Origin: Terriglobia bacterium | GTDB lineage: Bacteria > Acidobacteriota > Terriglobia > Versatilivoradales > Versatilivoraceae | NCBI GenBank assembly: GCA_963665655.1 | Contig: OY762429.1 | Location: 112,492 to 176,491, forward strand | DNA length: 64,000 nt | Direction of reading: 5' to 3' | Made by a program: the position numbers and the translations under genes | Shown: one piece after another, positions 1 to 64,000 of the stretch | How positions within the stretch are numbered: the stretch's first letter is position 1 | Layout: every line of letters begins with the position of its first letter | The notes under the pieces: model-generated | Seen by the model: only the letters and a program-made list of their open reading frames with translations | Told to the model about the DNA's origin: nothing | Databases searched by the model: none

Positions 1-1004
1 TCTACCAGGCCCTGGAATCGGCCCAATTGGCCCAGCCCGGGGCAAGCAACATCGTCGACGTGGTGGCCTGTCCGGGAACCGACACCTGCAAGCTGGGGAT
101 CTCTTCATCGAGGGGGCTTGCCGCCGAGCTCCAGCGGCGGCTGGCCGACAAGGGCGCGGAGTTGGATCAATCCATCCAGGATCTGCACATCAAGGTCAGC
201 GGCTGCTTCAACAGTTGCGGGCAGCATCACATCGCGGACCTGGGATTTTATGGAGTGAGCCGAAAGGTCGGCGGTTACGCCGTTCCCCATTTTCAGGTGG
301 TGCTGGGAGGCCAGTGGACGCAGAATGCCGGCTCCTACGGCCTGCCCATCGTGGCCATTCCCTCCAAGAATGTTCCCGAGGCGGTTTCCCGCCTGGGAGA
401 GCGCTACGTCAGCGATCGCGTCCAGGGAGAAAGCTTTCAGGACTTCGTCAAGCGCACCGGGAAGCTGCAGGTCCGAAAGCTGTTGGAGGATCTGGCCAAG
501 GTTCCGGGCTATGAAGCCGACAGCTCCTACTTCAGCGACTGGGGAGACCCCCGAGAATACAGCATCAGCGACATCGGTAAGGGCGAGTGCGCCGGCGAGG
601 TGGTCACAGCGGTGGAGTTCGACCTGGCGGCAGCCGAGCGTCAGGTCTTCGAGGCCCAGGTATTCGGCGAGGGGGGAGACTTCCAGAAGGCGGGCCGGAC
701 CGCCTACGGAGCCATGCTCCATGCAGCCAGGGGACTGATTAAATTGGAGTTCCTGGATGTAGCCGATGATCCGGACGAGATCGTGGCCCAGTTCCGCACC
801 CGGTATTTCGACACCGGGAAGATCTTCGACCCCTTTGCCGGTCCCAAGTTCGCCAATTACCTCTTCGCCGCCCACCGAAGTTCGGGCAACGGCCACACGC
901 CGGAATCTTCCAGGCGGCTGATCGAGGAAGCCCAACTCTTTATCGAGGCCTGCCACGGCTGTTTCAACCGCATGGGTCTGACTCCCAGCGCCGCCACCGC
1001 TTGA
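1..1004 (+). CDS. Sulfite/nitrite reductase hemoprotein (siroheme + 4Fe-4S domain), 5'-truncated by window edge, with ~150-aa C-terminal extension
   Basis: Reading frame continues from window start (frame of ORF 27..1004). CPGTDTCKLG and SGCFNSCGQHHIADLGF cysteine-cluster motifs are typical of the NiR/SiR beta-subunit family. C-terminal extension not recognised. Confidence 0.7.
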   Translation, partial: YQALESAQLAQPGASNIVDVVACPGTDTCKLGISSSRGLAAELQRRLADKGAELDQSIQDLHIKVSGCFNSCGQHHIADLGFYGVSRKVGGYAVPHFQVVLGGQWTQNAGSYGLPIVAIPSKNVPEAVSRLGERYVSDRVQGESFQDFVKRTGKLQVRKLLEDLAKVPGYEADSSYFSDWGDPREYSISDIGKGECAGEVVTAVEFDLAAAERQVFEAQVFGEGGDFQKAGRTAYGAMLHAARGLIKLEFLDVADDPDEIVAQFRTRYFDTGKIFDPFAGPKFANYLFAAHRSSGNGHTPESSRRLIEEAQLFIEACHGCFNRMGLTPSAATA

Positions 1005-1018
1005 CCCGCATTGCTCAC

Positions 1019-1597
1019 ATGGAAATCCAACACATCAACCTGAAGCTGCACCTGGAGCATTCGGGCGCGGTTGACCTGGAACCCTTGATCCCGATCTTTC
1101 ACGACTGGGTGCGAGAGCAGAGCTGCGAGGAAACCCTGGTGGATGTGGCCGACTACCGCCACGTGCCCGCCGGACCCGGCATTCTCCTGGTGGGCCACGA
1201 AGCCGATTTCAGCCTCGACTGGGGCGGCAACCGCCTTGGGGTCCTCTACAATCGCAAGGCAAGATTGGGAGGCGAAAACCATGACCGCTTTCGCCAGGCC
1301 TTGCGGGCAGTGCTGACGACCTGCAGCAAATTGGAGGAAGATGGCCGCCTGGATGGGAAGCTCGGCTTCGAGAGCCGGGCCTTCGAGCTTGGCGTCAACG
1401 ATCGACTGCTGGCTCCCAACAACCGGGAGACCTACGCTTCGCTGAGCCCCGAGATCGGCTTTTTTTGCGATGGATTGTTCGGTCGAAACAACTATGCGGT
1501 GACCCACCAGGCCGACCCGCGCCGGCGTTTCTCAGTGCTGGTGGAAACGCCTCGCCCCATGGACCGCGCCGGCTTGCTGAAGGCCCTGTCGCCGTAG
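1019..1597 (+). CDS. Hypothetical protein (~190 aa), function unknown
   Basis: ORF 1001..1597 whose start overlaps the upstream stop; ATG at 1019. Codon usage consistent with the high-GC host. No recognisable motif. Confidence 0.45.
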   Translation: MEIQHINLKLHLEHSGAVDLEPLIPIFHDWVREQSCEETLVDVADYRHVPAGPGILLVGHEADFSLDWGGNRLGVLYNRKARLGGENHDRFRQALRAVLTTCSKLEEDGRLDGKLGFESRAFELGVNDRLLAPNNRETYASLSPEIGFFCDGLFGRNNYAVTHQADPRRRFSVLVETPRPMDRAGLLKALSP

Positions 1598-1618
1598 CGC
1601 CGTCCCCGGGCGGGCTCG

Positions 1619-2701
1619 TCACTGGACCGCGCCCCCCAACTCCCTGGCAGCTTCCGCAATCACCGCTTCCAATCCATCCAGAGAGTCGTCGTTTCTGCTC
1701 TTGTAGAGACTCTCCAACTGAGCCCTGGCAGACTCGACCACCTGAGCGGGGGTGTCGTCCTTCAACACGATGACCTTGGCCAGGGCGGTGATGGCCTTGT
1801 CCCTCCAGGAAGCGAACTGAGCCTCCTTTTCCTCCTTGGCCGCGGGTTCGGGGTTTTCCTTCTGGTCCCATTCAGCCAGCTCCCGGCTGACGGCCAGCGC
1901 CTGATAGTAGTAGGCGATCCCCAACCTGTAGAAGTCGACACTCTCGCCCCGGTCCAGCGCCGTTGATTTCTCGTATTCCTCGATGGCACTCGGATAGTCC
2001 TTGCCGTTGAAGTGGATCAAGCCCAGGGCGGCATGAACCCGGGCCGGCAGGTGTGTTTTTTGTCGGACCCATTGAGCCACTGTCATCGTCGACGGTTTCG
2101 GCCCACTGACAATAGCCTCGACCCGACGCTGGGCCCGGCGGGCAATTTCAAGAGCCCTGTCCAATTGCCGGGCGCGGCCCGTCTCATCCTCGGGCAGGAA
2201 CCTGGGAAGCACCATCGAGAGCGTGAGAAGGGTCGGCAGATGGCGGGGCTCCACCGCCAGCAGCCTCTCGGCCGCCTCGATGGTCTTGCGCGGATCGTTG
2301 AGCTGCTGGTAGCCGCGGATCATCCGCTGAAGCATGAATATCCTGGGCGCCTTGCCGGCCTCGGGAAACTCCTGCAACGCCCTCTCTCCCGCTGAAACCA
2401 CCCTCGCATGGTTGCCCAGCGCGTCATGGGCCTGAATCTCCAATTGATAGGCCCCGAGGAGGTAGTCGGACTCGGGAAAGTCGGCGATGAACTTGCCGGC
2501 CAGCATTGCCTTTCGGCGCATATCCTTCTCGTTGTACAGTTGGGTGTAGGCGTCGAATTCCGCTCTGGTCTTGGGCCGGGGAGCATCCTGCTTCTGCTGG
2601 GCGAGGGTGGAGGCGGAGGCAAGCAAACCCGTTAGCAGCACAACCGGTAGCGGTCGGGCAAGATCCGTCAGGCGACCGATTCTGCTTGAGAGCTTTGCCA
2701 C
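1619..2701 (-). CDS. Secreted TPR-repeat protein
   Basis: ORF 1619..2776. Likely GTG start at 2701 preceded by a GGAGGGG SD, giving an N-terminal signal peptide (AKLSSRIGRLTDLARPLPVVLLTGLLASASTLAQQ). Helical TPR-like repeats through the body. Confidence 0.6.
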   Translation of the reverse strand: MAKLSSRIGRLTDLARPLPVVLLTGLLASASTLAQQKQDAPRPKTRAEFDAYTQLYNEKDMRRKAMLAGKFIADFPESDYLLGAYQLEIQAHDALGNHARVVSAGERALQEFPEAGKAPRIFMLQRMIRGYQQLNDPRKTIEAAERLLAVEPRHLPTLLTLSMVLPRFLPEDETGRARQLDRALEIARRAQRRVEAIVSGPKPSTMTVAQWVRQKTHLPARVHAALGLIHFNGKDYPSAIEEYEKSTALDRGESVDFYRLGIAYYYQALAVSRELAEWDQKENPEPAAKEEKEAQFASWRDKAITALAKVIVLKDDTPAQVVESARAQLESLYKSRNDDSLDGLEAVIAEAARELGGAVQ

Positions 2702-2898
2702 GTTTCCCCTCCTTTGGGACGACCGCGCTCGGTCCGTGAGGTTCCGCGCCAAGGCGTTGTCGCCGAGACCTGTCATTACGGCCGTTGAGGGCTCGGGTCT
2801 ACGGCATCAGGCTTTGGGAAGGTTTTAACCCAATTTTCCCACCTTTGCAAGAGTGGGATGTGCGTCCCATCTCCCTCCCCGGTTACCGGGGTTATTGA

Positions 2899-2923
2899 CA
2901 TCGATGCGCAGGATGCACAGGAT
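2899..2923 (+). repeat. Solo family-B TIR fragment (CATCGATGCGCAGGATGCACAGGAT) upstream of thrC
   Basis: Near-identical to the termini of the B1/B2 elements. No internal part present. Confidence 0.4.
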
Positions 2924-2953
2924 TCATTCGTGGTTCTTCCCGCCTCTTCCTGG

Positions 2954-4189
2954 ATGCGGCAGATGGAGTATACTGACTGCCGGTCCGATCCATCCTCCCC
3001 GCGGGAGTTGTTTCCGGTGAACCCCTTTGTGCTCCATCTGGAATGCAGCGCCTGCGCCGAAATCCACTCGCCGCGACAGCTGATCAATCTCTGTCCGTGC
3101 GGGAACCCCCTGCTGGTCCGCTACGACCTTGCCGCACTCCAGGCGAAGCTTCCCCGGCAGCTCCCGGGGGATCGACCTCAAACCATGTGGAGGTACCGGG
3201 AACTGTTGCCTGCGGGAAATTCGCAAGTCAGGATCAGCCTGGGCGAGGGTGGCACTCCGTTGATCGACGCCGCAAGACTGGCTTCCGGCCTGGGGTTGTC
3301 GCGCCTTTGGATCAAGGAGGAGGGCTCCAATCCCACGGGTTCCTTCAAGGCCCGCGGGTTATCGGCGGCGGTCACCATGGCCAAGGCCCTGGGTGCTGAA
3401 AGGCTGGCCATTCCATCGGCCGGAAATGCCGGTGGAGCACTGGCAGCCTATGCCGCCCAAGCCGGGCTGCAAGCCCACGTTTTCATGCCTAGAGACGTCC
3501 CACCCGCCAACCGCATCGAGTGCGAAACCCTGGGAGCCCAGGTCCACCTGGTGGACGGCCTCATCACCGATTGCGGCCGACTGGCGGCCCGGGAAGCCAG
3601 GGCCAACGGCTGGTTCGACGTCGCCACCCTGAAGGAGCCCTACCGGATCGAAGGCAAAAAGACGCTGGGTCTGGAACTGGCCGAGCAACTCCATTGGCGC
3701 CTGCCCGACGTCATCATTTATCCTACCGGAGGAGGGACGGGGCTGGTGGGAATGTGGAAGGCCTTCGATGAAATGCGGCAGCTGGGCTGGATCGATTCCA
3801 GGCAGCCCAAAATGGTAAGCGTTCAGGCCGTCGGATGTGCTCCGGTGGTAAAGGCGTTCGAGCAAGGCAAGGCGAGATGCGAGCCCTGGTCCCCCGCGGC
3901 CACTCTCGCGGCCGGATTGCGGGTGCCGCAAGCCATCGGTGATTTCCTGATCCTGGAGATCCTGCGCCGAAGCGGGGGTACGGCGGTGGCGGTAACCGAC
4001 GAAGACATGCTGGCCGAGGCCAGATCCATGGGACGAGCGGAGGGCCTGTTCGTCTGTCCGGAAGGCGGAGCCGCCCTGGCCGCTCTGAAGAAGCTGATCC
4101 GATCGGGTTTTGTCCGGCCTTCCGACGAAGTCGTCCTCTTCAATACCGGATCGGGGTTGAAGTACCTGCATCTGTTCGAAGCTTCATAG
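2954..4189 (+). CDS. thrC: Threonine synthase (PLP-dependent, with N-terminal zinc-ribbon)
   Basis: GSFKARG PLP-lysine motif, GGTPL motif, and N-terminal CxxC...CxC ribbon (LECSACAE...LCPCG). Start uncertain (ATG 2954 or GTG 3017); the ORF-track start at 2858 lies inside a repeat fragment. Confidence 0.85.
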   Translation: MRQMEYTDCRSDPSSPRELFPVNPFVLHLECSACAEIHSPRQLINLCPCGNPLLVRYDLAALQAKLPRQLPGDRPQTMWRYRELLPAGNSQVRISLGEGGTPLIDAARLASGLGLSRLWIKEEGSNPTGSFKARGLSAAVTMAKALGAERLAIPSAGNAGGALAAYAAQAGLQAHVFMPRDVPPANRIECETLGAQVHLVDGLITDCGRLAAREARANGWFDVATLKEPYRIEGKKTLGLELAEQLHWRLPDVIIYPTGGGTGLVGMWKAFDEMRQLGWIDSRQPKMVSVQAVGCAPVVKAFEQGKARCEPWSPAATLAAGLRVPQAIGDFLILEILRRSGGTAVAVTDEDMLAEARSMGRAEGLFVCPEGGAALAALKKLIRSGFVRPSDEVVLFNTGSGLKYLHLFEAS

Positions 4190-4242
4190 CTCCGGTGGGC
4201 GCCGCCCCGATTGCCAGGCCAAGGCCGCTCGGAACGCATTCC

Positions 4243-5445
4243 ATGACCGACCGACTCTACTATTCGGACAGCTACCTGACCGAGTTCGAAGCCCAGGTTG
4301 TTCAGGGGGAACAGGCAGGGAAGTTGTTTGAAGTGAGGCTGGATCGAACGGCCTTCTATCCCACCTCCGGCGGCCAGCCCCACGATCTGGGGTCCATCGC
4401 GGGACATCCTGTCGTCGAAGTGGATGATGGACCCGATGGGACCATCATCCATCGACTGGAGCACCGGCTCCCCCCGGACAGGGTCCGGTGCCGGATCCAT
4501 TGGCCCAGGCGATTCGACCACATGCAGCAGCACACGGGCCAGCATATCCTTTCGCAGTCCTTTATCCGAGTCGCTTCACTCGCCACCGTCGGCTTTCATC
4601 TCGGTACGGGATACTCCACCATTGATCTCGAAGCCGCCGAGGTCGACCTGGATGCTTGGCGCGCGGCCGAAAGTCTGGCCAACTCGATCGTCTACCAGAA
4701 CCGGAGCGTCACCCCGCGGCTGGTGCCTCCGGATGAGGCTGCCGGACTCCACTTGCGAAAGCCAAGCCGGCGGGAAGGAATCCTGAGAGTGGTCACCATC
4801 GAGGACTTCGATGTTTCAGCCTGCGGCGGCACCCATGTGAGGCAAACCGGGGAAATCGGTGGGATATTCATCAATCGGGTTGAGCGGGTGAACCGCCGGA
4901 CTCGCATTGAATTCGTTTGCGGAGTGCGTTCACTCCACTCCTATCGCCGCCGCTCTGAAGGCCTGGGTCGAATCGCCAAGGGACTCTCGGTTGCCCCTCA
5001 GGATGCCCCCGATCGAGTGGAAAGGCAGACACAGGAAATGAAAGCCCTGCGCAAGCGCTTGAAGGCAAAAGACGAATGCCTGGCAGGGCTGCTGGCCCAA
5101 GACCTTTTCGACCAGGCGCCCTCCACCCAGGGCGTCCGAATCGTGAAGCATCAATTTGAAGGAGAGGAGAGCGGCTTCCTCACCCTGTTGGCCCAACGCC
5201 TTCTGGCCTGCGGTCCTTGCTGGGTGGTGCTCGGCAACGGAGGAGAGCACGCGCAACTCCTCCTGGCCCGGAGCGAGTCTCTCGCCGGCGACCTTCGCCC
5301 GGTGATGAAAGAGTGCAGCCTCATGGTATCGGGAAGGGGAGGGGGCTCGCCTGCCCTGGTTCAGGGCGGCGGGAGCGACCCCGGTCAACTCCGCAACGCC
5401 CTGGATTGCGCGGCGCAGCGAGTCCTGGCTCTGGTGAATGGTTGA
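4243..5445 (+). CDS. AlaX-like alanyl-tRNA editing protein (tRNA_SAD domain)
   Basis: HxxxH (HMQQHTGQH) and CxxxH (CGGTHV) zinc motifs of the AlaRS/ThrRS editing domain. ATG at 4243. Confidence 0.75.
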   Translation: MTDRLYYSDSYLTEFEAQVVQGEQAGKLFEVRLDRTAFYPTSGGQPHDLGSIAGHPVVEVDDGPDGTIIHRLEHRLPPDRVRCRIHWPRRFDHMQQHTGQHILSQSFIRVASLATVGFHLGTGYSTIDLEAAEVDLDAWRAAESLANSIVYQNRSVTPRLVPPDEAAGLHLRKPSRREGILRVVTIEDFDVSACGGTHVRQTGEIGGIFINRVERVNRRTRIEFVCGVRSLHSYRRRSEGLGRIAKGLSVAPQDAPDRVERQTQEMKALRKRLKAKDECLAGLLAQDLFDQAPSTQGVRIVKHQFEGEESGFLTLLAQRLLACGPCWVVLGNGGEHAQLLLARSESLAGDLRPVMKECSLMVSGRGGGSPALVQGGGSDPGQLRNALDCAAQRVLALVNG

Positions 5446-5523
5446 GCGCACACGCATGCAGGGAGGGCTTGCATCAGCGCCGCCAAGCCTGTTCTGCTAT
5501 AATTATTCGCCCTCTGGCAGGAA

Positions 5524-8484
5524 ATGAACCGCATGGATCTGGACCCCACCCACCTCCAAACGATCGCTAAAGATTCCGGAGCCTCACCCAGGCAGGTTGC
5601 CTCCACCCTGGACCTGCTGGAAAAGCGGCCGGCCATCCCCTTCATTGCCAGGTACCGCAAGGAAGTCACGGGAAACCTGGACGAGCCCAGGATTCGCCGC
5701 ATTGCAGAATGCCGCGGCCGATATCGGGCGTTGCTGAAGCGACGGCGGGTGATTCTGGCCAGGATTGAAGACCAGGGCAAGCTCACCCAGGAACTCAAGG
5801 ACCGGATTCTGGCCTGCAACGACAGGATCAGGCTGGAGGATCTCTACGCTCCTTTCAAGCGCAAGGAAAGCAAGGAAGCCTCCGCCGCCAGAGAGAAGGG
5901 ACTGGAGCCGCTGGCCGAAAAACTGTGGGAACAGGAAGCCGGGGAATTCTCCGTCGAGGCCGTTGCCGAAGCGTTTCTCTCGGAGGAAAAGGCCGTTGCC
6001 ACCAGTGAAGAGGCCATTGAGGGCGCCCTGGCTATTGCGGCCCGGCGGGTAGCGGATGACGCAGCCATTCGAGGGGCTCTCAGGGCGCTGATGGCGTCGG
6101 ATGGGATGCTGGTATCCAAGGTCGTTGAAGGACACGAGGGAGAAAAGAGCAAATACGAAGGCTTCTACGACTACCGCGAGGAAATTTCCCGGATCCCCTT
6201 TCACCGCATGTCGGCGCTGCGACGCGGCGCCAAGGAAGGATTTCTGACCCTTGAAATCGAATTGGACGACCCCAAAGCGCTGCAGTTGATCAGGGACAAG
6301 CTGATCCGCCAGACCGATTCCCCCTGCGTTCCCCATCTGGAGAAAGCCATCCGGAATGCCTACTTCCACTCCTTGAAACCCCTGCTCCAGTCCGAAGTCC
6401 GATCCAATTTGAAGGAAAAATCCGACAACGAAGCACTAAAACTGATTCAGGCCAATCTTGCCAATTTGCTGTTGGCGCCCCCGGTGGGGTCGGTTCCGGT
6501 CATCGGAATCGATCCCGCAGCCCGGCCGGCCTGCAGGATAGCGGTCATCGACGGAAACGGGGGCTATCGCGAGCACGCCACCTTCGCTCCCGGCTTGCCG
6601 CGGAAAAACAGCGACCGGGCCGAGGCGATCCTCTACCGGCTCATCCAGCGCCACGGAACCCATGCCATCGCCATCGGCAACGGAGTCGGCTCACGGGAAA
6701 CCGAGCGTTTCATCAAGAGTTTTCTGACCAAGTATCATTCCGGGCACTCCTTCGATCTCTCTCTGGTCCGCGGCAATGCACCCAAGTCCGAGTCGCCGTC
6801 CAAGAAGGAGGAGAAGGTCAACGGCCAGGCTGCAAGCGAGGCTCCCGCCCCGGGAGGAGAAAGCCGGCCTCCGGCAACCGAGCCTCCGGAGAAGCCCGAT
6901 CTCCCCCGGGAAGATTCGCTTTCAGCCTCCGGCGGGAAGGATTCCGGGGCGGTGTCGGACCCGGTCCTGCACAACGGCAGAGCGGAAATCGACTCGGGAA
7001 GTGTCCCGGCCGACTCAGTGTCCGAGAAGGACTCCGCCGCCACGGACTCGACAGCGGCCGAGAGTGCGGCCGGTGCCGACCACGAAAGCAGCCGCCGGGA
7101 TGGCGAGACGGTTTCCAAGAGCCCGGTTGACAATGGCGCTCCCCTGCCGGCCGAAGCAGCACCCGCTGAGACGGAAACTCAGCAGGCTTCCCAGGAGTTG
7201 GAGCCGTCCCGGCGACAGACGATCTTCTCCGCCATCGTCCACAAGGGCGGAACGGCAGCCTATGCGAGCTCGGAGGCAGCGCGAAGGGAATTCCCCAAGC
7301 TGGACCTGGGCGTTCGTGGAGCCATTTCCATCGCACGGCGAATGCAGGACCCGTTGGCCGAATTGGCAAGGATTCAACCCAGGGCCATCCTGTCGGGTGC
7401 CGGCCCGCTCGAGGTTGACCCGAAGCGTCTCAAGCGGAAACTGAATGGAACGGTGGAGTCCTGCATCAACCAGGTGGGGGTGGATGTGAACGCGGCGCCG
7501 GCGGAATTGCTGGCTCACGTCGCCGGGTTGAATACCAGGTTGGCCCGAAGCATCGTCGAATACCGCCGGCAGCACGGTCCCTTCTCCTCACGCGCCCAAC
7601 TGATGGAGGTTCCAGGCTTTACCGAAACCAGCTTTGAGCAGGCCGCCGGATTCCTGCGGGTTCCCGAGAGCAAGCAGCCCCTGGACCGAACGGCCGTTCA
7701 TCCCGAGTGTTACAGCCTGGTGGAGGAGATGGCTGGGTCGGTGCAGGCAACCGTGGCTGAACTGATGGATAATCCCGAGAAACTCAAGGCACTGGATCTG
7801 AACCAGTTATCCAATGATCGGTTCGGACTGCCGACGCTGCAGGACATCAGAAGGGAACTGGGCCGCCGCGGGCGAGACCGCCGCAAAGCCTTTGTTCCAC
7901 CCTCGTTTCGCACGGACGTCAAGGAACTGTCGGATCTGCAAAAGGGGATGTTGGTCGAGGGCACGGTGAGCAACGTGACCAGCTTCGGGGCGTTCGTGGA
8001 TATCGGAGTGCAACAAGAGGGGCTGGTGCATATTTCCGAACTCTCCAGTCGTTTCGTGCAGGACGCAAGCCAGGCGGTCCACGTCGGCCAGGTGGTCAAG
8101 TTGAAGGTCATTGGAGTGGACACCGACACCAACAGGATTTCACTCTCGATCAAGGCCCTGCGGGTCAGGGAAAACTCCAGAAAGCGCAAGAAAAAAACGC
8201 CGCTCAAGACAGACTCCCGTTCATCCACACCCAAACCCAGGCAGGCATCGACCGACGGAAAGGGCAACCATCAGGAACGGCAACGCTCGGGCAAGCCGGA
8301 ACGGAAGTCTGTCGGCCGCAAGGGACGTCATGGGAAGAAGCGCCAGGCTGCCGCAGTCAAGTCCGCAGCCGTCCGGCGCAACCGGCCCAAAGAGCCTGAA
8401 GAGCAAGTTCTTCCGGACACCTCCAATCTTTCCTTTTCGGAGAAGATTCGCCTCCTGCAGGAAAAGTTCAGCGGGATCCGCTAG
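5524..8484 (+). CDS. tex: Transcription accessory protein Tex (YqgF/RNaseH-like, HhH, S1 domains) with a large low-complexity insertion and a basic C-terminal tail
   Basis: N-terminal Tex signature (IARYRKEVTG...), YqgF-like region (VIGIDPA..IAVIDGNG), C-terminal S1 domain (GMLVEGTVSNVTSFGAFVDIG). ~130-aa S/P/E/A-rich insertion and ~140-aa K/R-rich tail. Confidence 0.85.
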   Translation: MNRMDLDPTHLQTIAKDSGASPRQVASTLDLLEKRPAIPFIARYRKEVTGNLDEPRIRRIAECRGRYRALLKRRRVILARIEDQGKLTQELKDRILACNDRIRLEDLYAPFKRKESKEASAAREKGLEPLAEKLWEQEAGEFSVEAVAEAFLSEEKAVATSEEAIEGALAIAARRVADDAAIRGALRALMASDGMLVSKVVEGHEGEKSKYEGFYDYREEISRIPFHRMSALRRGAKEGFLTLEIELDDPKALQLIRDKLIRQTDSPCVPHLEKAIRNAYFHSLKPLLQSEVRSNLKEKSDNEALKLIQANLANLLLAPPVGSVPVIGIDPAARPACRIAVIDGNGGYREHATFAPGLPRKNSDRAEAILYRLIQRHGTHAIAIGNGVGSRETERFIKSFLTKYHSGHSFDLSLVRGNAPKSESPSKKEEKVNGQAASEAPAPGGESRPPATEPPEKPDLPREDSLSASGGKDSGAVSDPVLHNGRAEIDSGSVPADSVSEKDSAATDSTAAESAAGADHESSRRDGETVSKSPVDNGAPLPAEAAPAETETQQASQELEPSRRQTIFSAIVHKGGTAAYASSEAARREFPKLDLGVRGAISIARRMQDPLAELARIQPRAILSGAGPLEVDPKRLKRKLNGTVESCINQVGVDVNAAPAELLAHVAGLNTRLARSIVEYRRQHGPFSSRAQLMEVPGFTETSFEQAAGFLRVPESKQPLDRTAVHPECYSLVEEMAGSVQATVAELMDNPEKLKALDLNQLSNDRFGLPTLQDIRRELGRRGRDRRKAFVPPSFRTDVKELSDLQKGMLVEGTVSNVTSFGAFVDIGVQQEGLVHISELSSRFVQDASQAVHVGQVVKLKVIGVDTDTNRISLSIKALRVRENSRKRKKKTPLKTDSRSSTPKPRQASTDGKGNHQERQRSGKPERKSVGRKGRHGKKRQAAAVKSAAVRRNRPKEPEEQVLPDTSNLSFSEKIRLLQEKFSGIR

Positions 8485-8490
8485 CCCGCG

Positions 8491-11400
8491 TTGCTTCCGG
8501 TGAGCACGCACATCAGAAGACACTATTGCGCCTTGCTCCTTCTGCTCGCCGCGATCCTGCCGGCAGCCTCTGCCCAGGATTCCCCGGCCGAGGGGAGCGC
8601 CTCGCCGCTTTTCCATGTCTCCTTCGAGAGGAGAGTACTGGCCGACCAGGCTGAGGGAGACGCCGCTCCCCTGGGCAACCGGGGAGTGAGCATTGCCAGG
8701 CGCGGCCGGCAGGGAAGAGCCCTTTTTCTGGATTGGGGAGCCCTGCTCAGCTTTGCCGCAGCCGGCAACGTCTACCCCGAACAGGGAACGCTGTCCTTTT
8801 GGTGGCAACTGGACGAGCCCCCCGGCAAGACTCCCTTTTCCATCATTCGAATCAGCACCCGGCAGCTTCATTCCCCCCAACACCTCTTCGCTCACCTCTT
8901 CTGGACAGGCCGGACCCTGGCATTGCGGCTCTACGACCGGGACTCCCAAGTCCTGGAGACGGATGCCGGAATCGATTCCGGCGTCGTTGCCGGTCGCTGG
9001 ATCTTTTTGGCCTTTACCTGGCATGAGCTGGAAGGACTGCGCTTTTACATGGACGGCCGGGAAGTCGGCAACCGCCTCGGGCAATTTCATTTTGGCAGGT
9101 GGCTGGACCAGATCGGCATTCACACCCAGGCGCTGACCCCCTATTACCGGAAGAGCAACGAGAGACGGGCCTATGTGGACGAATTCCGGATTTTTGCGGA
9201 AGCCTTGAGTCCCCCAGCGATTGCAAACCTGTCCGAGCTCGGCGCCGGTCGTGCCGGCCGGCACCCTTCGGCAAAGAAGGTCGACGAGGAATTGCGTTCC
9301 GGCCACTGGGCCGACCGTTTCGGGTGGAACAATCCGGAGGCCACCCTGGCGCTGGCCGCCCCGATCTCCATTCGCCCGGTAAGAATCGTGTCCGCCCGGG
9401 ACGTCAAGCGGGCCTCGCCGGCAGCCGCGGATGGTTTCTCCGAGAGCTCGTGGCCCCCGGCGATGAAGGGATACCCACAAGAGGGAAGGACCCTGCGGCT
9501 CGAGGTCCCGCGGGAGGCCTTCAACCGCCTTAGCCTGCGGGGCAATCTGAAAGGGAAGATCCATGGAAGCGACGGAAGCCGGCGGCGGTTGCTTTGGGAC
9601 CTTGCTTCGGAAAGGGCGAGTGAGACCGCCAAACCTCTGAACGGACCCTTGTCCATGTCCCGGATCGAAGTGGAAAGAGAGTCCGGGCAGCTTCGAGAAC
9701 TCTCGCTGCTGTCGACCCGGGACGCCCCTGAGAACGGGACCGAAAGCGCCGAAAGCGGATGGCTGACCCTTCGACTGCTGCCCGTGGAACTGGCGGCCAG
9801 CCTTCCGGGCCAATCCGCCCGCCAGGTCAGATCCTTCTTCGGGCGGCGAACCGATCTGCGTACGGCCTATCTTTCCCGGGATCGGGAGGCCTGGGTGGCT
9901 GTCCCCGAAGAAAGCTATCAGGCGCCGTCCGCCCCGCTGCAAACACCCGCCACCCAAGGCTTTCGACACATTTTTCTGCCCCCCTTCCTGAGCCACACGG
10001 TTGTGAAGGCCATCCGTATCCGTCTGGACGGGGCCGGGCAGGACACCTCGGTGGAGTCCAGGGTGCGATGGACGGTCAAGGACCCCATCCTTCCCCAGCG
10101 GGATGTGGTTTCCCTGGATTTCCGATGGTCGGGGGAAGAGTCGGCCGAAATGGAGCTCGATCTCGGCGATTGCTTTCTCCCCGCCGGACAGCCCCTCTGG
10201 ATGACCGTTGCCAGTGACCGAATCGACTTTGCCCGAAAGCATTTCGAGAATGCGGAGATCGAGATGCGCACCGTGACAGAGTGGCGACTGCCCGGCAAGC
10301 AAGCCCAGCCTGCCGACCTGTTTGCCGACCGCACCCTGTTGATCCGCCAGGGCCTGCGCAAGCTGACCCGACGATTGGACTGGATGTCCATGGACCTTGC
10401 CTCGGCCCGCCGGAATTTCAGCAGCGTTGACGAGACCTTCCGGTTGGTGGAAGGGTTGTTGCAATCCCGACCCAGGGATCCAATGGGACTATCCTTCAAG
10501 GGACTGCTCCAGCCCGATTCGATCCCTCCCGAATATCGGGAGAAACCTCCCTCGGCCCCCGCATTCCCCCAATGGGCCGTCCAACAGAAGCGGCTGGTGG
10601 ACCACTTCCGGCACATTGCCCACTGGTGGATAGAAAACCGGCAACTCCAGAGCGGCGCCTTCGGGGGCGGACTTCGGGGCGACACCCGGCTGGCTGCCCA
10701 CTGGCCGGGGATAGCACTCATGGATGGTCCGGCTCCCCGGCTCAAGCAATCCCTGGTCTCCCTGATCGAAGCCCGTTTGCGCGACGGGACTCTGGAAATG
10801 GGTTTGAACCGCCAGGTCCGGCCCGTCCGACAGGCCTATCAGGCCGGCCTGAACCTGGCTCCGATGCTGGCCCTGCTGGATTACGGCAACCCCCGCTGGA
10901 TCGAAACGCTGATGGAGACCTCCCGTCACCTGGATCGCCTCACCGCCGCCAACCCTGCGGGTCACCGCCACTTTCAATCCTCGCGGGTCAGCGCTACGGA
11001 ATCGGTCCGGCAGGGAATCTTCGCCCGGGAAGAGGCCTGGAGCTCTCTCCTGTGGCACTCGGCCCTCACGCTGGCCGATTACAATCGCAACCCAACGCTG
11101 GTGGATCAGTTGAAGGAGTATGCCGCGGCCCGGCTGGAGCACTGGAAGAAGGACCGCTATCCGAAACTGACCCTGGCCATCCATTTTCCTACCGACGAGG
11201 CCCTGAGCCGAGGACTGCCCGGTCGTCCTTTGTTGGACCTGATGTGGGGAGTCTTCCGGGTGACCGGCAACCCGGCATACCTGTGGACCTTGAGCACACT
11301 GGTGAAGGCCGGCCATACGGAGGCCGCCCAGACAAGCTCGGCGCGCTGGCAATCGTTCTTGCCGGAGGCTGCCGAGGTCCGTCCCTTTCTGAAGCTGCTC

Positions 11401-12303
11401 CCCAGGCTGAACCTCTGGAACCGCCATCTGCACTTCAGTGAGGCGGCGCTGCTGGCGCGCCAATATGCCTACGAGGCGACCGGCAGAAAGGACTATCTGC
11501 TCGACTACCAGGCAGCGCTTCTCAAGCACCTGGAACAGAACCGGATTCTCTATACCGAGGCGGAACTGAGCCCGGCCGGCGTCTTTATTCCCCACCGGGC
11601 CACCCAGCGGGCCCGCCTGGGTGGAATCGCCCATGCGGACCAACAGATTTACGCGGGACACGCGCTGAGCTGGGAAAACACTCGCGGGCAGGTGGCCGCT
11701 CTGGTCTCCCAGGCCAGGCCTGATGCTCTGGAAGTCTCCGTCTTCAACCTGGGCGAGGCCTTGCAGGACGTCCGGATGCGGGTGTGGCAGTTGGAAAACG
11801 GCACCTACGAAGTGACTGAAGGGCTGGATCTCAATGACGACGGCCAGGTCGACCTCGGCCTCAACCGCAGGATTCTAAGGCTGAAGCGTCACAGTTCCAT
11901 TCCCTTGACTCTGCGCGGGGGGAAGTCGACCATCATCAAAGTCAAGCAGAAAGAGAAGGGAACTCCGGTCTGGCAGCTTCCCGACCTGGCCCTGGGCTCG
12001 CAGGATTTTCGATACGAGGCTGACGGAGACCGCGGGGAAGTGACGATTCACAACCTGGGCTCGGCCCCTTCGCAACCCTTCAGGCTGCAGATCCGAAATG
12101 CCAGGGGGGACGTGATTCTTGAACGCCGAATCCCCTCGCTGCCGGCTCCCCTGGACCTTCACCCGAAAACCACTGTTGTCCCGCTCAGCGGATTGCGGGC
12201 TGCCGGCAGCAGCCCGAGACTGCACCTGCAGTTGTTGACCGGCCCCGAAGCGGAAGAGATCACCTCGCGGAACAATTCCCTGTGGGTGGATCTGCCCCGC
12301 TGA
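8491..12303 (+). CDS. Large secreted protein (1270 aa) with N-terminal concanavalin/LamG-like domain; possible polysaccharide-active enzyme
   Basis: Signal peptide (LLLLLAAILPAASAQD). LamG-like segment (GRWIFLAFTWHELEGLRFYMDGREVGN). Long helical middle region. Starts 7 nt after the tex stop. Function not assignable from sequence alone. Confidence 0.65.
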   Translation: MLPVSTHIRRHYCALLLLLAAILPAASAQDSPAEGSASPLFHVSFERRVLADQAEGDAAPLGNRGVSIARRGRQGRALFLDWGALLSFAAAGNVYPEQGTLSFWWQLDEPPGKTPFSIIRISTRQLHSPQHLFAHLFWTGRTLALRLYDRDSQVLETDAGIDSGVVAGRWIFLAFTWHELEGLRFYMDGREVGNRLGQFHFGRWLDQIGIHTQALTPYYRKSNERRAYVDEFRIFAEALSPPAIANLSELGAGRAGRHPSAKKVDEELRSGHWADRFGWNNPEATLALAAPISIRPVRIVSARDVKRASPAAADGFSESSWPPAMKGYPQEGRTLRLEVPREAFNRLSLRGNLKGKIHGSDGSRRRLLWDLASERASETAKPLNGPLSMSRIEVERESGQLRELSLLSTRDAPENGTESAESGWLTLRLLPVELAASLPGQSARQVRSFFGRRTDLRTAYLSRDREAWVAVPEESYQAPSAPLQTPATQGFRHIFLPPFLSHTVVKAIRIRLDGAGQDTSVESRVRWTVKDPILPQRDVVSLDFRWSGEESAEMELDLGDCFLPAGQPLWMTVASDRIDFARKHFENAEIEMRTVTEWRLPGKQAQPADLFADRTLLIRQGLRKLTRRLDWMSMDLASARRNFSSVDETFRLVEGLLQSRPRDPMGLSFKGLLQPDSIPPEYREKPPSAPAFPQWAVQQKRLVDHFRHIAHWWIENRQLQSGAFGGGLRGDTRLAAHWPGIALMDGPAPRLKQSLVSLIEARLRDGTLEMGLNRQVRPVRQAYQAGLNLAPMLALLDYGNPRWIETLMETSRHLDRLTAANPAGHRHFQSSRVSATESVRQGIFAREEAWSSLLWHSALTLADYNRNPTLVDQLKEYAAARLEHWKKDRYPKLTLAIHFPTDEALSRGLPGRPLLDLMWGVFRVTGNPAYLWTLSTLVKAGHTEAAQTSSARWQSFLPEAAEVRPFLKLLPRLNLWNRHLHFSEAALLARQYAYEATGRKDYLLDYQAALLKHLEQNRILYTEAELSPAGVFIPHRATQRARLGGIAHADQQIYAGHALSWENTRGQVAALVSQARPDALEVSVFNLGEALQDVRMRVWQLENGTYEVTEGLDLNDDGQVDLGLNRRILRLKRHSSIPLTLRGGKSTIIKVKQKEKGTPVWQLPDLALGSQDFRYEADGDRGEVTIHNLGSAPSQPFRLQIRNARGDVILERRIPSLPAPLDLHPKTTVVPLSGLRAAGSSPRLHLQLLTGPEAEEITSRNNSLWVDLPR

Positions 12304-12371
12304 CATGCCCTCACGCGGGTCGCGCCGCAAACGGTTGGGGAAACCGGAGAGCCGCGTCTCAGACCAGCAAG

Positions 12372-12492
12372 GGTTGATTTGTCGATTTTGGATTGTGGGT
12401 TGGATTTTGGACTTGCGCACGGTCAGTGGTCAGTTGTCGTGACTGGTGTCCTGTAACAGAATCCACAATCTGCAATCAAATTCTGGATTCTT
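12372..12492 (+). repeat. Family D degenerate repeat immediately 5' of MITE A1 (approximate bounds)
   Basis: TTGATTTGTCGATTTTGGATTGTGGGTTGGATTTTGG...GGTCAGTGGTCAG...CCACAATCTGCAATCAAATTCTGGATTC. Similar to 31195-31300 and partly to 22700-22870. Confidence 0.4.
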
Positions 12493-12874
12493 GAGCCTTT
12501 GGCAAAATTCCGCAGACAAGGGTATTGTGGATCGGGAGAGGGGACACGGAGTGATAGGGGCAGGTTGGCTCTGTGCCTGAATGGCCACAAAAGGCACAAA
12601 AGCTGGAATCGCCAAGTCTCAAATCTCATTCAGGAATCAGGATTTCCAGAACGCGGTTCTCCGTCGAAAGGCCACAAAAGGCACAAAAACGGGATTGGGC
12701 AAGACTGGGGCCTGATTTTGTGCCTTTTGTGCTTTTTGTGGTTGAGCCGTTCACCCCATTCACTTGGCAGCGGCAGCCTTCCCAGGAGAAGCCAGGGGAG
12801 AGGTGACTCGCGGGGCAAGTCCGCTCTTCTGTTGTTTTACGGAGATGCTCGATTCCGAATTTTGCAAAAGGCTC
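12493..12874 (+). repeat. Family A MITE-like element (copy A1), ~380 bp, 18-nt terminal inverted repeats GAGCCTTTGGCAAAATTC / GAATTTTGCAAAAGGCTC
   Basis: Carries four GGCCACAAAAGGCACAAAA-type boxes in both orientations. Full copy at 57394-57769 (inverted), internal fragment at 28396-28500. No transposase ORF. Confidence 0.7.
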
Positions 12875-12924
12875 TCTTGACTGATCCGTCAATGTTGTCC
12901 CGACCCAAGAGCTCTGAAAGGCCC

Positions 12925-13344
12925 ATGGAAGCCGGATACCTGATCCTTGACCACCCCGCCGACCTGGGGATCGAAGCTCGCGGCAAGACTCTGGCGGAGG
13001 CATTTGAACAGGGTGCTTACGGACTCGCCTCAGTGATTCTCGACCCGGCTTCCGTCCGGCCGGTGGAATCCATGCCGGTCAGGATCGAGGCGGGAGACCG
13101 CCAGCAACTTCTGGTCAGGTGGTTGACCGAGGTGCTCTACCTCTACGACGGATTGAAATTCGCCCCACGACACTTCAAGATTGAGCGGTCGTCGTCCCGT
13201 TTCCTGGAGGCGCAGGTTCGAGGAGAGCCGTTCGATCCCGGGCGCCATACCGTCCGGCTGGACGTCAAGGCGATCACCTACCACCAGCTCGTGATCCGCA
13301 GGCGCGGGTCGGGCTATTGGTTGCAGGTGTTCCTCGACATCTGA
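12925..13344 (+). CDS. Archease (RtcB cofactor family), 140 aa
   Basis: MEAGYLILDHPADLGIEARGKTLAEAFEQGAYGL...RLDVKAITYHQLVI matches archease-family conserved blocks. The ORF-track N-terminal extension (from 12499) is translated MITE repeat sequence and is rejected. Confidence 0.7.
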   Translation: MEAGYLILDHPADLGIEARGKTLAEAFEQGAYGLASVILDPASVRPVESMPVRIEAGDRQQLLVRWLTEVLYLYDGLKFAPRHFKIERSSSRFLEAQVRGEPFDPGRHTVRLDVKAITYHQLVIRRRGSGYWLQVFLDI

Positions 13345-13435
13345 CAAGGCGAGCTGGACCCTGGCGACAACGATGTTGTTGCAATCGTCCCGCGAGTACC
13401 GGGGTGAAATGGCAGGGCAGGGAAGCCATTGAGGT

Positions 13436-13894
13436 TTGACCGTGCGCATTACCTTTCTGTGCCGGCGCTGCTATCGAGAATGCCATGCTCGGCCGCAGGA
13501 GAAGAGTGCCCCCCCGGTCTGCCGATCCTGCGGCTCCGTGCAGCCCCTGCGGTTCACCCGGGAGCACCTCGAGGGGAACCGCGTCGACCGCTGCGCGGTC
13601 TGCGGCCAGGAGGACTTTTACGTGCGGGAGGAGCCACGGAAGTTGATGGGCCTGGTCTATCTGCTGCTGGGGCTGGGATTGGCTTACTGGACTTACGGGA
13701 TCAGCCTGGTTCCGGGCCTGCTGGGCTTTGACCGGTACTTCCGAAAGTATCCCAAGTTGACCATCTGCTACCATTGCTACGCGAAGTACCGGGACTGCCG
13801 CCCGTCCCCCGAGCACAAGGAATACGATTTGGCATTCGCCGAACGACTGGAAAAGGAAATCCGCAACGATCGGACCCTGCGCGATTTTTCCTGA
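13436..13894 (+). CDS. Cysteine-rich zinc-ribbon membrane protein (hypothetical)
   Basis: Three CxxC pairs (CRRC, CRSC, CAVC) N-terminal of one predicted TM helix (LMGLVYLLLGLGLAYWTYGISLVPGLLGF), then a CYHCY...C cluster. TTG/GTG start. Confidence 0.45.
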   Translation: MTVRITFLCRRCYRECHARPQEKSAPPVCRSCGSVQPLRFTREHLEGNRVDRCAVCGQEDFYVREEPRKLMGLVYLLLGLGLAYWTYGISLVPGLLGFDRYFRKYPKLTICYHCYAKYRDCRPSPEHKEYDLAFAERLEKEIRNDRTLRDFS

Positions 13895-13923
13895 ATGATG
13901 AACCGTTTTCCGGAAGACCGATC

Positions 13924-14145
13924 GTGACCGTCTTGTTGGAGCTCATTCGAATCTGCTGGACCTTCCGCGACCGGCGCTGGTATCGCCGCTATCCCTTTCT
14001 GCCGATCCCGCCCAGCGACTACCTTCGATGGCGAATGGAGACGAACTACGGAGACCAGAGCCTCAGCAACCTGAAATGGAAGGACATCTCGGCCTACGCC
14101 CGCTGGCGCCGGGAACTGCGGTTGCGCGGTCACGACGGGGAATGA
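13924..14145 (+). CDS. Small Arg/Trp-rich hypothetical ORF (74 aa, GTG start)
   Basis: In-frame GTG 30 nt after the preceding stop. Protein VTVLLELIRICWTFRDRRWYRRYPF.... No homology recognised; may be spurious. Confidence 0.25.
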   Translation: MTVLLELIRICWTFRDRRWYRRYPFLPIPPSDYLRWRMETNYGDQSLSNLKWKDISAYARWRRELRLRGHDGE

Positions 14146-14165
14146 TCAAACGTTAAGGGAGAACG

Positions 14166-14345
14166 TTAGTCGATGGGGTCGGGTAGATCGAGACGGTGAT
14201 TCCGAGCCTCCCAGGCCTCGACCAGTGTCACCAGAACATCCAGGCGGTCGCCTTCGGGCGTGTTGCGCTCGGCCGTCATCAGGCCCTCGATTTCCTCGAG
14301 GGTGCGGCGATAGTCCCGTTCGGTCTTGATCGGTACGATTTCCAT
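14166..14345 (-). pseudogene. HigA-like antitoxin N-terminal domain only (59 aa); C-terminal HTH missing, probable remnant
   Basis: MEIVPIKTERDYRRTLEEIEGLMTAERNTPEGDRLDVLVTLVEAWEARNHRLDLPDPID matches the conserved N-terminal block of COG5499/HigA-family antitoxins. Stop follows immediately. No HigB-like partner found. Confidence 0.4.
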
Positions 14346-14626
14346 GACCCGGTCCTCAAATCGTTTGCGCGTCAATGGCTTCGTACATTCGGTGCGTTCC
14401 GATGAATTGCGCCAGTTTTGTTCGTGAAGTTCCCACCGATTCCCTTCTATCTGGCCGCGCCTGCGCTCCATACAAGGGGACGACTCTTGCCGGATGAAGC
14501 GGGGGTGGATCCAAGGAGGGCGGGCCTGCATTGCCTCCAGTCAGGATCGGCGTTATACTGGTTTTTCCACGTGAGCACAGCTCTCATCGCTTGCCGGGTA
14601 TGCGCCCGGCGGCAGGTTGAAGTCCC

Positions 14627-15673
14627 ATGACCGACGACGCCTTGCAAACCTATCATCTCCTCCGGGACAAGCTGCACGACGTCCTGCCCGATTTCGAAAT
14701 CCGGGCCAAGGCCGAATTGGCCTGCCGCATCAACCAGTTGAAGAGCGACCTGGGCGCCGTGATCCTGGGGCACAACTACATGGAGCCCGGGCTGTACCAT
14801 TCAGTGCCCGATTTCACCGGAGACTCCCTGGAGTTGAGCCGCCTGGCCGCCACCGCCGACGGCGATCCCATCGTTTTCTGCGGAGTCCGCTTCATGGCGG
14901 AGACCGCCAAGATCCTGAGCCCGGAGAAGACGGTGCTGATCCCCTCGCTGGAGGCGGGCTGTTCCCTGGCAGCCAGCATCACCGCCGAGGATGTCCGGGA
15001 GCTGCGCGAGCGTTTTCCAGGCGTTCCGGTGGTGACCTACGTCAACACCTACGCCGACATCAAGGCCGAAAGCGACGTCTGCTGCACTTCCAGCAACGCC
15101 CTGGCGGTCATTGAATCGTTCAAGACCGAGACCGTCATCTTTCTTCCCGACGAATACCTGGCCAGAAACGTGGCTCGCGAAAGCGGCAAACACATCATTT
15201 TTCCCACCGACAGGCCCATTCCCAGGGAAAAGCAGGATCCTCACATGGACTACCAGATCCTCGGCTGGCACGGCAAGTGCGAGGTTCACGAGAAGTTCAA
15301 CGTGGAGGATATCGAGAACGTGCGCCGGCAGTTTCCCGACGTGGTGGTGCTGGCTCACCCCGAGTGCAGCCCGGAAGTGGTCGAGGCAGCCGATTTTTCG
15401 GGAAGCACCTCGGCCATGATTCGCTTTGTGGAACAGGCTCGGTCCCCCCGCTATCTCCTGCTGACCGAATGCAGCATGGCAGACAACGTCTCGGCCGAAA
15501 ACCCCGACAAGGAAATGCTCCGCTTGTGCAGTGTTCGCTGCCCCCACATGAATCAGATCACCCTGCAGGATACCCTCGATTCACTCCTCCAGAACCGATA
15601 TGTGGTGGATGTCCCGGAGGAAATCCGTCTGAAAGCCAAGCGGGCGGTGGACCGGATGCTGGAGATCCATTGA
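14627..15673 (+). CDS. nadA: Quinolinate synthase A
   Basis: Full-length NadA signature with conserved cysteines (FCGVRFMAETAKIL, TSSNA, VLAHPEC). Confidence 0.9.
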   Translation: MTDDALQTYHLLRDKLHDVLPDFEIRAKAELACRINQLKSDLGAVILGHNYMEPGLYHSVPDFTGDSLELSRLAATADGDPIVFCGVRFMAETAKILSPEKTVLIPSLEAGCSLAASITAEDVRELRERFPGVPVVTYVNTYADIKAESDVCCTSSNALAVIESFKTETVIFLPDEYLARNVARESGKHIIFPTDRPIPREKQDPHMDYQILGWHGKCEVHEKFNVEDIENVRRQFPDVVVLAHPECSPEVVEAADFSGSTSAMIRFVEQARSPRYLLLTECSMADNVSAENPDKEMLRLCSVRCPHMNQITLQDTLDSLLQNRYVVDVPEEIRLKAKRAVDRMLEIH

Positions 15674-16659
15674 GCTCCCCTCCCGGACTCTCTCCGGGAA
15701 CCCCCATTCTGCTTACCGGCGGCGCCGGGTTCATCGGCTCCCACTTGGCGGCGCGCCTGATCGGGGCCGGCGCCCGGGTCACCGTCCTGGACGACCTCAA
15801 CGACGCCTACTCCACCCATCGCAAGCGAGAGAACCTGCGGCAGGTGTCCGAGCAGGGAAGCTTCGACTTCCTCCAGGTGGACATCGCAAACACGGACGAG
15901 CTGCAATCGGCCCTGTCCGGAAAATCCTACGAGATCCTCATCCACCTGGCGGCGAGAACGGGCGTTCGGTCTTCCCTGGACTGCCCCCTGTTGTACGAAC
16001 GGGTCAACCTTCAGGGCACCTTGGGCCTGCTGGAACTGGCTCGCCGGGGAATGTGCCGGAAGTTCATCTTCGGGTCTTCCAGCTCGGTCTACGGCAGGAC
16101 CAGCCAAGTGCCCTTTTCGGAAGAGGAGAACCGACTCCAACCCCTGTCGCCCTATGGGGTCACCAAGCTGGCCGGCGAGAAGCTCTGCTGCTGCTTCGCC
16201 CACCTCTACGGGCTGGAGGTCACGTGTCTTCGCTTTTTTTCGGTTTACGGCCCCCGGCAGCGTCCCGACCTGGTGATTCACAAGTTCGCACGGGCCATCG
16301 AGGAGAGCCGCCCCCTCGCACTCTTTGGAGACGGCAGCTCGCGGCGTGACTACACCTATGTCGACGACATCGTGGACGGAATCGCGGCCGCCCTGCCACT
16401 GAACTTCCGCTTCGAGGTATTCAATCTCGGCAGCGGCAACCCGACCCCCCTGAAAAGGATGGTTCAACTTCTGGAGAGCGTACTGGGCAAGCCGGCTCTT
16501 CTCCGCATGCAGGAGCCTCAACCCGCCGACATGCCCTTCACCCACGCCGACCTGGGCAAGGCGTCCAGGGTGCTGGGCTACGCTCCCAAGGTCCCCCTTG
16601 AAGAGGGTCTGGTCCGCTTCGCGGACTGGTTTCGGCACACGCCCCAACCAGTGAGCTGA
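15670..16659 (+). CDS. NAD-dependent epimerase/dehydratase (UDP-sugar 4-epimerase-like)
   Basis: TTG start overlapping the nadA stop (TTGA). GGAGFIGSHL Rossmann motif, YGVTK catalytic YxxxK. The ORF-track N-terminal extension overlapping nadA is rejected. Confidence 0.8.
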   Translation: MSSPPGLSPGTPILLTGGAGFIGSHLAARLIGAGARVTVLDDLNDAYSTHRKRENLRQVSEQGSFDFLQVDIANTDELQSALSGKSYEILIHLAARTGVRSSLDCPLLYERVNLQGTLGLLELARRGMCRKFIFGSSSSVYGRTSQVPFSEEENRLQPLSPYGVTKLAGEKLCCCFAHLYGLEVTCLRFFSVYGPRQRPDLVIHKFARAIEESRPLALFGDGSSRRDYTYVDDIVDGIAAALPLNFRFEVFNLGSGNPTPLKRMVQLLESVLGKPALLRMQEPQPADMPFTHADLGKASRVLGYAPKVPLEEGLVRFADWFRHTPQPVS

Positions 16660-16809
16660 CGCGATTTTCTCAGAAACGACTCCGACCCCCGCCCTTCCGC
16701 GCGGATCATCCGAGAGTAGAACGTCGAAAAAGCCTGCTACGTTGCGTTCGCCTTTATCATTCATCCCGTTGACTTTCTCAGGCGTGTGGAGACGAATCGA
16801 CAACTTCCG

Positions 16810-17238
16810 TCAATTCTCTGTAGCCTCCCAGGGATCAACAACGTCGACTCCAGTGCCGCTGAAATGCCGCACGTTGCGCGTGACCAGAACCGCACCACGG
16901 GAGCGGCATATGGCCGCGATCTGGCATTCAGCCTCACCGATCGGCCGACCCGATTGGCGGCGCTCGGCCGCGATCTCCGCGTAGGCTCGGGCTGCGGTGC
17001 TGTCGAACGGGAGAATCCGCTCTCTGAAACCCTGGTCGAGCCAACGGGTCATGGCGGCCTCCAGCGCGTTTCGTCGCTTGCCTGCTGGCATGATTGCGAC
17101 ACCGTAGCGCAATTCCGCTTCGCTCACTGCCGTGAGGTACATGTCCTGTGCGTCGCGTTCGGCAATCCAGGCCGCCACGGCCGGCGTCGGCTCCGGACGC
17201 ATGAGTTCGGACGCCACATTCGTGTCTATGACTAACAT
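16810..17238 (-). CDS. vapC: PIN-domain toxin VapC (FitB-like)
   Basis: MLVIDTNVASELMRP...FDSTAARAYAEI...TRNVRHF matches PIN/VapC signatures. Lower GC than flanks. Confidence 0.85.
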   Translation of the reverse strand: MLVIDTNVASELMRPEPTPAVAAWIAERDAQDMYLTAVSEAELRYGVAIMPAGKRRNALEAAMTRWLDQGFRERILPFDSTAARAYAEIAAERRQSGRPIGEAECQIAAICRSRGAVLVTRNVRHFSGTGVDVVDPWEATEN

Positions 17239-17247
17239 GCCAGCCGC

Positions 17248-17493
17248 TCAGGAGAAATCCGGAGGCTCGCGCATCGGACCACGCGGGGGAAGTTCGAGTT
17301 CAACGCCGCCAAGGGGCGCAAAGCACTCGCGGGTGAACTTCGCCAAATTCCGGGGACCGGTTTGCCCTCCATTCACGGCGTCGCGCAGGATGATTCGCAC
17401 CTCTTCCTCCATCGAACGGTGATGCTCGGCGGCGCGCACGCGAAGCCCCGTCTTCACGTCGTCGTCGAGATTTCGGATCGTGATGCTTGCCAT
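17248..17493 (-). CDS. vapB: Antitoxin VapB (FitA / plasmid-stability-protein-like)
   Basis: MASITIRNLDDDVKTGLRVRAAEHHRSMEEEVRIILRDAV is typical of FitA/StbC antitoxins. GGGAGG SD upstream. 10-nt gap to vapC. Confidence 0.75.
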   Translation of the reverse strand: MASITIRNLDDDVKTGLRVRAAEHHRSMEEEVRIILRDAVNGGQTGPRNLAKFTRECFAPLGGVELELPPRGPMREPPDFS

Positions 17494-17749
17494 TGTCGCA
17501 CCTCCCTGTTTGGAACAAGCCTATACGACGATTGCGTTGCAATCAAGGCCGTCTCCACTGCATCCATGCCGGAACATCGCAACGCACAGGAGCATTCGGT
17601 CCAGGTCCATCAACCAGGAATCCTGTATATCCTGTTCATCCATGTTCATTATGCAGTTGAATCAGGGGTGGACCATTCGAGGGTGAAACCGGGGACATTG
17701 ATGGCGTATCGGGAGCAGGGAAACGTTCCGGTTCCCCTCACCGTCTTTC

Positions 17750-17785
17750 TTCGTGTGTCTTCGTGGTCCTTCGTGCCCCTTCGTG
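17750..17785 (+). promoter_or_regulatory. Four phased direct repeats TTCGTG-N4 (exact 10-bp period), candidate operator
   Basis: TTCGTGtgtcTTCGTGgtccTTCGTGccccTTCGTG seen at 17750, 17760, 17770, 17780. Lies ~260 nt upstream of vapB on the minus strand. Confidence 0.4.
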
Positions 17786-17842
17786 GGTAGCTCTTCCTAC
17801 CCCGTCGCATGCGGCACGAAACCGGTTGGTTTCAGTCACGGG

Positions 17843-19177
17843 TCAAAGGTGCTTGGCGAACACCAGGCCTTCCATGAGCTTGGGGTGAAAGTGGGTGGTT
17901 TTCTGGGGCAGCAGGTCTCCGGCCTCGACCACGGCCTCAACCTGCTTCATGGGTGTGGGATTCATTAGAATGACGCATTGGCAGGAGCCGTCCGCCGCCT
18001 TCAGAACCGCCTCGCGGGCCTCGCTGACATACTCCACAAAGTTTCCCTGGGCCAGTTCGCGCTCCCCGAGGTTGAGTGTCCGGTCCAATATCGCCACCTG
18101 AAGGATGGACACATCCAACTGGCGCCAGGTCTCGGACTTGTCTGCCGGCCAAGCCAGGTTCTTCGCCCTCTCGCCACGGAACGTCAGCAGGGCCAACCGG
18201 TTCAGACCGGGCAGATAGACTCCCATGGCCGCATGCCCCGCGGTCTGCTGTTTTCGCATGCGTTGCAGCAACTCCTCCAGCCTTTCCTGCGGAACGCCGC
18301 CGGCGACCTCGGTCGCTTCAATCGAAAAGAACAACTCCAGTTGCTGCAGAAAGCGGGACGGCTCAAACCCTTCCAGGTGTCTCAGGATGCGATGGATGGG
18401 CAGGATGCAGATTGCCGGAGACTCCTGTCGAACAAAGCTGAAGAGCTTGAATCGATAGTTTTCCCAAGCCGGGTCCTCGGACCGATGCCTCGTGGCCTCC
18501 CGGCTGAACTCCACCGCCACTTCGTATCGATGGTGGCCATCGGCGATGATTACGGGCTTGTCCTGCATGGCCCGCCGGATTCGAGCGATCACCGCCGGGT
18601 CCGATACCTGCCACAACCGATTCGACATCCTGTCCGGACCGGCTGCCGTCATGGCGGGATGAGGTCCGATCGCCTCATCCAGGAGGGCCTCGATCTCTCC
18701 CTCCGGGTCCGAGTAGAGGACAAAGATGATTCCCGAGTCGACCCGAGTGGAGCGCAGCAGCTCCAGGCGATCCTGCTTGGGCCTGGTCATGGTCCGCTCA
18801 TGGGGCCGCACGATGCCCTGGGAGTAATCGGTCACTTCGCCCAGAGCCACGAACCCCTTGCGGGTTACGCCAGGCCCCCCAACCAGGGGGAAGTCCTGGT
18901 AGTAGGGATAAATGCCGGGCCGATCGTCCTGCAGGAAGACCGATTCCTGCATCCATCGATCCAACAAGGCCTTGGAGCGGGTATATCGATTCCAGGACGG
19001 GGAATCCTCACGGGTCTCCGGGTTCATGATAAGATGAGCGATGTTAAAGGGATGCCGCTGGTGGAACCGGTCGTCTCGGGAGCCCTTGAACTGGTCGTAG
19101 GGCAGGGAGATCACGTCGTCCAGGTTGGCAATACGGTTGGGATTGTAGCGGTAACCCCGAAACGGCAATATTCGCAT
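17843..19177 (-). CDS. DUF1015 family protein
   Basis: MRILPFRGYRYNP... N-terminus and overall ~445-aa length fit the DUF1015 family. ORF-track upstream extension not used. Confidence 0.7.
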   Translation of the reverse strand: MRILPFRGYRYNPNRIANLDDVISLPYDQFKGSRDDRFHQRHPFNIAHLIMNPETREDSPSWNRYTRSKALLDRWMQESVFLQDDRPGIYPYYQDFPLVGGPGVTRKGFVALGEVTDYSQGIVRPHERTMTRPKQDRLELLRSTRVDSGIIFVLYSDPEGEIEALLDEAIGPHPAMTAAGPDRMSNRLWQVSDPAVIARIRRAMQDKPVIIADGHHRYEVAVEFSREATRHRSEDPAWENYRFKLFSFVRQESPAICILPIHRILRHLEGFEPSRFLQQLELFFSIEATEVAGGVPQERLEELLQRMRKQQTAGHAAMGVYLPGLNRLALLTFRGERAKNLAWPADKSETWRQLDVSILQVAILDRTLNLGERELAQGNFVEYVSEAREAVLKAADGSCQCVILMNPTPMKQVEAVVEAGDLLPQKTTHFHPKLMEGLVFAKHL

Positions 19178-19350
19178 CAGACTGCTCCTTCCGGCGCCAA
19201 AATCGCATTCGATGGACTTTTCTCGGCGACCCATTGCAGGGCAACCCATTGTCGAGCAACGGATTCCGCTTTGTCAACGGAACCCGTAATTCGGCCGGCT
19301 CCCTGCGGGAAGCGCCGCATTCTCTCGTTTCCCGGGATCGAAGGGGAGTG

Positions 19351-20253
19351 ATGTCACGGGTCCGACTCGCCGGAGGCCGAATCAATATGCTTCCAAGGCC
19401 AGACCCCGTGGTCGCCTACCAGGGCGAGCCGGGGGCATACAGCGAGATCGCCTCCCGTCGCTTTTTCCCAAGCATCGACCGCCTGATTCCCTGCGAGACT
19501 TTTGACCTGGTGTTTCAGAGCGTCCAGAGGGAAGAGGCGACGTTCGGGGTCGTTCCCATAGAAAACTCGCTGGCCGGCAGCATCCACCAGAACTACGATC
19601 TTCTGCTGCGCCACCGGCTCACGATCATTGGAGAGCTGAAGCTCCGCATCCTGCACCACCTGATCGCCAACCCGGGGGTCGGACTTTCTCGAGTCCGCCG
19701 CGTCTTTTCCCACCCGCAGGCGCTCATGCAGTGCCGCAGAAACACCGCCCGGCTGGGCAGGCTGGAAATCATCCCGACCTACGACACCGCCGGCAGCGTC
19801 AAGAAAATCAAGGAAGAGAAAATCCTTGACGGCGCCGCCATCGCGAGCGACCTGGCTGCCCGTTTATACGGCATGACCATCCTGCGAGAAAATCTTCAGG
19901 ACGACTTCGCCAACTTCACCCGGTTCCTCTTGCTGGCCAAGGGCCGCCACAGAGTGCCTGATGCCAACAAGACTTCGATTGTTTTTTCCATCCAGAATAT
20001 TCCCGGGGCCCTTTTTCGTTCGATGAGCGTCTTCGCCTTGCGGGACATCGACCTCTACAAGATCGAGTCCCGTCCCTTGCACGGCAAACCCTGGGAATAC
20101 CTGTTCTACGTCGACTTCGCCGGCAGCCTGGAAGACAGGCCCTGCAAGAGGGCCATGACCCATCTGAGAGAATTGGCCGGGTACTTGAAGATTCTGGGTT
20201 CCTATCCCCGGGACGACTCCGACTTGGATCCTCAAGAGCCCGCCGGGAATTGA
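19351..20253 (+). CDS. pheA: Prephenate dehydratase (PDT + ACT domains)
   Basis: VAYQGEPGAYSE start block, ESRP motif (IESRPLHGKPWEYLFYVD) of the ACT region. ATG at 19351 with AAGGGGAG SD. Confidence 0.85.
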   Translation: MSRVRLAGGRINMLPRPDPVVAYQGEPGAYSEIASRRFFPSIDRLIPCETFDLVFQSVQREEATFGVVPIENSLAGSIHQNYDLLLRHRLTIIGELKLRILHHLIANPGVGLSRVRRVFSHPQALMQCRRNTARLGRLEIIPTYDTAGSVKKIKEEKILDGAAIASDLAARLYGMTILRENLQDDFANFTRFLLLAKGRHRVPDANKTSIVFSIQNIPGALFRSMSVFALRDIDLYKIESRPLHGKPWEYLFYVDFAGSLEDRPCKRAMTHLRELAGYLKILGSYPRDDSDLDPQEPAGN

Positions 20254-20261
20254 CGACTGCC

Positions 20262-20885
20262 ATGGACAAACGGGTCAGCGGCATCATCCTGGCCGCGGGC
20301 AGATCGCAGCGCATGGGGCGGCCCAAGGCCTTGCTGCCCATCTTCGGCGCCACCTTCCTGGAACATATCGTCTGCCAGATTCGGGCCTCCCGGCTGGTCG
20401 AGGTGAAGATCGTGCTGGGTCACCGGCCGGAAACCATTCTGGAACGTCTGCCGGACCTGAAGCCGGCTACCGTCATCAACTCCCGCTACCGGGAAGGACA
20501 ACTCTCCTCTCTGCAAACCGGCATCCGGGCTCTCGATCCCGAAACCTGCGACGGCTTGATGCTCTTCCTGGTCGACCATCCCCTGGTCGACCCCACCCTG
20601 ATCGACGCGCTGCTGGAATGCTTCAGCCAGGGAGGCCATCCCATCGTGATTCCTTCCTTTCAGAGGAAGCGAGGACATCCGGTCCTGTTCGCCAGGGAAC
20701 TGTTTCCCGAGCTGCTTGCCGCCAGTCCGGACGAAGGGGCCGTTGCCGTGGTCAGGCAGCATCGCCGGGAGATCCGCCACCTGGAATGGCCATCGGATGA
20801 GATCCTTGTCGACGTAGACACCCCGGAAGCCTACCAACGCTGGATCCAGCCGCGCACGACGGGTGTTCCGTCCCGGCAACGCTGA
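20262..20885 (+). CDS. MobA/MocA-like molybdenum-cofactor nucleotidyltransferase
   Basis: GIILAAGRSQRMGRPKALLP motif. Overlaps the pheA stop, so probably co-transcribed. Confidence 0.7.
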   Translation: MDKRVSGIILAAGRSQRMGRPKALLPIFGATFLEHIVCQIRASRLVEVKIVLGHRPETILERLPDLKPATVINSRYREGQLSSLQTGIRALDPETCDGLMLFLVDHPLVDPTLIDALLECFSQGGHPIVIPSFQRKRGHPVLFARELFPELLAASPDEGAVAVVRQHRREIRHLEWPSDEILVDVDTPEAYQRWIQPRTTGVPSRQR

Positions 20886-20887
20886 AG

Positions 20888-20968
20888 ATTCCAAACAAAG
20901 CACTGCAAGATGTTAAAGACCAACACTTTTCTACCCTATGCTCAGCGGCCCGGTGAGAAATGCGGGTC
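20888..20968 (+). repeat. Family C repeat (core GGTGAGAAATGCGGG with ~60-nt conserved 5' part), copy C1
   Basis: ~85% identical to 57957-58042. Core recurs at 48268-48300(rc), 50886-50912(rc), 57797-57822(rc), 59275-59305 and degenerate at 29025-29043. Confidence 0.55.
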
Positions 20969-20987
20969 AAGAGCACACTGCCGCAGC

Positions 20988-22631
20988 TTGTTCCGATGGC
21001 TGCTGCCCGGCCTCTTCCTGGGGCTCCTGCTACCCGGCCAACTCGAGTCCGTTTCCTTTGAGAAGATCTCCCGCGGGTTGAAGTCGATTCGCCAGGAACG
21101 CATCCGGGCCAGGCTGAAATTTCTGTCCTCCTCCCATTTCAAGGGACGCGCGACCGGCAGCCCCGAGGCCGAGCTCACCGCGGCCTACATCGCCAGCGTC
21201 TTCGAGGCCAATGGCCTGCTCCCGGCTCCCCATTCCACCGACTTCACACATTCCTTCGGGATCATGCGGGCGCTTCCGCGAAATTCCGGTCGGTTGGAAT
21301 TCACCGACACCGGCGGCTCGGTGGTTTCCCTCGAGAGTGGCGACGACTTCCTGCCGGCTTCCTGGGGACCGGATGCATCGGTTCGAGGCAAGCAAGCCGT
21401 CTTCGTGGGATACGGGCTGACGGCGCCCCATCTCGACTATGACGATTTCCAGGGAATCGAGCTTCGGGACAGAGTCGCGATCATGCTCAGTGGAGGCCCC
21501 CCCGACATTGCCTTTCGCCGGGTTGGAACGATCGACTACTCCGACCCCGTGGAGAAATCGCTTCAGGCAGAATCCCGGGGCGCGTGCGGCGTGGTGCTCA
21601 TCCTGGCGGCCGGGGACGAGCTTCCCTCCCCGGGTTCCGACTTTCGCCACGCCAGGGCCCACCTGTCGGAGCGTTTGGATTCCCTCTCCATTCCGGTGGT
21701 GAGAATGACGTTCGCCGCCGGAGAACGCCTCCTGCGTCAAGCCGGCGGACCCGAAGCCTCGTCCCCGTCCCTCGGACTGCTACAGGACGGAATCGACCGA
21801 GCAGGACGACCGCGGAGCTTCCCCCTGCAGGGGCGGATGCGGATGCAAGTCTCCTATCGAAGGCGACAGTTCCAGGGATACAACGTGATGGGGCATATTC
21901 CGGGGTCGGACCCCGTTCTCAAGAACGAGTTCATTGTCCTGGGAGCCCATCACGATCACATGGGCGTGGATGAGAGGGGCAGGATCTTCCATGGCGCCGA
22001 CGACAACGCCTCCGGCATCACGGCGCTGCTGGAGCTCTCCGAGGCCTTCCACGATAACCCGGCCAAACCCCGGAGAAGCATACTGCTGGCGGCCTGGGGC
22101 GCGGAAGAACTCGGACTGCTGGGCTCGCGACACTACGTGAGGGCGCCGCCGGTCCCACTCCTGGAGACGGTGGCCATGCTCCAGATGGACATGATCGGCC
22201 GGAACGCCCAGCATGCGGCCAATCTCGTGGGCGAACTCCCCGGTCAAAGGGCTGAGGACAATCAAAACTCGCTGAACATCTTCGGAGCGTCGGTTGCGCC
22301 CATGCTTCGGGAAATCATCGAGCGCAGCAACGCCAGGGCGGGACTGGACCTGAGATTTCCCACGGAAGCCGCATCCATGGACCTGATGCGCCGCAGCGAC
22401 CACTGGCCTTTCCTGAAACAGGGCACTCCCGCGCTATTCCTGTTCACCGGCTTCCATCCCGACTATCATCGGGCCACCGATACGGCGAACAAGATCAACT
22501 TCAGCAAGCTGGAGAAAATCCTGAAACTGGTCTACCTGGCGGTTTGGGAGGTGGGCGAGGCGCGCCGCCGTCCGCAGTTGGACCCGGGGGTTTTCGGGAG
22601 GCTGACCCACCGCGGCCCGGCCGGCGATTGA
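20988..22631 (+). CDS. M28-family aminopeptidase (PA + peptidase M28 domains), secreted
   Basis: HHDHMG...DDNASG...EELGLLGS zinc-ligand blocks of M28 peptidases. The ORF-track ATG (20910) lies inside repeat C1. In-frame TTG at 20988 gives a short signal-like N-terminus; start uncertain. Confidence 0.75.
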   Translation: MFRWLLPGLFLGLLLPGQLESVSFEKISRGLKSIRQERIRARLKFLSSSHFKGRATGSPEAELTAAYIASVFEANGLLPAPHSTDFTHSFGIMRALPRNSGRLEFTDTGGSVVSLESGDDFLPASWGPDASVRGKQAVFVGYGLTAPHLDYDDFQGIELRDRVAIMLSGGPPDIAFRRVGTIDYSDPVEKSLQAESRGACGVVLILAAGDELPSPGSDFRHARAHLSERLDSLSIPVVRMTFAAGERLLRQAGGPEASSPSLGLLQDGIDRAGRPRSFPLQGRMRMQVSYRRRQFQGYNVMGHIPGSDPVLKNEFIVLGAHHDHMGVDERGRIFHGADDNASGITALLELSEAFHDNPAKPRRSILLAAWGAEELGLLGSRHYVRAPPVPLLETVAMLQMDMIGRNAQHAANLVGELPGQRAEDNQNSLNIFGASVAPMLREIIERSNARAGLDLRFPTEAASMDLMRRSDHWPFLKQGTPALFLFTGFHPDYHRATDTANKINFSKLEKILKLVYLAVWEVGEARRRPQLDPGVFGRLTHRGPAGD

Positions 22632-22699
22632 CTCGCCAGAAACACCCCTGGATCACCCTGCATCAGCGGTCCCGTCCCATGGAACGGCAGCGCGACCAG

Positions 22700-22870
22700 G
22701 TGAAAAGTGGATAGTGATTGGATCCCTGCGTTGAGCATCTTGTGGGTCTCGGCGCAGTCGTTCAAAAAGTGTTACCACGTCATCAGGCACTTGCTTGCCA
22801 TCAGGACTGACCACTGGCCACCGACCACTGATCACTCACCACTTGTCGTATCGGTTGTCCCGAACCTGCG
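22700..22870 (+). repeat. Family D-like degenerate repeat (CAGTGGTC-rich), approximate bounds
   Basis: Shares CAGTGGTC/GACCACTG-rich and ATTGGATCC-type segments with 12372-12492 and 31195-31300. Confidence 0.3.
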
Positions 22871-22876
22871 GCCGGC

Positions 22877-24046
22877 TCATGCGTCGAAGACTGCCGAAGC
22901 GGCCTCCACGCCGCTGCCTGGAGCCAGTTGGAACCCGTCCTGCCTGAGTATGCGTTCCAGGGCATTCAGCAACATCAGCACGTTGTTCGCGTGGGAGGAG
23001 GTGCCCATCAACCCCACCCGCCAGATCCTGTCCTTCAGCGGTCCCAACCCGCCGCCGATCTCAATGCCGAAATCGCTCAACAGCCGGGAACGCACGGCGG
23101 CATCCGATATTCCATCGGGCACGCGGACCGTATTCAAGACCCATAGACGGTCTTCCGGTTGGACCAGCATCTCCAACCCCATGGCCTCCACGCCGGCTAC
23201 CAGCGCTCGATGATTCAGGTGATGGCGATCGAAACGGTTCCGGAGCCCTTCCTCAACCACCAGGCGCAGGGACTCCCGCAGCGCATAGTTCATGGACACC
23301 GGAGCCGTGTGGTGGTAGGTGCGGTCGTCACCCCAGTACTTTTCAACCATGGTCAGGTCCAGATACCAGCTCTGCACCTTGGTTTTCCTCTGACGAATCC
23401 TCTCCACGGCCCGGTCCGAGACCGTAATGGGAGCCAGTCCGGGAGGGCAGCTCAAGCACTTCTGGGTCCCGCTGTAGGCGAAATCGACCCCATGTCGATC
23501 GATTTCCACCGGATGGCCGCCCAGCGAGGTGACGCAGTCCAGCAGCAGCAGGGTTTCGGGGAAATCGTTCAACACCTCTCGCAGCTTGGCCGGCGGGGTC
23601 AAGACTCCGGTGGAGGTCTCGGCCTGGACAGCCGCCAGAATCCGGGGACGGGTTCGTTGCAAGGCTTGCCGGACTTTCTCCATGTCGAGGCCGCGGCCCC
23701 ATTCGGCTTCCACCCGGGTCAGCTTCCCGCCGCAGCGGGTCACGATATCGCTCATCCGCTCGCCGAAGACTCCGTTCACACACACCACTACCGGGTCTCC
23801 GGGCTCGACCAGGTTCACGAAAGCGGCCTCCATTCCGGCGCTTCCGGTGGCGGAAATGGGAATGGTCAAGCGATTGCGGGTCTCGAAAACCGCCCGCAGC
23901 AACTGCTGGATCTCATCCATGACCCCCAGGAAGGCGGGGTCCAAGTGGCCCACCAGCGGGGCGGAAAGCGCCCTGAGCACGCGGGGGTCCACGTCGCTGG
24001 GACCGGGTCCCATCAGGATGCGCTTGGGGGGATTGAACTCGTTCAT
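22877..24046 (-). CDS. Class V aminotransferase (alanine-glyoxylate / serine-pyruvate aminotransferase)
   Basis: Full-length AGXT-family protein ([10 protein letters not shown]..., [15 protein letters not shown]-lysine region). Confidence 0.8.
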
Positions 24047-24126
24047 GGCGTTCCTTTCTTCACGGGTATCGACCGTTCAGGAGTCGTCAATGGGGTCAAT
24101 GGAGGGCGGGGAAGGCCTGGTGTCGA

Positions 24127-25317
24127 CTACGCCGGGATGATCCCCAGCCGGCGGCCGACTCTGGCGAGAGCCTCCAGGGCGAACTCCAGTTGTTTCCGGG
24201 TATGGGCGGAGGTCACGATGGTGCGAATGCGAGACTTCTCCTCCGGCACGGTGGGATACCCGATGCCTTGAGCGAACACACCCTCCTCGAAAAGCCGGTC
24301 CGAAAACGTCATGGCCAGCTCTCCCTGGCCGACGATAATGGGGGTGATGGGCGTTTCGCTGGCGCCGGTGTCGAAACCCAGGCGAGCCAAGCCCGCCTTG
24401 AAGAAACGGGTGTTGTCCCACAAGCGTTCGATCAGGGCCGGCTCCTCTTCCAGGACCTCGAAGGCCGCCAGGCAGGAGGCCGCCACCGCCGGAGGATGGG
24501 AGGTGGAAAAAAGAAAGGGCCGGGCGCGATGGTACAGATATTCAATCAGCGCGCGACTCCCGCAGACATACCCGCCCAGAGATCCCACGGCTTTGGAAAG
24601 CGTGCCCACCTGAATGTCCACCCGGCCGTGCAACCCGAAGTGGTCCACCGTGCCGCGACCGCAATGGCCCATGACCCCGCTGGCGTGCGCATCGTCCACC
24701 ATCATCATGGCGCCGTACTGTTCCGCCAATTCCACGATTTGCGGAAGCGGGGCCACGTCGCCATCCATTGAGAACACGCCGTCGGTGACCACCAGTTTCC
24801 TGCCGGGCAGCGACTGAACCTCGGCCAGAATGTCTTCCAATGCCCGGGTATCCTTGTGGGGAAAAACTCGGATCTGCGCGCGCGACAGCCGGCAGCCGTC
24901 GATGATGCTGGCATGGTTGAGCTCGTCCGAGATGATCAGGTCTCCCTTGCCCAGGATCGAAGATACCGTGCCGGCGTTGGCGGTGAACCCCGATTGAAAG
25001 ACCACGCTGGCCTCCACCTGCTTGAACCGGGCAATCTTTTCCTCCAGCTCCATGTGAACCCGCATGGTTCCCGCGATGGTTCTGACCGCGCCCGACCCCA
25101 CACCGAACCGCCGCAGGGCCCGAGCGGAGGCTTCCATGAGCCGGGGGTGGGTGTTCAGTCCCAGGTAGTTATTGGAGGAAAGGTTCACCACCGACCGTCC
25201 ATCGAATTGAGCCTGTGGCAGTTGTTGTCCTTCCAGAATCTTGAGAGCCCGGTACAGCTTCCTGCGTTTCAGACTCTCCAGTTCTCCAGCCAGAAAGTCA
25301 TCCAGAAGGGTTGCCAT
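24127..25317 (-). CDS. kbl: 2-amino-3-ketobutyrate CoA ligase (glycine C-acetyltransferase)
   Basis: Alpha-oxoamine synthase family (NNYLGL, DDAHASG, GTLSKA PLP-lysine). ATG at 25317 (MATLLDD). Confidence 0.85.
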   Translation of the reverse strand: MATLLDDFLAGELESLKRRKLYRALKILEGQQLPQAQFDGRSVVNLSSNNYLGLNTHPRLMEASARALRRFGVGSGAVRTIAGTMRVHMELEEKIARFKQVEASVVFQSGFTANAGTVSSILGKGDLIISDELNHASIIDGCRLSRAQIRVFPHKDTRALEDILAEVQSLPGRKLVVTDGVFSMDGDVAPLPQIVELAEQYGAMMMVDDAHASGVMGHCGRGTVDHFGLHGRVDIQVGTLSKAVGSLGGYVCGSRALIEYLYHRARPFLFSTSHPPAVAASCLAAFEVLEEEPALIERLWDNTRFFKAGLARLGFDTGASETPITPIIVGQGELAMTFSDRLFEEGVFAQGIGYPTVPEEKSRIRTIVTSAHTRKQLEFALEALARVGRRLGIIPA

Positions 25318-25481
25318 GATGCGTTTTCCACTTCGACGGGAGATTCTCTTCGACCCCGAAGGCAATGCCGCCCGCGGGGCCGCGTGGAGCAGAGTCCACG
25401 ATCTTCAGAGAATCATAACACAGGGAAGCGAGCCCGCTTCCCGTGCCGCAGCGGCTGAAACAACAACAGAAAAGAGGAATC

Positions 25482-25498
25482 CACGAAGTCACACGAAG
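25482..25498 (-). promoter_or_regulatory. Two phased direct repeats CACGAAG (10-bp period); reverse complement matches the 17750 motif
   Basis: CACGAAGtcaCACGAAG. Its reverse complement CTTCGTGtgaCTTCGTG is near-identical to CTTCGTGtgtCTTCGTG at 17749. ~170 nt upstream of kbl. Confidence 0.35.
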
Positions 25499-25730
25499 GA
25501 CCAGAAAGGCCACCAAGGGGGACGGCTCTGCCGCATCGGCACAGGCTGAGGCCTGGCAACCGGGCGTGCGCCGGATCGAGGGGCAAGAGTGATGGAAGGA
25601 GGACCACCCGGGAGCGCGGGCGTCCCGCCCGCCCCAGTCCGGGCGCAGCCCGGGCCGACCGAGACAACCCCGCATGGAGCGGGACACGGCCAAGTGCTGC
25701 CGCCGCTTCGCGGCTCGGGGGGTGCACCCA

Positions 25731-25802
25731 GGGGACGTTGTTGAATTCCTGGAATTCAGAAACCGCTGATCCAATTTATTCCAGTAGTTCAACAACGTCC
25801 CC
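25731..25802 (+). repeat. Palindromic element E1 (GGGGACGTTGTTGAATTCCTGGAAT ... ATTCCAGTAGTTCAACAACGTCCCC)
   Basis: ~24-nt inverted arms around a 22-nt spacer. A second copy (27780-27822) in the same orientation bounds the far side of the low-GC cassette. Confidence 0.7.
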
Positions 25803-26109
25803 TACTCTTCCTCCCACCTGCCAAACTGGTACAGTCCCTGGAATCGGGCGCATGTTGTCGTGCGAAAGCAATCCTCGCTATCATGAATCGACCGTCCGAG
25901 TCGGGGGACTTGGTGATGTCGAGGATGCTTTTGCCCTGGAGGTCCATGTCGAAGATGCGTTGGACCATTGCTCGGCAGGCGGGTCGAGCCCCAGCTTGGG
26001 GCGCTTCTTCGCCCCGCTCTGGACATGGACCCGCTTGTATCCGTAGGGAGCGTAGGCCGACATCCAGAAGCCGCGGGAAGCAATCTACGGAGTCGACAGC
26101 CTTGCCATA

Positions 26110-26298
26110 GTGAACCCGGAGCTACTGGTGGAATGGGACGCGCTAACGCCGCCGGCGCGGCGAGAGCTGAACGCGGCGGTGTTCGACGCCATCGGCCTGA
26201 CCGTCGACGAGCGCGAGGCGGTGTACGCAGGAGTGACGAAGTTGATGGAGAATCGGCGGCCGCGCATAAGGGCAAGCAAGGAGGCAGAAAGATGTTAA
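26110..26298 (+). pseudogene. Remnant 3' end of a DNA methyltransferase-like gene (62 codons)
   Basis: C-terminal block LNAAVFDAIGLTVDEREAVYAGV resembles the ...V.DLYGLT.EE...V motif that ends many N6-adenine MTases (type I HsdM / type IIG / PglX). Upstream region is high-GC but has no long ORF. Its stop overlaps the downstream start (ATGTTAA). Confidence 0.3.
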
Positions 26299-27617
26299 TT
26301 GCCGCACTGCGAGAAGCCCTCGAACACACGACAATTACAGCAGAAGAAAGGATGGAACCTGCGGAAGCAAAGGTCCTACGAAGACAACTAGGAATGGGCA
26401 CAGACCTGACACCAGCAAACTATCGTCGCATATTGGATCTTGAGGAATACCTACCAAATTTCTCAGTCGACATCATTGCGTGGTACAGAATAAACACGCA
26501 GGAGCCGCAAATGGCAAAACTGTCGTCCGAGATCGCCAAACTCCTTGGGATCAAGGAAGGACAGCATATTTTCTCGTGCACATGCGTGCTAATGGGTGGG
26601 CAACCCGCAATAGACGCCACGCACGTAGCAGAAAAAATGATACTGGCAGCCATCAAGTTTGGACCGGAAAAGGCGGAAGCTCTCCTCAACTCAAGAATGT
26701 CAGACCAAACCGTTTCGGTTAATCATTTGCTTCTGGCAGAAGGAGTTACGGTAGCGGAAGAACTCAAAATCGGAAACGACATAAAGATTGTCCCCATCAG
26801 CGAGAAAAACAAGTACATTCTGCCGTTCGACATCCGACATCAATACATCAACCGCCATCGATTTGTTCCGTTCCATAGCAATCTCGAACAATCGGCCATC
26901 ATCATCACTGAGCATTCTCTGACGCCTGCGTTCAAAGTAGTGGAAGAAGGCTACGAAGAAAGCGAGCCGTGGCCTATGGGTGTAATACACACAATCGAAG
27001 AAGATGACGTGAACGCTCCAGAAAGGGCAACGACATCCATTTTGTCGCTTGTCATCAACTCACCCGTGATCGCTATGCGGTCATGGATTTACACCGACCC
27101 TTACGAACCTTTCCGCATAGACAGGGGAAGCCGCGCAGCGGCAAGTTTCCTAGGTGGAAGGCGTGCATATCAATCAGTACAAGCTGGCTTGGATGACCTT
27201 GCGAAATTCCAAGAAATACGAGAAAAACTGCTGTCTGAACCGAACATAGAGAAGAAGCTGAAAACCCCTATCAGATACTGGGTCAAATCCAGAATGGCAG
27301 GCCCTAGCGTTGACGGGGCGATCTACCTCGGCATAGCAATGGAGACCCTTTTCCTCGACAATTCCAGGACGGAGCTGTCATATCGCATGCAAGTTAGAGC
27401 CGCCAAGCTAATAGGCGGGAACATGTCGCAACGCGAGCTAACGAAGAAGCTAGTGAAGAACACATACTCGGTTCGCTCCAGAGCGGCGCATGAAGGCGCA
27501 ATGAAAACCGAGGATCAAGAAGCTATAGAGAAGGGACAAGGTCTGATACGCGATGCTATTCTGAAAATAATCGAGTCGGGTACATACCCCGACTGGAACC
27601 GCTTGGATCTGGAGTGA
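26292..27617 (+). CDS. Uncharacterised 441-aa protein with C-terminal HEPN-like R-x4-H motif; candidate abortive-infection/defence protein (AIPR/Abi-like context)
   Basis: AAGGAGG SD 7 nt before ATG 26292. GC ~48% versus ~65% in flanks. RSRAAHEG motif at 27472-27495 in a predicted all-helical C-terminal region. No Walker A, no PD-(D/E)xK recognised. Confidence 0.7.
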   Translation: MLIAALREALEHTTITAEERMEPAEAKVLRRQLGMGTDLTPANYRRILDLEEYLPNFSVDIIAWYRINTQEPQMAKLSSEIAKLLGIKEGQHIFSCTCVLMGGQPAIDATHVAEKMILAAIKFGPEKAEALLNSRMSDQTVSVNHLLLAEGVTVAEELKIGNDIKIVPISEKNKYILPFDIRHQYINRHRFVPFHSNLEQSAIIITEHSLTPAFKVVEEGYEESEPWPMGVIHTIEEDDVNAPERATTSILSLVINSPVIAMRSWIYTDPYEPFRIDRGSRAAASFLGGRRAYQSVQAGLDDLAKFQEIREKLLSEPNIEKKLKTPIRYWVKSRMAGPSVDGAIYLGIAMETLFLDNSRTELSYRMQVRAAKLIGGNMSQRELTKKLVKNTYSVRSRAAHEGAMKTEDQEAIEKGQGLIRDAILKIIESGTYPDWNRLDLE

Positions 27618-27779
27618 ACTATCCATGACCATCCTCCATACCTACAGCGACCTCAAGTTCACCAAACGCCTGCGCCACGTCCTGGTCTAGGCCCACGGCG
27701 CCCCTCACGGGCCTTACGGCAAGCCTGTCGGGACTGAGCGGAAACACCAACTACACCTACAAGGCGTATTCGGACACCA

Positions 27780-27822
27780 GGGGACGTTGTTGAATTACTG
27801 GAATAACTTGTGCAACGTCCCC
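27780..27822 (+). repeat. Palindromic element E2 (shorter copy of E1)
   Basis: GGGGACGTTGTTGAATTACTGGAATAACTTGTGCAACGTCCCC. First 26 nt nearly identical to E1. Confidence 0.6.
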
Positions 27823-28238
27823 ATTTCCAGTCAGTCAGAAAATCCTATCCTCTGGCAGCGTCGTGATTTCAGGGAGAGCGGCGTAGCCGCGCCAGCACTT
27901 GGCCCCGGGCGTAAGCCCGGGGTCGTATGGGTCCTGCACTGCCCTAGCCGCGTAGGCGGCTACTCGAGAGCCGGGTCTCCAAAACACACGGCCTCCCCAA
28001 AAACCATCGGTTCCCCGGCACCGTTGCCGTTCGATCCAAGTGATGGAGATGGTCAGGCTGTGCCGGTCTATGGTGCGGGCGGGACGCCCGCGCTCCCGGG
28101 TGGCTTCATCCCATGACCGGGCCACGCCAAGGGGACGAAATTGCAGGAGCATTCCGGGGCCGGCTTTTGTTGACGGAGTGTTGGGCATAGCGGGCGTAGG
28201 AGACGGGGCAGATCAATCGAGAAGGACCAACAACTGAA

Positions 28239-28379
28239 CATCGATGCACAGGATAACCAGGACGGGACGCTCCTGCACGAGAAGTTGACTTCGGCGATGA
28301 TCCGGTTCGGGATTGCGGATGCCCAGGAACAGAGGCCAGTCGTTTCCAGAAAAAATCCTGTGCATCCTGTGCATCGATG
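28239..28379 (+). repeat. Family B palindromic MITE-like element, copy B1 (TIR CATCGATGCACAGGAT)
   Basis: Starts CATCGATGCACAGGATAACCAGGACGGGACGCT..., ends ...ATCCTGTGCATCCTGTGCATCGATG. ~85% identical to 50956-51105. Confidence 0.65.
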
Positions 28380-28395
28380 TGAATAAAAATCGAAA

Positions 28396-28500
28396 AGGCC
28401 ACAAGAGGCACAAGAACGGGATTGGACAAGACTGGAGCCTTTTTTGTGCTTTTTGTGCCTTTTGTGGTTGAGTCGTTTGCCCATTCTCCAGGCAGCAGGA
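28396..28500 (+). repeat. Family A MITE, internal fragment (copy A2) abutting B1
   Basis: GGCCACAAGAGGCACAAGAACGGGATTGG...TTTTGTGCTTTTTGTGCCTTTTGTGGTTGAG matches the middle of 12493-12874. Confidence 0.5.
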
Positions 28501-28582
28501 GCTTCCCCAGCCGTTTTCCCTCGAATGATCCGCACGACGGGGCGCGATTCCGGCCAGCCGGCGTCCCTGGGCGAAAGGCGGG

Positions 28583-28939
28583 CTACAGTCCCAGCAGGCG
28601 CGTCAACCAGGCGAAAAACACTCCGGCCGGAACCAGGGTCCCCACTGCGACCACACAAGCCAAAACGGAACTACCCGTTCTTTTCAGGGTCAGAAACGCC
28701 AGCAGCAGTTGGCAGGCGGCGATTCCCAGGGTGGCCACCGTGCCCGCCACGGCGCCATGGGCGCACCAGGGACAATCGGGAGGTCCGGGGCGATGGATAT
28801 CGCAGTGAGCGGCGGCTCCGTCCCAAAGCCAGGTGCAGCCGCACCCGAAGGCCATGCCGCAGAAAGGAATCAGCAGAAGGCCCAGACTGGCCAGGACGGT
28901 CAAGACGACCATCCATTGCGCTCTGTTGAAAGACCTCAT
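28583..28939 (-). CDS. Small cysteine-rich integral membrane protein (DUF2752-like?)
   Basis: Three predicted TM helices and a CGCTW...HCD...CPWCAHG cysteine cluster. Family assignment tentative. Confidence 0.45.
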   Translation of the reverse strand: MRSFNRAQWMVVLTVLASLGLLLIPFCGMAFGCGCTWLWDGAAAHCDIHRPGPPDCPWCAHGAVAGTVATLGIAACQLLLAFLTLKRTGSSVLACVVAVGTLVPAGVFFAWLTRLLGL

Positions 28940-29043
28940 GAGAAAAGGGCAGGGAAGCGTGCCGGCAGGTCGGGAGTGAAAGGAGGAAGAGACGGTCCGG
29001 CCGGCAATCCCGGCACGGACCGCCTCTTGGCGAAAATGCGGGC

Positions 29044-30684
<1,641 letters not shown>

Positions 30685-30756
30685 TCATCCAAAATGGGCC
30701 TGCCGGCCCGAAAATTTCCTGCCGAGGCTGCCTTGCTGCTGCCGGTCCAGCCGTTC

Positions 30757-31050
30757 TCACTCGGACTCCAGGATCGCCAGGACATCCTCTTCCTTCATGA
30801 TGAGGTACTCCTCGCCATCCAGTGTCACCTCGGAGCCGGAATACTTGCCGAACAGAATGCGGTCTCCGGCCTTCAGCGTCATTTCCAATCGCTTGCCGTT
30901 CTCCAGAACCTTGCCATTGCCGGCAGCCTTGACGATGCCTTCCTGGGGCTTCTCCTTGGCCGTATCCGGAATGATCAGGCCACCTCTGACCGTTTCCTCC
31001 GCCTCGGTCCGCTGAACGAGGATGCGATCCTGCAGGGGTCTAAGACTCAT
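30757..31050 (-). CDS. groS: Co-chaperonin GroES
   Basis: [12 protein letters not shown]...[16 protein letters not shown] matches the canonical GroES. Confidence 0.95.
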
Positions 31051-31090
31051 AGGGTTTTCTCCTTACATATAAATGGTTTACAGGCAATCA

Positions 31091-31117
31091 TTAGCACTCT
31101 TTTCTCTTGAGTGCCAA
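31091..31117 (-). promoter_or_regulatory. CIRCE element (HrcA operator) upstream of groES
   Basis: TTAGCACTC-N9-GAGTGCCAA inverted repeat. One mismatch to consensus TTAGCACTC-N9-GAGTGCTAA. 40 nt upstream of the groES start. Confidence 0.8.
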
Positions 31118-31194
31118 GTTCTCCTCTTTATAATGACGCCCCTCCATGGTTGTCAAGGATAATCTGGCGAGGTGCACCTCAAACCAGCAGGCCA

Positions 31195-31300
31195 TGCATT
31201 GTGGATTGCTGATTTTTGATTGTAGATTCTGGAATCGAGTCACCGTCCGTTGTCAGGACTCACCAATCAACAATCAGAAATCTACAATCCAAAATTCCCT
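31195..31300 (+). repeat. Family D degenerate repeat (approximate bounds)
   Basis: GCATTGTGGATTGCTGATTTTTGATTGTAGATTCTGGAATCG...CAATCAGAAATCTACAATCCAAAATTC is ~70% similar to 12372-12492. Confidence 0.4.
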
Positions 31301-31309
31301 GGTTTCAGC

Positions 31310-32812
31310 TCACGAATCCCGGTCGCCCGACTCATCCGTCTTCCACCGCAGCACTGGGCGCCGGGCCGCCTGGACTTCATCCAGACGGCTCACTCGGGTG
31401 GAATGGGGAGCCTGTTTGAGGAGGTCGGGATCGGTATCGGCCTCCTCGGCGATGCACCTCATGGCGTGGATAAACTGATCCAGCTCCTGCCGGCTCTCGG
31501 TTTCGGAAGGCTCGATCATGAGGGCCCCCTGCACAATCAGGGGAAAAGCGACGGTGGGTGGGTGGAAGCCGTAATCCATCAGGCGTTTGGCAAGATCCAT
31601 CACCGTAAGGCCGTTCCGGGTCTGCCGTCTGCTTGAGAACACCACTTCATGAAGTATGGGTTCGTCGTAGGGCAGGTCATAGACATCGCGCAAATGGTGC
31701 TTGATGTAGTTGGCATTCAGAATGGCCACTTGGCTGGCCTGCCTGAGCCCTTCGGCCCCGTTGGCCAGGATATAGGCCAGCGCCCGCACCAGCGTCAGGA
31801 AGTTCCCGTAGAAGGCCTTGACCTTGCCGACGGAATCGGGACGGTCATAGTTCAGAGTGTAACGCCTGTCTTCCCCTCGCTCCACGGTCGGAACCGGCAG
31901 AAAGGGTTCCAGCACCTGCTTGACCGCCACGGGTCCGGCCCCGGGACCTCCGCCGCCGTGCGGCGTGGAAAAGGTCTTGTGCAGATTGATGTGCAGGACA
32001 TCCACTCCAAAGCTTCCCGGCCGGGTAATCCCCATCAAGGCATTGAGGTTGGCCCCATCCATGTAGACCAGTCCGCCCCTGTCGTGCACGATCCGGGCAA
32101 TGCTCACGATATCCTGCTCGAAGATGCCCAGCGTATTGGGGTTGGTCAACATCAGGGCCGCCACCTCGTCGTTCATGGCCCGTTCCAGCCCGTTGAGATC
32201 AATGCAGCCACGGCTATCCGACTTCAGCGATTGAACCTCGTACCCGGCAATGACCGCGCTGGCGGGATTGGTTCCATGGGCGGAGTCGGGGATCAGAACT
32301 TTCCGCCGGGGATTTCCCCGTGAGCTCAGGCAGGCACGGATCATCAGGATGCCCGTCAACTCTCCGCTGGCTCCGGCCGGGGGTTGCAGGCTGACCGCGT
32401 CCATGCCGCTGATCTCGGCCAGGCAATCCGCCAGGAGCCCGAGAACCTCCAGGCTGCCCTGCACCAGCGACTCGGGACTCAGAGGATGAGACTCGGCCAG
32501 TCCCTTCATGGCGGCGACCCGTTCGTTGAGGCGGGGGTTGTACTTCATGGTGCAGGAGCCCAGTGGATACATGCCGGCATCGATGCTGTAGTTCCAGCCG
32601 CTGAGGCGGGTGAAGTGCCGCACCACGTCCACCTCGCTGACCTCCGGGAAACCGGGGATCGACTCCCTCAGGTTGTCGGCTCCCAATGCGGCGCCCAGAT
32701 CGACCGGCGGGACATCCAGGCGAGGAAGGTCGTAGCCCGTCCTGCCCGGGGAACTCCGCTCGAAAATCAACCCCTCGTTCAGGTTGAGGTGCCTGCCGGT
32801 TCTAGCCCGCAT
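31310..32812 (-). CDS. gcvPB: Glycine dehydrogenase (decarboxylating) subunit 2
   Basis: Full-length GcvPB (LIFERSSPGR..., NLHKTFSTPHGGGGPG PLP-lysine region). Confidence 0.9.
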   Translation of the reverse strand: MRARTGRHLNLNEGLIFERSSPGRTGYDLPRLDVPPVDLGAALGADNLRESIPGFPEVSEVDVVRHFTRLSGWNYSIDAGMYPLGSCTMKYNPRLNERVAAMKGLAESHPLSPESLVQGSLEVLGLLADCLAEISGMDAVSLQPPAGASGELTGILMIRACLSSRGNPRRKVLIPDSAHGTNPASAVIAGYEVQSLKSDSRGCIDLNGLERAMNDEVAALMLTNPNTLGIFEQDIVSIARIVHDRGGLVYMDGANLNALMGITRPGSFGVDVLHINLHKTFSTPHGGGGPGAGPVAVKQVLEPFLPVPTVERGEDRRYTLNYDRPDSVGKVKAFYGNFLTLVRALAYILANGAEGLRQASQVAILNANYIKHHLRDVYDLPYDEPILHEVVFSSRRQTRNGLTVMDLAKRLMDYGFHPPTVAFPLIVQGALMIEPSETESRQELDQFIHAMRCIAEEADTDPDLLKQAPHSTRVSRLDEVQAARRPVLRWKTDESGDRDS

Positions 32813-32939
32813 TGCTCACCAGGTCGCCAGATTCAAAAAGAAAAGTCATTTATTTTCAGAACCTTGTTGGTCTGATTGGGATGTTCTGCATGAAACCACT
32901 GTGCTCGTTGGGGCGCCGGAATGAAGCGATGGACCGGCA

Positions 32940-34277
32940 TCAAGCCGCGGCCTTGACCAGTTCCACCAGGCGATCGATATCCTCTCGGCTCTTGGTTTCC
33001 GTAATCGATACCAGCAGGGCATTCTCGAGCCGGGGATCATAGCGCCCCAGTGGCAGACCGGGAACCACGCCGGCCTTGTGAAATCTCTCCTCCACCTCGG
33101 TGTAAGGGCGGTTCAACCGAAGCACGAACTCATTGAATCGAGGGCCCTCGAACAGGATCTCGACAGGAAGCTTTCTCAGGGCGGCCAGCCCATACTGGAC
33201 TTTGGCAACGTTCTGGATGGCCAACTCCCGGAGGCCCTTCCGACCGAGCAGGGAACAGAACAGGGTCACCATCAGCGCCGTCAGGTTCTGATTGGTGCAG
33301 ATGTTGGAGGTGGCTTTTTCCCGCCGGATGTGCTGTTCCCGGGTCGCAAGAGTCAACACATATCCGCGTTGCCCGTGCCTGTCCACGGTCTGACCCACCA
33401 GGCGGCCCGGCAAGTTCCGGACGAACTTCTCTCGCGTCGCCAGAAAACCCACGTGGGGCCCTCCGAAACCGGGCGAGATTCCCATGGACTGAGCTTCGCC
33501 GCACACGATATCGGCCCCGGCCGAGCCGGGAGATCGCACGATCCCCAGCGAGAGCAGCTCCGCGATGTTGACCACCAGCAACACGCCCTTCTGGCGGCAC
33601 AGATCGGCCAGGATGTCCAGGGGTTCCAGGTTGCCCAGAAAATTCGGCGACTGCACCACCAGCGCGCCGACATCCTCTCCCAGTCGGGTCTCCAGCTCCG
33701 CCGGATCGATGCGCCCGTCACCTCCGTGGTCCACCGTTTGAATCGTCAAGTCCTGGTGACGGGTGACCGTCTCCACGACTGTCCGGTATTCCGGATGGAC
33801 CGTTCTGGCCACCAGGACCCGCCCTCGATGCGAGATGCGCCTTGCCATCAGAACCGCCTCCGCCAGAGCAGAGCTTCCGTCGTACATGGAAGCATTGGAG
33901 ATCTCCATCCCGGTGAGCTGGCACATGAAGGTTTGAAACTCGAAGACGGCCTGCAAGGTCCCCTGGCTGATTTCGGCCTGATAGGGTGTATAGGAGGTCA
34001 GAAACTCCCCCCGGGAACAGAGGCTGTCGATCACCAGGGGGATGAAATGCTGGTTTACCCCGGCGCCCAGAAAGGAAAGCATACGGGGTGCGTTTCCGGC
34101 TTCCAGCTCGCCGAATCGAGCCAGCAGTTCCGGTTCGCTCAGGGCAGGGGGAAGATCGAGCGGGGAGCGGAGACGGATGGCCTCCGGGATGGAGGTGAGC
34201 AGGTCCTCCACCGAATGCAGGCCCAAGGCCTTCAGCATCAGACCCTGCTGCTCCGAGGAGGTCGAAAGGTATCTCAT
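32940..34277 (-). CDS. gcvPA: Glycine dehydrogenase (decarboxylating) subunit 1
   Basis: Full-length GcvPA (FLGAGVNQHFIP, SYTPYQAEISQGTLQA). Confidence 0.9.
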   Translation of the reverse strand: MRYLSTSSEQQGLMLKALGLHSVEDLLTSIPEAIRLRSPLDLPPALSEPELLARFGELEAGNAPRMLSFLGAGVNQHFIPLVIDSLCSRGEFLTSYTPYQAEISQGTLQAVFEFQTFMCQLTGMEISNASMYDGSSALAEAVLMARRISHRGRVLVARTVHPEYRTVVETVTRHQDLTIQTVDHGGDGRIDPAELETRLGEDVGALVVQSPNFLGNLEPLDILADLCRQKGVLLVVNIAELLSLGIVRSPGSAGADIVCGEAQSMGISPGFGGPHVGFLATREKFVRNLPGRLVGQTVDRHGQRGYVLTLATREQHIRREKATSNICTNQNLTALMVTLFCSLLGRKGLRELAIQNVAKVQYGLAALRKLPVEILFEGPRFNEFVLRLNRPYTEVEERFHKAGVVPGLPLGRYDPRLENALLVSITETKSREDIDRLVELVKAAA

Positions 34278-34675
34278 CTGGCCTGGCCGGTGGATTCCTC
34301 CTCGACATATTTTCGGTATTGATCGGCGGTGAGAAGATTGTCGAGGTCACTGGAGTCGACCAACCTGATCCTGACAAACCAGGCTTCTCCGTAGGGGTCC
34401 TGGTTGACCAGTTCGGGAGACGAACCCAGGTTCGAATTGACGGCCGACACCTCTCCAGCCACGGGAGCGTAGACTTCGGATACGGCTTTCACGGATTCCA
34501 CATTTGCCAGAACCTCATCCACGGCAAAGACCTGGCCGATCTCGGGCAACTCGACGAAAACCACGTCCCCCAACTCCTTCTGGGCGTGATCGGTGATGCC
34601 CATGGTTCCGCCATCTCCGTCGACTCGAATCCATTCGTGCTGTTTGCTGTATCGACAGTCCTCGGGAAGTTTCAT
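34274..34675 (-). CDS. gcvH: Glycine cleavage system H protein
   Basis: Lipoyl-lysine motif ESVKAVSEVYAP. Overlaps the gcvPA start by 4 nt. Confidence 0.9.
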   Translation of the reverse strand: MKLPEDCRYSKQHEWIRVDGDGGTMGITDHAQKELGDVVFVELPEIGQVFAVDEVLANVESVKAVSEVYAPVAGEVSAVNSNLGSSPELVNQDPYGEAWFVRIRLVDSSDLDNLLTADQYRKYVEEESTGQAR

Positions 34676-34709
34676 GGGGGATCTCCGGGTCTTGGCCAGG
34701 GCAGGCCGG

Positions 34710-35810
34710 TCAACGCTTGGGTCTCCGATAGAACGGGGTCTTCACCACTTCGGCGGGAACCAGGCGTTTTCTGACCTGTATATCCAGCCGGTTGCCCAGG
34801 AAGGCCTCACCTTCATTCACATAGGCCAGTCCGATGTTTTTTCGGAGAAAGGGAGCGGGGCTGCCGCTGGTGACCCAACCGATCTTCCGGCCGTTTCTGA
34901 GCACATCATAGCCGTCCCGGCCGATTCCCGGCCCCTGCATCTGGAATCCAACCAGCTTCCTTTGCACTCCCGCCTCGAGTTGAGCGGCAAGGGCGGTCTT
35001 TCCCGTGAATTCGGGCTTGTCCATGCGGACCATCCATCCCAATCCCGCTTCCCAGGGCGTTACGTCCTCGTCGATCTCGTGGCCGTAGAGCGCCATTTTG
35101 GCCTCCAGGCGCAGGGTATTGCGCGCGCCCAGCCCTGCCGGGAGCATCTCCCGGGACTGTCCCGATCGGCTCAGGGCCTCCCAAACGGCCTCGGCAGCGG
35201 CGGGTGGAAAGTAAATTTCAAAGCCGTCTTCTCCGGTGTATCCGGTGCGCGCAATCAGGCCCGCAACGCCCTGGATACGCCCGGGCCGAAACCGGTAGTA
35301 GCCGATTTCAGACAGATCCAGATCGACCAGAGGCTGGAGGACCGGCTCGGACTCGGGACCTTGAACGGCCAACTGCGCGTATTGATGGCTGACGTCGGTG
35401 ACCCGGGCCCCCGATCGGTTCTGCCGGCAAATATGGCGATAGTCCCTGCCGGTGTTTCCGGCATTGACACAAAGGAGAAAGCGGCTTTCTTCCAGCCGAT
35501 GGACCAGAATGTCGTCCACAAACGTCCCCTGCTCGGTGAGCAGGGCGGAGTACTGGATCTGACCGAATTGGAGGCGTCCGGCATCGTTGCAGGTGACCTG
35601 CTGCACCAGAGTCAGGCCGCCGGGCCCGTCGATCTCGATCTCTCCCATGTGGCTGACGTCGAACAGACCTACCCTCGTCCGCACAGCCAGATGCTCCCGC
35701 ACGATTCCGGAGTATTCGATGGGCATTTCCCAGCCGCCAAATGCGCCCATCCTGGCTCCCAAGCTTCGGTGCAACGGGTGTAGGGGAGTCTTCTTCAGGG
35801 GAGACGTCAT
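34710..35810 (-). CDS. gcvT: Aminomethyltransferase (glycine cleavage T protein)
   Basis: TPLHPLHRSLGARMGAFGGWEMPIEYSGI...GLFDVSHMG matches the GcvT N-terminus. ATG at 35810. Confidence 0.85.
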   Translation of the reverse strand: MTSPLKKTPLHPLHRSLGARMGAFGGWEMPIEYSGIVREHLAVRTRVGLFDVSHMGEIEIDGPGGLTLVQQVTCNDAGRLQFGQIQYSALLTEQGTFVDDILVHRLEESRFLLCVNAGNTGRDYRHICRQNRSGARVTDVSHQYAQLAVQGPESEPVLQPLVDLDLSEIGYYRFRPGRIQGVAGLIARTGYTGEDGFEIYFPPAAAEAVWEALSRSGQSREMLPAGLGARNTLRLEAKMALYGHEIDEDVTPWEAGLGWMVRMDKPEFTGKTALAAQLEAGVQRKLVGFQMQGPGIGRDGYDVLRNGRKIGWVTSGSPAPFLRKNIGLAYVNEGEAFLGNRLDIQVRKRLVPAEVVKTPFYRRPKR

Positions 35811-35970
35811 CGGCTGCCGGAATTGGAAGCTGGCATCAAGCGTGGCAAAGTAACACACCCGCCAGGAGGCGTCAAGCCAATCGCCCGGCCGCTCCGGAGG
35901 CGTTCAGACCGGCCTCGGGACCGGGCCGAATCCGGGCAAGTGCAGACCGTTCCGGCCTGCTGCCCGCAGG

Positions 35971-35986
35971 GCTTCCGGGTTTGTTA
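35971..35986 (+). promoter_or_regulatory. Possible extended -10 promoter (TTGTTATAAT) for the fad operon
   Basis: GGGTTTGTTATAATCACCGG ~80 nt upstream of the fadD ATG. Inference from sequence only. Confidence 0.3.
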
Positions 35987-36066
35987 TAATCACCGGAATT
36001 CCCGGCTTGGGAAAGAATGCCGGGCATGGTCCCCAACTTCGGGAACGGGAACACGCGAGGGAACCC

Positions 36067-37872
36067 ATGACACCACAAACGATCGTTGACCTCTTCGAGG
36101 AGGCCGTAACCCACAAGAGCCGGCCCGACGCCTTGCTGGTCAAACGCGACGGCGACTTTCGCCCGCTGTCCTCGGCCGACGTCCGCAGCCAGGTCCAGGG
36201 CCTGGTTGCCGGATTGGCGAACCTGGGAGCAGAGCCGGGGGACCGAATCGCCCTCTTGTCGGAAAACAGGCCCGAATGGCTGGTTTCGGACATCGCCATC
36301 CTTTCCGCCGGCGCCATCAACGTTCCCGTCTATCCGACGCTGCCCTCGAACCAGATCGAGGGCCTCCTCAACGACGCCGGCGTCAAGATCATCATCCTGT
36401 CCACCGCGGAACAACTGGAGAAGATTCGGGAAATCGAGTCGAAGATTCCCAGTCTGCAAGCCACGGTGGTCATGGACCTGGAAGAAGCTGAATCGGACAG
36501 CCTGAGGAGCTTCAACAGCCTGCGGGACCAGGGTCTGCAGGCCCGGCAGCAAGACCCGGACGGAACTCTGAAGGTTCGTCATGGCATCGGTCCGCAAGAC
36601 GTGGCCACCATCATCTACACCTCCGGCACCACCGGGCCGCCCAAGGGAGTCATGCTGTCTCATGCCAACATCGTGGCCAACGTCCTGGAGCTCAGCCGGG
36701 TATTCGACTTCGATCACAGGGACAGGGTCCTTTCCCTGCTGCCGCTCAGCCATATTTTCGAACGGGTGGCGCACTACCTCATGTTCTATTGCGGGGTGAG
36801 CATCGCCTACGCCGAAAGCATCGAAAAGGTCCCGGTCAACATGCAGGAGGTCCAGCCCACGGTGGTGGCTTGCGTCCCCAGGTTCTTCGAGAAGCTCCAC
36901 GACCGCGTCTCGGAATCCAGGCAGCTCAGCACCGGCCTGAAACGCGCGCTGAGTGATTGGGCCTTCGGGGTAGGGGAGCGCCATACCCGTCACATTCTGC
37001 GGGGGACCACCCCACCCCCCGGCCTGGCGTTCCAACGCTTCCTCGCCTCCAAGATCGTGTTCGCCAAGCTGCAGCAGCGCCTTGGAGGCCGGCTGCGTTT
37101 CTTCATCTCGGGAGGCGCCCCACTCGACCCCAGACTGGCCGAGTTCTTCCTCAGCGCCGGGATCCTGATCCTGGAGGGCTACGGCCTCACCGAAACCTCA
37201 CCGGTAATCGCCGTCAATCAGCCCAACCGCTTCAAGTTCGGAACGGTGGGGCCGCCTCTGCCCGGCCTGGAAGTGCGAATCGCCGAAGACGGCGAGGTCC
37301 TGACCCGGGGGCCGTCTGTGATGCTCGGCTATTACAACAGGCCCGAGGAAACTCGAGAAGCGATCCGGGAAGGGTGGTTCCATACCGGGGACATCGGGAA
37401 TCTGGACGCGAGCGGATTCCTGAAGATCACCGATCGCAAGAAGGACCTGATTGTCACGGCCGGCGGGAAGAATGTCGCTCCCCAGCCGATCGAGAGACTT
37501 CTCAAAGCCAGCCCGGTTCTGCTCAATGCCGTTGTCTTGGGGGACAAGCGCCCCTACCTGTGCGCCCTGGTGGTCCCCAACCCGGAGGCAGTCACCGACC
37601 ATGCGCGGGAACGGGGACTGTCCTTTGGAAGCTACGGGGAACTCCTGCAAAGCCCTCGAATCGGAGAGTTCCTCATGAACGCGGTCGAAAAATCAACCGT
37701 TGGATTGGCCTCTTTCGAAACGGTGAAAAAGGTCATCCCGGTAGAAAAGGACTTCACCATCGAGGACGGAGAACTGACTCCTACTCTCAAGGTCAAGCGC
37801 CGAGTTGTCGAGAAAAGGTTTAATAATGAGATCGAGGCTCTCTACGCGGAGAGCCCGTCCAAACCGGAGTGA
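36067..37872 (+). CDS. Long-chain-fatty-acid--CoA ligase (AMP-dependent synthetase)
   Basis: IIYTSGTTGPPKGVMLSH AMP-binding motif. ATG at 36067 (MTPQTIVDLFEE). Confidence 0.8.
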   Translation: MTPQTIVDLFEEAVTHKSRPDALLVKRDGDFRPLSSADVRSQVQGLVAGLANLGAEPGDRIALLSENRPEWLVSDIAILSAGAINVPVYPTLPSNQIEGLLNDAGVKIIILSTAEQLEKIREIESKIPSLQATVVMDLEEAESDSLRSFNSLRDQGLQARQQDPDGTLKVRHGIGPQDVATIIYTSGTTGPPKGVMLSHANIVANVLELSRVFDFDHRDRVLSLLPLSHIFERVAHYLMFYCGVSIAYAESIEKVPVNMQEVQPTVVACVPRFFEKLHDRVSESRQLSTGLKRALSDWAFGVGERHTRHILRGTTPPPGLAFQRFLASKIVFAKLQQRLGGRLRFFISGGAPLDPRLAEFFLSAGILILEGYGLTETSPVIAVNQPNRFKFGTVGPPLPGLEVRIAEDGEVLTRGPSVMLGYYNRPEETREAIREGWFHTGDIGNLDASGFLKITDRKKDLIVTAGGKNVAPQPIERLLKASPVLLNAVVLGDKRPYLCALVVPNPEAVTDHARERGLSFGSYGELLQSPRIGEFLMNAVEKSTVGLASFETVKKVIPVEKDFTIEDGELTPTLKVKRRVVEKRFNNEIEALYAESPSKPE

Positions 37873-37887
37873 CTGACCGCCACGCCT

Positions 37888-40284
37888 ATGAAGAAGAGGA
37901 TTGAACGGGTGGCGGTGGTCGGCGCAGGGGTGATGGGTGCGGCCATTGCCGCCCACCTGGTCAACGCCCGCTTTTCGGTCTGCCTGCTGGACATCCCTCC
38001 TTCGGATCCGACTCCCGAGACGGAATCCGGGGGAGGGTGGGCGTCCGACCCCCAATTCCGGCAGCGGCTGGTGCAACAGGGACTGCGCCGGGCGGAACGA
38101 ACCAAGCCTCCGGCCTTCTTTCTTCCCGAGGACTCCCGGCGTGTTCAAGCAGGGAATTTGCAGGACCACCGATCCTGGCTGGGAGAGGTGGACTGGATCA
38201 TTGAAGCCGTCTCGGAAGACTTTGACGTCAAGGCCCGCCTGCTCAAGGACCTCGATCGCATTCGCCGGTCGGGATCGATCGTCAGTTCCAACACCTCCGG
38301 GATCTCGGTCAGCCGCCTGGCCGCGGGGCTGAGCGACGACTTTCGGCGACACTGGCTGGGAACCCATTTCTTCAACCCGCCTCGCTACCTCAAGCTTCTG
38401 GAACTGATTCCCACCCCGGAAACCCTGGAGTCCGTGGTCGAGACCATCAGCCATCTCGGCCACTATCGCCTGGGCAAGGGCATCGTGGTCGCCAAGGACA
38501 CTCCCAACTTCGTGGCCAACCGGGTCGGCGCCTTTTCCCTCCAGCGACTCCTTCGCCTGGTGTTGGACGAAGGGTACGGAATAGACGAGGTCGACCTGTT
38601 GACCGGCAGGCTGATCGGGCGCCCCAAGAGCGCCACCTTTCGCACGCTGGACATCGTCGGCCTCGACACCTTTGCACGGGTTACCGCCAACCTCCTTGAA
38701 AACGCGCCCGGCGACGAGCACCGCCAACTGTTCGAGATCCCGGACATCATCCGGAGGCTGATTGAGCAAGACCGGCTGGGAGCCAAGAGCGGACAAGGCT
38801 TCTACCGAAAGTCGCCGGGCGGGGAAATCCTGGTCCTGGACCCCGAGTCCCTGGAATATCGCTCCCGTCGCAGGGCCGAGTATCCCTCGCTGGCGGAGGT
38901 CAAGGCCATCCCGGACACCTCGCAACGGTTGAGGGCGCTGATTCGATCCGACGACCGAGCCGGACAACTGGTCTGGAAGACGCTCAGCGGAGAGTTGGTT
39001 TACGCCGCCAATCGAATTCCGGAGATTTCGGACGACATCGTCACCATCGACAATGCCATGAAGTGGGGTTTCAATTGGGAGATGGGACCGTTCGAGACCT
39101 GGGATGCCTTGGGTGTCGAAGCGGTGGCGGCGCGCCTGGAGTCCGAGGGAAGAACGGTGCCGGAATTGGCGCGGATGGTCTTGGAAACACCCGGAAAGAG
39201 CTTTTACCGGCGGAGCCGGGGAACCGTTTCCTACTTCGATCGCCCCTCGCGGAACTATCTCCGACTCGCCCTTCCGGACGGAGCGGTCCTGCTGTCTTCT
39301 CTCAGGGAACGGAAGGGAGGAGTCGTTCGCAGGAGTCCCCGGGCCAGCCTGATCGACCTTGGCGACGGTGTTCTCTGTCTCGAGTTCCACGCCAAGATGA
39401 ATACCATTGGGGACGACACCCTTCAAATGACACGAGACGCGCTTCAGGTGGTGCGCTCCGACTTTGCCGGCATGGTGATCGGCAACCAGGGCGCCAACTT
39501 TTCCGCCGGAGCCGACCTGGTGGAAATCCTGCGCAAGGCCCGGGGACGGAAATGGAAGGCAATCGACAGCATGATTCGGCTGTTTCAATCAGCCAACATG
39601 GAGATCAAGTATTCCCCCTGTCCGGTGGTCGTCGCTCCTTTCGGGCTCACCCTGGGAGGCGGGTGCGAAATCGCCTTGCACGCTTCGGCCGTGCAGGCCT
39701 CGGCTGAAACCTACATGGGCCTGGTCGAGTTGGGCGTGGGCCTGATTCCGGCAGCGGGAGGCACCAAGGAAATGGTGTTGCGGAGCCTGGAAAGGTCCGG
39801 GCCCGGGCAGGAGCTCCTTCCGTGTCTGCGCACATCCTTCGAGACCATCGCCACGGCAAAGGTGTCCAGCAGCGGTCTGGAGGCCCGATCTCTGGGCTTC
39901 ATTCGCTCCGGAGACACCATTACCATGAACCCCGACCGCCTGATCGCCGACGCCAAGCGGAGAGTCCTGACCCTGGTCCGGCAAGGCTTTCGGAAACCCG
40001 ATCCGCCGCTGTCGGTGCCCGCGCTGGGCCGTCCGGCGCTTTCCACCCTCAAGATCGGCATGCACCAGTTGCTGCGGGGAGCCTACATCAGCCCCTACGA
40101 CTACCAGTTGGGAAGCAAACTGGCCCATATTCTCTGCGGCGGCGACGGCAGCAGCCCCAAGAACGTCAACGAGCAGCATTTTCTGGATCTGGAAAGAGAG
40201 ACCTTTCTGAGCGTCTGTGGAGAACCCAAGTCGCAGGACCGGATCCAACACATGCTGGAGAGAGGCAAGCCGCTTAGAAACTGA
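37888..40284 (+). CDS. Bifunctional 3-hydroxyacyl-CoA dehydrogenase / enoyl-CoA hydratase (FadN-like order: 3HCDH N-terminal, crotonase C-terminal)
   Basis: [17 protein letters not shown]-binding Rossmann at the N-terminus. Crotonase-fold region in the C-terminal half. 798 aa. Confidence 0.85.
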
Positions 40285-40307
40285 GCGGAACCACTGAGAA
40301 CGGACCC

Positions 40308-41525
40308 ATGCAAGAGGCTGTGATCGTCAGCGCCGTCAGGACTCCCGTCGGGAAGGCCAGGAAAGGCGCGCTGAGACATGCCCGACCCGACGACCTGGCT
40401 GCCGCGGCCATCTCGGAAGCCGTCCGGCGCGCTCCCGGATTGAAGCCCGGCCAGATCGAGGACATCATCCTGGGGTGCGCCATGCCGGAGGCGGAGCAGG
40501 GAATGAACGTGGCCCGTATCGCCGGACTGAGGGCCGGCCTGCCGGTCGAAGTCCCGGCTGTCACCGTCAACCGCTTCTGCGCCTCGGGCCTCCAGTCCAT
40601 CGCCTTCGCCGCCGAGAGAATCCGGTGCGGCTCGGCCGACGTCATCCTGGCCGGAGGGACGGAAAGCATGAGCCTGGTCCCCATGGCCGGGCGCCATTTC
40701 TCACCCAACCCCGAGCTGGTGGATTCCTACCCGGACGTCTACCTCAACATGGGACTGACGGCCGAAAACCTGGCCCGCAAGTACGACATCTCCCGCGAGC
40801 AGCAGGACCGCTTTGCCCTCCAAAGCCACCGCAAGGCGCTCCAGGCCATGCGGGACGGACGCTTTCAGGCTGAAATCGTTCCGCTGGAGCTGCCGCTGGA
40901 TGGCCTTGGCCGAGCCGCACCGGATTCTCCCGGCGGCCGAGGGAATGGAAAGGAAGAGAAGGCGGCAGTCCGCTCCCGTTTCGATCGGGACGAGGGTCCA
41001 CGGAAGGACACCAGCCTGCAAGCCCTGGCCCAACTAAGACCCGCCTTCCACGCCTGGGGCTCCGTGACTGCCGGAAACTCCTCGCCCATGAGTGACGGCG
41101 CTGCCGCGGTGTTGCTGGCCTCCGGGGAAAGGGCCAGGGATCGGGGCTGGAAGATCCTGGGACGGTTCGTCTCCTTCGCCACTGCCGGAGTGGCTCCCGA
41201 GGAGATGGGTCTCGGCCCCGTCCTGGCCATTCCCAAGGCGCTGAAGCAGGCGGGTCTCGACCTCCGCCACCTCGGTCTGATTGAATTGAATGAAGCCTTT
41301 GCGGCCCAAGCGCTGGCGGTCATTCGCCAATCCGGCCTGGATCCCGACCGGGTCAACGTCGCCGGAGGCGCCATCGCCCTGGGGCACCCCCTGGGCTGCA
41401 CCGGCGCCAAGCTGACGGCAACCCTGCTTGGCGAGATGCGCCGGCGCCAGGTTCAGTTCGGAATGGTCACCCTCTGCGTCGGGGGCGGCATGGGCGCCGC
41501 CGGAATCCTGGAGCTGGTCGATTGA
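40308..41525 (+). CDS. Acetyl-CoA C-acyltransferase (3-ketoacyl-CoA thiolase) with ~45-aa insertion
   Basis: [11 protein letters not shown] active-site Cys block, [16 protein letters not shown]. Low-complexity insert [22 protein letters not shown].... Confidence 0.9.
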
Positions 41526-41594
41526 CCGGCGCCGAATCCCGATTCCGCTACCGAATGGTCCGATGGGTGTTGGCCGTATGAGGCGCCCGAATAG

Positions 41595-42977
<1,383 letters not shown>

Positions 42978-43021
42978 CGATAACCGACTTGCATTTGCCA
43001 TCTGCGCTCACCACCCGGTTC

Positions 43022-45838
43022 TCATGATTCTTTGGCTGCTCGGGCAAGCGCCCGCAGGATTTCGTCGAGGACCGAATCCAGCCTTGGGCCCAGATCTTCG
43101 GCCAAGAACCTCAACACCACATATCCATGTTCCTGCAGCAGGGCATCCTTGCGACGGTCTCGCCGGTACGCTTCACGGTCTCCCAGGTGTTGCGACCCAT
43201 CCAGTTCGATCACCAGTCGTGAAGCCGGGTCCAGAAAGTCGACCTCCATGTGGCCTTCCTGACAAAACGGAATCGGCAATTGGGCGTTCAACCGGAATCG
43301 ATCTCTGGTTTCGGGCAGGCTTTGCAGGCGGCGCAACAGGAAGGCTTCGCTGGCGCTGCGCACGCGCGGGGTGTCTGGCTCGGCCGAGGGTAACGGAGCG
43401 GTGATGGTGCTGAAGAGTTCGGCGAGGGGTTCGTCAACTCCATCGCGTAGCAGACGCCGCACGCTTGCCGCATACTGGTGTTTCCAATGCCCACCGGCGG
43501 GAAGCTGGACGCTGGCAGGCCAGCCGGGAGCAGCACTGGCAGGCAGCGAAATGGAATAGCCGGCTGCCTCGTAGGCGCGACAGCGTCGGTCGAACATGCG
43601 CGACAGCATCGGAACATCGAGATCAGCGTAGTCGTAGACGCGGACCTCACGCTTGTGTTCGTGAGGACGATGCAGACGTCCGACGTACTGGGAGATGGTT
43701 CCGCGCCAGGACACGGGCATGGTGAGGAACAAGCTATCGAGCCGCGGGTTGTCGAACCCCTCCCCAATGAGCCGGCCCGTGGCCAGCAATACCCGCCCCG
43801 GGACCGACTCGGCAGCCCGAGCCAGAGCGGATTTGAGCGCCCTGTTTCCCATCCCACCTTGCAGACATACAACGTCGAGACCTTTGGCCTGGAGCCCTCC
43901 GGCAAGGGTCTGCAAGTGGTTGACTCGTTCCGTTAATACCAGTGGCGCACGGCCGTTTTGGACGTTCTCGACAACATCGGAGCAGATCGCCAGATTCCGG
44001 CTGTCGTCCCTTATCAACTGATCGCAAACGCGTTGGAACTCGATGCGTGCGTCGCCTTCCGGCTCGCCTTGCATTCGGAATGAGGTTGGTCGGGCCAGCA
44101 CGTCGTGGGAAAAGGGCCTTTTTGCAGCCTGACATTTGGCATCCACGCGGTGCCGTACGGGACCGCACTGCATGAACACAATCGGCTGGTGGCCATCCTT
44201 TCGCACCACGGTTGCCGAAAGTCCAGTGAGGTACTTGGCTTTTGCGCGGCTGACCGCCAGTTCGAAGCTGAAAGCGGGGACATGATGACATTCATCGACA
44301 ATCACGTATCCGTAATCGGCAATACGGTCGTCGACCACGCCTTTTCTGGTCAAGCTCTGAATCAGGGCAACATCGATCTTGCCAGTGAGTTTCTTGCGGC
44401 CACCCCCCAAACGCCCAATATCGCTTTCTGCGAGGTCAAGTAATTCGCCCAATCGGGTGACCCATTGTTCCAACAGTTGTTTTCGATGAACGAGAATCAG
44501 CGTGTTGACGCCTCGTTGAGCGATCAGCCACGCGGCCAGGACCGTTTTTCCGAACGCGGTCGTGGCCGCCAAGACTCCGGTGTCATGGGCCAGCATGGCG
44601 TTCGCTGCCGTCTCCTGCTCAGGGCGCAGGATGCCTTGGAAGGACACCGCAAGGCGTAAACCTGGGTAGCGTCGGTCCTGAATCGAAAGCTCGATCCCAA
44701 AACCGCGGAGAAGCGCTTCCACCTCTTCCAGACAGCCCCGAGGAAGCTCAATGAATCCAGCTCCATCCTCTGCGCAGGCCACGATCCTCGGCTTGCCGTA
44801 GGTTGGCAACCGCATGGCCTGAGCACGATAAAACTCTGGATTCTGGAACGCCGCCAGCCGCAACAGGCGTGTGACGATGCTCGGAGGCAAATCCGCTTTG
44901 GGGATGTAGACTCGGTCAGCGAGTACGATCTCCAAATTGTCGGGAACCGGTGCGGTTACGGACGGTTCAATGAGCCTACGGGACGGCGGTGCGTTCCACG
45001 GCGCGGCGGCAAACAGATCGTCATCGAGAGTGACGGTCCTGACGCCCAACACGCGCCCTTTCTTCTCCGCTGATTCGACCAGGGACTCCGCCTGCTTTGA
45101 AGTGATTCGGCCGAGTTGCGAAAGATGTGCCCACTGATCGGCAAACGGATTCAAGTCCGCATCGACAAATACGCTATTGCCGGCCTTCCGTGGCTCGCGC
45201 TGCAGCGGCAAAGCGATCAAGTTGCCGAATCCGGCACGTGGCAACGTATCTTGACTCGGAAAGAAACGGTCGTAAGAGCGAAAGCCGAGATCGGGCCGGT
45301 CATCCATGGCTTCAGTGAGAAGCATCGCCCCCAAACGGCGCGCCAAACCTGCCGGTACAGCCTCGTCGAAGAACAGCCAAATGTGTCCGCCGTTTCCCGA
45401 CCTCGAACGTTCGAGCGTGGCGGGGACTCCCCGCCTGGCACAGATTTCCAGATAGGCTGCTACGTCATCACTCCATCGCTCGCCGTCAAAGTCTACCGCC
45501 AGAAAGCGACAGCTTTCGTCGAGCAACATGGGATAGACGCCCATGGTGAACGCCTTGCCGTTATCGTCTGCGCCAGACAGGTGCCAGCGCACGACCTGGT
45601 CGGTGACCGGGAGGAACTGCCGGTTGTGACAGTCAGCGCACTTGATCTTCGGCTTTTCGCACACACCCGGTCGCCACTCGTTGGAACATGCTGGCGCATA
45701 ACCCGACCTACCGGATGTCAAGCTCTCGAATCGGCGCGGATAGATGTCCTCACGTCCCCGAAACAGCGAGCGAAACAGGGCGATCTTGCTTGCGGCGCTG
45801 GAGCGGCGACTGACAAGAGCGACGTCGTTCATGGTCAT
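43022..45838 (-). CDS. 938-aa fusion: AEP/PrimPol-like N-terminal domain + SF2 DEAH-box helicase + C-terminal DUF559 (Vsr-like PD-(D/E)xK) nuclease domain
   Basis: N-terminus has AEP motifs I (FLAVDFDGE), II (SRSGNGGHIWLFFD), III-like (RAGFGNLIALP). Helicase has Walker A (TAFGKTVLAAW) and DEAH box (VIVDECHH). C-terminus has a DUF559 signature (VDFLDPASRLVIELDGSQHL...RRDRRKDALLQEHGYVVLRF). Starts 16 nt after the lptFG stop. Confidence 0.8.
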   Translation of the reverse strand: MTMNDVALVSRRSSAASKIALFRSLFRGREDIYPRRFESLTSGRSGYAPACSNEWRPGVCEKPKIKCADCHNRQFLPVTDQVVRWHLSGADDNGKAFTMGVYPMLLDESCRFLAVDFDGERWSDDVAAYLEICARRGVPATLERSRSGNGGHIWLFFDEAVPAGLARRLGAMLLTEAMDDRPDLGFRSYDRFFPSQDTLPRAGFGNLIALPLQREPRKAGNSVFVDADLNPFADQWAHLSQLGRITSKQAESLVESAEKKGRVLGVRTVTLDDDLFAAAPWNAPPSRRLIEPSVTAPVPDNLEIVLADRVYIPKADLPPSIVTRLLRLAAFQNPEFYRAQAMRLPTYGKPRIVACAEDGAGFIELPRGCLEEVEALLRGFGIELSIQDRRYPGLRLAVSFQGILRPEQETAANAMLAHDTGVLAATTAFGKTVLAAWLIAQRGVNTLILVHRKQLLEQWVTRLGELLDLAESDIGRLGGGRKKLTGKIDVALIQSLTRKGVVDDRIADYGYVIVDECHHVPAFSFELAVSRAKAKYLTGLSATVVRKDGHQPIVFMQCGPVRHRVDAKCQAAKRPFSHDVLARPTSFRMQGEPEGDARIEFQRVCDQLIRDDSRNLAICSDVVENVQNGRAPLVLTERVNHLQTLAGGLQAKGLDVVCLQGGMGNRALKSALARAAESVPGRVLLATGRLIGEGFDNPRLDSLFLTMPVSWRGTISQYVGRLHRPHEHKREVRVYDYADLDVPMLSRMFDRRCRAYEAAGYSISLPASAAPGWPASVQLPAGGHWKHQYAASVRRLLRDGVDEPLAELFSTITAPLPSAEPDTPRVRSASEAFLLRRLQSLPETRDRFRLNAQLPIPFCQEGHMEVDFLDPASRLVIELDGSQHLGDREAYRRDRRKDALLQEHGYVVLRFLAEDLGPRLDSVLDEILRALARAAKES

Positions 45839-45853
45839 GACCAGGTGTCCAGC

Positions 45854-48196
45854 CTACGTCCGAACGTTAAATAGCAGATAGACGCCTCCGGCCCCGAAAA
45901 CCAGGTTGGGAGCCCAGGCGGCCAATAGCGGCTCCAGCTTGCCCGCGCTCCCGATCTGCTCGAAGAACCCCTGCAAAACCCAGTAGCTGATTCCGACCAC
46001 GATGCTGAGTCCGATGCCGTAGAGCGAACCTCGCCGGCCCGTCGAAAAAGCAAAGGGAATCGCAATCATGGCCATGGTCAAACTCACCAGCGGAAAGGAC
46101 AGCTTGCTGTGCCGGGCTACCTTCAGCCGCACCACGTCGAACCCGCTCCGACTCAAATCGTCAATGGTGCTCCCCAATTCCCAATAGCTCATTTTGGACG
46201 ACTGACGCACTTCCTTCTTGAAGTAGTCGGGTCGCTCTCCAATGGACCCGATCAGTTCGCGGTCGATCGCCAGAAACTGGGCCTGCCGGGGCCGGTCGTG
46301 GCTGAAACCCTGAGCCCAGCCCTCCTCGAATACCCATCCGGATCGATTCCGGTCCCACGACGCTTTCTCGGCAAAGACCATCCGGGTCACCGCAAGCGTC
46401 CGCGGATCGAAGTCAAACACCGAAATCCGATTGAAGACGTTCTGCTCGTCGTCAAAATAGTTGTAGTGGAAGATGCGGTTTCGTTCGCCCATCATCCACT
46501 TGCGGGTGGGGCGTTTGGTCTGAGGATTGCGCCCCTTGATGACACGCCTCAAGTCGTCCTGCTTCTGGTTGGCGGAGGGGAGGATGTATTCCTGCAGCAT
46601 GAAGGAGCCGGTGCTCAACAAGAGTGCGGTCACCAGTACCGGGAAAGACAGTCGATAAAGACTGATTCCGGAGGACTTCATGGCCACGATCTGCGAGGTT
46701 CGGGTCAGGAGGCTGAAGCTCACCAGCGCGGCTACCAGGACGCTGAACGGGATCATCTGCACCAGGATATGCGGAATCAGGTATAGAAAGTAATCGAACA
46801 CGACCCAGCCGGAAATGCCTTGCCCGACGATGTCGCTGAGCAGTTCAAAGAAGGTAAACAGCACGAAGAGCACGATGAAGGCGGAAAGCACCAGGACGAA
46901 GAACTTCAGGAAGCCGCTGAGGATGTACTTGTCCAGCGTCCATCCGGCAGGGAAGCGCAAGATTCCGCCCCTCGGGGCCCGGTGGCTCCGGACGGGAGCA
47001 TCGGACCTGATGGCGTTCTTGTGAAGTCTCCCGGCTGCGCTCCAGAGAGCGTTGACCAGAGGACGAAACAGCCTCCCCCAGGAAAACTGTCTCTCCGAGG
47101 TCAGCAAGAGAAACAGTCCCAACGCCAGAAACACCAGGTTCGCCAGCCAGGGACCCAGGAAGGCCGGGATATGACCGCTTTCGGCAAAGGCCAGACCCTG
47201 GGAAAACAGAATGAAATAGACCAGGAAGATGATCAGGCTGATGACGAATCCGAAGGACTTGCCGCTCCTCCTGGTGACAACGCCCAGAGGAAGCCCGAGA
47301 ATGGCAAACACAAAGACGGCCAGAGGAAGCGCCAGTCGACGATTGAGCTCAATGACCGCCTTTCTGCGGTGGAGGTCGCTGCCGGTCGAGGCCTCGGAGA
47401 AAGCCTCGCCGTGGAGCTCGAGCGTGTCCATCTCGGCAATGGTCTTGTCCTTGGGAGCACCCGCGGAGGCACCCATGGCCTTGACAAGGGGAACCGTAGC
47501 CTGTTCAAAGGAAGTGACCCGCACGGTGCCTTCTTTTCCCGGCACCACCTCGTAAGTCGCACCCCGTTGAAGGTTGAGCTGCAGCTCACGCCGGCCCAGG
47601 TGGTTGATCAATCCACCCTGGCGGGAAAAGGTGGTCTTGGGCCAGTTGGCCCCGGTGACCTCGGCAAGGAAAATACCTTTCCAGGAGCGCCGGTCGGGGG
47701 CTGCATCCATGACGTAGACCACCCGACCGGGAAACCGCTCTTCGAAAACGCCTCTCCGGACCACGGTGTTGAGCGACTTGAGCGCAACTTCATCCTTGAT
47801 CAGTGTCAAGCGGTGAGTGGCTCTGGGAGACCACAAGTTGGAATTCAACAGGGCCAGCGTGCCCACCACCGCCGAAAAGACCAGAACCGGCCACAGCAGA
47901 TTTCTGAGACCGATTCCGGAAGATCGCATGGCGGTAATTTCACTGTCGGCCGAAAGGCGCCCGAAACAGATCAGAATGCCCAACAGGACCGACATGGGAA
48001 TGGAAAAGGTCAGCACCTTGGGCAGGATGCACAGGAAGAGCAAACCGGCCTCCTGCAAGGTGATGTTCTCTTGAACCAGGGTCTCCATCAGCCGACTGGA
48101 CACTTCGTTGGTCAGCAGGACAGCGCTGAATACCAGGGTGCCCAGACCGAAGGAGCCGATGATTTCCAGCAATATCGACTGTCGGAGAATTCTCAT
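45854..48196 (-). CDS. Fused LptF-LptG lipopolysaccharide export permease (two YjgP/YjgQ domains in one ~780-aa polypeptide)
   Basis: Two consecutive permease modules (MRILRQSILLEIIGSF... and LDKYILSGFLKFFVLVL...), each ~6 TM, in one uninterrupted ORF. ATG at 48196. Confidence 0.8.
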   Translation of the reverse strand: MRILRQSILLEIIGSFGLGTLVFSAVLLTNEVSSRLMETLVQENITLQEAGLLFLCILPKVLTFSIPMSVLLGILICFGRLSADSEITAMRSSGIGLRNLLWPVLVFSAVVGTLALLNSNLWSPRATHRLTLIKDEVALKSLNTVVRRGVFEERFPGRVVYVMDAAPDRRSWKGIFLAEVTGANWPKTTFSRQGGLINHLGRRELQLNLQRGATYEVVPGKEGTVRVTSFEQATVPLVKAMGASAGAPKDKTIAEMDTLELHGEAFSEASTGSDLHRRKAVIELNRRLALPLAVFVFAILGLPLGVVTRRSGKSFGFVISLIIFLVYFILFSQGLAFAESGHIPAFLGPWLANLVFLALGLFLLLTSERQFSWGRLFRPLVNALWSAAGRLHKNAIRSDAPVRSHRAPRGGILRFPAGWTLDKYILSGFLKFFVLVLSAFIVLFVLFTFFELLSDIVGQGISGWVVFDYFLYLIPHILVQMIPFSVLVAALVSFSLLTRTSQIVAMKSSGISLYRLSFPVLVTALLLSTGSFMLQEYILPSANQKQDDLRRVIKGRNPQTKRPTRKWMMGERNRIFHYNYFDDEQNVFNRISVFDFDPRTLAVTRMVFAEKASWDRNRSGWVFEEGWAQGFSHDRPRQAQFLAIDRELIGSIGERPDYFKKEVRQSSKMSYWELGSTIDDLSRSGFDVVRLKVARHSKLSFPLVSLTMAMIAIPFAFSTGRRGSLYGIGLSIVVGISYWVLQGFFEQIGSAGKLEPLLAAWAPNLVFGAGGVYLLFNVRT

Positions 48197-48549
48197 TGGG
48201 GACCGCCGGCCATTGATTTCATTCTCATCGGCATGCCTGCCAGGTTCCTTTACCCGCCACCATGCCCATTTTAGCCGCATTTCTCACCAGCTCGCCGGTG
48301 GCATGATGAAAACCTGTTGATCCGCGACGGGGAACCGAGGAGCACCCAACCGACCCGCAGATTCGCGTGGCTTATTTTAAAGTTTACATAATATACCTTA
48401 TCGGAAGTCGAGTTCGGACCGCTGGGATCGCCCCTGCTTCCGGACGCCTGTCTCTCGGCCGCGGCAAATTGGTTGCAACCGTTCCACTGGGACTCGATAT
48501 ATAATGGCCACCCGGTCGGGATTCATTGGAACATGGAGACAGCCAAAGC

Positions 48550-48686
48550 ATGAAAGCCCTGATTCTAACGGCGCACGCAATCAATAACATTCCTCACAGT
48601 CATTTCGAATGGGTCCTGGCAGCCGGGCTGGTGTTGGCCTATTGGGTGTTCCGATGCATTCAATCCAAGGGCTTCCGGGACCGTTA
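48550..48686 (+). CDS. Possible small membrane protein (45 aa) upstream of kefB-like gene
   Basis: ATG 48550, protein MKALILTAHAINNIPHSHFEWVLAAGLVLAYWVFRCIQSKGFRDR, one hydrophobic helix. Weak evidence. Confidence 0.25.
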
Positions 48687-48908
48687 GCGGCTCCATCCCG
48701 TTCCAGGCCGGGAACGACCTTGCCCGCGGCTCTCCAGGCCATGGGCTCCCACCGCGGTCGGCTCAATCAGCCGGAATCAGTCTCCTGGTGCGCCTTCGTG
48801 GTTATCCTTTTCCCCTTCGTTGCCTTTCGGTATTAGGGTATTCGGGGCTCTGCTCCATGCCGCGCTTTCCGGCCGCCGGCCTGCAATTTTTGAATTTCTT
48901 CTTGGACC

Positions 48909-50885
48909 ATGGATGAAATAGACCTCGCAAACGTTCTTTTGCTTCTGGGATCCGCCGTCCTGGTCGTCACGGTATTCAGGCGGCTGGAGCTTCCGACGGC
49001 GCCCGGATACATCCTGGTGGGAATGCTCTTGGGGCCCGCTGCTTTTGGCTTGTTTTCCTCAACCGGCGAAACCAGTTTTCTGGCGGAGTTTGGGGTCGTC
49101 TTCCTGCTCTTTACGCTGGGACTTGAGTTCTCCTTGCCCCGAATGGTCGCCATGCGCTGGCAAATGATCGGCCTTGGAGGCGCCCAGGTTCTGGTGACCA
49201 CGTTACTTGCCGCAACGGTTGGCTCTTGGGCAGGCGTCCCGCTCCCCTCCGCGGTCATTCTGGGCGGAGCCGTGGCCATGTCTTCGACCGTGATCGTGAT
49301 CAAGCAGCTTCGCGAACAACTGGAGCTGGACCAGAGCCACGGCCGTTGCGCGGTGGCGACGCTCCTGTTTCAGGACATGGCGGTCATCGCCTTTCTCATG
49401 CTGATCTCCATGGCCGGCCAGGGGGATCGGCTGCTGCCCGTCCAGATTCTGTTGGCCCTGGCGGAAGCCGTGGCAGCTCTGGTCATTGTTCTGGCAGTGG
49501 GCCATCGGTTGCTGCGGCCTCTCTTGCACGAGGTCGCCCACAGGCGCAGCCCCGAACTCTTTACCTTGACCTTGCTGCTGATCGTATTGGGCGCGGCATG
49601 GTTCATGCATGCCGTCGGCATGTCGCTTGCCGTGGGTGGTTTCCTTGCCGGCCTGATGCTTTCGGAGACCGAATACCGGCACCAGGTTGAAGCCGACATC
49701 CGACCCTTTCGGGACGTCCTGCTGGGATTGTTTTTCATCGTCATCGGTACCCGGCTGGATTTTCTGGTGCTGGCCGACCAGATCGCCTCGGTGAGCTTGC
49801 TGGTGTTGGCTCTAGTAATTTGCAAAGGATTGATTATATGCATTTTAGCTCGTTTTTTCCTTGGCGGTTGGCATGCCTCGCTGCGCGCCGGGCTGGTTCT
49901 GGCCCAGGGAGGCGAATTCGGCATCGCGCTCCTGGCGCTGGCACTGCAGGAGAATGTGCTGGACCCGGCCGTCGCCCAGTTGCTGCTGGCGGGCATCGTC
50001 GTCAGCATGGTCCTGAGCTCCCTGCTGATTCGCCATAACCGGACCCTTTCGGGATGGCTGATTTCCGGAGAAGATCCCGAGGCACATCAGTTGGCGCTTC
50101 AACGAGTTGGCACCAAGGCCGTAGCCAAACGGAGGCACGCCATCATTTGCGGCTACGGCAGGGTGGGCCAGAACCTGGCCCGAATCCTCGAGCAGGAGGG
50201 TTTCGAATATATCGCCCTGGATCTGGATGCCTATCGTGTACGAACCGCCAGGCAGGCCGGTGATCCGGTCAACTTCGGGGATGCGTCTCAACGCGATGTC
50301 CTGGAAAGCGTCGGCCTCGCCAATGCCAGCGTGGTTGTCATCAGCTTCTCCGACAGCCTGGGCGCCCTCAAAGTCGTCAAGACGGCAAAGGAGCTGCGCG
50401 CGGACGTGCCCATCCTGGTTCGCACGCGCGACGACACGGAACTGAACAGCCTTCAGAATGCCGGCGCCACCGAAATCGTCCCGGACTCCCTGGAAGCCGC
50501 GCTCATGTTGGCGTCCCACCTGTTGCTTCTGCTGGACATGCCCATCTCTCGGATTGTGCACAAGGTCGCCAGAATCAGGGGCCAGCGCTACCGCATGCTC
50601 CGGAGCGTCTTTCCCAGGGAAGACGCCGAAGTGCTGGACGAGTCCCATGCATTCCGGGAGCAATTGCAGACGCTGACCCTTCCGGAAGGAGCTGCCGCGG
50701 TGGGTCGTTCCCTGGCCGAACTGCGCCTGCCCGATGCGGGAATCCTGGTCACCGCAATTCGCCGGCAAGGCATCGTCGGACGGCAACCGAACGCGGACAC
50801 GGTGTTGAAGCATGACGATGTTCTGGTGCTCTACGGGACTCCGGAATCCCTGGAACGGGCGGAAACCCTCCTGCTCAGCGGCTGA
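48909..50885 (+). CDS. CPA2-family cation:proton antiporter with TrkA-N/TrkA-C (RCK) domains (KefB/KefC-like)
   Basis: Na_H exchanger membrane domain, ICGYGRVGQNLARIL Rossmann (TrkA-N), and a C-terminal TrkA-C. Confidence 0.85.
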   Translation: MDEIDLANVLLLLGSAVLVVTVFRRLELPTAPGYILVGMLLGPAAFGLFSSTGETSFLAEFGVVFLLFTLGLEFSLPRMVAMRWQMIGLGGAQVLVTTLLAATVGSWAGVPLPSAVILGGAVAMSSTVIVIKQLREQLELDQSHGRCAVATLLFQDMAVIAFLMLISMAGQGDRLLPVQILLALAEAVAALVIVLAVGHRLLRPLLHEVAHRRSPELFTLTLLLIVLGAAWFMHAVGMSLAVGGFLAGLMLSETEYRHQVEADIRPFRDVLLGLFFIVIGTRLDFLVLADQIASVSLLVLALVICKGLIICILARFFLGGWHASLRAGLVLAQGGEFGIALLALALQENVLDPAVAQLLLAGIVVSMVLSSLLIRHNRTLSGWLISGEDPEAHQLALQRVGTKAVAKRRHAIICGYGRVGQNLARILEQEGFEYIALDLDAYRVRTARQAGDPVNFGDASQRDVLESVGLANASVVVISFSDSLGALKVVKTAKELRADVPILVRTRDDTELNSLQNAGATEIVPDSLEAALMLASHLLLLLDMPISRIVHKVARIRGQRYRMLRSVFPREDAEVLDESHAFREQLQTLTLPEGAAAVGRSLAELRLPDAGILVTAIRRQGIVGRQPNADTVLKHDDVLVLYGTPESLERAETLLLSG

Positions 50886-50955
50886 GATGCTTGACCCGCA
50901 TTTCTCGCCAGAATGTCATTCCCGATTGCGAATTTTGCAAAAGGCTCACAATAAA

Positions 50956-51105
50956 CATGGATGGACAGGATGCACAGGATAACCAGGACGGGACGCTGCT
51001 GCACGAGAAGCCGGCTCCGGCAATGATCGTGTGCGGACCTGCGGATGCTCAGGATTACAAGCTGGCCGTTTCAAGAAAAAATCCTGTGCATCCTGTGCAT
51101 CCATG
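50956..51105 (+). repeat. Family B palindromic MITE-like element, copy B2
   Basis: CATGGATGGACAGGATGCACAGGATAACCAGGACGGGACGCTGCTGCACGAGAAG...ATCCTGTGCATCCTGTGCATCCATG. Flanked on both sides by solo family-A TIRs (50918-50943, 51148-51166). Confidence 0.65.
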
Positions 51106-51204
51106 TGAATCAAAACCTGTTCCGAGCGTCCATAAAACCGTTGGCTTTGGAATTTTGCAAAAGGCTCACTGTGATAGCCTATTCAACCGATCGCTGTATG
51201 AGGG

Positions 51205-52113
51205 GTGGAAATGGAGACCAGAAGACTGGGCAAAACCGACATGGAGGTCAGTATCCTCGGTTTCGGGGGCGCCGAGATCGGCCTGGAGGGTCCGGGGGCT
51301 TCCTTGAATACGGTGACACGCCTGCTCAATGCCGCGTTGGACGAAGGATTGAACCTGATCGATACCGGCGAGTGCTACGGAGCCAGCGAGGAGCTGATCG
51401 GACGGGCCGTTTCGGGACGCCGCCGGGACTACTTCCTGTTCACCAAGTGCGGCCATCCGGAGGGAATGCCGGGAGAAGACTGGCGGCCGGATTCGCTGCT
51501 CGGCAGCATCCAGCGCAGCCTGCGGCGACTGCGGACCGACTGCCTGGACCTGATCCAACTGCACACGTGTTCAGAAGACGAACTGCTCAAGGGAACGGTC
51601 ATCGATACCTTGCAGCGTGCACGCGAGCGGGGCTATTGCCGCTACATCGGTTACAGCGGCGACAGCCGGGCGGCCTATTACGCGGTGCAATGCCAAGCCT
51701 TCGATTGCTTGCAGACTTCCATCAGCATTGCCGATCAGGAAGCGATGGATCTGGCCCTTCCCCTGGCCCTTGAACAGCACCTCGGCGTGATCGCCAAGCG
51801 GCCTCTGGCCAATGCTGCCTGGAGAACCGGTCGGAAGCCGGTGAATTCCTATCACCACACCTACTGGGATCGCCTCCAGCGGTTGGACTATCCCTTTATC
51901 AAGGATGAGCTGCAGACTTCGATTTCGACGGCGCTGCGCTTCACCTTGAGCGCCCCCGGCGTGCACACGGCCATCGTGGGTACGCTGACGCCCGGGAGGT
52001 GGAGGCAGAACGCCACCCTGCTCGAAGCCGGTCCCCTGCCCTCCCGTCAATTCGATGCCATCCGCCAGCGTTGGAGCGAAGTGGCGGAAGCAACCTGGAT
52101 CGGACAGACCTGA
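51205..52113 (+). CDS. Aldo/keto reductase
   Basis: LGFGGAEIG, DTGECYG and other AKR-family blocks. Confidence 0.85.
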   Translation: MEMETRRLGKTDMEVSILGFGGAEIGLEGPGASLNTVTRLLNAALDEGLNLIDTGECYGASEELIGRAVSGRRRDYFLFTKCGHPEGMPGEDWRPDSLLGSIQRSLRRLRTDCLDLIQLHTCSEDELLKGTVIDTLQRARERGYCRYIGYSGDSRAAYYAVQCQAFDCLQTSISIADQEAMDLALPLALEQHLGVIAKRPLANAAWRTGRKPVNSYHHTYWDRLQRLDYPFIKDELQTSISTALRFTLSAPGVHTAIVGTLTPGRWRQNATLLEAGPLPSRQFDAIRQRWSEVAEATWIGQT

Positions 52114-52128
52114 CTTCAAGGAGAGAGG

Positions 52129-52929
52129 ATGCGACTCAAGGATAAGGTAGCGGTAGTGACCGGAGCCTCCGGTGGCCTGGGAGCCGGCATCTGCGAGGCC
52201 TTTGCCGCCGAGGGTGCGGACTGCGTGGTGGTCTATCGCAGCGACCGGGCGGAAGCGGAGAAGACGGCGTCCAAGGTGACCGGCCTGGGGCGCCGGGCCG
52301 AAGTCGTGAGCACCGACGTCTCGGATGAAGCCCAGGTCACGCAGTTGTTCGCAGCCACCCACGACCTGTTCGGCCGTCTCGATATTCTGGTCGCCAACGC
52401 GGGGATCGGAGTTTCCAGACCCCTGCTCGATTCCACCCTCGAGGATTTCGAGCGGGTCATTCGGACCAATTTGATCGGCACCTACCTGACAGTCAGAGAA
52501 GGAGCCCGGCTGATGGCCGGGCGAGGAGGCGGCAAGATCGTGACCATGTCTTCCGTCCATGGACTCGGCGGCACCCACCAGGGATCACTCTATGAAGCCA
52601 CCAAGGCCGGCATCATCAACTTTACCCGGGGGGCTGCTTTCGATTTGTCCGAATGGAATATCCAGATCAATTGCATTGCTCCGGGAGCCGTCCCGGTTCC
52701 CAAGGATCCTCCACCAGCCGCAGACTCGGCGCTCTACAAGGCCTGGATGCAGTACACCCCGCTAGGCCGATTCGGAACGCCCCACGACGTAGCCCGGACG
52801 GCAGTGTTCCTGGCCAGTCCCGATACCGACTGGATCACCGGCCAGGTGATTTCGGTCGATGGCGGCATTACCGCCGGTCCGCTGATTCCCTCTTTCAACC
52901 ACTATGGCCCCAAGCCCAAAATGGATTGA
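52129..52929 (+). CDS. SDR-family oxidoreductase
   Basis: TGASGGLG Rossmann, NAG, catalytic YxxxK (YEATKAG). Confidence 0.85.
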   Translation: MRLKDKVAVVTGASGGLGAGICEAFAAEGADCVVVYRSDRAEAEKTASKVTGLGRRAEVVSTDVSDEAQVTQLFAATHDLFGRLDILVANAGIGVSRPLLDSTLEDFERVIRTNLIGTYLTVREGARLMAGRGGGKIVTMSSVHGLGGTHQGSLYEATKAGIINFTRGAAFDLSEWNIQINCIAPGAVPVPKDPPPAADSALYKAWMQYTPLGRFGTPHDVARTAVFLASPDTDWITGQVISVDGGITAGPLIPSFNHYGPKPKMD

Positions 52930-52934
52930 GCCCG

Positions 52935-54227
52935 ATGCGAAACTGGAAATCACTGGTTACCCTGGAGGACTGGTGGGCCGTCTGGATTGGACTGCTGGCG
53001 TTGGGGGCGGTGTTTCTGGGAGTGGTTTCGGCGGTTCCCAAAATTCCCAAGTGGTCGACACTCGGTGACGTCCCGGCCGCGGTACCGGGGGCGCCGTTGC
53101 TGCTCCTGATGATCGGGCTTGGAGGGTTGTCCGTCCTGGCGGTGGGCGCCATCCACAGGCAGGCCGGTCGTTTCGCGGTCGGATTCCCTGTCCTGTTCTG
53201 CCTGGCCGCGCTCAGCTTTCTCGTCGCCGGGAACCGAACCCTGGCCGCTTACGGCCTCAGCTACGCCCTGTGGGCGCTCCTGGTCGGACTGGCCTGGAGC
53301 AATCTGCTGGGAGTTCCCTCATGGCTGAAACCGGCGGTACGCTCGGAACTGTTCATCAAGACCGGCCTGGTGATTCTGGGCGCAGAGATCGTATTCGGCA
53401 ACATCCTCACCCTTGGCCGGTACGGGGTCATGGTGGCCTGGGGAGTGACTCCGATTATTCTGGTCTCCATGTTCTGGTTTGGTTACCGGCGACTGAAGCT
53501 GGCGCCGTCCTTCACCGTAACCATCGCCGCGGCTACGTCGGTCTGTGGGGTCTCCGCGGCCATTGCCGCGGCCGGCGCCAGCAAGGCCAAGAAGGAGGAA
53601 TTGACGCTGGCCGTGGCCATGACCTTGATCTTCACGGTGCTCATGATGGTCTTCATGCCCCTGGTCTCCCGCTGGTTGGACCTGGACAGGATTGTAGCCG
53701 GCGCCTGGCTGGGTGGGACCATCGACTCCACCGGCGCGGTGGTTGCCGCCGGACAGATGTTGGGAGATCAAGCCATGCAGACGGCCGCGGTGATCAAGAT
53801 GATTCAAAACGCTTCCATCGGCCTGGTAGCCCTCTTGATCGCCCTCTACTGGGTCACACGAGTGGAGCCGACCGAGGGCAGGCGTCCCCGAGCGATTGAG
53901 ATCTGGAATCGGTTCCCCAAATTCGTGATGGGTTTCATCGCGACCTCCTGCGTGGTATCGCTCGTGTTGGTCCCCCTGCTGGGAACCGAGTCGGTTGGCC
54001 AGTCCCTGCAGACCTCCAAGGCGATTCGCACCTGGTTGTTCTGCCTGGCGTTCCTTTGCATCGGACTTGAATCCGACTTTCGCGCGCTGGCGCGGCAGAT
54101 GGCCGGGGGACGACCGCTGCTGCTCTACTGGTCCGGTCAGACGCTGAACATTGCGCTTACCCTGCTGGCAGCTTGGCTGGTCTTCTCCGGGATCCTCTTC
54201 CCGAAAATCGTTCTTCAAACTCCCTAG
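52935..54227 (+). CDS. YeiH/UPF0324-family putative sulfate exporter (integral membrane)
   Basis: ~430 aa, ~10 TM helices, typical YeiH-like layout. ATG at 52935; ORF-track upstream extension rejected. Confidence 0.7.
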   Translation: MRNWKSLVTLEDWWAVWIGLLALGAVFLGVVSAVPKIPKWSTLGDVPAAVPGAPLLLLMIGLGGLSVLAVGAIHRQAGRFAVGFPVLFCLAALSFLVAGNRTLAAYGLSYALWALLVGLAWSNLLGVPSWLKPAVRSELFIKTGLVILGAEIVFGNILTLGRYGVMVAWGVTPIILVSMFWFGYRRLKLAPSFTVTIAAATSVCGVSAAIAAAGASKAKKEELTLAVAMTLIFTVLMMVFMPLVSRWLDLDRIVAGAWLGGTIDSTGAVVAAGQMLGDQAMQTAAVIKMIQNASIGLVALLIALYWVTRVEPTEGRRPRAIEIWNRFPKFVMGFIATSCVVSLVLVPLLGTESVGQSLQTSKAIRTWLFCLAFLCIGLESDFRALARQMAGGRPLLLYWSGQTLNIALTLLAAWLVFSGILFPKIVLQTP

Positions 54228-54640
54228 CCCGGCGCCGGCCGACCAAAGGAAGCGAAGGAATTCGGGGTTTCCCAGAGCCTGACTTCGGCAACCTGCAACC
54301 CCTGCGCATGCGCATAGTCATAGATGACCTTGGCGATGTTTTCGGCTGTGGGGTTGGCGTCCATCAGGTAACAGGGTTGCCGATGCTGGCGAAGCACGGC
54401 GACCAGGGGATCCTCCCGATGCAGGAGCATCTTGTGATCCAGTTCGGCGTCGATCCAGGTCTTGATCACCTTGTTGATATCGCCGAAATCCACGACCATG
54501 CCCCGGTGGTCCAAATGGTTGCTGACAACCTCCACTTCAACTCTGCCGTTGTGGCCGTGGAGATAACGGCATTTCCCCTCATAGTTGAGCAGGCGATGGC
54601 CGTAGCAAAAATCGATGTGCTTGGTGACTCGGTGTGAAAT
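54224..54640 (-). CDS. queD: 6-carboxy-5,6,7,8-tetrahydropterin synthase QueD (PTPS family); non-canonical ATT start or frameshifted
   Basis: KHIDFCYGHRLLNYEGKCRYLHGHNGRVEVEV...LDHRGMVVDFGD matches QueD blocks. The first in-frame ATG (54535) is mid-domain. Reading upstream in frame reaches ATT at 54638-54640, 4 nt after a GGGAGGAGGG SD. No ATG/GTG/TTG lies in frame. An ATG 80 nt further upstream is in another frame. Confidence 0.7.
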   Translation of the reverse strand: MSHRVTKHIDFCYGHRLLNYEGKCRYLHGHNGRVEVEVVSNHLDHRGMVVDFGDINKVIKTWIDAELDHKMLLHREDPLVAVLRQHRQPCYLMDANPTAENIAKVIYDYAHAQGLQVAEVRLWETPNSFASFGRPAPG

Positions 54641-54783
54641 AGACCCTCCTCCCTCGTTGAACCCGAACCGGCCGGGCCCCTGGAACGGCTGAAGTCCCCT
54701 GAGCCGATCATAGCAAATTTCTCTGGCCGCCGGCGCTCGGGATCATTCCCCTGCCAGGCAGGAGCAACCGGCGATTCAAAACG

Positions 54784-57378
54784 ATGGCGCACACTCCACT
54801 GCTGTTGCCGACGGCAGCATTCTGTCTCGGTCTTGCCGCTCATTCCCGGGTCGCCAACTCGGCGGAATCCCTATGGGCCGCCGGCGCTCTCACGCTGTGC
54901 CTCTCATGGATTCTCTGGAGCAGGAAAAGAGCCTGGAGTTGCTGGATCGTCGTGCTCCTGGCTTTTGGCTTGTCCGGAATGGGCTGGAAAGCCATCCACG
55001 AACTCCAGTTCGGCGGCAACCACCTTCGGACTTTGGTCCGATCCGACGCACTGGACCTGACGGCTCCCTGTCGGGTGAGGGGGCGGTGCGTCCGTGTCTC
55101 GGACGGAAAGTCCGGGGGTATCCACCTGGAAGTGGAAGTTCAACACCTGGCAAACCGGTTCGACAGCTTTGAGACCCGGGGAAAGATTCGCCTTCACCTC
55201 TTCCCCCCGGACGTTTCCTTCAACACCTGGCCACCCGCACAGGCCGGCGATCAGGTCGAGATCCTCGCCTACCTGCGAAGACCGGAGAATTTCAACAATC
55301 CGGGACAGTTCGACTATCGGTCCTACCTGGAGCTGCGCGGCATCTTTCTGACCGGCAACCTGAAGGATCCACTCCTGCTGACCCGTCGCCCGCGGCAAAC
55401 GGAATTCTCCTGGCAGGACCTTGCCCACCAAATGCGGCAAGGCTGTATTCGCGCACTGGATGCCCTCCCCGCATCCGAGCCGGCCAGGGCCGTTCTGAAA
55501 GCCGTACTGCTCGGAGATGACAGTGACCTTGCGGAGGAAACCAGGTCCCGTTTTCGATTGAACGGCCTCTATCACGTGCTGGTCGTCTCGGGACTGCATG
55601 TGGGAATGATGATTGCCATGGTCTTTGCCCTGCTCAAGCAAATGAGGCTTCCGCGCTGGTTGGCCCTGACCTTGACCATGGGGTCGATCGTCCTTTACAA
55701 CCTCCTGGCCGAGGGACAGGTCGCCATTGACCGGGCTTCGATCATGGGTTGCCTGTTTCTGACCAGTCTCTATTTCGACCGGGACCGCAACCTGCTCCAC
55801 TCCCTTTGCCTGGCGGCCTGGTGGGTCCTGCTCAAAGATCCCGGATGGTTGGACGACTCGGGGTTCCAACTCTCATTCTCGGCCGCCCTGGCGATCGCCG
55901 TGGTGGGACTTCCCCTGCTGCGCCGCACCACTCAACCCTGCAAGGAAGCTCTCCGGTCTTTGGAATCCATCCATCTGGATCGCAACTTTTCCCCTCGACT
56001 GGCCGCCTGGCGGGTCGCCTTGAGACTCCGCGGCTCGAGGCTGGCGGAGTCCTTGGGCATTCCGCGATCGACCGTCCTCCTCGGTCTGATGGTCTGGCCC
56101 TACAGGCTCCTCCTGGGACTTCTGGACATTGTCCTGGTTTCCGTTGCCATTCAGGCCGTGCTCCTGGTTCCCCTGATGGTCTATTTTCACCGGGTGGTGC
56201 TGCCGGTCATTTTCCTCAATATGCTGGTCATTCCCCTGGTCGGCATGATCATTCCGGTTGGATTTTCCTATCTGGCCTGGGCCAGTCTATTCCCGCAGGC
56301 CTCCTGGGCGCTCGGTTGGGTCTGCGGACTGCTGGCCGAATGCCTGCTGAGCCTCAACCGCACCTTTTCCGAAATCCCCTGGCTCGGATTTTCCCTGCCC
56401 CAGGTTCCCCTGGGCTGGGTGCTGGCCTATTACGGCTCCCTGGCCCTGTGGGTGGCCGTTGGAGTTCCCCGACTCCTGAGGCTGTTGGGCGGCTCCATCT
56501 GGATCGCTTCCCTGGCGGTCCTGCTGGCGGGGGCGCCGGGAGCCAAATCGGGATCGCGCGAGTTGGACCTGGCTTTTCTGGATGTGCGGCAGGGAGACTG
56601 CCTCCTGGTAAGCTGGCCGAACGACAGGCACCTTCTGGTCGACGCCGGTGGCAGTTGGTCCGGGACCGGCCACCGATCCGAAATCGGGGCGACGGCTTTT
56701 GATGTTGGAGAGCAGGTGGTTGCGCCCTATCTCTGGAGCCGGGGTGTCCGATCGTTGGAAGCGGTGGTCCTGACCCACGCTCACCAGGATCATATGGGGG
56801 GGCTGGACTTCATTCTGGACAACTTCGAGGTCAAGGAGTTCTGGCTCGGAGACAGCATTGTTGTGCCCGATTTGCGTGATCTGCTCCAGAAAGCGTCGGC
56901 CCGCGGCCTCGATATCAGAGTATTCCAGGCCGGGGACACCCTCAATCTTCATGGCTCCGGATTGGAATTCCTCAACCCCGGCTGCGGTCCTGCCGACGAA
57001 AATATCAACAACGACTCCCTTGTTCTGAGAATGACCTATGGCCGGCGGTCTTTTCTGTTGACCGGTGATATCGAGGAGCCTGCGGAGGAATGCCTCGCAG
57101 CGCTTGGACCCCGCCTCCAATCGGACGTCTTGAAGGTGGCCCACCACGGCAGCGGGACCTCGACCTCTTCACGCTTTTTGAATCAAGTGAATCCGGTGGT
57201 TGCCGTAATTTCGGCCGGCAAGGTCAACCCGTTTGGCCATCCTCACCCTGAAGTGGTCAGGCGTTTGCAGACCTTCCCCTTGCAGCTTCTCCGCACCGAC
57301 CGACAGGGGGCCGTCACCGTCAGCACCGACGGATACTACCTGCGCACGGCCACCTACCTGAAGGAGGCGGGACAGTAG
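54784..57378 (+). CDS. comEC: ComEC/Rec2 DNA-internalisation competence protein (DUF4131 + competence + metallo-beta-lactamase domains)
   Basis: Polytopic membrane region. C-terminal HAHQDH metallo-beta-lactamase motif (VVLTHAHQDHMGG). Confidence 0.85.
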   Translation: MAHTPLLLPTAAFCLGLAAHSRVANSAESLWAAGALTLCLSWILWSRKRAWSCWIVVLLAFGLSGMGWKAIHELQFGGNHLRTLVRSDALDLTAPCRVRGRCVRVSDGKSGGIHLEVEVQHLANRFDSFETRGKIRLHLFPPDVSFNTWPPAQAGDQVEILAYLRRPENFNNPGQFDYRSYLELRGIFLTGNLKDPLLLTRRPRQTEFSWQDLAHQMRQGCIRALDALPASEPARAVLKAVLLGDDSDLAEETRSRFRLNGLYHVLVVSGLHVGMMIAMVFALLKQMRLPRWLALTLTMGSIVLYNLLAEGQVAIDRASIMGCLFLTSLYFDRDRNLLHSLCLAAWWVLLKDPGWLDDSGFQLSFSAALAIAVVGLPLLRRTTQPCKEALRSLESIHLDRNFSPRLAAWRVALRLRGSRLAESLGIPRSTVLLGLMVWPYRLLLGLLDIVLVSVAIQAVLLVPLMVYFHRVVLPVIFLNMLVIPLVGMIIPVGFSYLAWASLFPQASWALGWVCGLLAECLLSLNRTFSEIPWLGFSLPQVPLGWVLAYYGSLALWVAVGVPRLLRLLGGSIWIASLAVLLAGAPGAKSGSRELDLAFLDVRQGDCLLVSWPNDRHLLVDAGGSWSGTGHRSEIGATAFDVGEQVVAPYLWSRGVRSLEAVVLTHAHQDHMGGLDFILDNFEVKEFWLGDSIVVPDLRDLLQKASARGLDIRVFQAGDTLNLHGSGLEFLNPGCGPADENINNDSLVLRMTYGRRSFLLTGDIEEPAEECLAALGPRLQSDVLKVAHHGSGTSTSSRFLNQVNPVVAVISAGKVNPFGHPHPEVVRRLQTFPLQLLRTDRQGAVTVSTDGYYLRTATYLKEAGQ

Positions 57379-57393
57379 AAAACTCTTTTGGGG

Positions 57394-57769
57394 GAGCCTT
57401 TTGCAAAATTCGGAATCGAGCATCTCCATAAAACAACAGAAGAGCGGACTTGCCTCGCGAGTCACCTCTCCCCCGGCTCCTCCTGGGAAGGCTGCCAGGT
57501 GAATGGGGTGAACGGCTCAACCACAAAAAGCACAAAAGGCACAAAATCAGGCCCCAGTCTTACCCAATCCCGTTTTTGTGCCTCTTGTGGCCGTTCGAAG
57601 GAGAACCGCGTTCTGGAAATCCTGATTCCTGAATGAGATTGGAGACCTGGCGATTCCAGCTATTGTGCCTCTTGTGGCCACTCAGGCACAGAGCGGCCCT
57701 GCCCCTGGAATTTCCTGTCCCCTCTCCCGATCCACTAAACCCTTGTCTGCGGAATTTTGCAAAAGGCTC
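57394..57769 (-). repeat. Family A MITE (copy A3, inverted relative to A1), TIR GAGCCTTTTGCAAAATTC
   Basis: ~90% identical to the reverse complement of 12493-12874, including the internal GGCCACAAAAGGCACAAAA boxes. Confidence 0.7.
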
Positions 57770-57956
57770 GGGGGATTGGTCCGAAACGTTTCCCGCCAGC
57801 CCGCATTTCTCACCAGGGGGCGTGATCATGGCGCGGGAATTTTCCCCTCAGCGCGTGCTCGGGAGCGAAGAGCGTCGCGGTCACTACGGTCGAGCGAGCA
57901 TGGATGGGCTGAGGGGAAAAGGACAAGCCAGGGCACGCCCAGCACGGTCTGTACGC

Positions 57957-58042
57957 TGAAGACTCCAAACAAAGCGCTGCAAGATGTTAAAGACAAACAC
58001 TTTTCTACCATAGGCTCAGCGGCCTGGTGAGAAATGCGGGCT
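57957..58042 (+). repeat. Family C repeat, copy C2
   Basis: CCAAACAAAGCGCTGCAAGATGTTAAAGACAAACACTTTTCTACCATAGGCTCAGCGGCCTGGTGAGAAATGCGGGCT. ~85% identical to 20888-20968. Confidence 0.55.
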
Positions 58043-58052
58043 GGCCTGTCCA

Positions 58053-59246
58053 TCAGTCGGACAGGAACTTCACCTCGCTGCCGAACTTGCGGTACTGCTT
58101 GAATTGGATGACATTCCGGGTGTGGAGTCTTGCGGTACGATTCTCCAGGAGGACCTCCGCTCGGACCGGAAGCCAGTGCTGCTGTCCCGCGATCTCCACC
58201 CGATCGTACTGGGTGGAACCCTCGGAGCGGGTAATGGGAAAAGTGTCTGGAATTCTGTAGGCCCGCTCCTTGATCTGGACGACCTGCAGCGAATCCGGGT
58301 CAATCCAGCATCGCCCCCGGTAGGGCGTGACCACGCCCAGTTCCGTGGTCCCTTCCTTGAAAATGATACTTCTCTTGGAGGTTTTCTTGGGCACGCGAAA
58401 ACCGACACGCACCGTGGGCGAGCCCCGGCTGTGGTCGATTCCCTCAAAGCGAAATTGGGTACCGGTTGCCGGGTCGAAGAGGTAGTTCAAGGAAGAGCCG
58501 AACTCACCGGTTGAGGTCGTCCCTTTCAGTGATTCCAGTGTGGCATCGGAGGCCGCCGTGCGATTTCCGACCGACACCAGCTTATAGTGCTCCTGCTTGT
58601 CGTAATAGGTAAGCTCAGCCACAAAATTATCCACCCTGACCCAACCGGTTTTCGGAAGTCGGCGAAGGTATCGCTGGGTGATCTGGGTGCAGATGAAATT
58701 CGGCAGGTTTTCGGTGTAGGCCATGGCGGTGCTGCGCACCTCTTCCAGGAATTGCGGCCAGGTTTCCCGGTCCGGCAATCCGGAGCGCACAGTCGTCGCG
58801 GCCGGCACAGTGGCGGCTGCCGCCGCCGGAGTTGCTGCCGCTTTGGGAGTCGCCACCGAACCCGTTGCCGAGGGCTCGGTCGCCGGCGGTTCGACAGGAG
58901 GTGGGATGAAGACCGGCGGCGGAGGCTCGACTCCCGGCGGCGGTCTCAGGACGGATTCAGGCGGTCCGGTTGAGCGCTGTTCCTCTACTGCCCGGATGAT
59001 GGCGGGATCGGCCTGGCGAGCTTTCAGTTCCTGCAGGAGGATGTCCTTGACACGAAATCCGATCCCCCTCTCCCGGATCAACTCCACCACCCGTTGCGAA
59101 GTCACCGCTCCGATGCGTGTCGTGGTGACCAGAGCCAGAAGCTCCTCCCGGCTGATCGGACCTTCGGCCGTCAAGAGGTTCAGGGGGACTCCGACCAGGA
59201 TGATCGGCAGCAGGCACCCCAATGCGCAGCGGGTCGAACGTGACAC
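58053..59246 (-). CDS. Secreted hypothetical protein with proline-rich linker
   Basis: Signal peptide (ALGCLLPIILVGVPLNLLTA). P/A/T-rich linker, then a C-terminal beta-rich domain. No family recognised. Confidence 0.55.
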   Translation of the reverse strand: MSRSTRCALGCLLPIILVGVPLNLLTAEGPISREELLALVTTTRIGAVTSQRVVELIRERGIGFRVKDILLQELKARQADPAIIRAVEEQRSTGPPESVLRPPPGVEPPPPVFIPPPVEPPATEPSATGSVATPKAAATPAAAAATVPAATTVRSGLPDRETWPQFLEEVRSTAMAYTENLPNFICTQITQRYLRRLPKTGWVRVDNFVAELTYYDKQEHYKLVSVGNRTAASDATLESLKGTTSTGEFGSSLNYLFDPATGTQFRFEGIDHSRGSPTVRVGFRVPKKTSKRSIIFKEGTTELGVVTPYRGRCWIDPDSLQVVQIKERAYRIPDTFPITRSEGSTQYDRVEIAGQQHWLPVRAEVLLENRTARLHTRNVIQFKQYRKFGSEVKFLSD

Positions 59247-59306
59247 GGTTGAAAAATGCGTTTCGCTATGTATGCAGCGGCCTGGCGAGAAATGCGGGCC
59301 AGGCGG

Positions 59307-60338
59307 CTACCTCCCGCGAATGCCGCTGCTGGCAGCGCCACGGCTCTGTTGGGCCCCTGAACCGGCAGAGATACTGCTGGTGGAGGTGGAAGTGGCTGCC
59401 GAAGATCGGTGCACGCTGGTTGTGGCGGGTGTATAGCTTGTGGAGCCCGCGTTGCTGAGGCTGGAACCGCGATACCCTCTGGATGCGTAGACGGGACCGT
59501 ACGACCGCCAGGTCGGGCAATAGTTGCCGTAGGCAAGACCGTAGGGAGACCTCAGCAGGGTGTGGAAGGGAATGAACGTGAACATCCGGGAAAACGGGTC
59601 GTAGATCCATCCCCCGTTCGACCTCAGGCCATACCTGGACAAGGCCGACCGAGACATCCACGAGGGAATTTTGGCATTGGCCGCGATCAATGCGACCGCC
59701 CGCTCTCGACTCCAGAGATCGATATCGTCGAAGGGCTCCTTCCCCACCTTGGCGAAGTGCAACCGCCTTTTCGCGGAACGGTTCAAATCAAAGGACTTGC
59801 CCGACTTCAGAACCGCGATCTTGGCCTGCTCCCGCATCCATCTCAGCTTTCCGGAATGGACCGTCACCCGAACCTCGCCCGCGGCGCCGACTTCAAAGCG
59901 ATACAACCCCTTCTTGAGGACTCTCAGATCTCCGGACGGCGTCAGGATATGAAGTTGGTGGACCTTGCGGCGCAGGCTCAGCGATTCCAGGATGGCCGTG
60001 CCTCTTTCCAGGGAAAACCGCATGTCTTCGAAACCGGTCGCCACAACCCGCACCCGGCTGTTTTCCGCCACCCGCAGGTAGGTTCCCGGGTTCAGCAGCA
60101 TTTCCACCCTCTGGTCCGCTTCCGTCTGCAGCACATCCCCCTTGACGAGCTGGTGCCGGGCCACGATCTCGCGTGGTTGGGAGATTTCGAGATTGCTTAC
60201 GGTAGGCTTACCTTCCACGTAGTTGATCATGCCCGACTTGGCCGAGATGAAGTACGCGGACGTTTCGGTAGCGTTCACCGCTCCAGTGCCGGCAAAAAAC
60301 AGGACGGCGAGCCCGAGGTAGGCTTTTGGTTGCAGCAT
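59307..60338 (-). CDS. Secreted FecR-domain-like protein with Gly/Ser/Tyr-rich C-terminal tail
   Basis: ATG at 60338 gives a signal peptide (MLQPKAYLGLAVLFFAGTGAVNA). VKGDVLQTEADQRVEMLLNPGTYLRVAENSRVRV resembles the FecR fold. ORF-track upstream extension rejected. Confidence 0.5.
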   Translation of the reverse strand: MLQPKAYLGLAVLFFAGTGAVNATETSAYFISAKSGMINYVEGKPTVSNLEISQPREIVARHQLVKGDVLQTEADQRVEMLLNPGTYLRVAENSRVRVVATGFEDMRFSLERGTAILESLSLRRKVHQLHILTPSGDLRVLKKGLYRFEVGAAGEVRVTVHSGKLRWMREQAKIAVLKSGKSFDLNRSAKRRLHFAKVGKEPFDDIDLWSRERAVALIAANAKIPSWMSRSALSRYGLRSNGGWIYDPFSRMFTFIPFHTLLRSPYGLAYGNYCPTWRSYGPVYASRGYRGSSLSNAGSTSYTPATTSVHRSSAATSTSTSSISAGSGAQQSRGAASSGIRGR

Positions 60339-60489
60339 GGTATCGCTCCTGGGTAGAACCTGCGGAATCGACAACGGTTTTTGTGCCTTTATGCCTTCGG
60401 ATAGATTTAGTTTAGACCAATTCCCCGGGCTAGTAAAGAAACATCGGCTTCCCGTCCAGGTGGCGAACCTTGGGACGATAGCTGATCGT

Positions 60490-63249
60490 TTACCCGCGTG
60501 CGGCTGCCCTGGCTTCCTCGGAAGTGTCGGCGGAGGGGTGAGCGAGCCTGATTGCCGCCTGGGCCGCAGCCAGACGGGCAATGGGAACACGAAACGGGGA
60601 GCAACTGACATAGTCCTGCTCCAGTTGATGGCAGAACTCGATGGTGGAGGGATCGCCTCCATGTTCGCCGCAGATCCCGATCTTGATTTCAGGTCGGGTG
60701 GCCCTGCCCTTGGCCACGGCAATCTTCATCAACTCTCCAACCCCGGCAATATCGAGGGACTGGAATGGATCCCTGGGATAAATATCCCGCTGCAGATAGG
60801 GCACCAGGAACCGGTCGGCATCATCGCGGCTCAAAGCCAGGGTGGTTTGAGTCAAGTCATTGGTTCCGAAGCTGAAGAAGTCCGCCGAACGCGCAATTTC
60901 ATCCGCGGTGAGAGCCCCCCTGGGCACTTCGATCATGGTGCCCACCTGATACTCGATCTCCAGTTTCCGGGAGTCCATCACCTGCCGGGCCACTTGACGC
61001 ACGATGCCGGCCTGATCGTCCAGTTCCTTGACGTTGCCGACCAGGGGGATCATGATCTCCGGCACGGCTTTCTTCCCTCGACCGATTACATTTGCGGCCG
61101 CCTCGAAGATCGCCTGCGCCTGCATCCGGGTGATTTCGGGATAGACGACCCCCAGGCGGCAACCGCGAAATCCAATCATGGGATTGAACTCGTGAAATGA
61201 ATCCACTTTCGCCTTGACCGCCTCAAAGGAAACACCCATGTCCGACGCCAACTGCCTCTGAGCCGGCGCCTCGTGAGGCAGAAATTCGTGGAGAGGCGGA
61301 TCAAGGGTTCGGATGGTGACCGGCCTGCCTTCCATCACTTCGAAAATGTGCTCGAAATCCTCCCGTTGGAGGGGCAAGAGTCTGGACAGGGCGCGTTCGC
61401 GCATTTCCGGGGTGGAAGCCAGAATCATTTCCCGCATCGGGCCGATCTCTCCCTCGCCGAAGAACATGTGCTCGGTTCGGCACAAACCGATGCCGCCTGC
61501 CCCGAACGCGACGGCAGCCGCTGCCTGGTCCGCCTGGTCCGCGTTGGCGCGGACCTCAAGGGTACGAACCCTGTCCGCCCATTCCATCAGTTTCCGATAT
61601 TGCCGGTAAACCTGGGCCTCCTTCTTGTCGGATATCCGGTGCAGGAGAACCTGTATGACCTCCGAATCTCGTGCCGCGATGGGCCCCTGGATCACCTCAC
61701 CGGTGGTTCCGTCCAATGACAGGAAGTCACCCTCCCGGATGACCCGTCCGTTGACCCGCATGTGGCGTTGAGAGTAATCGATGGCCAGGGCGCTGCAGCC
61801 GGCAACGCACACCTTGCCCATTTGCCTGGCGACCAGAGCCGCGTGGGAGGTCGTGCCTCCCCGAGCCGTCAGGATTCCCTCGGCCGCGTTCATTCCCTTG
61901 ATATCCTCGGGCGAGGTCTCGATGCGGGTCAGAATGACCCGTTCCCCACGACTCCTCCACTCTTCGGCATCGGGTGCGTTGAAGACGACTCGGCCGACGG
62001 CCGCGCCGGGGCCGGCGTTGAGACCCTTGGCCAGGAAGCGGCCCTGCTCGATGGCCGCCGATTTCTCCGCCGGATCGAAAACCGGCCGCAAGAGCTGGTT
62101 CAGTTGATCCGGTTCCACCCGCAAGAGCGCCTCATCGGGGGTGATCAGCTCTTCATCCACCATGTCGACGGCAATCCTGATAGCGGCAAATGCGGTCCGT
62201 TTCCCGACCCGACACTGCAACAGGTAAAACGTACCCTGCTGAATGGTGAACTCGATATCCAGCATGTCCCGATAGTGCTTCTCCAAAATCCTGCGCGCTC
62301 GATCCAACTGGCCATACAGCTCCGGCCTCTCGCGGGCCAATTCGGCAATGGAGGCGGGAGTCCGGGCCCCCGACACCACATCCTCCCCCTGAGCGTTTCC
62401 GAGATACTCCCCATAGAGCACATTTTCCCCGGTTGCCGCGTCCCTGGTGAAGGCCACGCCCGATCCGGAGTCGGATCCCATGTTCCCGAACACCATCGCC
62501 TGCACGTTTACGGCCGTTCCCCAACTGGACGGAATTCCGTTGAGCCTTCGATACTCTTCAGCACGCGGGTTCATCCAGGAGCCGAATACGGCTCCGATGG
62601 CGCCCCATAGCTGCTGACGGGGATCGTCGGGAAAGTCCACGCCCGCCCGCCGTCTGATCTCGCGCTTGAAAAGAGTCACCAGATCCTGAAGATCGGTCGT
62701 GGTCAATTCCGTATCCAGGACCAGTCCGCGCGCTTCCTTCTTCGCCTCGATCATGCGCTCGAAGGGATCGACTTCATCCTTTCGGGTCGGCTTCATCCCA
62801 AGCACGACGTTGCCGTACATTTGGACGAATCGCCGATAGGAATCCCAGGCAAACCTCGCATTGCCGGTTCGCAGGGCCAGTCCCTCCACCGTCCTGTCGT
62901 TCAAACCCAGGTTCAACACGGTGTCCATCATTCCAGGCATCGAGGCCCGGGCCCCTGACCGCACCGAAACCAGCAAGGGATTTTGGGCATCGCCGAACCG
63001 CATTTCCATGAGCGCTTCCATTTTATGGAGCGCTTGGGCAACCGCTTCAGGCAGACCGAGGGGATATTGCTCATTCTCCCTGTAGTAGTGGGCGCAGACC
63101 TCGGTCGAGATGGTGAATCCAGGGGGAACCGGCAGGCCGAGGTTGGTCATCTCCGCCAGATTGGCTCCCTTGCCGCCCAGCAGGTCCTTCATGTCGGCCC
63201 GCCCGTCGGCCTCGCCGTCGCCAAAAAAGTAAACCGCCTTTTCAGCCAT
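60490..63249 (-). CDS. ppdK: Pyruvate, phosphate dikinase
   Basis: Full-length PPDK ([13 protein letters not shown]-grasp, [15 protein letters not shown] phospho-histidine motif, C-terminal PEP-utilising domain). ATG at 63249. Confidence 0.9.
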
Positions 63250-63330
63250 TGTCACTCTCCGATTCAATCGCCACCAATCCAGTCCCGTTCCCTCTCGCAA
63301 CATGCCGGTCGACGCGCCGGCATCAGCCCA

Positions 63331-64000
63331 TCACGACGTCACCATCTCGGAAACGTCAGCCACCTTCAGAAACGTCTGCAGGAGAAATGCCAGCAGGGCA
63401 AGACGATTCCTCCGCACCCCCGGATCCTCATCCATCACCAGCACCCGGTCGAAGAAGGAGTCCACCGCGGGCCTCAGCGAGGCCATCATGCCCAGAGCCG
63501 CCTCGTGCCTCCCCTGGCGAAGAGCTCCCGAAATCCTTCGGTCGACCTTGACCACCTGGCTGTAGAGAAGGTTCTCCTCCGGAGTCGTAAACCGTGCCGG
63601 ATCGATGGCGCACGCCGTTCGAGGATCGATCTCGGCTTTCGACAGGATGTTCCTGATGCGCTTGAAACTGGTCGCCAGCGACTGAAAATCAGCGCTTTCG
63701 CGCATGCCGGCGATGGCGGCCAGGCGCTTCCGGATCTCCACCGGGTTATCCCAACACACCTCCAGCACCGCGTTGATTTCATCATGGCGAAACCCCTGCT
63801 CCCGAAAGAGGAAGCGCATCCGGTCCTTCAGGAAGTTCCGGAAAGTCAGGGAGGTTTCCTCCAGCGATCGATCGGCGAACCTGCGAACTCCCTCATAGGC
63901 CTTGCCCAGCATTCCTTCGCAGGAAAGGTCCAGCTCCTTCACCAGCAGGATACGGACCAACCCCATGGCCTGGCGGCGCAACCCCAGCGGGTCCCGCGAT
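63331..64000 (-). CDS. glyS: Glycyl-tRNA synthetase beta subunit, C-terminal part (5' end beyond window)
   Basis: C-terminal anticodon-binding region of GlyS. ORF runs off the window end. Confidence 0.85.
   Translation of the reverse strand, partial: SRDPLGLRRQAMGLVRILLVKELDLSCEGMLGKAYEGVRRFADRSLEETSLTFRNFLKDRMRFLFREQGFRHDEINAVLEVCWDNPVEIRKRLAAIAGMRESADFQSLATSFKRIRNILSKAEIDPRTACAIDPARFTTPEENLLYSQVVKVDRRISGALRQGRHEAALGMMASLRPAVDSFFDRVLVMDEDPGVRRNRLALLAFLLQTFLKVADVSEMVTS

Follow-up and report, generated by a model that had tools for sequence, protein, structure and literature searches.

An orphan CAPP-type PrimPol fused to an XPB-like helicase and a DUF559 nuclease: a single-gene cassette in an acidobacterial lineage and a candidate unwind-nick-copy enzyme

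According to Zabrady et al. 2021 (PMC8211822), CRISPR-associated PrimPols (CAPPs) act as DNA primases and as polymerases with strand displacement, bind Cas1/Cas2, and have been linked to adaptation. The same paper places CAPP homologs outside CRISPR loci typically in mobile elements and gives a PrimPol joined to a helicase as their most prevalent form. The enzymes described there are the TPR-fused Marinitoga MpCAPP and, without any fused domain, DbCAPP of class B. The combination of PrimPol and helicase is thus already known, and the family is large and catalogued; CAPP-type PrimPol-helicase proteins are very abundant, yet helicase-free CAPPs alone have been studied biochemically. A CAPP-like PrimPol also occurs in DRT7 (UG10), where its DxD motif is essential for anti-phage defense (bioRxiv 10.64898/2026.04.18.719102), which shows that an AEP of this type can serve as the functional part of a protein in innate immunity. 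Experiments have shown that ARMADA YprA-Vsr helicases protect against phages (PMC12458937). TOTE (TPR, OB, TBP, Effector) conflict systems were described by Aravind, Iyer & Burroughs 2022, as cited in PMC12458937.

We analyzed a gene in a 64-kb stretch of acidobacterial DNA (the window). It occupies positions 43022..45838 on the minus strand, stop codon included, and is an intact ATG-to-stop open reading frame of 938 amino acids; a 938-aa protein in a public collection (P0001) is 100% identical to its product. From the open reading frame list, the translation, and scans with Pfam, NCBIfam, and PADLOC models, we identified a PrimPol, an XPB-like helicase, and a DUF559 nuclease. The original prediction had described a single polypeptide fusing an AEP domain, an SF2 helicase, and DUF559, and both the reading frame and the Pfam scan agree, with AEP-TOTE, ResIII/DEAD, and DUF559 all recovered far beyond chance. 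All motif strings it quoted (DFDGE, SGNGGHIWLFF, RAGFGNL, GKT, DECH, VDFLD, IELDGSQH, and VLRF) are present in the translation. We judged residue invariance in 52 homologs with 63 to 91% identity; the catalytic residues of PrimPol, helicase, and nuclease are all invariant in this set, and the three active sites are intact. AF2 models have moderate pLDDT (73 to 76), with the zinc-finger and GFGNL regions disordered. All features of the protein given below are on the minus strand.

The catalytic AEP/PrimPol domain (residues 18 to 252, 45083..45787) matches Pfam model PF22548 (AEP-TOTE) with an E value of 1.6e-93 and 313 bits against a cutoff of 27, covering profile positions 2 to 229 of 230. Its fold is closest to the PrimPol domain of a solved CAPP, which agrees with the AEP fold predicted for the N-terminus. 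The protein is a member of the AEP superfamily, in the CAPP_A (PF22548, "AEP-TOTE") subfamily. Using the motif definitions of PMC10345425 (hhhDhD, sxH, and hD/E), we assigned motif I to D116-F-D118 (within FLAVDFD, 45485..45493; invariant), which aligns with DID of CAPP, and motif II to S147-G-N-G-G-H152 (45383..45400; S147, G148, and H152 invariant), which aligns with GNrGYH. Motif III is Y189-D190 in SYDRFFPSQ (45269..45274; S188, Y189, D190, and R191 invariant). The DFDGE and SGNGGHIWLFF motifs proposed originally were therefore retained, and RAGFGNL was rejected as motif III because it is Y189-D190 that aligns with the vE of CAPP "vEIFPKQ". A clade-specific conserved loop, RAGFGNLIALPL (45203..45238), which contains GFGNLIALPL and has low pLDDT, aligns in 7NQD with GLGNLIKVPL of CAPP; in it, G203, G205, L207, I208, A209, P211, and L212 are invariant among the 52 homologs. 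Inside the N-terminal part of the domain, ahead of motif I, lies a Cys4 cluster, C51-x8-C60-x6-C67-x2-C70 (45629..45688), with all four cysteines invariant in 52 of 52 homologs. The cluster is a putative zinc ribbon, and the pLDDT of <50 in the region is as expected for a metal site.

Two other collections also bear on the PrimPol module. The PADLOC model "PrimPol, CAS-associated" matches the AEP part with an E value of 2.9e-87, while NCBIfam NF040561 (CAPP type A1) scores 66 bits, below its cutoff of 200. Given this score and the lack of cas genes or an array in the 64-kb window, we rejected the designation of CAPP sensu stricto. The matching Pfam model is named "TOTE conflict system, AEP domain", and the solved CAPP was deposited as a TPR_REGION domain-containing protein; both would suit a TOTE effector working with TPR-cold-shock-domain and TBP-like partners. 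We found no TPR, S1/CSD, or TBP gene beside the gene or among the open reading frames scanned (about 8 kb), and no such partner among the recurring neighbors of 84 homologous loci. The missing partner genes largely refute a TOTE effector at the window locus, and we give this explanation hardly any credence.

An XPB-type damage-recognition-like (DRD) domain (residues ~299 to 392, 44663..44944) precedes the helicase core, and these residues carry the N-terminal damage-recognition domain (MutS-like fold) that marks the XPB/Rad25 family. The SF2 helicase/translocase core (residues 404 to 740, 43619..44629) comprises two RecA-like domains. In Pfam, this region matches ResIII (residues 404 to 545, E value 1.4e-17), DEAD (1.7e-08), and, weakly, Helicase_C; by fold and by sequence, the best match of residues 404 to 740 is XPB/Rad25. 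Walker A is G430-K431-T432 (44543..44551), Walker B (motif II) is D515-E-C-H518 (44285..44296), and motif VI is Q717-YVGRLH-R724 (43667..43690; Q717, G720, R721, and R724 invariant). The SF2 motifs GKT, DECH, SAT, and QxxGRxxR are invariant in the 52 homologs. R546-K-D548 (44195..44203), just after motif III (SAT), has R546 and D548 invariant and K547 at least 90% conserved; by its position in the sequence, it may correspond to the XPB "RED" motif, with K for E. The central SF2 helicase with its GKT and DECH motifs had been foreseen, and the XPB-like type and the DRD-like domain are new here. Because the NCBIfam XPB equivalog model scores 71 bits against a cutoff of 610, we describe the helicase as XPB-like rather than as an XPB ortholog.

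The C-terminus is a DUF559 (Vsr-like PD-(D/E)xK) nuclease (residues 848 to 931, 43046..43297) with E865/D867, E878-x-D880, and H884. Its assignment, made earlier from the letters of the sequence, was borne out by Pfam (E value 3.2e-12, 46.7 bits against a cutoff of 20.6) and by PDB 3HRL, an "endonuclease-like protein" (E value 4.5e-06) with which VDF, E.DG.QH, and LRF align. E865, E878, D880, and H884 are invariant in the 52 homologs, and the pLDDT of the domain is 84 to 93. Across homologs, the AEP-DRD-helicase core carries a DUF559 nuclease, a PLD nuclease, or none, and the nuclease of this family is a swappable module.

This domain composition also suits DNA repair or damage tolerance. The XPB-like motor and DRD-like domain would open distorted DNA, DUF559 would incise it, and the PrimPol would refill the patch or re-prime a stalled fork, a one-protein excision and resynthesis that benefits the host. 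The XPB-Bax1 pair and Vsr are DNA-incising precedents for such a role. The XPB/Rad25 match and the DRD-like domain favor it, and one PrimPol-RT protein of E. coli reportedly contributes to the oxidative-damage response in addition to defense (abstract of PMC12439943). The score of 71 bits against 610 for the XPB model argues against repair, as does the exchange of the nuclease for PLD or its loss, a behavior that characterizes effector modules and not a fixed repair chemistry. Together with the locus and homolog data below, these points make repair, in our view, unlikely.

The gene lies between two housekeeping genes. At the left edge of the insertion is a fused lptF-lptG (45854..48280, minus strand; Pfam LptF_LptG E value 3.3e-165, two copies), the probable source of transcription, and the spacer between its stop codon and the ATG of the gene is 15 nt (45839..45853, minus strand). 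The fused lptFG upstream of the gene had been predicted correctly, with the gap given as 16 nt. We found no promoter-like site for the gene near the 15-nt spacer, and the gene is probably transcribed by read-through from lptFG; in a congener (L001), about 385 nt with an AT-rich stretch replace this spacer. At the right edge is ahcY (S-adenosylhomocysteine hydrolase; Pfam AdoHcyase; 41595..42977, plus strand), convergent with the gene as predicted and 44 nt away. Because its relatives have 424 aa, the true start of ahcY is probably downstream of 41595.

Empty sites occur in relatives whose LptFG is 77% and 64% identical; there, lptFG directly adjoins ahcY, and no remnant of the gene is left. 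Synteny with them stops at the lptFG stop codon and restarts at the 3' end of ahcY, so that the insertion amounts to the open reading frame plus 59 nt. The congener (genome OZ241970.1) carries the same insertion at the same site with an 88% identical homolog. LptFG identity falls to ~37% in matches labeled Acidobacteria or Terriglobales, and homologs of the primase-helicase are 56 to 72% identical across phyla. The gene is a horizontally acquired accessory gene, present as a lone copy between housekeeping genes. We found no cas genes, CRISPR arrays, toxin-antitoxin pairs, or integrases in the 64-kb window, which extends to the whole window the earlier report that the flanks hold no integrase or mobile-element gene. 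Neighbors within ~8 kb belong to housekeeping families or have no Pfam match.

The window neighbors are purely housekeeping, a point against a defense role. The gene is also held at one site in two congeners with intact active sites, shows no compositional anomaly, and looks operon-fused to lptFG; a repair role that benefits the host fits this retention, composition, and operon-like housekeeping position equally well.

Homologs number >8000, and each of the best 120 is full length. The AEP domain alone has 7706 cluster representatives at 50% identity, and thousands of proteins have the exact PrimPol-helicase-DUF559 architecture. The original prediction considered the added primase-polymerase unusual, which does not hold given these thousands, the dedicated Pfam and PADLOC models for the AEP, and the precedent in PMC8211822. 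Homologs with 56 to 72% identity occur in Verrucomicrobiota, Planctomycetota, Acidobacteriota, Gammaproteobacteria, Myxococcota, and others, with no fixed partner gene; the loci listed have one match each, on different contigs. Instead of uniform conservation in a housekeeping context, we observed a patchy spread over phyla with empty sites in relatives. This spread, the ~60% identity across phyla, and the empty sites in sister taxa weigh against a repair function, and so do contexts in which toxin-antitoxin, defense, CRISPR, and mobile genes, not genes of repair, predominate. At 84 loci, the 141 immediate neighbors represent 81 Pfam families, most commonly AbiEii, DUF4143/AAA_14, ParE, Pol-beta NTase, PIN, and IS200. 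About 10% of the immediate neighbors listed match PADLOC models, a raw share from crude gene calling with no matched background; among those listed, the matches are PDC-S01 (five times), AbiEii, type IIG RM, SoFic, PDC-S02, and AbiEi.

The nearest outgroup clade (72 to 75% identity) is linked to CRISPR-Cas, with four of seven loci examined in or beside type I-G systems. At three of them (L081, L083, and L093), the gene sits between the type I-G effector genes and cas4-cas1/cas2, just upstream of cas4-cas1-cas2, with arrays of 50 repeats at L081 and 65 repeats at L083; L002 adjoins type I-G genes. The remaining loci of the clade (L084, L091, and L092) lie in toxin-antitoxin, defense, or integrase/mobile islands, and L082 (68% identity) lies in a toxin-antitoxin, defense, or integrase island. 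These CRISPR-linked relatives, the PADLOC cas-associated match, and the Cas1/Cas2 binding of CAPPs and their suggested part in adaptation (PMC8211822) would also fit an orphan accessory to CRISPR adaptation, in which the window copy supplies double-stranded prespacers or post-integration gap-filling in trans to cas1-cas2 elsewhere in the genome. Outside the four type I-G-linked loci (L002, L081, L083, and L093), no homolog locus searched had a match to the type I-G Cas proteins of L083, and CRISPR linkage is therefore the exception among the homolog loci searched. Given that the window itself has no cas gene or array, we consider an adaptation accessory improbable.

Relatives without a nuclease often occur on large plasmids of alphaproteobacteria. 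AEP-DRD-helicase genes with ~53% identity and no DUF559 are present in thirty plasmid records, where they adjoin either tyrosine-recombinase trios or, close to transfer genes, TniQ, VapBC, and an integrase. Such plasmid-borne relatives could serve the plasmid itself. pRN1 ORF904 and the primases of conjugative plasmids are models for a primase-helicase that replicates or establishes a plasmid, ICE, or transposon, of which the window copy would be a stranded remnant. The plasmid records fit this explanation, as does the typical location of non-CRISPR CAPP homologs in mobile elements (PMC8211822). The insertion itself, an open reading frame plus 59 nt, shows no repeats, origin-like features, integrase, or other element genes, and each locus listed has a single match on a different contig. 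Moreover, an SF2 XPB-like translocase with a Vsr-like nuclease is no replicative helicase arrangement, the plasmid versions lack DUF559, and the AEP part is carried by no phage. A replication or establishment factor is accordingly very unlikely in our judgment.

On balance, we favor the explanation that the gene encodes an orphan CAPP_A/AEP-TOTE PrimPol-helicase-nuclease, spread as a single-gene horizontal cassette, that acts as an unwind-nick-copy enzyme with a conflict or defense role. The cassette would have inserted where the 3' ends of lptFG and ahcY face each other, in a Ca. Versatilivorator-like lineage of acidobacteria. The XPB-like motor would load on duplex DNA and open it with ATP, the DUF559 domain would nick or cut the opened DNA, and the PrimPol would prime synthesis de novo on the single strand exposed in this way and extend with strand displacement, like the solved CAPP enzymes. 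From genomic context, we propose invading DNA as the target, and the type I-G-embedded relatives beside cas4-cas1-cas2 may make or process spacer precursors by this chemistry. We infer these activities, their order, and the biological role; our literature search returned no paper assaying a PrimPol-SF2-DUF559 protein and no demonstration of its defense activity. The defense role suggested originally thus has circumstantial backing from the type I-G, toxin-antitoxin, and defense contexts, the ~10% of neighbors with PADLOC matches, and the swappable nuclease; against it, PADLOC v2.0.0 contains no system built on this protein, and the cas-accessory PrimPol match is to the AEP part alone.

A bolder proposal, which we hold only tentatively, is that the protein, and with it the ~60% identical cassette found in many phyla, is a self-sufficient single-protein immune effector whose motor opens invader DNA, whose nuclease nicks it, and whose killing or sensing step depends on strand-displacing synthesis by the PrimPol. 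If so, synthesis from inside the duplex could wreck invader replication and could also yield double-stranded fragments for CRISPR adaptation modules; the family would then be a mobile bridge from innate restriction to spacer acquisition. More generally, the conserved fusion of primase-polymerase, XPB-like motor, and nuclease predicts a coupled unwind-cut-copy reaction; we know of none described for a defense or repair enzyme. As a one-gene cassette whose empty sites are mapped in sister taxa, the locus is a clean natural experiment; together with the type I-G-embedded near relatives, this makes the family a tractable entry to prespacer production and DNA synthesis in immunity. Proteins labeled merely "DEAD/DEAH box helicase family protein" could also receive more precise names.

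Known systems share different parts of this design. The AEP family shares the TOTE name in Pfam, but the defining TPR-OB and TBP partners are absent at the gene and at homologous loci. DRT7 combines a CAPP-like PrimPol with reverse transcriptase and alpha-repeat domains and makes protein-primed poly(A)/poly(T) DNA, whereas the partners of the PrimPol here are an XPB-like motor and a nuclease, with no PADLOC DRT match. SauUSI (7CLG, type IV restriction) and type I/ISP restriction motors also fuse an SF2 double-stranded DNA translocase to a nuclease, with weak similarity to this helicase in sequence and fold. SauUSI carries a PLD nuclease, as do sister architectures of this family; the 938-aa protein differs in its DUF559 nuclease, its PrimPol, and the lack of an identified target-recognition domain. 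Hhe (Gao et al. 2020) is reportedly a defense protein with a helicase and a Vsr/DUF559-type domain, and presumably it was what the original prediction meant by helicase-plus-Vsr defense genes. Hhe and ARMADA proteins resemble the 938-aa protein in joining an SF2 helicase to a C-terminal Vsr-type PD-(D/E)xK nuclease in one polypeptide, but they have no PrimPol, and the ARMADA helicase is YprA-like rather than XPB-like. The Hhe model, presumably part of PADLOC v2, was not among the matches at E values of ≤0.1, and the model of the YprA-family DpdF matches the DUF559 region only.

XPB (Rad25) and XPB-Bax1 share the core match, the DRD-like domain, and the coupling of helicase to nuclease, and the R-K-D triplet may correspond to RED; however, their nuclease is the separate Bax1 protein, whereas here DUF559 and PrimPol are fused to a helicase that is no XPB ortholog. 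As described in the cited part of PMC8211822, MpCAPP and DbCAPP are without helicase, nuclease, and Cys4 insert, all three of which the 938-aa protein has, and the XPB-like helicase type, the DRD-like domain, and the alternation of DUF559, PLD, and no nuclease are absent from that account. A close match in design is the CAPP_A "CAPP-Helicase" type with its non-CRISPR homologs (CAPP structures 7NQD, 7NQF, 7P9J, and 7QAZ), in which a PrimPol is followed by a helicase as in the 938-aa protein; the closest outgroup clade lies inside type I-G loci, while the window copy stands outside any CRISPR-Cas neighborhood.

The gene at 43022..45838 on the minus strand appears in our ORF list as a single ATG-to-stop reading frame of 938 aa. 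We re-translated sub-ranges of this frame and found every motif string quoted in the original prediction. The three modules proposed there all gave Pfam matches above curated thresholds and well beyond chance: PF22548 ("AEP-TOTE") at residues 18 to 252 (E 1.6e-93); ResIII at residues 404 to 545 (E 1.4e-17), together with DEAD and a weak Helicase_C match; and DUF559 at residues 848 to 931 (E 3.2e-12). By sequence, the only solved relatives were PrimPol domains of the Marinitoga CRISPR-associated Prim-Pol (CAPP; 7NQD, 7NQF, 7P9J, and 7QAZ; E 4e-8). Alignment to this domain, with motif definitions taken from PMC10345425, places archaeo-eukaryotic primase (AEP) motif I at D116/D118, motif II at H152, and motif III at Y189-D190, where the protein has YDRFFPSQ and CAPP has vEIFPKQ. 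Because motif III aligns there, RAGFGNL, previously named as motif III, is instead an additional conserved loop common to this protein and CAPP. N-terminal to motif I lies a Cys4 cluster (C51, C60, C67, and C70), invariant in an alignment of 52 homologues, which is predicted to form a zinc ribbon.

The central module is an XPB-like translocase with a damage-recognition-like domain (DRD). XPBII was matched at E 5.9e-14, and the NCBIfam XPB orthologue model scored 71 bits, far below its threshold of 610 bits; the motor is thus XPB-like but not an XPB orthologue. An R-K-D triplet, with R and D invariant in the alignment, sits at what we take by position to be the equivalent of the RED motif of XPB. 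The DUF559 part aligns with 3HRL via the VDF / E.DG.QH / LRF signature. A motor and nuclease of these kinds could belong to an enzyme of the XPB-Bax1/Vsr type that, with patch synthesis, serves host repair or damage tolerance, a reading that we consider unlikely. All three catalytic modules are intact: none of their catalytic residues varies across the 52 homologues (63 to 91% identity), an invariance by which all three activities appear to be under selection. AF2 models of the 938-aa protein had medium confidence.

A word-indexed protein search returned at least 8000 matches to the protein. The best 120 of these were 63 to 100% identical to it; 117 spanned the full length and had all three Pfam domains, and three were shorter and lacked DUF559. 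The source annotation of the 120 read only "DEAD/DEAH box helicase family protein" or "SF2 helicase / very-short-patch-repair endonuclease." With one genome per species, we found at least 595 relatives, the best 80 of which (56 to 72% identical) came from Verrucomicrobiota, Planctomycetota, Acidobacteriota, Gammaproteobacteria, Myxococcota, Lentisphaerota, Riflebacteria, Saccharimonadales, and others. The AEP domain alone, used as query, retrieved 7706 representatives of 50%-identity clusters, including 1445 at E <= 1e-30. We surveyed the C-terminal module in the 39 near-full-length representatives among the best 150 of these 7706: 23 had the AEP-DRD-helicase arrangement with no nuclease, 13 ended in a PLD nuclease, two ended in DUF559, and in one a TraG-like P-loop replaced the helicase. 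This variation points to a family core of PrimPol and XPB-like motor, with the nuclease as an exchangeable module. The PADLOC model "PrimPol, CAS-associated" matched the protein at 2.9e-87. Zabrady et al. 2021 (PMC8211822) split CAPP_A into TPR, RT, and Helicase types and named the form with a helicase as the commonest among non-CRISPR CAPP homologues. Since the family is large, a PADLOC model exists, and Zabrady et al. 2021 described the architecture, the added primase-polymerase is not unusual, contrary to what had been proposed. Our literature search found no paper on PrimPol + DUF559 + helicase, or on AEP + SF2 helicase + Vsr.

The genes of the window are housekeeping throughout (Tex, GroEL, glycine cleavage, PPDK, ComEC, beta-oxidation genes, ahcY, lptFG, and a kefC-like gene), and GC content is uniform at ~0.60. 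As stated in the original prediction, ahcY is convergent with the gene and fused lptF-lptG lies upstream. We place ahcY 44 nt downstream and lptFG on the same strand as the gene; the gap to lptFG, given in the prediction as 16 nt, is 15 nt. An 88% identical gene is present in the closest genome (a Ca. Versatilivorator sp. MAG; Acidobacteriota, NCBI taxonomy), which shares with the window the order SDR-kefC-lptFG-X-ahcY-thiolase-fadB, where X is the PrimPol-helicase-DUF559 gene. An exact-sequence query with the 100% identical protein P0001 yielded no record; we therefore judged the window acidobacterial from this syntenic congener and from LptFG homologues, whose labels read Terriglobia or Acidobacteria. 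Four relatives retain the same synteny with an empty site, two with LptFG 77% identical (L087 and L088) and two with LptFG 64% identical (L089 and L090); in these, 960 or 160 nt separate lptFG from ahcY. A gene remnant in the empty sites was rejected (tblastn best E ~4). The segment inserted in the window comprises the ORF plus 59 nt, without flanking repeats. This is a single-gene horizontal acquisition, afterwards retained in the genus. A contrast in rates also points to horizontal acquisition: the protein is ~60% identical in other phyla, whereas LptFG falls to ~37% in matches labelled Acidobacteria or Terriglobales. Mobile-element ends at the gene were rejected, as no meaningful direct or inverted repeats flank the ORF, and we found no promoter- or terminator-like site at the insertion junctions. 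The absence of a nearby integrase, noted earlier, extends to the whole 64-kb window.

Several further features of this block were observed. The fused LptF-LptG (45854-48280) is one 808-aa protein, a fusion common to hundreds of full-length homologues of ~770 to 800 aa, the named ones being labelled Acidobacteria or Terriglobia. The mechanical ahcY ORF (41595-42977) starts with GTG at 41595 and encodes 460 aa, ~36 residues more than its 424-aa orthologues; tblastn identity starts at residue 33, and the real start is probably downstream of 41595. In the congener carrying the 88% identical gene (L001), an insertion of ~450 bp separates the gene from ahcY (L001:12810-13300); it ends in inverted runs of a CACGAAT-type repeat and has a MITE-like look. 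Similar CCACGAAGG repeats occur in the 960-nt lptFG-ahcY spacer of L087 (L087:10347-11310); neither this insertion nor these repeats are present in the window. Upstream of the congener's gene lies a ~385-nt region with an AT-rich, promoter-like stretch (L001:9614-10000), and in the window only 15 nt (45839-45853) separate the lptFG stop codon from the gene's ATG; transcription of the gene may thus differ between the two lineages. Between the kefC-like and SDR genes, the window has a 242-aa ORF without a Pfam match (51045-51773). It has no counterpart in the congener, where kefC and SDR are adjacent, and an aldo-keto reductase occupies that position in L087 and L089, which makes this gap a second site of variation within the syntenic block.

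Versions lacking the nuclease (~53% identity) occur often on alphaproteobacterial plasmids. In the two plasmid loci L085 (NZ_CP043619.1) and L086 (CP140946.1), the homologue lies beside a tyrosine-recombinase trio (RIT-like element) or right after TniQ, and the TniQ-type context additionally holds VapBC and an integrase. Such settings suggest that recombinase- or Tn-type elements carry the plasmid homologues as cargo. That the protein serves the replication or establishment of a mobile element is, in our estimate, very improbable. A phage origin was rejected: phage records match only the helicase part, and those helicases are unrelated.

Relatives occur in conflict-type contexts. In three loci of the nearest outgroup clade (72 to 75% identity; L081, L083, and L093), the homologue is flanked by the type I-G effectors (Cas3, GSU0053, and GSU0054) on one side and by cas4-cas1 + cas2 on the other, with repeat arrays of 50 repeats in L081 and 65 in L083. 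In a fourth, L002, the same type I-G cas genes are 3 to 9 kb from the homologue. We found no cas gene, CRISPR array, or integrase within the 64-kb window, and a helper of CRISPR adaptation acting in trans is a decidedly unlikely role. The other three loci examined in this clade (L084, L091, and L092) sit in islands with many toxin-antitoxin pairs, DUF4143 ATPases, Mrr-like/PDDEXK genes, IS, and integrases, as does the 68% identical homologue of L082.

Across 84 loci, 141 immediate neighbours fell into 81 Pfam families, led by AbiEii, DUF4143/AAA_14, ParE, Pol-beta nucleotidyltransferase, PIN, and IS200 transposase. When the flanking ORFs of 80 loci were clustered all against all, no family occurred in more than seven loci (the largest, SNF2+DUF3670, in seven of the 80), and we rejected a conserved partner gene. 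Approximately one-tenth of the immediate neighbours matched PADLOC models (PDC-S01, AbiEii/AbiEi, type IIG RM, SoFic, and PDC-S02), a raw fraction counted among the matches listed. Gene calls in the loci were ORF-based and in places picked antisense frames in GC-rich loci, making neighbour counts lower bounds. Because the share has no matched control and the gene calls are crude, its support for a conflict role is suggestive only.

Three recurrent or positional neighbours were also observed. A Pol-beta/NTP_transf_2 nucleotidyltransferase of ~345 to 360 aa lies ~100 nt (97 to 330 nt) downstream of the gene on the same strand in L081 (13156-14235), L083 (12947-13984), and L084 (12941-13987), all of the 74 to 75% clade; the copies share 76 to 90% identity. 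This neighbour is absent from the window and the remaining loci searched, and it may represent either a partner specific to this clade or a fused MNT-HEPN-like module. In the type I-G locus L093, a gene for a 440-aa RVT_1 reverse transcriptase (L093:13468-14790) lies between the homologue and cas4-cas1, where L081 and L083 have the nucleotidyltransferase; it may represent an inserted group II intron or an RT linked to adaptation. A protein of ~780 aa, weakly matching 2OG-Fe(II) oxygenase, lies divergently ~150 to 200 nt upstream of the homologue in the independent loci L082 (7512-9854; 68%) and L091 (7462-9801; 72% clade), and could recur beside the homologue within a subclade.

With moderate confidence, we favor a function in defence or conflict that is directed at invading DNA. 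The XPB-like motor would open duplex DNA, the DUF559 domain would nick or cut the opened DNA, and the PrimPol would prime de novo and extend with strand displacement; both of the latter abilities are demonstrated for CAPPs (PMC8211822). CRISPR-embedded relatives may use the same chemistry for prespacer production or post-integration repair. The DRT7 defence protein requires the catalysis of its CAPP-like PrimPol domain (bioRxiv 10.64898/2026.04.18.719102); thus, a PrimPol as a working part of immunity has precedent.

HMM match, motifs, and fold place the protein in the AEP-TOTE/CAPP_A PrimPol subfamily. A strict definition of CAPP does not cover it, since the locus shows no association with cas genes and the score falls short of the NCBIfam A1 cutoff. 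The Pfam name suggests membership in a TOTE (TPR, OB, TBP, Effector) system, which we rejected because TPR-CSD/TBP partner genes are absent here and in 84 related loci; we attach next to no probability to a role as TOTE effector. A PADLOC search gave no match to Hhe, the helicase plus Vsr defence system, for which PADLOC v2 presumably includes a model. To our knowledge, the PrimPol-XPB-like-helicase-nuclease architecture is catalogued but experimentally untouched. What the present analysis adds is that the motor is XPB-like and has a DRD-like domain, that a Cys4 insert is present, that the nuclease is exchangeable, that homologues in type I-G loci recurrently lie upstream of cas4-cas1-cas2, and that the insertion, of a single gene, is cleanly mapped. 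Set beside these known systems, the fusion gene is unsurprising to a specialist, yet it is a good testable candidate.
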